A DNA stretch of 64,000 nucleotides, from contig OZ024740.1 of assembly GCA_964016885.1 (NCBI GenBank), positions 93,372,001 to 93,436,000 on the forward strand, read 5' to 3'. Under the pieces are notes generated by a model. It searched no databases and was not told where the DNA came from. It saw nothing but the letters and a program-made list of their open reading frames with translations. The DNA is from Eledone cirrhosa (lineage: Eukaryota). Position numbers and translations under genes: made by a program. This document shows positions 1 to 64,000 of this stretch, piece after piece (the stretch's first letter is position 1; each line of letters opens with the position of its first letter).

Positions 1-46
1 TTGAAGTATTCAGTTCACCTCGACAATCGTTTAAACATTGTAACAC

Positions 47-256
<210 letters not shown>

Positions 257-261
257 AGGGA

Positions 262-1586
262 GTGTAACGTGATGTTACTCTAGGTCCACACAGGTGAGCA
301 CTCGATGTTTCAGTTCACTTCAGTAGCGAGGTGTATAGCTAGACAGAGGGTAAAATAATAATATAAAAATACAAGGATGATTTGTTAAGCCTTCATTACG
401 TTCGTTCGTTGTTTGTTGAAGCGAGTTTCGCTATTGATTAGCTCAAGGTTCGATCTCTATCGATTTGGACCGACTCTGGAATGAAAAGCTCGTTGGACCT
501 CTGCTTTTGTAATGACAGAATAAACATATATTGCTTATAAATGTCTAACGCTTCTCGTTCATATGGTGGTCAATTTATATTGTTTCGATTGGTGGTTTAG
601 CTACGAGGAATGTTTTGTGATGTTTGATAGGTGGGGTGAGCATAGTGTCGAGTTAGTTGTGGGGAGCGATGGCTGATTTAAATTGCGAGATGGGGTGTTT
701 TGGCTTGCCATAGCTATGTCGGAGTGTACGTGGTGAAGCAGACGTGATGTGTGTGTGGTGTGGATGTGGTAGGGGTGTGCGTGATAGGAAATGGAATAAT
801 GCAGTGCTGTACTAAGGTTAGGGTGCTTCTACTGGTCATCAGTTTGTCACTGAGGAGTAGGAGGACATAAGGGAGGCAGGTTATATTATTCTAAAATCCC
901 GGAGAGCTCAATTTGCTGGCCACTATCACCGTGCCAGCAATGAAATCATATCCGCTCTCTTGCTCTGGAACCCTGACTCCAGCCTGACTAGGAGTAGGAA
1001 GCTGTCATTTCCTGACGTTATCTCTAGGGATACGGGAATCAACAGACAGGACCTGGGGGCAGCGGTGGGGGACAGGGGATTCTGGAGCATGAGAGTGAAA
1101 TCCATCATCTCGACAGTAGTCGACGAGTGATGATGATGATGATGAATATGGAATTATGGTATGATGTTGGTGTTTGAAAAGACCATTGAAAACCTCTAAA
1201 GAATGTTTGTATAAAAAACAAGATTTGGAGATGTTGTATAAAAAACAATATTTGGAGATGTTGCTAGGGGCAACTGTGTGAACAAGAGACACTCGCAGAA
1301 GATACACGGAGCAATATCGGTTTACATAACTAGATGCGTCTGCTCGTGGCAGGCGATATGGAATATCCCCTGGCGGCACAGTCTCACGTACAACTCATAC
1401 GAATTCTAGGTATTTTCGAACACAGCGTCCCATGCACGTATTGAACATATGTCTGAATCTCGGCATGCGTAATCACTAACGAGATATGCGCGCTCATCGT
1501 CCTGGGGTCCATATTACTATATCGCTGTGCAGGGGTGTAAGAAAACACACATGCTCATATATACGTAGACACACACATTCCCACAC

Positions 1587-1621
<35 letters not shown>

Positions 1622-2090
1622 CACACATATGTGCACACACAAAATAGGCGAAGTTGTACGTGCGTTGGCATTGCATGTAGATGCTATCATGTGCAGTTAA
1701 ATGGTAGTAGAATAAATAGAGTAGGGTGATGGTGTGCTAGAGAATACAAAAAGATGTTAGATTATGGTGGTGAAATTAGTGATACAAGATGAGGTGATGA
1801 AATCCATTGACGCGAACTGTATGGAGCTGGTGATCTGCGTGTGCCTCAAGGTTATGTGGTATGTAATGATGTGGGGGTGGATGGAGGATGCATGGCGATA
1901 TGTTTAGTGGTGGGGAATATAAGGAGTAAAAATAAAATTTAGCTGGGATAACTGGATATGAAATTAGATATGGAAAAATAGTGGGTGTTATTTCGATGTT
2001 GTATATAAATATATATATATAATATAAGATATTGAAATAAACATGCAATATAATATAGAAATATGCGATATTTCGTTACCTAAATCATCT
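262..2090 (-). mobile_element. Unclassified degenerate interspersed element ending near (TA)n; carries an HHR-like 3' motif (413-476) shared with 6483-6544 and 63482-63560
   Basis: Segment gctcaaggttcgatct.tatcgat....ccgactc is shared with 6509-6544; strong G/T skew on + strand; no recognisable protein. Boundaries approximate. Confidence 0.35.
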
Positions 2091-2280
2091 CTAGGTGTGC
2101 TGTTCATAATTCCACTTACTACTGTTGAAAAGCTCAAGGGATATCAGACACAGACACATATTTATGGGGAAAAAAACCCTATCTGTAGTTTGTCCAGGAG
2201 TTAAATAGTTATTGAAATGGTTATTACATTTTAATTCAACTTTTCTGGTTATCATTTATTTTCCGTTTGTTCATAAATTA

Positions 2281-2364
2281 TATGCATTGGACCGAATTGG
2301 TTTTAGATTACATGTATTGCACCGAATTGGTTTTAGATTATATGCATTGCATCGAATTGGTTTT
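2281..2364. repeat. 30-bp tandem repeat, ~3 copies (tatgcattggaccgaattggttttagatta)
   Basis: Direct reading at 2281, 2311 and 2341. Confidence 0.9.
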
Positions 2365-3819
2365 TCAACCCCTGTAATTCTAAACCCATTTCTTTGTGTA
2401 TTTTTTTCTATAGTTATATTATAAAGAACCCAGATTTTATGCCTTGTGCTCATACATTACTGGGTATTAACGCGAGTTTTAACTCCATTTTTCATTATAT
2501 ATATATATATATATATATCAATATCTATATCTATATCGATATATCTCTCTATCTATCTCACTCTCTCTCTCTATATATATATATATTGTTATATTTTGGG
2601 ACGGTCATGTTGCCAATAAGAAACACACGCACCAGTATTTTCACTTCAATTTATTATAAATGACATTTATAAATTTAGGAATTTTTGGTTCTTCTCGCAT
2701 CTGGTTGGTGTGCGAAAATTCTTCCTGCTTTATATTGAACGAGTGGTGCGAATTGCTGAGTTTTTTTAAATAATATGGTTATTTGATGACTCTCACGTGA
2801 ATAAGTACAATAAATTTCGCGCCTGTTCGCATTCCAATTTGCCATAAAAATGTAGCTGAAGCTCAAAGTGTTGATAAATGTAATTTGGTTGGTTGATGAC
2901 TGTCACGTGAATAAGTACGTCAAATTTCGCGTCATTTCGTGTTTTCCATTTTCAGTCATAACGGTGGCCATATAAAATAGGTGCCAGAAAAGAATGGTTT
3001 GTCATATAAATCTTTGTGCCAAACAAAAGATAATAGTCAAGAAATGGAACAGTGAGAAATAGTTCTGGTTCACTGAGTATGGCTGATGTCTTGCTAAGGT
3101 GTCACATTTCAGAATTTCAATTGAATTAAATTGAAAGTCTCTGTCGATAGTGATGGCGCAGCGAGGTTGGTGGCATGGTAAAAAAAGAGAAAGATACATT
3201 TTTATTCGTGTGTGTGCGCGCGCGCACGCGAGTATGTGTGTGTGTGTGTGTGTGTGTGTAGCTATTTATCGTCTTGATAATAAAAACAAAATTGATCGCA
3301 TTAATAAAAGTGAGGAGGGTGCTATGTGCGTGTGTTTATGATTAGCATCTTAACGTTTTAAAATGTTCACGTATGTTAAATTATATTAAGCTCTATCTTT
3401 TATTTTCGAATATGGAGAAGGGTAATATGTGTGTCTGTATATGTGTGTGTGTGTGTGTGTGTTTGTGTGTATGTGGGAATAGTTCATATATTATGGTGTT
3501 AACGTATTAACGTGTATTCAACTATATTTAATAATGGTCTCTATATTTTGTATTGTCAGAGTAATGATAAAGTGGGAAGACTTTGAATTCGGGTGTCTTA
3601 TCGTTTGTACATATGTCTATATGACAACTGGGTGGTATCTGTATTATGGTAGGGCCCGTACTATTATTAAACAGTAGAAAGTATTATTATTAAAAACATC
3701 CTTATTTTCTGAGCTCTACCGTCGGGGTCATAATTGTAACTATTACACATTCTACTACCCTAAGTATTGAGTACTCTGGTGTATTATGATCCATCTTGCT
3801 CCTTATCACAACTCCTTCG

Positions 3820-3885
<66 letters not shown>

Positions 3886-3892
<7 letters not shown>

Positions 3893-4384
3893 TAAGTATG
3901 TAACGTACATACATATATGTATACATACGTACAGCAGTATGTATATACATACATACATGCACACATATATATTAATGTATGTATGGGTTAGAGAACATTT
4001 ATTATAATGTTCGGTTTGTTTGTAAAGAAACAGCCCTAATTAAGCCGTACGGTGTTCGCCAACCATCATTGCTTTTTTGTTCAACACTGACAAAGGAACG
4101 ATGTACTACTTTCGAGCTTCTTAACTGTCACCAGCTCCGTATACCCTCCTGTCAGATGATTGAACGTCTGAAAGTATATACTTTCCTTATGCATATTAAC
4201 AGCTGAGCAGACTAATTTGCATATCGAGTGAGTTAGTCGGCCGAGCGCACCGAATACGTTAAATGGAGAAAATGAAATGTAATTTCTCACTCTTAGTACG
4301 GCTGATACTTAAGTGTATGTATGTATAGGTATATACGTATATGTATACAGACGTACAGCAGTATGTATATACATACATACATGC

Positions 4385-4464
<80 letters not shown>

Positions 4465-4650
4465 GTGTGGGGTACCCGAACATTTATTATGATGTTCACT
4501 TTGTTTGTAAACAAACAGCCCGAACTAAGCCACATATAGTGTTCGGCAACATCGTCGCCATGTTGTGCAACACTAACAAATGAACGATGAACTACTTTCG
4601 AGCTTCTTGGCTATCATCAGCACTGTATACCTTCCTGTCAGATGATTGAA
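3886..4650 (-). mobile_element. Retrozyme-like tandem repeat family A (~430-bp unit, degenerate HHRs), ~1.6 units
   Basis: Same sequence family as 8322-9727 and 42562-43020; minus-strand HHR remnants at ~4098-4140 and ~4584-4626; octamer ATTTGCAT at 4215-4222. Confidence 0.8.
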
Positions 4651-4871
4651 TATATGATGATGTTGCACATGTGCAACGAAAGAACTTTGATAGGCTATAT
4701 ATATTTATATCTGTATTTTAACCGTTGGTCAATCATTGATATACGTTGATTGCCAAATAAATTAACTATAGAGATATAAAAGATACAGAAGCGAAAACCA
4801 ACCAAATAGTGAGTGTATTCTGTTTTTATTTCTGGCAATATTATTACAACTATATGACCCTCCCTAAGTAT

Positions 4872-4986
<115 letters not shown>

Positions 4987-5050
4987 TTTATATATAAATA
5001 TATATATATATGTTTATATATATATATATATTTATCTATATATATATAGA

Positions 5051-5083
<33 letters not shown>

Positions 5084-5158
5084 CCGGAAGATTCCAACCA
5101 GAATGGTTGCATTCTTTCAGGGTATGACAATATTTATTTATAAAACTAACCTATATTA

Positions 5159-5224
5159 TATTTTATCTGATGAAAGCCCACCACAGTTTGCATTGGTGGC
5201 CCTTGAAATATGAATAATGACATA
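5159..5224 (+). ncRNA. Type I hammerhead ribozyme motif (degenerate) in a ~150-bp orphan fragment between (TA)n tracts
   Basis: tattttat-CTGATGA-aagcccacca..tggtggccctt-GAAA-tatgaa-TA-atgacata; same layout as the PLE-1 HHR at 42199. Confidence 0.6.
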
Positions 5225-5262
5225 AATATGGTTTTATATATATAGTTTCCATTTATTAATAT

Positions 5263-5307
<45 letters not shown>

Positions 5308-5322
5308 TTATATACATATGTT

Positions 5323-5385
<63 letters not shown>

Positions 5386-5453
5386 TATGAAGAGAGAAGA
5401 AACATTTAGATATAATTAGTAATGACATGTATCATACCTAAACTGCTCCTAAA

Positions 5454-5545
5454 ATCCTCGACTACGTAGTTTCGTGGCATAAACAAAAACAATACATCAT
5501 AAAGATATAGAGTCCTTGCGAGGTCTGCCGACTTATCAAGAGGAT
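5454..5545 (-). ncRNA. Type I hammerhead ribozyme, U3-A8 core variant (family B, copy 1)
   Basis: Minus strand: atcctc-TTGATAA-gtcggca..tgccac-GAAA-CTACGTAG-TC-gaggat; helix I atcctc/gaggat, palindromic helix III ACTACGTAGT, GUC triplet. Confidence 0.8.
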
Positions 5546-6047
5546 ACCTCATTTTACTAGTCTCAAGAACGCGTCTACACGACGTGAGAAAGAATCCCAA
5601 AAAGGCGGAGGGGGAGACAGTAACGCGATATAACGGTCGAGAAACAGAGCTAAGCCTCTTATAACCCCGAAGAAAATACCACGGAGGCGGAGGGGGTATT
5701 TATATCGAAGCCGTAGAAGAGGTAGTGAAGGAGGCGAGAAGTATGAGTAATGGAAGCTTCCCAGCAGTCCCCACACTTCAAAGATTGCTCGACCAGAGGG
5801 AGTTATTAACAATATATTTAGAAACACACAGATACATGCGCGGACACACATATACATGAATGCATCCGCACCCAAGCGTGAGTTAAGGGTGCCAACTTCA
5901 CCGATGTTGCTCAATGAATGACTGGGACAGACCAATCCGGTTGAACTAGACTGAACCAGTATCAGAGTTAAAAATACATTATGAAGAGAGAAGAAACATT
6001 TAGATATAATTAGTAATAAAATGTATCATACCTAAACTGCTCCTAAA

Positions 6048-6139
6048 TTCCTCGACTACGTAGTTTCGTGGCATAAACAAAAACAATACATCATAAATAT
6101 ATAGAGTCCTTGCGAGGTCTGCCGACTTATCAAGAGGAT
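6048..6139 (-). ncRNA. Type I hammerhead ribozyme, U3-A8 core variant (family B, copy 2)
   Basis: Same motif as 5454-5545, 594 bp away. Confidence 0.78.
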
Positions 6140-6341
6140 ACCTCATTTTACTAGTCTCAAGAACGCGTCTACACGACGTGAGAAAGAATCCCAAAAAGGC
6201 GGAGGGGGAGACAGTCACGCGATATAACGGTCGAGAAACTGAGCTAAGCCTCTTATAACCCCGAAGAAAATACCACGGAGGCGGAGGGGGTATTTATATC
6301 GAAGCCGTAGAAGAGGTGGTGAAGGAGTCGAGAAGTATGAG

Positions 6342-6436
<95 letters not shown>

Positions 6437-6439
<3 letters not shown>

Positions 6440-7018
6440 GATAAAAAGGAGCATTGATTATTCCTTCATTGCATTTATTGATAGGTGACGCGCGTTCGCC
6501 ACTGATCAGCTCAAGGTTCGATCTATATCGATCCTACCCGACTCATTAATCCGCAGCTCGACGGACCCTCTAAAATGCTATAAGAAAATGAAGTACATGC
6601 TGTGTGGTAAAGCCAGAGATTCAAGAGTTTCACAAAAATGAGTTGTTTTGATTGGTGGGAAGGATCAAGGCGATGTACTGGCCTGTAGTGTATATGGGGG
6701 TGCGCGTGATGGTGAGATGATGGTGAAGGTCGGTGGATGAGATTGGCTGTGGTGTGGTGGTGGTTGGTTGGCCTTGGCGTGTAGAGTATGTGGGGGTGGA
6801 TGTAATGATATGTTGGTGGTTATGGTTGCTTGGTGGGATGCGCTGTGGTATGAGGTTAGTGGATTGTCAGTAGACGGGTTGGTATGTGTGTGGGGGTGTG
6901 GTATTGGTGCCCTTGTCTATGGTAGCGACGTTTGTGGTGTTGTGGTGGATGTATTGGTGGCGTCAAGGTCCTTACCTAGATACATAGCTAGACGCTCTTC
7001 GTCTGACAGATACTTTGT
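6437..7018 (-). mobile_element. Fragment of unclassified element related to 262-2090 at its 3' end
   Basis: Shares the gagtcgg..gatcga..gatcgaaccttgagc..gcgaacgcgcgtc motif followed by AATAAA; flanked by microsatellites. Confidence 0.4.
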
Positions 7019-7091
7019 ATATACGTATACGCACACACATATATGTATATATGTCCACACATATTGTTGTATAAACACGCACATACACACG

Positions 7092-7236
<145 letters not shown>

Positions 7237-7240
7237 ATGA

Positions 7241-7422
<182 letters not shown>

Positions 7423-7426
7423 TCAT

Positions 7427-7494
<68 letters not shown>

Positions 7495-7498
7495 ATGA

Positions 7499-7692
<194 letters not shown>

Positions 7693-7696
7693 GATT

Positions 7697-7966
7697 CAGG
7701 GAAGGCGCATGGCTTAGTGGTTAGAGCATTAAGCTTGCAATCGAAAGGTTGTGAGTTCAATTCTCGGACGGGGTGTGTGTTGTTTCTTGAGCAAGACACT
7801 TTATTTCACGTTGCTCCAGTTTCCCCAGCTGAAAATAGCTAGAGGTTTAACCCTGCGATGGACTGGCGTCCTGTCCGGGAGGGAGTCTTGTACTCTCAGT
7901 CGCTTCACCCCATGGAAGCTGGATAAGCACCGGCCAAATGAGCCTTCTGACTCAAGAAAAACTTTA
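7697..7966 (+). mobile_element. tRNA-derived SINE (second family) with CORE-like central region
   Basis: A-box-like tggcttagtggttag, B-box-like gagttcaattctc, then cttgagcaagacactttat (CORE-like) and ctgcgatggactggcgtcctgtcc; ends in (TA)n. Confidence 0.75.
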
Positions 7967-8270
7967 TATATATATATATATGAAAAACAAGGGGAGAAGA
8001 ATACTGCATGGTTGCACATGGATTACATATTATAAAATTAGTCCCTCATCAGTGATTTGCCAACCATCATTGGTATTTCATCGCATTAAAAATCAGATAT
8101 CTCAGGTTGGTGCGAGCAATAACTAACATAAGCTATTGGAACAAGTGAAACGCGTAAAGCGAGTGAGACAAGTAAACAACAGAAGGAAAAGCAAACCGAA
8201 GGTTGCAAGACAGCAAGCCACAAGATAGTTATCCGATGAAGCATAAGCTGCGTGATTTTCATGATATGTA

Positions 8271-8321
<51 letters not shown>

Positions 8322-8324
<3 letters not shown>

Positions 8325-9616
8325 CGGAATAACATGAAACGAAATTTCATTTCTCACACTTAGTACGGCTGTTACTTAAGTATAAGTATGTATACGTACA
8401 CACATATATGTATACAGACGTACAGTAGTATGTATACATATATATATACATACATGCACACATATATATATATATATGTACGTATGTATTCACCGAACAT
8501 TTATTACAATGCTCGGTGTGTTTGTAAACAAACATCCAGAATTAAGCCGTACACTGTCTACCACCATCGTTGCTCATTTGTTCAACACTGACAAAAGAAC
8601 GCTGTACTAGTTTCAAGCTTATTACCTATCGTCAGCAACGTATACCTTCCTGCCAGATGGTTGAACATCTGAAAGTATATACTTTCTTTATGCATATTAA
8701 CGGCCGAGCAGCCTAATTTGCATATCGAGTGAGATAATCGGCCGGGGTACAGAAAACGTTAAATGGAAAAAATGAAATGAAATTTCATTTCTCACTCTTC
8801 GTACGACTGTTACTTAAATATAGGTATGTATACGTACATACACATATGTATACAGACGTACAGTAGTATGTATATATATATATAGATACATGCACACATA
8901 TATATAAGTACGTATGGATTCACCGAACATATAATATAATGCTCGGTGTGTTTGTAAACCAACATCCCGAATTAAGCCGTACAGTGTCTAGCAACCATCG
9001 TTGCTCATTTGTTCAACACTGACAAAGGAACGATGTACTAGTTTCAAGCTTATTACCTATAGTCAGAAACGTATAGTTTCCTGCCAGATGGTTGAACGTC
9101 TGTGAGTATATACTCCGTTTATCATTTTCGGTACCACGGCCGAGTAACTCACTCGATATGCAAATTAGGCTGCTCAGCCGTTAATATCCAAAAGGAAAGT
9201 ATATAATTTCAGACGTTCAACCATCTGGCAGGAAGGTAAACGTTGCTGATGATAGCTAATAAGCGTGACACTAGTACAGCGTTCATTTGTCAGTGTGAAC
9301 AAATGAGCAACGATGGTTGATATACACTGTACGGCTTAATTCTGGATGTTTGTTTACAAACACACCGAGCATTATAATAAATGTTCGGTGAATACATACG
9401 TATATATATATGTGTGTGGATGTATATATATATATCCTTATGCATATTAACGGCTGAGCAGCCTAATTTGCATATCGAGTGTGTTAATCGGCCGGGGTAT
9501 CGATAAACGGAATTAAAATGAAACGAAATTTCATTTCTCACTCTTAGTACGGCTGTTACTTATATATAAGTACGTATACATACATACATACATATACGTA
9601 TACAGACGTACAGTAG

Positions 9617-9680
<64 letters not shown>

Positions 9681-9722
9681 CTACTGTACGTCTGTATACA
9701 TATATGTATGTACGTATACATA

Positions 9723-9727
<5 letters not shown>
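8322..9727. mobile_element. Retrozyme-like family A array: ~1.8 tandem units followed by inverted and re-inverted segments
   Basis: 431-bp period (8599 vs 9030); 9121-9437 is reverse complement of the unit; HHRs at 8599-8641(-), 9030-9072(-), 9240-9282(+). Confidence 0.85.
8599..8641 (-). ncRNA. Minimal type I hammerhead ribozyme (family A)
   Basis: Minus strand: acgttg-CTGACGA-taggtaataagctt-GAAA-CTAG-TA-cagcgt; palindromic helix III ACTAGT. Confidence 0.75.
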
Positions 9728-9763
<36 letters not shown>

Positions 9764-10596
9764 TTATTAAAATAACAGATTAAAGTTTCAGCAAAGAATC
9801 GCCGCTTTCACCCTTAAAAGGTGGACGAATGCAGGCAAGCTAACTTGAAGAGAGAGGTGCACTCCCTGGGTATCCTAGAAGCGCAGGGTGGTTCAGAAAT
9901 AGTGGGGCTAGCTGAGTAATTCCTGGGTCGTTCTTCTCCTTAGAGGAATTTATTTTGTTATATTTATGCATAGTTAATTTTAAATTTGTTATATCTTCAT
10001 TGTTAAATTAGTCTTGCCATCGTGCACTTTTACTCGATCTTGTTGCAAGTCATGTTCTCAATAAAAAAACATGCACCATATGCTTCACTTCAATTTATTC
10101 TAACTTTTATAAGTTTCCTGTTGGTTGGTTGGTTCCACAGCCGGATGGTTGTTCATATATTGACATGTTCTTTCGTCGCACCTTATGTGACCTCTTTAAT
10201 GACTGGGGATTATTTTCTTTGTTTTGTGCCTCTCCTTTGTTCTGTCCTATGTCATATTTTTGTTGTGTGTGTTGTGTGCTTATTTTGGACATGTGTTACA
10301 TCCGGGTGTCTGTGTGTGTTTTATTTGTTTATGTATTCATTTATTTAAATGTTACTAGTTAGTTGTTTGTTCTATCAGTGTGTGTTTTCATTTTGTCCTT
10401 AATTACAAGTTGTGATGTTGCTATTCCATTCATGTTTTCTATTTAATTTTGGTTGGACATCATCTGTGTGTATTGCTAAAATAAAACGTAAGTGGAAATT
10501 AGAGAACATAGAGATAAAAATAGAATATACACACAGAAAAGACGCAATGCTTAGACAAATCACAGAAGCAATATATATGTATATATATGTATATAT

Positions 10597-10792
10597 TTAG
10601 CGAATAAAAAGTGGTAAGGAAACAGGTGGACCATAACGCACCAAAGTACTCAATACTTAGGGTAGTAGAGTGGGTAATAGGAGTAAGTAAGACCCCGACG
10701 GCTGAGCTCAAGCCGTTTCGACGGCTAATTCAGTACTGAATTAGCCGTCGAAACGGCTTGAGCTCAGCCGTCGGGTTCTTACTTACTCCTAT
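10597..10792. mobile_element. PLE-type terminal fragment with a 116-bp palindrome containing the 3' half of an HHR on each strand
   Basis: Palindrome 10677-10792 centred on agt|act; GAAA-CGGCT-tgagctc-AGCCG-TC; related fragment at 3710-3820. Confidence 0.7.
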
Positions 10793-10795
10793 GTA

Positions 10796-10938
<143 letters not shown>

Positions 10939-11270
10939 ACATATAGTAATAACAATAAACTTGAAGAATAATATCCAAAGAGGGCTCGATTTCTTCTACC
11001 AATGAACCTACTTGGCAACACGCCTACTCTTCACAACAATTCTCCCTTAAATGCTAGCCACGTGATGTTTTTCACCGACTTTGAATCGTTACTGACGGCG
11101 GTCGATTTCGAAAATCTGTTCCTCATAGAGGAATGTCGATAACATTTATCGGTTATATCTTGAAAGTTACATTTTAAACTTAGCTCCGTTTAAATGAATA
11201 TTTATCTGGTTAATTTCTACGGACTAAGGAAGGAAATAAAGGATAGATTTTGTCTGACTATTCTTCAAAC

Positions 11271-11364
<94 letters not shown>

Positions 11365-13499
11365 GCGGGGGGAGTTAGTGTGAGTGTATGTATATGTGAG
11401 TGCGTATTTGTTTGTGTGTTTGTGAAATCAGGTATATATGTGTCTGCTAGTATTTTACCGGTACGGTGTCAGTGTATATTGTTGAGTATATATATGTATA
11501 TGATAAATCATTATACAGATATACTTTTTTTTTTTTATTATCGTCTGGAATGCCACCATGAAATGTGAATGTACAAGTGGTTAACATATTCAATGTGACA
11601 CTATATTTTACATGTCTATTATACGAGAGGTATATGGTCTCTTTTTTCTCAGATTACTACCTTGATGGGTATATTTTTTATTCCACTTTCCGTATGAGTC
11701 AGATGGGTTTTCCTTGCAACATGTTAACATGAGAGATGATGGTTATCCAGAGAATTATTGCATTTTTGTCCATATAGTGTCAAGTGTAAAGCTGGAAACA
11801 ATATTGTTCCGGTTTTTCTTCTAATTGTTTATTCCCTTACAAAGTTGTTATATATTGTCATATGTCGTATTGGTTAACCGCGTACGATTTAAACGGTGTA
11901 ACTTTACCAATATATTATTGCTCTATATCAATAGTAGTAACATACATTTAAACAGATGCATATACGTTCATTATTCTCATTTCAAAGCGACATGAGATGT
12001 TCATTTTATTTAGACAATAATATATTAGAGGAATATACAAATATAGTGATATTTGGCATATAAAAAAATACAATAAATACCAATCACATTTATTTGTTCG
12101 TTTAATTTAAATAGTATTATATCCTCTATACCACAAAACTGTCATATTGTCGTGAAAATATTATTAAAGGTATTGAGTGAAATGTATATAATATTGGTGA
12201 CTGCGTTCCGAATGTGTGTTGTCACTTTAATCGATATTTTAGGAACTCTACTTTTACTGATGTTCATGTTTACCAAAACAAAAAAATAAATAAAAAACGG
12301 GCGTTTGGACTTATATTTATTAATTTCATGTCAAAGCTGCTGTTCATTGATTTTATGAGAGACATATTCCCTGTATGATGTTGGGGCTGATTTAAAAGAG
12401 AGGGTGGTGTTATTTTGCACTTCACACATATTATCTTGACAAACGACCATTCTGTTGACATCGATATTATTTGGTGTATATAGACGTAGGCAAAATAGAA
12501 GTGATGAACATTGAAGGTTATACTAAAATGGACAAACAATATCTGAAATGGCAAATAATTGTTCTGATATACACAGAAACAATAGCCTGATTAATGATGT
12601 GTAACAGTTTTCGGGATTGTGATTATGCTGCTAGTTATTACGAACGAAACGTTAAAGTGTAATATTAGGGCAAGGTGTATGGTTTCATAGCGATCAATAT
12701 AGAGTGATTAATATTCATGGACATGCTAATATTAGGCGCATATTGTGTAATATTTTAATTAGATTTGGTAAATATGATGGGGCTGACCACTTTTACCAAA
12801 ATAGCATTATGTTAGAGATATTGCAACAATAAAATGAGGATAATAACAGCCTTAAAATATGTCTCAATCTTGAGGGATTTTGTATACTGCAAGTAAAGTA
12901 AATAGCATTGTGGACATAACTAGAACTGCAATATAAGTTACAGTGCCCACTAGGAGAATCACTGACATTCAAGGTGGGTCTTAGAATTATCCAGGGACTG
13001 TGATGTGACAAATGTACATGTAAATGAATATGATGGTTATGAAAATCTCTTTTCGCCGCAATCCATTATATGATACTGGTATCCATATAAGGTGGTACAG
13101 TCACCATTCGAAAATCAAACACAGTAAGTGTTATTGCTAAAACAGAAAAGCGATTAAGTAATGAAGCATGTGTACAAATACAAAATGGGTGGTTAATCCC
13201 CTTAGATTTGGTGAAGATAAAGCATAAATGACAAAATTAAATGAAACACGAAGAATTTCCGCAGCAATGATGAAGCAAAAACATGCTCTTGGCCTGATAT
13301 TTAAGATACAGAGATTGGGGTGATGTATAGCATTGAGGAATTCAGCATTAAGTATCAAGCCAAGTTCATAAAAATATTGGATCTAATTCAAGTTTGGGAA
13401 TTTACTGATTACACTGACTTAAATAAAAAGTCGAAAGTGGACGTTTGAAATGTATGGCTATCCAAATAAGCAATATTGTTCTATAAATATTTTGACATA

Positions 13500-15350
13500 G
13501 GTTCGCCCTGCCTACATGCCAACGTCATTTCGTCTGGTGGTCAAAAGGAATGGAATATCTGCCATTTGGCTGAAAAGAATGATTCAAGAAAATTGATGCA
13601 ACGTATTGTTAATATATAAACCAAAGAAAAAGGAAACAGTTATAAAATGAGTAATTGAAAATTTAAATCGGAACTACAAAGGAAAGTGATTGGGTTTTGT
13701 TTTAGTGGTGATGCAACAAAGACGTAAAACTAATGAAGCAAAAGCAATAAATCAATAGGGACAAAGACGAGCAGACTAGAATATGATTTATTATGAAAAT
13801 GCAGAAGTAAACGTGAAATGCTTAGGTAATATATGAGTGTAGGGATAGGATTCAATGCTATGGTAGACTGCTTAACCAACATCATATAAAAATGAAATAC
13901 CATGTACCCGTGATCACAGAGGAAATGATGAATGCACAGAGTTGATAACATCCGAATTAGAAAGGAGTTTTCGAAATGTATTTCAATGGTTTAAACAATT
14001 AAAAATCTTCCATGATGAAGTTAGCAGCAAAGCCCAAGGAAATGTTAATGAGTAAAATATCTATACCAAGTTGGATAACTTGTGTGATAACTAAGGATCC
14101 TGCAAAAAAGAATGTAGTTGACAACTTTCAGCCATTATTATGTCTTTGAGGTTTTTGGAAGCCAATAAGAATATTTAAACTGAAACAATATACTCATTAA
14201 TGGATGCTGAAAATATCCTGCCCGAGGGGAAAAAAATACACAGACGGAGGAGCAGATTTACTAATGATCACTGATTAACGACGATAAACAAACACTGTGA
14301 TATTGCAAGAGAATACATAAAATCTTGGCTACGACGAGCGTGGTTTCTCGTAAAGATTATGGCCTTGCTCATCACAGCTGCGCATGATGTGATTACGCAT
14401 ATAATGAACAGTATGGCAACATGTCAAATGCAATTGAGCTCTGTCAGGACAGTAATATGAGAGGTGAATATTAAAAGAGGAATATTTCAAGCAATATCCT
14501 ATCACTACATTTGTTCTTTGTATGTATGTTACCTCCTTTTTGCAGCCTGGAAAACCTGATATGTAATGTGATTACTGCAAGTGATAGCAGCTGATGTTCA
14601 AATATTTATTGTTAATGGATGGCTTATTGGGTATATGTCTTCATAATATATATAGACATGTAATATAGCATGAAGAAGCTTGGTATATTAGCAATAAATA
14701 GGAGTACCCTGATTGCACCAGACAAGACAGTGCTCCTCATTGGCAGATGATGAAAGACCCAGACGAAAATGTTTACAAGTATCTTGGGTTTGTGGAAATG
14801 GATTATGTAAAGGTGGTTGAGACGGAATATTCATTTGCAATTTAATAATACCCAAGCGGAAAACTGATATTGAAATCAACGTTCAATGAGTGGAACAATA
14901 TATCAGTCAAAAATACATGAACACAATGTGATCAAAAGAAAAGAAAGGAAACGGTAGAAATATTGAAAAGATGGCAATGTTGGGAACAATAAATGCAAAT
15001 ATTGATGTAGAGAAATGGTACAGTGCATGCAAAAATGGGGATAAGGGAATATAACAGGTGTTCATTGTATACGAATTGAGGAAAATCGAATGTGTATATT
15101 AAAAAGCGATGAATAGGTTATTACTGGTATGGGGGAAGACGGTATGATAGTCCTCAAAAACTCTTAGACCAAAAGATATAGAGACAGCGGATGGAAATCG
15201 ACAGGTCAAGAATATGGAAAGAAAAAACCTGTTTTATGGCCAATTTATTCGAGATGTTCGAAAAGATCAAAATAATGAAAGAATAGACAGCCGGTAAGCT
15301 GATATCAGGCTAGAAATCAGGAAAGGAAACATTCATCAGTGCATCACATA
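13500..15350 (+). mobile_element. Highly decayed R4/Dong-like non-LTR retrotransposon RT fragment
   Basis: Frameshifted remnants in expected order: LPE..K..RR (14218), KRGIFQ..LS (14474), YKYLG (14774), A.IDVEKWY....GDKG (14995), WKEK..YGQF (15214). Boundaries approximate. Confidence 0.65.
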
Positions 15351-15414
15351 TTTAAAGTAATACCTATTCGTCATTGTCAAAATCATTGTCGCCTTTTCAC
15401 GATGCCCTTGACTT

Positions 15415-15541
15415 GCCATTCTTAGTTCAAATCCCGCCGAGGTTAACTTTGCCTTTCATCCTTACGGGGTCGATAAAATAAAGTACCAGTAATACACTGG
15501 TGTATTTGCTGGCCTTGTGCCTAACGTACAAACAATTATTA
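15415..15541 (+). mobile_element. tRNA-derived octopod-type SINE, 5'-truncated
   Basis: gttcaaatcccgccgaggttaactttgcctttcatccttacggggtcgataaaataaagtaccagt...ggccttgtgcc...aaacaattatt. Confidence 0.9.
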
Positions 15542-16906
15542 CAGTTCTAGCTACTCAATTGTTTGATAACACGCATGCTTTGTATTCAGTTGTTTTTACA
15601 TGTATCTAACTAATTTATTTACCACCATTCTGAAACTGTAGATGTCACTATTTGAAGTTTAAAAGAATTACAAGTAATGGACAAATTTAGAAATATATAA
15701 CTTCAAGGGATTTTCTGCTCCGTTTCTATTAACAGATATCTAGCGATATTTCTGGGGCACGTCACGGTGCAGTAGTTATATTCCTATTGCGATATACTAG
15801 AATTAGAATGAACGTTTAACCAGTGAAAGCCTAAAGAGATAAGCTATTAAATTCACACACAGATTAATATGTTTACACAACTTGAGCATGATCAAACACG
15901 TTTTATGAATATTTTTAAAGTTAAAGACTCGTTAAATAATAACTAAATGTAACATAAAATAATCGTTAACACGCGTTTTTATGTTTGTTCATTAGAGTAA
16001 ATTTTTGCAAAGTTATAAACATGAAAAATAAAGAAATAAAACATTGTAAAGTTAATAATGAATTTGAAACAACAAATCATTATGATGTTGCCAGAACTCA
16101 AATAAATGTAGCGAAATTTCTGATAACTATTAATATTATTATTTCTTTTTTTTTATTTTTCTTTCGCTGATTTATTTCTTGTTAATACTAAACAGTGTTT
16201 TTTTAAAATATTGTTTTAGTGATAAATGTTAACTGAAACCATAATAACATTCTATGATGAGACTTATGAAAGTAATATCATGGACTTGAAATAATGTTTC
16301 CTCCTAAAGAGTTATATTTCCCTTTAGTATTGATTTTTTTATAGGAGTTTTTCTGTTGGTCTTTACTCATGTTTCGTGCATGCTTCATTTACACAAAAGC
16401 AATGCTGCAACGTCTTAACCTTGTTGAATGCCATGGAAATATCGGTTCCAAAGGAGGCTACATCGTCTCAAATATTTGAGTAAAAAATTAGATTTAAGAA
16501 AACCTAAAGTGAAAATCTTCCAGTTAAATTGTGCAGCATTGTAATGTTCAATTCTATGTGGAAATACATTATTGATATTATTAAAATGAATATTCCAAAT
16601 TTCAAGATTAGAAAAGAAAAATACCCAACTCACAGGGCAATTACGAAATATCAAACGTAATTATAAATAAATAAAATATATTGTTATCTATATGAAAATA
16701 ATACATCGAATATGCTAAATGTAATTCAAATCAGGACCTCGCATGATACGCCATATGCAAGAGCCTGTAAATTGGTACGATTATTCAGTAAAATAAGGAA
16801 TACTATCGAAGGGTGAGATAATATGAATTAGTATAAGACATTAGAGTATTTCAAACATATAAAAGAACAAAGTATATCAGGCTTAAATTTCGCATTGCAT
16901 TATATT

Positions 16907-17087
16907 TTGGCAGTATTGGTAGAGAGTCGGACGCCATGCTTTGAAGCATAGAGTTACGTCCCTTTATGATTTGTGTTCAAATCCCGCCAAGGTTAACTTT
17001 GCCTTTCATCCTTACGGGGTCGATCAAATAAGTACCAGTAATGTACTGGGTAATTTCTGGCCTTGTGTCAAAAGTAGAAACAATTAT
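16907..17087 (+). mobile_element. tRNA-derived octopod-type SINE
   Basis: Full family consensus including A-box-like tggcagtattggtag and B-box gttcaaatcc. Confidence 0.9.
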
Positions 17088-17501
17088 ATTTTTTATGAAG
17101 TGAATAAATCGAGGAGATTTCGATATGACACGCAATTAATTAAAATGTTGTGACATGCATTTCCATGTCCATTGAAATTAGTATATTGCCTTTCCCGAGG
17201 TGGAGGTAATATAACAACAGCTGAGGTGTAAAAGGTAATTAACTTACCTCGCTTTTATTACTAACATATAGAGATATTTGAGAATGGAAGATTAATCTTT
17301 ACTCTACCTTTCAATTATGATGATTATAATTATTCAGTAAACGTCAATATATTGTAGAAGTGTACACTATACTCTTATATTGTCATGTTCATCCATTTCG
17401 TCAGTGTTGGTGCAGTTCTATATATATATATATTATGTAATGGAAATAATAATACAAATTTAAAATAATCAATGATATACATTCCATCTTAATGAATAAG
17501 C

Positions 17502-17678
17502 GTTTCTACGATTGGCACAAGGCCAGTAAATACCCAGTGTATTACTGGTACTTTATTTTAACGATCCCGTAAGAATGAAAGGCAAATTTAACCTCGATGG
17601 ATTTGAACTGAGAATAGCAAGGGGTGTAAATCTATGCGTCAAAGCATGGCCACCGACCCTCTATCGATACTGCCAATC
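17502..17678 (-). mobile_element. tRNA-derived octopod-type SINE
   Basis: Reverse complement of the family consensus. Confidence 0.88.
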
Positions 17679-18244
17679 TACATTAATAATATCACTTATA
17701 ATATAATTCGGAGACGCTTATAAATACGTATGTAGAACTATTTAAAAAAAGGCTGAGAATTGACCATAGGATAGATCACAGTAAATTACTTTAAGAAATA
17801 CAACTTTTTGAGTTTGTCACCCTAGGGGTAAACGTTTTCTGAAGCAACAACATTCTAGATGGTTTAAAAAATGTTCCAACTTAGTGCAGTTTCAAGAGCT
17901 AAAATAAATAAATTTGTTATCTCAATCAATTAAGATACTTATTTATTCTAGAACCTGCTGGATCATCAGAGAAAATTCCTTTTCCATAGAAAGTGACATG
18001 AGATATATTACCAGTTGCTAGACCCCATGTATGACTGAAAGGATACGAGGATGATGCAAATTAATAAACGCATGTACAGCATTATCAACATCGTAAAGGT
18101 TTGTACAATATAGTCTTGTTGACAATTTGATTTACTAGAAATAGCAGTCACTTTGTTAGAGATATTAAAGTCTGTCACTTTATGCAAGTTATTGATTATT
18201 GGAATTGATTCATGAATTTTGGGAATGAAATATAATATCATAAC

Positions 18245-18301
<57 letters not shown>

Positions 18302-18930
18302 TACTATTGGGTGTTTGTTGGGTTTCATACATGAAAACCTATATCAAACAAGGGTAGTGGTTGCTTGTAATGAGTACTGCAGGCAGTGACCATAAACAGT
18401 GTACAATATTTTAGATGATAATCATTTTCATTTAATAAAAAGGTACTAATCTAATGCGTTGTGGCTTCTTTCAAGTAGAGAAAATTATACAAGGTCGTTA
18501 ATAATCAAATACTTTGTATTTCATGTGTTTTGTGAAATCGCCTTACCTAGGAGTGATGAAGTGATGTCTATCTCTGAATATGAAGTGTAATACCTGACAT
18601 GCATATTGTCAAATCAGAATAACTATTACAATAGAAGATCCGGGAATCGGAAATGTTATTTTCGAATGCTGCTAAGAGACATATACGCGTGGGGGGCAGG
18701 AAGTTTCGATATATTTAATGTTTCTAGCTGTATTTCCTTATGTCAGCAATAGAAATTGAAGATTTGCATATATGTATTCAATTTTAAAGAATAGTGTTCC
18801 GTTCCTCATATTTTCGTTTTACCAAAGTCATACTTCTCTTTGTATTCAGTTAATGACACCTTCATGGTTCCATAGAGACATGAGTACAGAAATATAGTGT
18901 AGAATTATAGTAGTTTAATACATTTATATG

Positions 18931-19045
<115 letters not shown>

Positions 19046-19425
19046 ATGTGTGTGTGTGTGTATGCAATAACAACAAATAAAATCAGAGTCGTATTGATAT
19101 CGCAACAATAGTGTCATTTAAATCATGGAATAGTTTTTCTCTATTCATTTATTTCCCCAGAAAGTGGAAAAGCGTATGAGGATTACACACTTCGACAGCT
19201 TTATTTAATTAAATTCACAGCGATGTTTAGTTTTCGAAATCTAATATGACCAATATGAGGCAATTTTAAAAAGCAGAAGATCGTAAATTATAGAATGTTG
19301 CTAATGCAAGTACGACCACAAAAGGGAAGAGACATACACACACACGCATGCAAATACATACACACATACATACTTACATACATACACACGCACACATATT
19401 TTATATATATATATGCATATATATT

Positions 19426-19514
<89 letters not shown>

Positions 19515-19554
19515 TTTATATATATATATATATATGTATATATAAATATATATA

Positions 19555-19760
19555 GTAATAATAATAAATTTGAAGACTAAAATCCAAAGAGGGCTCGATA
19601 AGGATAAATATATATCAAATATATAAGAACCGTAGAGCAAATATTTATTTATTAAATAACAGATTAAAGTTTAAGCACAGAATCGTGGCTTTCACCCTTA
19701 ACGGGATCTTCTGAAACTAACAAAGTCAATCTGTAAACGCAGAAGACGGATATCTAAAAA
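19555..19760 (-). mobile_element. Solo pseudo-LTR 3' fragment of the PLE-2 family, with HHR-like motif at 19660-19733
   Basis: Reverse complement of 61420-61600; shorter copies at 9762-9820, 10945-10990 and 63636-63706, all next to (TA)n. Confidence 0.85.
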
Positions 19761-19797
19761 AACGTTATATGTATACATATACATAAACTAGACAGAG

Positions 19798-19851
<54 letters not shown>

Positions 19852-20559
19852 GTGTGTGTTTTGGCAACCATTCGCGGTGTGGCTCAATGACGAATTAATT
19901 AATTAAATAATCAACAATCAGAGCAATATATAAGTAAGTCCATAGAATCATTTGATAAAATATATACCATATTTCTCCTCCCAACCAGCTTAATTGACCA
20001 CACAAAAAATCAATTAAACGAGGCTATAAGTTTAAAATGTACTTATGAAGAAACAATAGATAAATAAATGATAGCTATTTTATCCGCGATCAACAGCAAC
20101 AGAAGATTTACCTAGTATTTCTAATAGCCCGTAGAAATTGATTAGACATATAGCCAACCATACACATTTAGGTACATAATCAAAGTTAGAAGAAAACATG
20201 TACATACATGTACATATACTCCCGTATGGACGAGTAAACTTGTAGGCAGTATTCGGCTGCTGTGTGTTGGTTCTATGAATATGACAACTCCTTTAAACAG
20301 GAATAATTAATGTTATTAACAGTCTGGCCAACTATCTAAATATATAACACTCAACAATAACAATATAGATGTTATTCAATTCAAATATTAATAAATCATC
20401 GAATATATTACATATTTGAAAATTAGGCTCAGTTACCGTATGAATCTGTTCAACCCTCTGTGATCTTGGAATCGAAGACACTGCCTCATAATTTATTCTC
20501 ATTTTCTCATTAGTCCAACATTTTGGGTTGTGGTGGAAGAGGGAATTATATTAAATAGA

Positions 20560-20708
20560 CCCAAGTTCGTTACTCGTACTTTATTTTATCGATTTCGTAA
20601 GAATGAAATGTTATGCTAACCTCCGCAGGACTTGAACTCAGAACATAAATATTTGTAACTATATGCTGCAAAGAGTCTCCAACCCTCTACCGACACTGAC
20701 AATCCATC
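20560..20708 (-). mobile_element. Degenerate octopod-type SINE
   Basis: gtactttattttatcga..cgtaagaatgaaa..ttgaactcag..ccctctaccga. Confidence 0.7.
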
Positions 20709-21163
20709 ACTACATTTCTTGCTAATAAAACATTGGTAGTTTCCTACAGCTCCAAATGCCCTCTATTCTTGCGGATGAAACTATGTAGAGGTTACCAATG
20801 CTTAATCCTAAAGTCGGAATTGCATCCTAGTGGATGCTAACATTTAATCGCCGTTAAGTGAACAAAACATCATTCCGACCAGTTGTTAAGATTCGATAAT
20901 TCTACTTTTCTGTAAGCAGTGTTGCCATGTCCTCAGCCACATAATTATTCGGCAATAGCGGTTAAGTATACATTAAACAAAAAAAAGGTAAACTGCATTG
21001 AATGTATCGAAATATATTACTCTCTACAATATACTGTATGTCTAATCGTATATATAGAGTATTAACCCAACACAATCGTTTATTGCGTGTGACAGTCAAC
21101 TACTCTTATACACACAAACACACACACGTACATATATATATATGAGTGTGTGTGTGTGTGTGT

Positions 21164-21211
<48 letters not shown>

Positions 21212-21514
21212 GTGTGTGCGTTTGTATGTGTGAGTGGGCGTGTGTTTTTGTCTGTGTACGTGCATGCGATCACACTTATATAAATGCGTAGCTTAGATAC
21301 TGGCCATGCAACGAATATATTTTCCAAGCAAGTGTCACTCTTCGAATGGCATTACTGATGATGAATATATCAGCCGTTAATATTTCGTTGCCCATTAATA
21401 ATTGAAGCAGACAAATGACACAATTACTTTTCCAGCAGGACGATTTATAGCTTTTTATAGCTTATGGAAAATCGAATTAGATTACATACGCACCCCCCCC
21501 CACACACACACACT

Positions 21515-21545
<31 letters not shown>

Positions 21546-22719
21546 GCGTGTGTGTGTGTATATGTGGGTGCGTGTGTTTGTGTTAGTGTGTAGCGTGTGT
21601 TTCAATAGAATTCTATGTTAAGATATTTACCATGTATTTACTTACGAATATAATATTTACTTCTTATAATAATACATGAAACTACGAGTTGCGAATATGT
21701 ATATATAGAAGTATCACCTTCTGTCCATTTTACAATGCTGTATACTTTGGTCGGTTACTATAATGCAATGTTTTCAGTCCTCTACTAAAATTACAATTAG
21801 CCTAATACTTGTTTCTGTTCAATTGTAAAAGGCCTGAAAATTGATGCTTTATAAATGAAGCACTATTTATATTAGAAATGATAACTGTTATGAATGAATG
21901 AACAGGTAGTCCCTTAACCAACGTTCAGTAGGAGAATGTACATGATGATACATTGATTAATATGCAATATATTCTGGAATATGTGCAAATCCATAATTGA
22001 AATCGTAGTGTTAGCTCCAAAGAGTAAAATCTTAGAATGATATCATGTTCAAGCAAGTTGAACAAAGGAAAAATAAACGTGGAAATTAATGAATTGTTTA
22101 AATCGCATAATACTGTTCTGCTGAATATACGTCTGTGTACAGAGAGACATTAAGGTCTCGGAAAATATATGTAGGTGACTGAGGTGAAAAGATTAACCCT
22201 GGAGTATACATCATAATAAATAATCAATGGTTGCATTCGAGTTATAATAGTAGACACCGATTATATATATATTTTAGTGAGAGCCAGAGATAATGAGAGA
22301 TAAATGTGTGTGTGTGCGTGTGTCTCTGTGCATGTTAGTTCATTTTGGATACTTGTAAGGTGCAAGACAGTTAACGCAGCAAAAATATGAATGCACATAT
22401 AGGCGCTCATTTTAATTGTTTATTAATTGCCCCCTTATGGAGATGATAGATTTATTTTATTTGATCAGAGAGGATTTTAGGAGAAATTGTGTTGGCTATT
22501 GTTTCATTGTGAAGCCACGATAAACGAGGATGTAGTTAGCAGGGTGTGGAGAATGAAATATGAGCCTTGGCTAAAAATAATTGATCTATATGTAAGAAAT
22601 CGATGATTTGGATGATGAAATTAAGTAGAGGAGTAAAAGGATGAGTTGTCGTAAGATTAACGTATCTGCGATTTAAAAAGAGTTAATTGTAAATGTGAAA
22701 ACTTTACAAGGTATGTAAA

Positions 22720-22899
22720 TTAATTGTTTCTACTTTAGGCACAAGGCCAGCAATTAGCCAGTGCATTACTGGTACTTTATTTTATCGACTCCGTAAGGAT
22801 GAAAGGCAAAGTCAACCTCGGCGGGATTTGAACTTAGATCGTAAAGGGACGTAACTATGCTGGAAAGCATGGCGTCCGACCCTCTACTGATACTGCCAA
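22720..22899 (-). mobile_element. tRNA-derived octopod-type SINE
   Basis: Reverse complement of the family consensus. Confidence 0.9.
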
Positions 22900-25384
22900 G
22901 GTATATAAATTAATGTAATAAAAAAAATCAACAAATTTTACTCCATATCAATTCAGTAATGTTATGCTTTCTCTATCGGTGATGACCAAGAATTTTAAAT
23001 ATATTCCGTGAGCTGTGCCACTATATCTCGCCGTTTAAGAAGGGAATGGCTTTTGACGCACAATTAAATATTAGACTCCTTTCAGGAATATGAAATTAAT
23101 TTTCTGATTCAGGTCAGGTCTTCTATCTTCACAAAACTCTAATTAATCTCGCAAACAATCGTTATTTCTTTTACAGTTAATAACTAACTAAAGTGTTTTG
23201 ATGTACACAAAAGCTGAGAGCAGGTAGTGTGAAATAAATTGATATAAAAATAAATAATCACAGTATATTTTCGTATTGCTGTGTGATCATTCTTCTTTTT
23301 ATATAAATGTGTGTCTCTTTTGTACAATTCATTGTGACATATTTGGCCTTTACGCGTATAATTTGTTATCAGTGTATAGTATGAAAGGGTTGTAATATAA
23401 TATATGTTTCAATTACTTATGTTGGATATATTCAATATGAGACGTGTATTTAACTGTATGAAACATTCTAATCTATAAACTTGCACTGTGAACAGTACTG
23501 TCCTTCACTTATATACATAGAAATATATACAGAGAAAAGAAATAATCGTCCAACATACTACTCAAAAACCTAAAATCATTCTAATAACTCTATATGTGTA
23601 AGTGTTATGCGGAAATAGATTTATGGTATATTTAGCATGATTTGAATTCTTCATATGCATTGCTGGCAATTTATGAATTCTTTATACACATTTTTGGCAA
23701 TTATGAATCATTCATTAAACACGTATTTGATAGAATACATTTCTCTGCCTTTAAGTGACACTTCTATAGCGTCGTGTATAGTGCTGACAGAAAATTGAAC
23801 TTTGAAACTTTAATGTTAGGAGAAAATCTATAACACAACGTGATTCATTCAAACCACTTTATATACCAGCAATATATACAATGTGCAACATGTATGAAGA
23901 GATATATTCCAAACAGGAGCTTCATTGAGAAATGCATCGTATCTGCAAATGGATTGTGGTTTTAATATTTTAAGGTTTTCCTGGCCAATCTTCATACATG
24001 GAAATATGTGCTGATTTATATACATGAGACAAAATCGCCGCATTGCATGAGGAAAGACACATAAAAGTATTTGGGGATGTGCGACAGTTTTATAGCACAT
24101 ATGCTCAATGTAAGTGATTTATTGTTTTTATAGTACAATGACGTCAATACATATCTCAATATCTGATATTAATGGTCTTACTTACATGTAAAATTCATTC
24201 GAAATATTTATCAAAAACCTTACTACTTGTGTCTGCTTATAGTAAAATTGATTCTCTTTGAGCAAATATGAAGTGAAATTTACCACATAAATTATTAACA
24301 GTGACAGGATTTGTGTCATTATCCTGTAGTATAGAACAGATTCAGTAAGACTTTTGAACAATATAATTTAGACTACTTAATTCTACTTAACTTTCTAGTG
24401 TATATAACTGTGCTTAATTCGAATTAGATATTTGCCTTCAAACGTTCAAGAAGCGAAATATACAAATAAAATATCTGCACATATTCAAAAAGAAAATGTA
24501 GCGACATTACTAAAAAGACACCCCATACAATTTTGTAATTAGCGTTCACTAGCCAAAGCATGCCTAGCTCTACGTGTGAGTTATACTAGGCAAGAAATAA
24601 TTTGTAATTTGTCGAGGACAAATTTATAACTACATGTGGGAAGTTTATTCAAAATGTATTTTAGATAGAACTAAAACAGCCATTTAGATTAAATAGTTAC
24701 AGTTGATTTTTTTTTGTAATAGGGATTTACGTGATGAGAGTATCATTGATTCATTTCAGATTACATCAGATACATCCACCATTTTTATTTAAATGTACTA
24801 TTTTAACAGAAATAATCTAATCTATATGGAGATCTGTGAGAGACTATGATTTATGTAGTCTTCTCATTGATTGTTGTTTACTATGCAGAATTGTACCTAA
24901 ATAAACAAAAAAAAAAATTGTAACGGATATAGTAGAAAAGTTGATGTTTGTGAAAATATTCGAAGCATTAGAATATTCAAGTTTAAATGAATGATCAGTT
25001 TAATAAGGAACGATTGCGAAATCAACAGCTATAGAATAAAATGGAAATAATATTGTTTAATATCAAGAGGAAGATTTTGAGATTCATATTCATGGTGGAA
25101 ACTAGAATTGGTATAGGTTATTCATTACATTAAGAGGAATAAAGCCTAATTGTACAATGTATATATTTCTGCATTATTTTGGTAATCTTGAAATATTGAT
25201 TGTGTTTTAAATTTGAGATTTTAGATATTTCCAATATATATATACGCACACACAAATGTACATAAAAGAACATGCAAACACTCAAACGTCAATGAATATA
25301 TATACATACACACACACACACACACATACACAGGCACACACACATACACACACACACACACACGCACACACACACACACGCACA

Positions 25385-25502
<118 letters not shown>

Positions 25503-25654
25503 TTGAGTATATGTTGGTTGTTTACCGACTCCTCAGTATTCAGATTTGAGCACTCGACGAAGAACGCAGGTTGGTTTGTTTACTCTCGGATTAATGTAAA
25601 ATAATTAAGTCAAATATGTAAATTGTGGCATCCTTTATTACAAATTATAGATAT

Positions 25655-25709
25655 ACTGCTATATACATTTCGGTGACACCCATCATTGGCTGTGACCTCT
25701 TCAGGCAGT
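25655..25709 (-). ncRNA. Type I hammerhead ribozyme, canonical core (family D)
   Basis: Minus strand: actgc-CTGAAGA-ggtcacagcc aatgat gggtgtcacc-GAAA-tgtata-TA-gcagt. Confidence 0.82.
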
Positions 25710-25820
25710 CCAGTTCCTAAGAGAGATAACAACACTGCCAGTAGCTGGACACATCGATGGATTGACGGAGTAAAACACACTTCAACAACATGTGAACCTG
25801 TCCTTTCCACACCAATTTGG

Positions 25821-25875
25821 ACTGCCTGAAGAGGTCACAGCCTATGATGGCTGTCACCAAAATATATATAGCAGT
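25821..25875 (+). ncRNA. Type I hammerhead ribozyme with G12A mutation (family D), probably inactive
   Basis: actgc-CTGAAGA-ggtcacagcc tatgat ggctgtcacc-AAAA-tatata-TA-gcagt. Confidence 0.72.
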
Positions 25876-25926
25876 ATATCTATAATTAGTAACATACGAA
25901 GCCAAATTTTACATATTTGACTTAAC

Positions 25927-26037
<111 letters not shown>

Positions 26038-26078
26038 AAGAGAGAAAGTGAGAGAGAGAGAGAGAGTGAGAGAGAGAG

Positions 26079-30100
<4,022 letters not shown>

Positions 30101-30565
30101 AGGAGCTTTCTGTATATTTTTTTACTAAATAAATTCTAGCTTGTTAGTGGGGTTTAGAACAATCTTAAATATGGAAAAAAATGGGTTTATGGGTTTAACT
30201 TCTTAAAATAAGGTGAATTCTTGTATTTCTAAATTCAAACGGGGTTGCTGTTGCAAAACATATTCATTTGTCAAATCTCCTTATAATATATATCCACCAA
30301 TTCCTCTGTCTGTCTGTCCGGCAGTGCAAACACGTGCGCGCGTGGTTGCTATCTCTCTCTCCAGCTATCCCAATCTTTTAGTCTGTCTGTTTCTCTCACT
30401 CTCATTCCTTCTCTTTGTAACACACTAACATTCCTCCCCTCTATGGCTGTGACGAATGGGGAGATGGAGGAGGAGGAGGAGGAGGAGGAGGTGAGAGTCA
30501 CTTCGTCACTTCACCTGTGTCTTTCTTTCTCTCCCTTCTCACCCCTCATTACGTACAGACATTAG

Positions 30566-30758
30566 GGCGGTGTATTGGCAGAATCTGTAGATAGTCGGAC
30601 ACCATGCTTCATAGCATGGAGTTACGTCCCTTTACGGCCTGAGTTCAAATAGCGCCGAGGTGAACTTTGCCTTTCATCCTCACGGGGTTGATAAAATAAA
30701 GTACCAGTAATGTACTGTGTAATTGCTGGCCTTGTGCCAAAAATAGAAACAATTATTA
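30566..30758 (+). mobile_element. tRNA-derived octopod-type SINE
   Basis: Full family consensus. Confidence 0.88.
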
Positions 30759-31050
30759 GAAACATTGCTTCATTTTTACATATCTAAGCACTAGCAGTAA
30801 AGCCCGGCGTTGCTCGGGGTCGCTCAGTAGCTGTCTTAAAGTTACAATGTTAAGTTTCTTTTTTGGCTTAAAAACTGTAATGTCTACTGTGCAGACTTGC
30901 ATGTGGTGTTTTTGATTAATATTCCCTCAACCAACAATATGCCTTATGAAGTTAAGAAAACATAACGATAACCCGAATGTTATAACAAAAGAGGATGCTG
31001 GGGATAAAAACTGCACTGGTTATTTATTAACAAAGATCGAAAATGTAAAC

Positions 31051-35019
<3,969 letters not shown>

Positions 35020-37386
35020 AGATAGTGTCTTTAGTTATTGAATTTTTCTGTGTTCAAAGTTCCTTTTGAATTCTATACTTAGCGTCGTTCAGACCACTGG
35101 TATATAAATGAAAACGTATTTATAATATCTGAAATAGATGTAGACATTTCTTGAATGTTTGCTTCATTGGTTGAAAATTAAAATCATTTCCGAGATATTG
35201 ATCATGCAATATCTTTTCTAGAACGCTATGAAATATAAGGAAATAGATTGGTGGAATAAAAAATGTCAGGTTAAACTTCTTATTTTTATTTATTAAATAC
35301 AATCATTTAAGATATGATGGGCAGTCATTTCATTTTCAAAATTATTCGAAGAATTGTATATACGATATACGAATACATGTGTCCATTAACATTTGCAAAA
35401 CGAACTTAAATATATTATTATTTACATGTAATGTATATATTATATTGCCGAAATCGTTATCATTTTGCATAACCTGATTGTGGATTGAGTATATGAAGCT
35501 CGCTGCTATTTTTGAAAAAGTGCTCAATGTGTTCCATAATGATGTATAATGCATTGTACAAAATTCCCAGTTGAATGTCTACTAAAATTAGGTGAAATAA
35601 ATTCAGTGAATTATCTTTTTGTTAACAGTGTATCATTTCGTTTTTTGGGATTAGTTACAATTGATTATTTCTGTTCTTCTAGACAATAAATGTGGACAAT
35701 TGTATGTAGTCACCGATAAGCTATCTTATCATTTTTTCAACATGGTAATAATAATAATTACAACCTGAAATAATATTTTCCATTTCTACACCTAATTGTA
35801 ATATCATTCTAATTCTAGTCTGAATTATATATACATTCCAATGTTACATTATCAACCAAAACAAAGGACTTGTTCTACATTCCAATCGTAATATAGATTC
35901 CCTCAATTGCTTACTGTAAGCGCATCCTTTTTAAACTTGCAAACAAACAATTCAACAAAATAAAATGGTTACATGTGCTGATATTAAGAATCCACAATAT
36001 TGATTTACACTTATTATATTTTCAGGCCATTTCAATCCTTTGATGAATAACATTATTACTATTTCTCTATGTATGCTATGGAAATGGAAGCCCTACCAGA
36101 ACGACACATTTAATTACAGAAATGTAAATGGATTCAAGGTAATATGAATATATAAATGCTGCATTAACACAATAATATTATTACGTAATACATCTTATTC
36201 TTTTTTTATTTTCTATAAAGTCTTTTGCTCAAAACATATAAACCTATATAATACAGCTGAACATGTTGCATGAACCCGCATATAATTGATGTGTAAACTT
36301 AAAATATTGGTGGATAATTGAAGTTTACTCATTAGTTGACGTGGATAGATGTAAGTCCACATAATATTCAAGACTTAAGTGTATTATAAAACAGAAAAGT
36401 TGAATCATTTAAATCGAGTCTTTACTTAACACAGTGAAGGACTTAGTGTTTTATAAAATGTAATATTCTATATACATTATCTTTAGACTTATATAACGAT
36501 ATGCCACTAATTTACTTATTCCTTTGTATTCCACCGGGGAATCTGCAGCTATAACGCAATTATTGTCATGCATTTATGATTATAAATGGGTTCAGCACAC
36601 GTTGCTCTTAAGAGAAAGCATCTCTAACATTAATACAAATACATAACTTCTTTTTTGTGAATTACAACGTAAAGGTGAGGCATTTGAAAGAAACAAATTT
36701 GACAATCAAATATGATATCATAATTGTTTCTACGTTAGGCATAAGGCCAGCAATTACCCAATCATAATATGAAATAATTGACAAAATCCCTAGATTAAAT
36801 ATCGATTCGAACATTTCATTACCCAGAAGTAATTAAAATCGTTTCAAATTAAAACCTAATTGATTTTAAAAAGCAAAATACAAATTGGTAATTAGTTTTT
36901 GATTTAATTATTTCTATCAAACAAAACTTCGAATGAAACTTCAAATATTATTCGCAGGAAATGCCATTAAATCATATTCATTGTTGTTCATTAATTGATC
37001 TTCGTAGTTGATTCAATCTCTGATCTTGTGTTATTCTTTGAGTTTAACAGAACATTCAGCATATAATATGTGGAGCCAATGTGATTGTGTGGAGGAAATC
37101 AGAAATGCAATACATTAAGAATACCTAAACTAAGGGAGGCCCTTAACCTGGAATTTCTATATATCGCACCTACTCATCATTCATAAAAATATGTCACATT
37201 GGGTAACTTAGACCTGCGAGTTAGATTGAACCTATATATATATATATATATATATATAATGTAGGAGGTGAGTTTTATTGTAGTACAATAAAGCAATGCA
37301 GATATCGGATAAGAAGCACTCTACAGTTTGTAGGACTGCAGTATACATAATATATAAGAACAAAAGATGGTTAAAAGAGTTCCATG

Positions 37387-37457
37387 TATTTTATTATGCG
37401 CATTTCAAAAACAAATATCATCATGCAATAATATTTGTGTTTTCATCAGATAAAACA
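37387..37457 (-). ncRNA. Type I hammerhead ribozyme of PLE-1 (inverted arm)
   Basis: Minus strand: tgttttat-CTGATGA-aaacacaaat..atttgttttt-GAAA-TGCGCA-TA-ataaaata; palindromic helix III ATGCGCAT. Confidence 0.82.
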
Positions 37458-38943
37458 GGAAGACATGATATGAAGGTTAAAACACACTTGTGGATAGTTC
37501 AGTTTTAAATCAACATATGAGAAGTAGTTTTAGATTGATGTGTGATATTGGGAAATATATTTATTTAGAGGGGTGGGAGTGGAAAGGATGAAAAAGAGGA
37601 GGAGATGAGAGTAAAAAGTGGAGAGGGAGGTGTATAATGAGGAAGGATGAGATAGGAGGAGAGATGGGTGATAGAGAGAGAGATATAGCTTATATAACTG
37701 AGAAAGATATATTGTTTTACATAGAGAGGTTGAAAACCGTTGGAAGATAATGTATAAATTAAAAGAATTTGAAAATTAACGAAGAGAAAAAAATGTAAAG
37801 TTAAGGTTTGTATATTGAGGGGTGCGATGAAAAAGAAAAATGTTAATATGTATTGAGAATAATATTTAGGGGTTTAATAATATGTGCGATGTTAAGAAAA
37901 GGTTGATATGAATTATTAAAAGGAACAACAGGTTATTTAAGTAAGGAAATATTGTGAGATGACCATGAATGAGTTAGATGAAAGGGAGAACAGAATAATG
38001 ATTTGAGGATGAATAATCTAACGTCAGAAAAATGTATATGTTTACGAAGGATTTTTACAAGGTGATATAGAGTAAGAATGTATGGTATTATGTAATAATT
38101 GATTCTATGTTAGGCAAGAGTGAGAAAAGGTACAGATTAGGGGTTAGACATTAAAAGAAGAAGAGAAGAAAGGGAAGTGATAAATAGGAGCGATGTAGAA
38201 TGAGTAACAAGTATTATAAAATGTATAGTAACCTTTGAAATAAGGTAGAAAGATGGGTATATTTTTAAAAGAAGTGTATATATATATATATATGTGCCTT
38301 TGAGAAAAAAGATTCTAAATTGATAAAGAATTGAATATTAGCTGTATACTTTGTGAAATGTTTTATGGAATTTATGCAAGCAGATAGAAAACAAGTCAGT
38401 GCGTCTATTTATTATAGAATCTAAGTTAGAAATAATGGTAAATTTTTCATTTAGACAGAGATTGCAAATTTGGGGTAGAGAGCTGTTCAAGATGTAGACG
38501 CAGAAGAAACCCTCTTCCAAAAGATGCTATATTTAATGTTTTTGTTTTTCAAGGACCATATGAGGTCTGAGAGAGCCGTGTTGGTTCTTTTAAGTTTGTA
38601 TTTAAAAGACGAATGATGGTTATAAAGACGAGCTTTAAAAGAGGTGGAAGTGGAGCCAAAATAGGTGAAGGAATTGGTGTCAGTTATAACTTTACATTCG
38701 TAAATTAAGTTTTTATCAAGACAATGGTTGTTGAGAGGACATTTATTTTCAATAGGGCAATTGCAATTGCGATTAGAGAGATTATTAATGAGTGACCTAG
38801 TGTTATCTATAGAAGGAATTGCATTGCTTTATTGAACTACAATAAAACTCACCTCCTACATTAACTTGCTCCTTAACAGTTGAGCACTTACTCTCACATT
38901 GGATACCTTTTGATGTTCTTTTACTTCTTTCTTCTTCTACAAC

Positions 38944-41313
38944 ATGGATTATTACAACATAACCAATTCAAGTAAAGACATTCCTATACCTGGTAAATCT
39001 GATTTCACCAAACTTCTGATTGAAAAAACTGACTCCTTCGTAAGAAGACTTAGATGGATAGCCTATTTCTATGACCAGCGCCTAAAAGGGAACTTCTATA
39101 CCATAGAACATAACTTCCTCGATCATCTATTTAATTCTAGAAGAAATCCTCCTTCCAACAAAAATCTAGTGCAATTCGAGGAAGAGTTAACTAAAATTAT
39201 AAAAAATCTTAAATTCAAGAGATACCCTTACAAAGGACAAGAGCACCTTGTAAATCTCAAGAACACAATTTCAAACCTAAATTCCTCAAAAAATGTTTTA
39301 GTCCACTCTGACAAAACCAATAACTTATATGGTATTTCCAACGATAATTATAAGGAACTTAGGAAAAAATATCGTAAAACCAACCATGAACATTTAGAAT
39401 ATATAAACTTTGAAGCCTTTGAGATTATGTTAAAACTTGGCATTGAAAAAAAGACAGAACCATTCCTCCCAAGAACTCCGAGGATAAATCTCAAGGATAA
39501 CAAAAACAATTTTCGCACTGAACTACCTGTTAGATTAATCGCCTCCTCTAAATCAGATCTGGGGGTCGTTAGTAAAGCCATCTTGGATAGGATTATCCCA
39601 CAGGTTCGTTCTAATTGCTCTTCTTTGAACCTAAATTTATGGTTTGGTACTTCTGAAGTGATTAGCTGGTTCAACAAATTGAATAATAAAAACAAACTAA
39701 AATTTGTTCAATTTGATATTGCCAGCTACTATTCTTCTATTTCGCCTTCACTTCTCAATAATGCTCTATCTCTCGCACTTAAATATTCTGACATCACCAC
39801 AGATGAACTTCACATCATTCTCACCGCACGTAAAACCATCCTAGAGTTCAACAACGAATATTAGACCACAGCCGATACCTCTAACAACTTCGACATCACA
39901 GTGCGAGCATCCGATTTATCCCAATTGACAGATTTAATTGGTATCTTTATTTTGAACTCTTTGAGTCGGAAAATTCCTCAACTTCTCGGTGGAATTTATC
40001 GTGACTATGGACTCTTTACTATCTTAAATTGCAACATAGTTAACCTTAATATTATTAAGAACAATATACGTAATCTCTTTAAACAACATAACCTAAAAGT
40101 TGAATTTGATAACAGCATCAAACTAGCTAATTTCTTGGATGTATCTCTTAATCTTGACACTGGCCTATATTACCCTTACCATAAACACAATGATAACCTA
40201 AATTATGTTAATTTTAATCTAACCATCCTATTAATATCAAGAATGCTATAGTTAGTAATATTGGAAAAATAATATCTAACCTATCTTCTAATAAAAACAT
40301 ATTTGATGCTAACGCCAATTACTATATTAACGCGCATTCTAACGCCGGCTATCCTGATAAAATCAAATATAGTGAAGAAACAAATTCTAGAAGAAATTAC
40401 AGTAGAATCATGATCATTCCAATAACTTTAATAAAATACCTAGATACAAAAACATAATCTGGTATAATGCTCCTTTCTCCATCTCTATTAATAACAATAT
40501 TCCTACATTATTCTTTAGTGCCTTAAATAAATGCTTCCCTCCCTCACATATCTATAGTAAAATATTTAACAAACACACTATAACATTTTCCTATTCTACA
40601 TCCTCCAACATTTCCAACATTATCTCTAAACACAACAATAAAATACTAAATACTAAATCTCTTCCTTCTAACACTGAATATCATAATAATAGTACTCCCG
40701 ACGTCATTGTTAACTCTAGGCTAATTTCTGCAAACCCCAATACAACGTCAAACACAACTTCGCTAAATGTTCTTAATCCCATTCTAAATCAAGAAACTAT
40801 TATTCCTATCGCAAATAACTTCTCCAATCCAATTCCTTCTATAGATAAGACTAGGTCACTCATTAATAATCTCTCTAATCGCAATTGCAATTGCCCTATT
40901 AAAAATAAATGTCCTCTCAACAACCATTGTCTTGATAAAAACTTAATTTACGAATGTAAAGTTATAACTGACACCAATTCCTTCACCTATTTTGGCTCCA
41001 CTACCACCTCTTTTAAAGCTCGTCTTTATAACCATCATTCGTCTTTTAAATACAAACTTAAAAGAACCAAAACGGCTCTCTCAGACCTCATATGGTCCTT
41101 GAAAAACAAAAACATTAAATATAGCATCTTTTGGAAGAGGGTTTCTTCTGCGTCTACATCTTGAACAGCTCTCTACCCCAAATTTGCAATCTCTGTCTAA
41201 ATGAAAAATTTACCATTATTTCTGACTTAGATTCTATAATAAATAGACGCACTGACTTGTTTTCTATCTGCTTGCATAAATTCCATAAAACATTTCACAA
41301 AGTATACAGCTAA
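38944..41313 (+). pseudogene. PLE-1 polyprotein: reverse transcriptase plus C-terminal GIY-YIG endonuclease, disrupted
   Basis: RRLRWIAYFY, HSDKTNNLY, FVQFDIASYYSSI, FDITVRASD, GIYRDYG (YRDD mutated), NFLDVSLNL; EN CNCPIKNKCPLNNHC..LIY..TYFGST..FKARLYNH..LSDLIWSLK..CNLCLNEK; stop at 39862-39864 and several frameshifts. Confidence 0.92.
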
Positions 41314-42198
41314 TATTCAATTCTTTATCAATTTAGAATTTTTTTTCTCAAAGGCACATATATATATATATATATATATACACTTCTTTTAAAAATATAC
41401 CCATCTTTCTACCTTATTTCAAAGGTTACTATACATTTTATAATACTTGTTACTCATTCTACATCGCTCCTATTTATCACTTCCCTTTCTTCTCTTCTTC
41501 TTTTAATGTCTAACCCCTAATCTGTACCTTTTCTCACTCTTGCCTAACATAGAATCAATTATTACATAATACCATACATTCTTACTCTATATCACCTTGT
41601 AAAAATCCTTCGTAAACATATACATTTTTCTGACGTTAGATTATTCATCCTCAAATCATTATTCTGTTCTCCCTTTCATCTAACTCATTCATGGTCATCT
41701 CACAATATTTCCTTACTTAAATAACCTGCTGTTCCTTTTAATAATTCATATCAACCTTTTCTTAACATCGCACATATTATTAAACCCCTAAATATTATTC
41801 TCAATACATATTAACATTTTCTTTTTCATCGCACCCCTCAATATACAAACCTTAACTTTACATTTTTTTCTCTTCGTTAATTTTCAAATTCTTTTAATTT
41901 ATACATTATCTTCCAACGGTTTTCAACCTCTCTATGTAAAACAATATATCTTTCTCAGTTATATAAGCTATCTCTCTCTCTCTATCACCCATCTCTCCTC
42001 CTATCTCATCCTTCCTCATTATACTCCTCCCTCTCCACTTTTTACTCTCATCTCCTCCTCTTTTTCATCCTTTCCACTCCCACCACTCTAAATAAATATG
42101 TTTCCCAATATCACACATCAATCTAAAACTACTTCTCATATCTTGATTTAAAACTGAACTATCCACAAGTGTGTTTTAACCTTCATATCATGTCTTCC

Positions 42199-42269
42199 TG
42201 TTTTATCTGATGAAAACACAAATATTATTGCATGATGACATTTGTTTTTGAAATGCACATAATAAAATA
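42199..42269 (+). ncRNA. Type I hammerhead ribozyme of PLE-1 (3' pseudo-LTR)
   Basis: tgttttat-CTGATGA(42207-42213)-aaacacaaat..atttgttttt-GAAA-tgcaca-TA-ataaaata. Confidence 0.8.
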
Positions 42270-42301
42270 CATGGAACTCTTTTAACCATCTTATGTTCTT
42301 A

Positions 42302-43050
<749 letters not shown>

Positions 43051-43061
43051 ATGTGTGTGTG

Positions 43062-43096
<35 letters not shown>

Positions 43097-43850
43097 ATGT
43101 GTGTAGGTATGCGTGTATGTGTGTGTGTCTGTTGATCTGCTTTAATACATCTTAGATTAAGTTGAACAAACACAATAATGTGTTGACACTGGCAAATAAA
43201 TGTGTTGAAATATGTGTGAAATAACTAAATATTATAACTAATATATGTTCATTACGCATTCATGACATTCATATTTCGATGATGTCCACAGTAATTACAA
43301 TCAGCGTATATACATAATTGAATCGATCGAATATCCATTATATATTGCGATGGTGTAGCTTAAATGTCTTCTTGTTTTGATAGATATTTGCATATATATA
43401 GTTCACCATAATTGAAAGTTATGATATTAATTTTATATAAATATAATTTCCCAATTCTACAAGATATATTCCGTTTAAATATTACTTACTTATTCATCGC
43501 CAACATATTGGGCACATTTATATCTAAGCATACTTCAGAATATATATTTGTGTTTCATCCTACATTATAGTTGCAGCGATCCTGGTTAATATCTTCAAGA
43601 GGAGAGATAGTTGCCATGTTTCCCATGATTTAATACATTACGTTAAACCGACTTAAATAGCAGAGTCTGTATATTCTTAACCATATTCGGCAGACGTGTT
43701 CCCTATAATTAGTGGGTGCTCTGAATAAGCAGTATGAAGCTGACGTCTATTTGAAAATTTAAACTACAACAAATCAGTGAAATATAGGTTAGAATACATT
43801 TCATATCCCTATAAGACATGTTTGTTAAATATTAATAATTATACATACAT

Positions 43851-44047
43851 AAGGCTGTGGATTGGTAGTATCGGTAGAGGGTCGGACGCCATGCTTTGAC
43901 GCAAAGAGTTACGGCCCTTTCCATCCTGATTTCAAATCCCGCCGAGGTTAACTTTGCCTTTCATCCTTACAGGGTCGATAAAGTAATACACCAGTAATAC
44001 ATTGGGTAATTGCTGGCCTTGTGCCAGAAGTAGAAACAATTAATCAT
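43851..44047 (+). mobile_element. tRNA-derived octopod-type SINE
   Basis: Full family consensus. Confidence 0.9.
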
Positions 44048-44129
44048 TATACATACTAGCAGAAATACCACCCACGAGCGGTTCTCTGTTAGCATATGTA
44101 GTGTGCATATTGGTGTTGTACGGAAATAT

Positions 44130-44800
44130 ATATGCATATAGATATTTGTAAATTGAAAAGTAAATTTACAATATCTTCTTCGCCCACTTATTTCTGAGAA
44201 GGTCCTGAGGACAGAGTTCTTTTCAAACACTCCTTCCAGCGAGTCTGTCAGAAGCAAACATCTCTAACTGATGCAGCTGGATCCCAAAGCGTGACCAGCC
44301 AAGCTCATGGATGTTATCCAAATATCTTGCTCAAGGTTCACCTCTGGGTCTCTTGCCGGTTGGTTTTGGCTGTAAAATGTGTCCAGCCATTCTTTACTGA
44401 GACATTCTAACCACATGATCATAATATCGGAGTTGTGATCTCTCAATCCGGGGAAATAGCAACTCTATCAGCAGTGACTCTCGTGTCTCAGCGATATGCA
44501 TTTTAGCGAGTAACGTTACTCCCAAAACCGTTCGTAGGAATCCCATTTCTGCCGCTTTTATTTGCAATTGTATTATTTTGTTCATTACTCAAGATTCGTG
44601 ATCATCGGTAAGAGTTGGCAGGAATAGCAGGAAGAGAGCAAGTTTGGCATTTACACCTACCCCTTTCTTCTGATTGCTGAATGCTGAGGTTGGCGCATTA
44701 CTGCATCAGCTTTTGCAATTCTTGCACTTAATTCAGCCTCCTGCATTCCATCACTCATGAACACGGCCCCCAGATGCTTAAACTATTTTAAAAGTTTCAG
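44130..44800 (-). mobile_element. RTE-clade LINE 3' fragment (RT C-terminal region)
   Basis: FKHLGAVFMSDG..E..ARIAKA; IKAAEMGFLRTVLGVTLL..RIERSQLRYYDHVVRM. Confidence 0.82.
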
Positions 44801-45029
44801 TAGACCTCCATTCATATGTATATAAATTGGAGGCAATTCTGTCTACCCGTCCATCACGCAATGTGTATGTGTCTTTGTGTGAATGTATGTGTATATAAAG
44901 GGAAGGAAAGTTATACACACGTATATAGCTCTAACTTAAAAACAGTGATACAAACACACCCACAAATCTCTCTAATTTAGGAACGCCAAAAAATCTCGCG
45001 GGCGCACATACATACACTGTCCTATTTTC

Positions 45030-45740
45030 ATTTAAGAGCATTTGTCCGGGCAACATCCCCTCAGTTTTGGAACCGTCTGGGTTGTCCAGAATTGAATGGA
45101 AAATACTTGACGGTCTTACTGTGCTACTTGGTCAAGAGGCAGGTTCCTTACCTGGGACGTCACAGTTAGTGACTCTTTTGCGTATTCCCACATCATGGAT
45201 GCAGCGATAAGGGCAAGAGCTACGTCATCCGCAGCTGAAAGAAACAAAATCCTAAAATACCGCCTTCTGTCAGCTAACTACATTATACAGCCTGTGGCGT
45301 TTGCGACGTTTGGGGGAGTTGTGTTACTGACAGTGAGATTCTTATCTTCACTGGCGACTCACCAAACAGAGGTAACTGGTGATGCTCGTCTGGGCACTTG
45401 TTTGTTCCAGCACCTCAGCCTCGCCATCACCCAAGGTAAAGCTGTGAGCGTGCTGGCTTGCCTTAAAAGTTATTAAAGAGGTTTTTCAGTGCTCCTCCCT
45501 ATATTGCTATACTTTGCTATGATAGCAGCTCGTTTTTCCGACTCATTCACCTGCATTTTGTTAGATGTGTGTATTACGTGCCTGGGTTATTGTTTCTCTT
45601 CCTGTTTTTCCCCTTTCCCTTTCCTTTGTATATATTATATGTTTTTGTGTTTTTGTTCTGTAACCATTGTATTAAATAGATTATACAAATGAGTTTAAAA
45701 AATAAAGAGTTAAACTGTGTTTGTAATAAATAAATAAAAA
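45030..45740 (+). mobile_element. CRE-like non-LTR retrotransposon 3' fragment (restriction-like endonuclease) with 3' UTR
   Basis: VLEPSGLSR..DGLT..WSRGRFLTWDVTVSD..AAERNKILKYRLL..IQPVAFATFG..LSLAITQGKA. Confidence 0.75.
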
Positions 45741-46416
45741 GTTGTACTTCATTTAATTCTCCCATTTCCAATTCATCGAACGTTATCATGACTGTAAGTG
45801 TGTAGTTGTATACATATATATGTGTGAATGTGTATTTGTGTAAATATATTTGTGTAAATGTGTATTTGTGTGAATGTATGTATGTGTTTGTGTGAATGTA
45901 TGTCTGTGAGCGTGACATTTTGTAAGTTTGTGTTAGCGCGATTATACTTTTATACTCATAATAGTTATATACGCATACATATAGAAGTATGTATGTGCAC
46001 ATACACACACATACGGGTCAGCGTGTTGAAAATCATAATCACTCTCTATCTGTATCTCTCTCATCACACACTCTCTCTATTTATATATATATGGGAATTG
46101 AAGTGGTGGTGGTAGCGGCGATATCCGGAAGTTTAGAAATTTGAAACGTTGAAGAGAAATCAATTTTAAATAAGCAATACTATTATTTATATTAAATTGA
46201 ATCAAACTTACGAAATTTAGTACATAGGTTTGTAATATTCATTCATTATTTATTCAAAGTAATCCAACATATTTTACTAACTGGATTAAAGAAAATAAAC
46301 CGTACGCAGTCCCACACTCCTTACTTTATTATAGTATAGATATTATTTCAAATAATGAATGCATTCCCCCGAACTGTATCAACGAGAAGTTAATAGTTCT
46401 CTGCATTATATTACTT

Positions 46417-46740
46417 GGATTGGCAGTATCGGTGGAGAGTCGAACACAATGCTTTGAAGCATAGAGTTACGTCCCTTTATGATCTGAGTTCAAATCCCGC
46501 AGAGGTTAACTTTGCCTTTCATCGAGAAGTTAATAGTTCTCTGCATTATATTACTTGGATTGGCAGTATCGGTGGAGAGTCGAACACAATGCGTTGAAGC
46601 ATAGAGTTACGTCCCTTTATGATCTGAGTTCAAATCCCGCAGAGGTTAACTGTGCCTTTCATCCTTACTGGGTCGATAAAGTAAAGTACCAGTATTGTTA
46701 CTGGTAATTGCTAGCCTTGTGCCAAATGTAGAAACAATTG
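46417..46740 (+). mobile_element. Octopod-type SINE whose 5' part and flank are tandemly duplicated (140-bp period)
   Basis: 46383-46522 is repeated at 46523-46662. Confidence 0.9.
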
Positions 46741-47849
46741 CATTACTTAACAACGTAATCGAAATTTTTGTTTATTTACTTTCTAAAAAATATATATCAT
46801 CAATATAATGACGAACAATATAGAATAACCTGTTTTATATGCGAAAAGTAAATATGTAATTATAAATCAGACGAATGTCACTGTCACAGATTTGCCATGA
46901 CAGGGGATATTACATAGTATTATGGAGCACATACTCTCAGTGGTCCTCCATGAACAATATTTAAATTAATGTAGAATGTCCAGGATACATGCATACAATT
47001 TATCACATTAAAGTTAATTATCATAGGTTATGGTAGGACCGAATGGCGAATAAGTTTATTGAAAATCTTGCGACGTAATAAATATTCACAGGAAATATAT
47101 TAACAATAATATTTCGAATAATACATTATACTAAATTTATATTTCTACATAGCTCTTTTTATTAATGAAGGGAATATTTCACAGCTTAATCAAGTCATAG
47201 TGAAATCACACATACGATCCACAAATTATTTCTCTGCGACGATTATTAGAATATGGAACCTTCCCATTGATGTATGCAGGCTGAGAGCAATATACTTATA
47301 AATGTTATGAGAGATAAATATATCACAACCGTGGGCAAATTAGCATTTATTTCCATGTGTAAGATTAATACACAGTGCAGCTTGATTTATTTTGCCGATA
47401 TATTTGAAATATTAAACCAAGTGAAAACCGTGTAATGTAGATCAAGCAGATTCTCAGCAACTTGTTTATGAATTAGCAGGAAATAATGCTGAATATATTT
47501 GTTACGATGATTGGTAACGGTGAGTAGCTGCGCACTTACATATTGTTATTCATGATTATTACATTATTGAGCTCTGTAATATGTATGTTTACATATGTTG
47601 TAACAAATAAGAAATATATATATATATATGTATGTGTATGTATTGTGTTTGTGTGTGCGTGTATGTGTGTGCGGGTAGTTATAGTAATACATAATTTGCA
47701 TACAATTTTTTGGTATTTTACTACATATCAAGTAAAGATACCTTTTTCTTCTTCGTTGTCCAGGTATTTCTGGGAGGTTCGTGTAAATCAAAATATGCTA
47801 TTGTGGCTGGTTTAATTTTCTCTCCGCCACTCTAGAATGCACCTCACTG

Positions 47850-49300
47850 ATGAGAGAAAAAATACCAGTCACTTTCGTGAACGGAGGTTTGGAGGAGGAC
47901 ATCTGTTTCCGAAGTCATCCGATGATCTTCTGGAACGCTTGACTTGTTGATCTGAAGTCGATAGAGCTGTTCTGTTAGAGTACACTCGCAGGTGATGGAT
48001 AGCGAAAATACAATCAGACATGATGGCTAGTTGTTTCATAGATTGGTATCTGACGAGCAAATAAGCAACCTGGGTCCAAAACGGTGAGCTACTGTTGGAG
48101 ATACATTAATGTTTGCCACGTTTAGCTACCTAACAGTATAGCAATACTTTGCGGTTCTGTCAATAGAACAATAATGTTTACTGTTACGACTTAGACCACA
48201 GGAAGACATTAAAATATGTCACGACAAACAAAGCAGTCATAACACATCGTCATTCGTGTGGGTTAACAAAGGACAACTTCAGCGATGAGGTTGGGGGTCT
48301 TGTGCCAACATTGTATTTTTGTCTCCTTCTCCTACTGTAAAATCTCGTGACGAGCCTGAAATCGCGTGGACATATAAATATTGAGTATCCCGAGACACTG
48401 ATGAGGCTTTGGAAGAGAGCAAATGGAATACGTTGGATATTGGAATATGAAAACGCTACTGGTGTTGAGCAAAATCTAGTGGAGGAGACTGGATGATACC
48501 GGATAGATATAGTTAGTATTTCCTCAAAAAGGTCCCCTTGCTCTGTTACTGTAAATCTTGATGGAGGGTGGATGATCCACGATCCACATGTTTCACCGGA
48601 AATGAACGCCCAGGTGTGTGCGTGTATATTAACAAACACTCGTCCGTCGCAATGTTTTATGGACTGGATTCCATTTGGAGGGGCATTTAGTAATTGTTGG
48701 TTTGGAAGAAACCTCATTGACAATGTACCAAAGAGAGGTCCAGAATACACATACTTCCTTTATATAGTCACTGCAAGATTAGATATATTTTAAACAAGGT
48801 CATATATATACTAATGGAATATTCCAATGCACATATTGGCACTGATCATCTCACATGAAAAGGAAAGATTGGGAGGAACGGCGATCCCGATTTTCATACG
48901 ATTGGAGATGCCTTATCTACTGTTCTAGTAATGAGTGTTATATTATGAACACCATGTTGACGCGTCCATAGATATATATGATATAAAAAGAATAAGGGGC
49001 AGTTAACGCTATTTGTTTTCTAAGTCTCGCTGATCCCTTTATTCTTCGCTTGATGTTCGTATTAAGTGAGGGGTTGATTGTCAACTGATCTCCACCTAAT
49101 TGTCTTCAACCTGGGAATACCTAAACCCAAGGATGTGCACACATGTAGAAGGTCCAGGTAGGCCTACAAAAGAAAGTGGGAAGCTTTGGTGGATAAGGAT
49201 TTCATGACCAGTTATGCAATCGCCTTAAAACTCCTTGAAGAAATTGAAGACTTTTAAACTAAGTGGAGAAGTTTAGCAAGGCAGTTTCTGCTTCAGTTAT
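47850..49300 (-). mobile_element. Possible very decayed DIRS/Ngaro-like RT/RNase H remnant
   Basis: Short minus-strand motifs in plausible order: AYLD(L), GPSTCVHILG, YGRVNMV, W..LLFY..N; many stops. Confidence 0.3.
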
Positions 49301-51099
49301 TGGTATGTCATCAGTTGCCTTTCGTTTCAATGAAGAGATTAAATATGTCAACGAAGAGAGACCTAGAAAGCTTGGCTTGGATTTAAATACTCTAAATACT
49401 CTTCCTTGCACATGCAGTACAAGTAGACGTGGGGCATCTGAAACCTTAGAATTATATATATTTCTCTATTTCCCTTTCATTATCTTCAGGTAAACGGTAC
49501 ATCGGTTAAACGTGAATGTTGGTTTATTTAAAATTAATTTTTTCTCCGCTTCCTTAGAGATATGTGAAAACAATTACTCGTAAATGTTGTGCAAATCATA
49601 AACAGTGTATTCCCACCACAATAAAACAAAACAAAAATTGAAGAAAAGAAAAAAACGAATATGAGTAACGAACAGGAAAATATATGGTTAATATATAATT
49701 TCTTTGAATATATTTTCAGCGGTTGAACATATTTAGAAAAAAAATTATATAATCTGATATTAAAAAAGCGAAACATAATAAGTGCCCAAAGATATTTTGG
49801 CTGTATTTCGGATCTGAAGGAGAATATATATAAATAGACTCATGTGTACCATTGGCAGATAATATTATATTCATCGTTAATACTAAAATAACTGTTCAAA
49901 ATGTGTTTAGGGTGGGGGTGATTTACCTTTAAACTCCTTTATTCTATCGAAAAAATATTTATGTAAAATAATGTTTATGTGTTTTTTTTCTAGTAAATAA
50001 TTAATATCTGAAGAGTCATAAGACATTTCCTGCACCTTTTAGTTATAGACGTACGTCATTATTTCAGATGCTATCATTTGTGAAATATAGTATCTTATTT
50101 AATTGATATTTTATCATCAGATATCAAGAAATCCATATATTTATTAAACAGAAGTCAAGTTATGTGTTTAAGCAGAAAACATAATTGCATGGATGTTCTA
50201 TTGGAATTATGTGATACTCAACCGAAATATAACTTATCCTATGCAGAACATTTTTACATTTATATGTACACCGAAACAGGAACGTTAAATGAGCCAGAAA
50301 AGATGTAACACCTATTTTCATGAGGACAATAGAGATTTGATAATGAATATAGTTCAACTTGTCGCATAAGCGACAATGCTGTCCCTCAGTATAACACAAC
50401 GATGTAGATACGACGAAGTGGGTAAAGGCCGCCTAAAATCTGGTTCTTTTGATGGGATTGATACAATTAATAACCTGGAGATTAGTAATAATGTGTCGAA
50501 CACAATCTAAGGTAACTACAGGTTTTATAAAACAATGATGCTTTGAAATCTTTAGAAGGAACGTGTTCTCGTCCTAAGCAGATGAATCCCGTGGGAACAA
50601 CTTGTTGCATTACTCTTCAAATATTTCTAGACCTCGTGATGATAAGTCTACAAGTCCTGGATTGTGTGGAATAGAGGTACATATATTGTGTTCTCGAACA
50701 CACAAATTGACTAGGAACACAGGTAACCTGATGGCAACATTCACAGGTAAGGAGCAGTACATATATATGACAGGAAACATATAATTCGATTACCTCAATA
50801 TATGCCTATAGCGCTGGTATCATTGATGCGGATGAAACACCGAAAACCCACTATTCAGGTATGATGGCTGAATGTACTGCACTGGCGTGCTTAAGGTTAA
50901 TCAAATGTCATTGTCTGTCGGAATATGTTATGGGCTAGATCTCATTGAAGTGGATGATTTCACTGACAGACGTTCTGTTGTTGATGATGCATGGTTATGG
51001 GCCCAACACATTTCCCTATAAAACTTTCTGTTATCACAGCCATATATTTCTCAATCTCTAAATTTCAGCATGCTCCCCCGTTTATCTTCCCCTCTCCAT

Positions 51100-51114
51100 A
51101 TTCCAATACATACC

Positions 51115-51152
<38 letters not shown>

Positions 51153-53240
51153 ACTCACAATTCCCACTCTCTCAAAATACTACCAACTTCTCTCCACCTC
51201 GCTAAATTCCACAATATAGCTCAATGTCTGTCACTCTGTTAACTCCCCCTCTCTACCGAGGCCAATAAACTTTCATACCCACTACATACCTAACACCCTC
51301 CCACAACCCACAACCCCCCCCTCACTAGACCTCCATGTTATCTCCCCTTTTATATATATATATAATCCACTACATTCCGCACAATCTTTCACTCTCTTAA
51401 CTCGCCAACTATCACTAAACCAACACATTCTCTGCCGGTCTCCATATCCTACTACATACATCACTCATTCTCATAATTCCCCTCTCTTCCAAGACCACCA
51501 AATAAACTCCCCTTCTATATATATCACTACATGTCACACTCTCTCTCTCACAATTCCCTCTCTTTCACTAATCCAACAAGCTTTCTTCCTTCACTTTATA
51601 TCACTACACAATTCACTCTCTCCCAATTACTCCTCTCTCATTAGAACATCAAACAATCTCACCTTCCCCATATTCTACTCTATCCCACACTTTCTCTCAC
51701 AAATCCCGCTCTTTCACTGAACCAACAAACTAACTCTCAACACTATATCATAACATATTTAACTCTCTCACAATTACCCCTCTCTAACTAGACCAGCAAT
51801 CAATCTCCCTTTCTCAACATACATCACTGACTCTCGCAATTCCCCTCTAATTAGACCACCTACTTTTCCACACCTCTCTTTATTCCACTACAAAAATTCA
51901 CACCCTTTCACTCATTTAATATCCCTTCCTTCAATAGTCCACTAAATTATTTACCCCTTTCATATTCCACTATATATATATATATATATATCACTCACTT
52001 TATAAACTCTCACCTCTCTCACTAGGCTAATACAATCTCACTACTCTCACCTAATAAACTCTCGCCCCTCGCTATATGCCACTTCGCACCTCAATCTCTC
52101 TCACAATTTCTCTTCTCACTAGATCACCAAACTTTCTCCCCTTCTATATCTCTCTACATTCTTCACTCTCTCTTACAATTCTCGCTCTCTTATATAAACA
52201 ACAAACTCTCTCCCCCGCACTATATACCAAAACCTACCTAACGCTCTCACAATTCCCCCTTTCTCTCTAGACCACTCATCAATATCCCCCTCTCTCTATC
52301 CTACTATATAATTTACACTCTCTCACAATTCACCCTCTCTCACTCAGTTACCAAATTACCTCTCCTTCTCGATATAAAAAATACATACTTCACTCTATCT
52401 CGCTTTCTTCATTTCCCCTCTCCCATTAAACAAAGGAACTATATCCTTCTCTAATTATCCTACTAGATATCTCAATCTGTCTCACAATTCCCTGTCTCTC
52501 ACTAGACCATGAAATGCACTACCCTTCTCTGTATCTCATCTCTCTAACAATTCACCTTCTCTCACTAAAATAACAAACTTCTCCCTTCATTCTATACTCC
52601 TACATACCTCACCCTCTCTTAATCCACCCGCTCTCATTGGACTACTAAATTCTCTCACCCTCTCTATAACTTACTACATAACACACTCCCTCTCACAATT
52701 CCCCTTTCTCAGTGGACCACCAAATTATCAACCCCTCTCTTCATTTCACTACAAAACTCACACACTTTCACTCTTTTAATTCCCTTTCTCTCAATAGATC
52801 ACCAAATTATATCCCGCTCTTTATATTCCTCTACATATATCACTCACTTCTCTCTGTTAACTCCCCCTGTCACTAGGCTAATTAACTCCTCGTCCCTCAT
52901 CAGACTAATAAACACTCACCTCTCTCACTAGGCTAAAAACTCTCATCTATCTCTATAGTTCACTACATCCCATTGTCTCTCACAATACACCCTTTCGCAC
53001 TAGACGACAAATTCTCTACCCGCTCTCTATATTCAACTACACACCTCATTCTCATTAACTCTTTTGATTCCCCGTTTTCCACCAAGCCACCATATACACC
53101 CACGTCCTCTATATTGCATTACATACCACACTCTCTCTCACAATTACGCCTCTATCAATAGATCCACATATTATCTTCCCCTCTCTGTATTTCACTACAT
53201 ACCACACTCTCTCTCACTAGACGACCATATTCTCTCTCCC
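51100..53240. repeat. Degenerate ~73-75-bp pyrimidine-rich minisatellite (ctctctcacaattcccctctctcactagaccacc...)
   Basis: tcacaattccc-like core recurs at ~51471, 51548, 51621, 51696, 51768 and onward; very few G on the + strand. Confidence 0.8.
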
Positions 53241-53614
53241 TCTCTATATCATGCTAGAACATTTTTTTTATTTGAAACAACAGTTTTCAAATTCTTTAAA
53301 CACAAAATAATTTCCCCTCCCCTCTCCACCATTTGAACCCTGGGGTTTGGGGATGATATTTCTTTTTTCGTGGTGATCTTTTCTTGAATTATTTGACAGG
53401 TATTTAAAATATGCTGTGGTGGAATGTGCTGGAGTAGAGCGTGGTGATGTTAGTGGTGGGTGTGTTAGTGTAGCGTTGTTGGTTGTATTGTTTTATTTTG
53501 AATGTATCTATCCACCTCTCTATATATATACTACTAAACCTCTGTGATTGTGTCGTTCTGTGAGATTTTAGTGAATCTATCCTGTTAAATAGGAAAGGTT
53601 GCTAAAATGTGTGC

Positions 53615-53663
<49 letters not shown>

Positions 53664-53868
53664 TTTATATAAATTCATATACATACACATATATATATAT
53701 ATATGTGTTTATAAAGAGAGAAATAGAGAGAGAGGGAGATAGATAGATATATAGATAGAGAGAGAGAGACAGAGAGATAGAGAGAAAGAGGGAGATAGAG
53801 AGAGAGAGAGATATAGATAGATAGAGAGAGAGAGAGATAGATAGAGAGGGATAGAGAGAGAGATATAT

Positions 53869-53958
<90 letters not shown>

Positions 53959-55008
53959 TGCCGAGGTGGGTTTAGACTTTCATAATTTTGAGGTCACATA
54001 GTTATTGTAAAGAACTTCATTTTCTGCTATAACATACTTTTAATGGTAAAGCCATATGGATTTATCCCAAGTAGATTTGAACCAATGTAATCTAAAGTCC
54101 CTACTTGTCCTTAGATTTAACTTGTGTGTAGGAGAGTAACACCACACCAATTTGAATGTACTTCATCTCTGAATAAAGCCACGATTTTACTATTATGATT
54201 CCTAATATGTACCAAAGAGCATACTTGCTCTCGTTATAATACATTTATAAATAGTTTTCAATTACTCGTCTTATTGGTATTTGTTTTCTCGTATTTCTGA
54301 TGGGGTGTGTGTAAATCTATATTGAACCTGAATTCGAACGCATAATTATTAGTAAGAACATGCAACATATTAACGCTTTCTATATTTTTGTCAGTTATTT
54401 ATATCATATAACTTAGCTACATTTATATATTTTATTTTGTTTTGTCATTACATTTTCTGCCTAATTTCAATGATTATACTTAATTTTCTTATGAAAGAAA
54501 TCTCTATTCGCTATGAAATAACTTGAAGACAAATACAAGTTCTGAAAATATGAAGCTAATTTTAGAAACTTGTGATTGCTATTCAAGAAAATAACTGTTG
54601 CTCTGATATTTCTCTTTAGTGATGTTCATTATTTATAAATTTAGACGTCACTTCAAAAGTTAATGCATTTTACTAAGAACATAATACATTAATAAATCAT
54701 TCGTAATTGAAGGTATGGTTATTTTTTTTTAAATTCATATATCATTAAAAAGTAAACACTCATGTGTATCCTTCTACAGAAATAAATTCGTGCATGTATG
54801 TGTTGTTGCGAACGAATGTTGTAAACTGTATATAGATTTCAAATGCTTGAACATAATTGCCAATCTTTAGTCACAACAAATAGAGCGGTAATCATTCTAT
54901 ATTCACAACATGTTATAGGCGACTATGAACTGCAAAGCGGTTAATCCAAAAGGGCAGCTTCTCGGAATGACGTCAATTCGTGAGTATATATATATATATA
55001 TATATACA

Positions 55009-55053
<45 letters not shown>

Positions 55054-55061
<8 letters not shown>

Positions 55062-55256
55062 ATACTTTGGGAGGGTCATGTTGCCAATAAGAAACACACG
55101 CACCAGATGTTTCACTTCAATTTATTATAATAAATTGAAGTGAAAGCAACTGGTGCGTTTGTTTCTTATTGGCAACATGACCCTCCCAAAGTATAACAAT
55201 ATCAGTTTCAACACACGTTTACAGAGAAAGAATATTGCTAAACAAATTCAGAAACG
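55054..55256. mobile_element. Fold-back fragment (~150-bp palindrome) of a (TA)n-associated element end
   Basis: Arms centred at 55127/55128; same terminus at 2583-2658 and 4854-4878. Confidence 0.75.
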
Positions 55257-55300
<44 letters not shown>

Positions 55301-55532
55301 ATGTGTGTGCGTGTATGCGTGTATGTGTGTATATATATGTGTGTGTGTATGTATGTGTGTGTGTGTATGTGTGTGTGTGTGTGGATATGTATGTGTGGAT
55401 GTGTGTGTGTGTAAGTGTATTAATGTATATATGTATGCATGTATACATGTTTGAATGTGTGTATGTGTGAATCTGTGTGTATATACAAAATACTTAAATG
55501 TGTATATCGTATGTCTCATCTATAAATATGTT

Positions 55533-55667
55533 CAGTATCGGTAGACGGTTGGAGGCTATGCTTCGCAAGGTTAACTTTGCCTTTCATCCTTACGGGGTCG
55601 ATGAAATAAAGTACCAGTAATGAACTGGATAATTGCTGGCCTTGTGCTAAAAGTAGAAACAATATTA
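55533..55667 (+). mobile_element. Octopod-type SINE with internal deletion
   Basis: Head joined directly to ggttaactttgcctttcatcc; B-box region missing. Confidence 0.85.
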
Positions 55668-56080
55668 TATCCAAGAAATGATACGCGCTAGAGAGATGAT
55701 CTAACATGCCTAATTACTCATATCTAGTGATATAATTATGGATTATTTAAGCCTCTTTAAAAACAAATGGCATTTAAATTCAGATAAATTCCTCATTATT
55801 TGCTCTTCATTATTTCCGAATTTGGCATGTGTTTCCTTGTTTTTAAGTCAATGTCGGCCTGTTTCTCGTCAATGAATGTTGTTAAAAAGTATTTTTCAAA
55901 GTCTGAATTATTAACGTACTATAATTTAGGTCCTTTTTTTCGGCTGCTGCATTTCATAAAGCAACTCGTCGGTAAACATAATCACGTTTGATGTTTGCAT
56001 ATGAGCTTAGGCATAAATATGCATAACCCACACACATTCTCACTCACATACACACACATACATACATGCATGTATTTATA

Positions 56081-56183
<103 letters not shown>

Positions 56184-56225
56184 GTTCATACATACATACA
56201 TACATGCATACATACATGTATATAT

Positions 56226-56271
<46 letters not shown>

Positions 56272-56356
56272 GTTCCTCCCCCCTCCCACTCTCAAGAGCG
56301 TGAAACTAATAAACCTTTGTTTGAACAATCTCTCTGGTTTACTCCCGTTCCATTTT

Positions 56357-56407
<51 letters not shown>

Positions 56408-56465
56408 ACGGGGGAACAGGCCAAGCGGAGAAAGTTGTGATGTCGTTAAGACAGGAATGCCGTTA

Positions 56466-56503
<38 letters not shown>

Positions 56504-56671
56504 GGAATTTATATCTAGTAACATTTATATACACACAGATGCATATCAATGCTAGCAAATATATAGGTTTTGTCTTATTAACATTGTGGTTCAATGCATG
56601 GGGTTGCAGAACAATAATATGAGAGACGTAAAATAAGAACATTATAAAATTAACTTACTTACTAAAAAATC

Positions 56672-56754
56672 ACTTCCAACTAATTAGTTTCTGGAATGGA
56701 GTAAATATATTTTCCGAAGAAACATATAGAAAATCATTCCGTCATCAGGATAGT
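56672..56754 (-). ncRNA. Type I hammerhead ribozyme (family F, inverted copy)
   Basis: Reverse complement of 57121-57203. Confidence 0.7.
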
Positions 56755-57120
56755 CTTTTTCGGTGCAAGTCTCCAGGCATAGCGATGACTCTGGAAACTT
56801 ATTAAAAAAATAATTCCGTGGAAAGGAAATAGCGAAGCGTGGACTGGATTCCTAACCATTGAGAAAATCACTGACACTACGTCTGTGGCAAATTCAAAAA
56901 GAATCAATCACGTGACATCGAGGTCAATCAATGGAAAGCGAGTGGTTAATAAGACAGCGGCCAGCCTACCACCATAGTAGCACTCATTGCCAAATATTGC
57001 TCGACAAATGAATTGGAGATAATTATAAGGAATTTATATCTAGTAACATTTATATACACACAGATGCATATCAATGCTAGCAAATATATAGGTTTTGTCT
57101 TATTAACATTGTGGTAAAAG

Positions 57121-57203
57121 ACTTTCCTGATGACGGAATGATTTTCCATATGTTTCTTCGGAAAATATATTTACTCCATTCCAGAAACTAATTAGTTGGA
57201 AGT
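57121..57203 (+). ncRNA. Type I hammerhead ribozyme (family F)
   Basis: actttc-CTGATGA-cggaatg..(attttcc/ggaaaat)..cattcca-GAAA-CTAATTAG-TT-ggaagt; palindromic helix III ACTAATTAGT. Confidence 0.75.
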
Positions 57204-57644
57204 GATTTTTTAGTAAGTAAGTTAATTTTATAATTTTCTTATTTTACGTCTCTCATATTATTGTTCTGCAACCCCATGCATTGATCCACAATGTTAATAA
57301 GACAAAACCTATATATTTGCTAGCATTGATATGCATCTGTGTGTATATACATGTTACTGGATATAAATTCCTTATAATTATCTCCAATTCATTTGTCGAG
57401 CAATATTTGGCCATGAGTGCTACTATGGTGGTAGGCTGGCCGCTGTCTTATTAACCACTCGCTTTCCAGTGATTGACCTCGATGTCACGTGATTGATTCT
57501 TTTTGAATTTGCCACAGACCTAGAGGCAGTGATTTTCTCAATGGCTAGGAACCAGTCCACGCTTCGCTATTTCCTTTCCACTGAATTATTTTTTTAATAA
57601 GTTTCCAGAGTCCTCGCTATGCCTGGAAACTTGCACGGATAAAG

Positions 57645-57727
57645 ACTTTCCTGATGACGGAATGATTTTCAATATGTTTCTTCGGAAAATATATTTACTC
57701 CATTCCAGAAACTAATTAGTTGGAACT
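57645..57727 (+). ncRNA. Type I hammerhead ribozyme (family F, second tandem copy)
   Basis: Same motif 524 bp downstream. Confidence 0.7.
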
Positions 57728-57783
57728 GATTTTTTAGTAAGTAAGTTAATTTTATAATTTTCTTATTTTACGTCTCTCATATA

Positions 57784-57910
<127 letters not shown>

Positions 57911-58579
57911 ATTTATTAAAATAACAGATTAAAGTTTAATAAGCAAAGAATCGCTGCTTTTAGCCTTAACGTGATCTACTGAAACAAAGTGGATATTTCA
58001 AAAAAGTTTCACCCGGAGGAAGACAGGAAGACGATACTATGGTTCGTGGAAATGTTCCCTTGCAAAAAACTGGAAACAACGAATATAATACGTCATTATT
58101 TGGAACGGTGAAAAACAATTACACGCAAAGACAAAACCACGTTTAAGTTGTAAAAGAAGTCGTAGACTAATATTCTATTAGGTGAATCATAGAGACGTTC
58201 TCTGGCAATGAACGGAGAAAACGAAGAGAATACGTCATATGTGGAGCGGGGAGAACAATTGCACGCAAAGACAAAACCACGTAAATGGTATAACTGAAGT
58301 CGTAGACTAAAATTCTAACTAGGAAACCGAACGATTCTCGGTTTCAGAGTTAAGAATAAAGTAAATAAAATACAGAGGTAATTTAAATTAAATCAATTCA
58401 AACACGCATCCATAAACGTACATACACAAGCATACGCGAAAATGCTCGCCATAGGTATACAAATACACGCACGTACACACAAAAAAAAAAACCACACGCA
58501 CATACCGAACCCACGCAACGCCTGTACCAGCACGCATATGAATGGATACATCAAATACACATAAAAAAGATATATAAAA

Positions 58580-58621
<42 letters not shown>

Positions 58622-58989
58622 CTGTGTGTGAATACATATAATTAAATAAACGTATATAAATAAATAAATACGTATATAACGCACGCACACACATACCTAC
58701 ATGTAAATACACATGTGTTCGGAGACGTACGTCAACCAAAATATAAAGTACACATATACACGCACCCTACATACGTACGAACCCACATACTCAAACAGAC
58801 GCAAAACTCACGTATACACATAACCAAAAACATATGTACCAGAATATATAATATGTACACCATAACATATACAATCAAATATACGTACGAGAAAGTATAC
58901 GTACCTTCACAAGACATACACGTAATATATACTTACCTATACAAATAAGTAATGGTATAAACATAACATATACCTAGCTACCACATCAA

Positions 58990-61025
58990 GGCGTTAGGGT
59001 ATAATGTTTGGCTGTAATACAGGAAAGTTTTGTGCAATTTATGTTTACAAGCCGAAATTGCCCAGATCTTTCGTTTAAGATGTGGTTTTGGCGTAGAGTA
59101 TTTCCAGAGTCTCAGCGGCGCTGAGGTCACATGCTCTTTTATATCAGTTATACAATCTAGCCCTAGCTAGGATCGCCCAGTGTAACTTATACTGGGTGTG
59201 GTTGTCTTTTAGACTCCAGATATAAGCTGAAAGTGACGTCATATTCCTTCTTAAAGGGTAACGAAAATAATGGGTAAGCATGTAAAGACGCTGCTTGAAT
59301 ATATTGGCAGTTACCCCTTTGTAGGCCCTGGTGTTTCAACCTTACATGTGTAGACAATGTTACTAGAAAGGCATTTCCCGGATAGGGGGCAGTCAACCCG
59401 ATTCCTACAATGACAATTAGTACTAACTAAAGGGTTGCATGTGTTCCTACGGCTAGGTAGTTTAGCTAAATTTGAAGCTGTGATGTTATGTGCAAGGTTA
59501 GAAGTCGTAGAGTAAGAACTTTTAATATAATTCTATTAAAAATGTTACTATATTTATGTGTAGGGGAAAATGCTTCATAATAAGGGAGAGAAAGATTTTA
59601 GCTAATGGTGTGGCCACCTCCATGTTGTATGGTGTGTTATACCATATAATGCGTCGGGATCTATTTCTTCTAGGTCTATTCTCGTACTCTGTATATGCAA
59701 ACTTATCGACAAATTCACTCCGAGCAAGAGCTTCATTGTAATATGTGGAATGGTCGTTGAAAATATGCTCGTTAGTAGATTGACGGGAACGCCTCAAAGA
59801 AACGTTTCTTACAAGATTTTGGGTATGCTGGCAGGATGGTTATAATGCTTACTTATGTAATTAATGCAAGTCATTCGATAAATTGAGGGTAATGTCGAGG
59901 TAATTAACGACCGAGAGGTTGGCATCAACCTGTATGGAGAGGTTGAAGCCTTTAAAGAAGGCTCTGAGTTCTTTTCTGAACCTGTCGTAAGCACGTGGGC
60001 CGCACTTAGTCTTGGTCTAAAAACCAATATCACGGTACAAACCACCGCCCACGTTGGGGGATTCTCCCTTGATAGAGAAAAGAAGGAAAATGCCGATAAG
60101 ATCAGTAACCTCCGCAGAATCGCTGGCGCCCATAGTCACATCGAATGGGGGACTATTAGATTTTTTTTATCCAAATAGAGTCGTCGAAATTAATCACCGA
60201 CTTACGGGCATTGAGGATGACATCAACTTCGAAATCCTTAACCACTGAGAGTGTTTTAGCGAAATCAATAGCTCTAAGAAGAAGTGGTAAAGTAAAGTGT
60301 TGGAGGGGTAGTAATTATTGATGGCGAATTGGATAAAACGGCAATGTTCCATGTTACATATGCCGTTGAACCAATCAATCACCGCGAAATAATTGTTCCA
60401 CAGTGCAAGAGGGGCCAGTCTTCTAATATCAGGTATAACTCTATCAATAATCCTTTTACTAAGTCTACCTAAATCGGAATTCGTAGGTTTAATAAGCTGA
60501 ATAGAGGGGTTGTTTGGAAAATTGGATTTGTGATCCTTCAGGGTAAAGTGGGTAGAAATAGAGTCCAGAGATTCAGTCCGGTCCAGGATGTTGAGATCAG
60601 AGGTGATTTTAAACCCAGCATCGTTGATTTCATTAATGACGCTGCGATTAGTTTTACGATAATCCTTAGTTACAGCATTATGTAGCAGTCGATGGTAAGT
60701 ACTGCGCTCCACTTGATATACAATGCCAGTTTTTTTCGGAATGGACGTGCACGACATTAGAATCCTTAATAGAACGAATTCTATTCTTCAGGTCCTGCTG
60801 GAAGGAATTGCTCCTATTCCGAAATGTGATACTCCGTTTGAGTTCCAAGACATCACTTTCGAAGAGTAGCAATGCTGGGTTACTCGGAGGTTTATTATAG
60901 ATTTTAAACCCAAATGTATCCTGTTTGTTGTCTGCATTTCCCTGATTATCGAAATAAAAGGCACGCCAACGCAACCTTTTAATGAACGCGTCTGTATCAG
61001 GAGTTTTAGGTATGTATCTTTTTAA
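58990..61025 (-). pseudogene. PLE-2 polyprotein remnant (RT plus GIY-YIG), multiply frameshifted
   Basis: FIKRLRWRAFYF, FESDVLEL..FQQDLK, FTLKDHKSNF, FIQFAINNYYPS, FDVTMGASDSAEVTDLIG, GLYRDIG, RRIIWYNTPY, CHCRNRVDCPLSGKCLSSNIVY, LSAYIWSLK. Confidence 0.9.
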
Positions 61026-61423
61026 GGTATGTATTTTATTTACTTTATTCTTAACTCTAAAGCCGAGAATCATTCGGCTAGTTAGAATTCTTGTCTACGA
61101 CTTCAGTTATACCATTTAGGTGGTTTTGTATGTGCTTGCAATTGTTCACCCCGCTCCACATATGATATTCTCTTCGTTTTTTCCGTTCTTTGCCAGAGAA
61201 CGTCTCTATGGACCACCTAAGAAAATATTAGTCTACGACTTCTTTTATACCATAAACGTGGTTTTGTCTTTGCGTGTAATTGTTTTTCACCGCTCCAAAT
61301 AATGACATATTATATTCGTTTTTCCCGTTCTTTGCCAGGGAACGTTTCCACGAACCAAAGTATCGTCTTCCTATCTTCCTCCAGTTGCAACGTTTTTTTT
61401 TTAAATATTCACTTCTTCATTCA

Positions 61424-61497
61424 CAGATTGACTTTATTAGTGTCAGAAGATCCCGTTAAGGGTGAAAGCAGCGATTGTTTGCTTAAACTTTAATCTG
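61424..61497 (+). ncRNA. Hammerhead-like motif of the PLE-2 pseudo-LTR with non-canonical CAGAAGA core
   Basis: cagattga..agtgt-CAGAAGA-tccc gttaa gggt-GAAA-gca..tgc-TT-aaact ttaatctg; bipartite helix I. Confidence 0.6.
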
Positions 61498-61596
61498 TTA
61501 TTTTAATAAATTTTTGCTCTACGGTTCTTATATATTTGATTTATGTTTATCCTTATCGAGCCCTCTTTAGATTTTAGTCTTCAAATATATTTTTAT

Positions 61597-61687
<91 letters not shown>

Positions 61688-61790
61688 GAGCGAGAGAGAG
61701 AGGGAGAAAGAGAGAGAGAGAGACATGTATGTATTTGTGTATGTGAGTTATGTATATTTATACCTAGCCTCATACATGTCTATGTTTATA

Positions 61791-61878
61791 TGTGAGTTAT
61801 GTATATTTATACCTAGGCTCATACATGTCTATGTTTAATTCACGTAAACACACCTGCATGTATATATGTACAATCACG

Positions 61879-61955
<77 letters not shown>

Positions 61956-62049
61956 CCGTGCTTGTACATGTATGTTGCAGGTGTATCTACGTGAGTTAAA
62001 CATAGACTTATTTGCATACATGATCCTATGTGCATATGTATAACTCACA
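61791..62049. repeat. MITE-like / fold-back inverted repeat with ~100-bp arms around a (TA)n core
   Basis: tgtgagttat..gtctatgtttaattcacgta..acacctgca..gtacaatcacgg pairs with ccgtgcttgtac..tgcaggtgt..tacgtgagttaaacatagac..ataactcaca. Confidence 0.75.
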
Positions 62050-63729
62050 ATGATATTGCAGAGATATTGCTGTTAAGGTTGCTTCTTATGAATACGATTT
62101 GTTTCAATTAGAAATATTTATCACAATAATATTGCAATTTTTGATATTTTAAACAGAATCAGACTTTTATAATGATATTAGATTACAACGTCATGTAGAA
62201 GCATTGTGGGAGGAATTTAATAATCGCTCTGGTGAGTGTAATGCATTAAGTGGTTACAAACTCTACTCTGAGTAGACCGAATCACCTTCCGCCTGCAACA
62301 GTGAACATGCCTGTCATTTAGGCGAGGAATTACCATCCCTCTTTATGAATAGGATATCCATGGCCCTCCGTTATTTGCTTAAGTTCGAATTTACACTGTC
62401 GATTCTGTCGGGTACTCTCACAATTTGTGCGTGCATCCAAAATAGGGATCAAAATCCAACGCATATATCAGGGAGATAGTCCCAGGAAAAGCAGGCCGGT
62501 AATTCAGCTTCCCTCTTCACATAAACTGCAGCTAGTATAAGGGCAGAAACACCGTCCTCAAGTCGGAAGAATCCATATTCCCTTATAATTCCAGGCCTTT
62601 CTGAGAGAGCAATACTTCACTATTCGAAGCGAGATAAATGAAAGAAACATAAAAAGGGGCAAATTCAAGTGCTTCCTAGAAAACATGAACACATTAAACA
62701 TTACTTTATCTACGCGCATTTCCTTTAGGTATTTGTGTGGTGTCCCTTTTATAACATCAACACAAAGCCACTTGCTTTCTTAAAAACGTACGTTATGTAT
62801 GGGCATTCACAGAGGATGAAAGAAAATAATAAAAAAATAAATGACTTAACTACACAGACAAATGGGAATATATATTAATAAGTGAAAGCCTGTGTTAGTC
62901 TGTTCTGGAAATGCCATAGTCATTCTGAAGCATATTTGAACATGGATATTACCCGAAAATACACTCAGCTATATAGGAAATAATCCAGAAAGCTTGCCTC
63001 GCGTCCAGATGCATTCTGTTTTACGATTCGCTCAGGTTATTTATGAATTTAGTTACGGCATAACGAAGTTGGCGAAGGAACTTGCAAAATAACACATAGT
63101 TCTAACTAAGCAGCTAAAACGTCGATTCAGAAAAAAATGTATTTGTGGAATTTCGTTTAAGTGTGAACAATTTCTAATATAGAAACTCCCGAAATAACTG
63201 TCAACAATAACATTACATACATTGAAAATCAAAATATAATATTTGTCCTCGGCCTGAGGAAATTCAAATAACACGTTAGGTATCTTGTTAATATATGTCT
63301 CTCACTCTCCCTTCCCCATTCTCTCACTCTCCCTTCCCCATTCTCTCACTCTCCCTTCCCCATTCTCTCTCTCTCTCTCTCACTCTCTCTCTATCTCTCT
63401 ATCTCTCTCTCTCTCTTTATATATATATATATACCGTGTAGGTTTCATCGCATTACCACTCTAAGGAATAGATCGATACTGGAGTCGGGCCCATAAATTC
63501 TGTGGCTCAACTTGAGCCAAACCTCTGCAAAACGCGCGTAACTGGTCGATAGGCAATAAATAGTTTTCATATGTAAACGAAATGTCCTCGTTTTTTCTGT
63601 TATGTATATATATATGTATATAACATAAATATATATATTAAAATAGCAGATTAAAGTTAAAGCAAATAACCGTTGCTTTCACCATTAATGGGATATTCTG
63701 AAACTCTTTTCACATTTATTATTATTATT

Positions 63730-63931
63730 GGCGGATTGGCAGTATTGGCAGGGGTTCAGACGCCATGCTTTGCAACATAGAGTTTCGGCCCTTTACGATA
63801 TGAGTTCAAATCCCACCAAGGTTAACTTTGCCTTTCATCCTTACGGGGTCAATAAAATAAAGTACCAGTATTACACTGGGATAATTGCTGGTTTTGTGCC
63901 AAAAGTGGAAACAATTATTATTATTATTATT
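63730..63931 (+). mobile_element. tRNA-derived octopod-type SINE with (ATT)n flanks
   Basis: Full family consensus. Confidence 0.9.
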
Positions 63932-64000
63932 GTGTCTGAACGGACGTCTTTTTGCTCGCTCCCGTAAGTTTATAATTTACCTGTCAAAACTTATTTATTG

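Follow-up and report, generated by a model that had tools for sequence, protein, structure and literature searches.

The insertion at 8322-9727 of the stretch of Eledone cirrhosa DNA analysed here (64,000 nucleotides, the window) belongs to a repeat, family A, that we read as a retroposon with a predicted self-cutting hammerhead ribozyme, a conserved box and TATA element that would act as its own promoter, and copying into (TA)n by a Penelope-like enzyme. We put the probability of this reading at about 0.6.

The repeat unit and its predicted ribozyme

The family A unit, given as about 430 bp in a preliminary description of this DNA, measures 429 nt and is non-coding. An exact 28-mer from it has 9,512 matches in the 3.0-Gb genome, so at least 9,500 units are present. 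Among the data sets listed as containing the repeat there was no RNA set, and three sequencing runs of unspecified kind show its presence and nothing further. The hammerhead, also noted in that description, is of type I with a palindromic loop 3, and its fold is backed by covariation across sister families: in seven sequences from family A and its sisters, 9 of 13 pairs are changed on both sides and 91% of cells are paired, although the seven are mutually related and the covariation therefore amounts to support rather than proof. An Rfam search at the gathering threshold gave no match and missed the hammerhead. The core is intact in 154 of the 190 copies that have an intact stem II, the monomer RNA folds with a z score of -5.4, and self-cutting is predicted. 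For the helix III of this hammerhead type, the available portion of a published account requires a dimer for cleavage (PMC4209133), which fits tandem sources and the 23 of 137 loci that have at least two intact cores on one strand.

Organization of the insertion and of related loci

The whole insertion at 8322-9727 sits in (TA)n and consists of two head-to-head arms, the right one internally rearranged, with a tailed 3' end at 8322 and a tail-less 3' end near 9727. A complete 429-nt unit, 93% identical to the family consensus, occupies 8324-8762 on the minus strand and ends in the optional 56-nt, Penelope-type 3' tail with its hairpin (8324-8379). Its type I hammerhead (8600-8640, minus strand) has one stem II mismatch, an intact core (CUGACGA at 8635-8629, GAAA and the palindromic loop 3) and a predicted cut at 8605/8604. 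Upstream on the same strand come a TATA-like box (8674-8681) within a palindrome (8671-8686) and the 12-mer TATGCAAATTAG (8713-8724, octamer 8716-8723), which has the same letters as the box of a host U6 gene (L190). If U6 geometry applies, transcription of this unit is predicted to start at about 8646-8651.

The upstream unit (8765-9114, minus strand; consensus 80-427) is 5'-truncated, has no octamer and carries a mutated core (9060-9066); a T6 run (8767-8772, minus strand), possibly a Pol III terminator, closes its tail. Beyond it lie an inverted arm on the plus strand (9119-9435, consensus 1-318), with a 12-mer at 9157-9168 and a hammerhead at 9241-9281 whose GAAA is mutated; a rearranged minus-strand piece (9427-9655, consensus 287-429 then 5-87), whose 12-mer at 9463-9474 is not followed by a hammerhead; and a plus-strand, tail-less 3' end (9642-9727, consensus 287-373) that continues into (TA)n. 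One of the three hammerhead cores in the insertion is intact and two are mutated, as are three of six across the window, and no credible ORF was found within 8322-9727. This copy is a decayed product, not a source copy.

Two further loci bring the family to the three separate places previously counted in the window. The second (3887-4657, minus strand) is an older partial tandem with a 12-mer at 4212-4223 and cores at 4128-4134 (mutated) and 4614-4620; the third (42563-43013, plus strand) joins a short inverted tailed arm to a tail-less unit with a variant box (42678-42689) and an intact core (42767). The octamers reported earlier are all where they were said to be: ATGCAAAT at 9158 on the plus strand, its reverse complement at 4215, 8716 and 9466, and GTGCAAAT at 42679. 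The distance from octamer to hammerhead, put at about 88 nt, comes to 88 nt for the octamer at 9158 and its core at 9246. The statement that each unit has both elements does not hold, since the unit at 8765-9114 lacks the octamer and the octamer at 9466 lies in a piece that ends before the hammerhead.

Elsewhere in the window, another hammerhead family occupies 56500-57780, its copies lying both head-to-head and in tandem (cores at 56748, 57127 and 57651), with no octamer seen. The segments 26300-30000 and 31300-35000 are a duplication with a period of about 5 kb, their corresponding repeats and frames being offset by about 4,970 nt.

A conserved box and TATA-like element across repeat families

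Octamers alone are common (11 in the window, 4 of them in family A). The octamer of family A is part of a 12-mer, TATG(C/G)WAATKAG, whose TTAG form is followed by a hammerhead core at 65-95 nt in 25,423 places genome-wide, against 1 for the reversed pattern; the TGAG form with a core occurs 1,946 times, against 0 in the control. In 800 kb of evenly spaced pieces of the genome, all 17 12-mers lay inside family A or sister families 56-68% alike, with none for the reversed pattern; 14 of the 17 had a TATA-like box at +42-44 and 14 had a core at +85-101.

A hammerhead scan blind to the box, over the same 800 kb and the window, gave 44 matches against 1 in the reversed control; it misses family A because stem II there closes on U-U. 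In six of the 44, from families A2 and C, a same-strand octamer precedes the hammerhead by 99-100 nt. The other hammerhead families scanned had no such octamer, and those beside ORFs of Penelope-like elements (PLEs) had none within 300 nt upstream in the sampled DNA. Across A, Ab, A2 and C the octamer lies 88-100 nt upstream of the hammerhead, and TATGCAAAT is invariant in nine family representatives that share 56-68% identity over 195 nt (six pairs measured), five of which were retrieved via the box, so that only A, A2 and C are unbiased witnesses. A TATA-like box lies at +42-44 in 174 of 195 sites, mostly from family A, against a background of 2%, and at 41-44 nt in seven of the nine representatives.

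Family A copies mismatch the consensus at 1.6% in the octamer, 2.3-2.4% in the ribozyme core and 4.8% and 9.8% in the flanks, a low octamer value that is partly due to AT content and to subfamily differences in the flanks. The preliminary description was to count as refuted if the octamer was no more conserved than its flanks and unit-length transcripts did not exist; the octamer proved the more conserved. None of 44 shared variant positions falls in its 8 nt, which is not significant by itself. Subfamily A3 (45 of 137 loci) has 12-mer position 11 changed and yet has spread; it keeps the TATA-like box, but its palindrome is broken. The perfect palindrome said to follow the octamer is present at 4170, 8671 and 42716 but imperfect behind the octamer at 9158; because A3 breaks it, we rejected it as a conserved element, and it is better read as a TATA box.

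Some other hammerhead families differ upstream. A related 310-bp family without the box forms a very homogeneous hammerhead array (L066:8300-10000), its 3' half related to family C; a U1/U2-type promoter was considered there and rejected, the matrix score of -7.9 being reached by 23% of background windows with a matrix that is itself weak (two of nine leave-one-out scores negative). At L153 and L161:8900-9600, a hammerhead family carries, upstream of the core, what we take to be a CCAAT box and E2F-like sites, which suggests a different captured promoter.

The box matches host type-3 promoters

All five distinct host type-3 promoters (three U6, the best U6atac and the single MRP; L189-L191, L217 and L221) have the 12-mer at -77 to -79 and a TATA box at -30, the order also found in the repeats. 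The 12-mer is absent within 110 nt upstream of nine U1/U2/U12 genes (0/9), and the box matrix scores 16.8-18.9 in the type-3 promoters versus at most 4.5 in those nine. The comparison with U1, U2 and U6 promoters proposed in the preliminary description thus gives a match to U6, U6atac and MRP and none to U1, U2 or U12; its idea of a self-promoting retrozyme survives in outline, the box being kept across families and matching host U6-type promoters, but the box is of the Pol III type-3 class and not of the U1 type ascribed to newt satellite 2. The 12-mer is lacking at that place in 14 further U6 and three further U6atac matches, which we read as retrocopies because most are 5'-damaged or lie in simple repeats, a reading that is partly circular.

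Host U1/U2/U12 genes (L171-L188, L272) have, besides a TATA-like box, AATTA near -90 and a TCAGT-like motif near -57. The family A unit showed no proximal element of the U1/U2 kind, and by inspection the U1/U2 layout does not follow its box. A motif like TTACCTCCCTT recurs between about -230 and -280 in many host genes of both kinds; the distal motif of the host snRNA genes (about -270) has no clear counterpart in family A. We count as a further likeness to type-3 genes the T run that family A has about 310 nt past the predicted start. The repeats have the type-3 proximal box and TATA but not the host distance between them, which is 42-44 nt in the repeats versus 47-49 nt in all five host promoters, a gap of about 5 nt or about half a helical turn. 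In insects, according to the part of the source available, the distance from this element to TATA is closely conserved in Pol III snRNA promoters (PMC1761439).

This spacing difference also favours the strongest alternative, in which the same retrozyme keeps the box for a role in its RNA, where the reverse transcriptase or a host protein would bind it as a hairpin, or as a relic or enhancer-like POU site (the octamer motif is linked to POU proteins), with templates supplied by read-through of host Pol II transcripts. In the RNA of A, A2 and C the box does make up one arm of a hairpin; the T6 is kept as T5 or longer at 90 of 98 internal junctions; and read-through transcription of newt satellite 2 is described in the accessible part of one report (PMC2114352). 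The 5' ends of copies mark no start site either. The counts behind this cover arms whose 3' end could be classed and whose 5' end fell within positions 1-240, which were 40 of 86 arms in the first 54 loci and 84 of 156 in 83 further loci. An apparent pile-up near the predicted start went from 6 of 40 to 4 of 84, and one at the cut site from 6 of 40 to 3 of 84; neither replicated. What speaks against an RNA role is that the sequence is kept and not the pairing: the opposite hairpin arm drifts between families while TATGCAAAT stays unchanged, and pairing is poor in D and E. Nor does such a role predict a 12-mer specific to host type-3 genes with a TATA box at a fixed distance, and relatives of the L066 type have spread without the box. 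We consider this explanation unlikely, though it keeps an appreciable share of the probability. The promoter function on its own, proposed from sequence, is in our judgement somewhat better than an even bet, and we hold it no higher because of the shorter spacing, the T6, the lack of a replicated 5'-end mark and the hairpin arm.

Ends, arms and targets of family A insertions

For 137 family A loci, chosen by an anchor at consensus 243-270 and comprising 242 arms, 3' ends fall at two fixed places, 373 (tail-less, 85 arms) and 429 (tailed, 114 arms), with 43 arms ending otherwise, and 5' ends are scattered. Arms longer than one unit number 110 of 242. Insertions target (TA)n and take the form of partial tandems and of arms in head-to-head orientation. 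Both ends were classifiable in 50 of the 80 head-to-head pairs, and 46 of these combine one tailed with one tail-less end (P 2e-10). The two fixed 3' ends, scattered 5' ends and tailed/tail-less pairing lead us to regard family A as a non-autonomous Penelope-type retroposon; the traits of such elements (partial tandems, inverted 5' arm, single-end tail, (TA)n target) are all present, and insertion into (TA)n by a Penelope-like enzyme, probably of the Hydra clade, is likely.

Direct junctions between family A and Hydra-like coding pieces occur in 2 of 187 loci (each 3-9.5 kb), at different mid-ORF points, and are a hint at the enzyme partner. In the same 187 loci, no autonomous partner with matching ends was found, and no terminus was common to family A and the Hydra-like pieces. 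The rarity of these contacts weighs against a second alternative, that the units are solo pseudo-LTRs (pLTRs) shed by an unseen autonomous PLE with the box in its pLTR promoter. The available text of PMC8557442 gives a tail, inverted arms and insertion into (TA)n as features of PLEs, and retrozymes are related to pLTRs in Xenopus in that of 10.64898/2026.07.22.740005. The arms of family A, however, run from unit to unit, and in the sampled DNA the hammerheads beside PLE ORFs lack the upstream octamer; we think this origin improbable. The satellite label of the preliminary description, with spread of satellite DNA by unequal crossing-over, can cite some long arrays, mainly of sister family A2, but is largely refuted and very improbable, being contradicted by the end pattern: family A is dispersed, most of its loci hold one to three units, their 3' ends are fixed and their 5' ends scattered, and head-to-head inversions occur.

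The window also holds PLE remains. A Hydra-type element at 37350-42306 has RW, DKT and CxCX5C motifs, a broken RT/GIY-YIG frame (38914-41164), a long inverted arm, and hammerheads with a long stem II at 42207 (plus strand) and 37449 (minus strand). A second, diverged Hydra-like coding remnant lies at 59150-61100 (minus strand) and is 37% identical to the first over 147 aa. A Pfam search of these pieces named none, a weak GIY-YIG hit (E 0.008) staying below the cut-off, and a PDB search gave no match. At L045, L397 and L398, family A arms stand head-to-head with short arms from hammerhead-like repeats that are unrelated to them and end in (TA)n; these may be mixed insertions from two templates.

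A model for transcription and copying

Under U6 geometry the predicted start falls at consensus 112-117, just ahead of stem I, and in 11 rows compared TATA+30 lies 7-29 nt upstream of the core. From this start the consensus contains no T4 until the T6 at the tail end. Runs of T5 or longer would stop most Pol III, here before one full unit, so that the T6 conflicts with a unit-length Pol III RNA. Copies contain the promoter and extend across the cut site, so a terminated RNA of about 310 nt could not have served as their template; that would have to be RNA from read-through, either uncut or cut and circularised. Within the promoter reading, we lean modestly towards Pol III with rare read-through over Pol II.

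In the cycle we envision, host factors of U6-type genes would bind the box, and transcription would start about 10-16 nt ahead of the core. RNA running past the T6 into the next unit would form a dimer, which could be cut at two hammerheads to release a 429-nt monomer that now holds the promoter sequence and would be circularised. A borrowed enzyme would then nick both (TA)n strands and prime at two internal sites, one per arm, and copying round the circle would restore to each new copy a promoter ahead of its own start. Because an external promoter is not part of the RNA that it drives, retroposons normally cannot use one; circles cut from read-through RNA would solve this and would explain how an upstream promoter is inherited. 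More broadly, and tentatively, at a little under even odds, a radiation of cephalopod retrozymes may have captured a host U6-type external promoter, with read-through RNA cut into promoter-containing circles, a 5-nt shorter spacing that may retune the promoter, and a dimeric Penelope enzyme inserting two arms from two fixed start sites.

Relation to known systems

Retrozymes, their PLE link and the snRNA-type promoter of the newt repeat are already published. Metazoan non-LTR retrozymes, as the accessible sections of two papers describe them (PMC7229834; 10.64898/2026.07.22.740005), likewise have 300-450-nt non-coding units, a type I hammerhead with a short palindromic helix III, monomers to multimers, highly paired RNA and a proposed PLE dependence. 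Family A shares the type I hammerhead and the short, dispersed, non-coding unit in monomers to multimers; it differs in its U6-type box, two fixed 3' ends and one-tail-per-insertion rule, and its cleavage and circles are predictions from sequence. Those sections name no promoter element; in the part of PMC7229834 covered, 'promoter' is used only for T7, and 'octamer' and 'octopus' are absent. By title and abstract opening, in the openly accessible literature, we found no earlier report of such a promoter in retrozymes or cephalopods, and 'U6 promoter' is absent among the literature matches listed for this topic.

Newt satellite 2 is reportedly driven by an octamer and a PSE, a U1/U2-type proximal element, through Pol II. 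As read here, family A resembles it in being a hammerhead repeat whose internal snRNA-type promoter lies ahead of the cut site; the available text of PMC2220036, citing Coats et al. 1994, gives the newt promoter as snRNA-type for Pol II. The upstream octamer is shared, but family A lacks the U1/U2-type proximal element; compared by description only, its box matches Pol III type-3 genes, not U1/U2/U12, and is followed by TATA. Hydra-clade PLEs, in the portions available (PMC8557442; PMC11167929), share partial tandems, a 5'-inverted arm, an optional one-end tail, two internal priming sites and (TA)n targets; family A, unlike them, has no ORF, a 56-nt tail versus 30-40 nt, and a U6-type box versus a pLTR Pol II promoter.

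Beyond the newt precedent, the box, predicted start window and putative terminator of family A offer specific, mutable targets for studying how animal retrozymes are transcribed. If the promoter reading is true, family A would provide a second case, independent of the newt one, of a hammerhead repeat with an snRNA-type promoter, here of the other polymerase class. The strict one-tail-per-insertion rule constrains Penelope priming in vivo. The analysis also defines, incidentally, the U6-type promoter of Eledone cirrhosa (12-mer at -78, TATA at -30), which is useful for guide-RNA expression.
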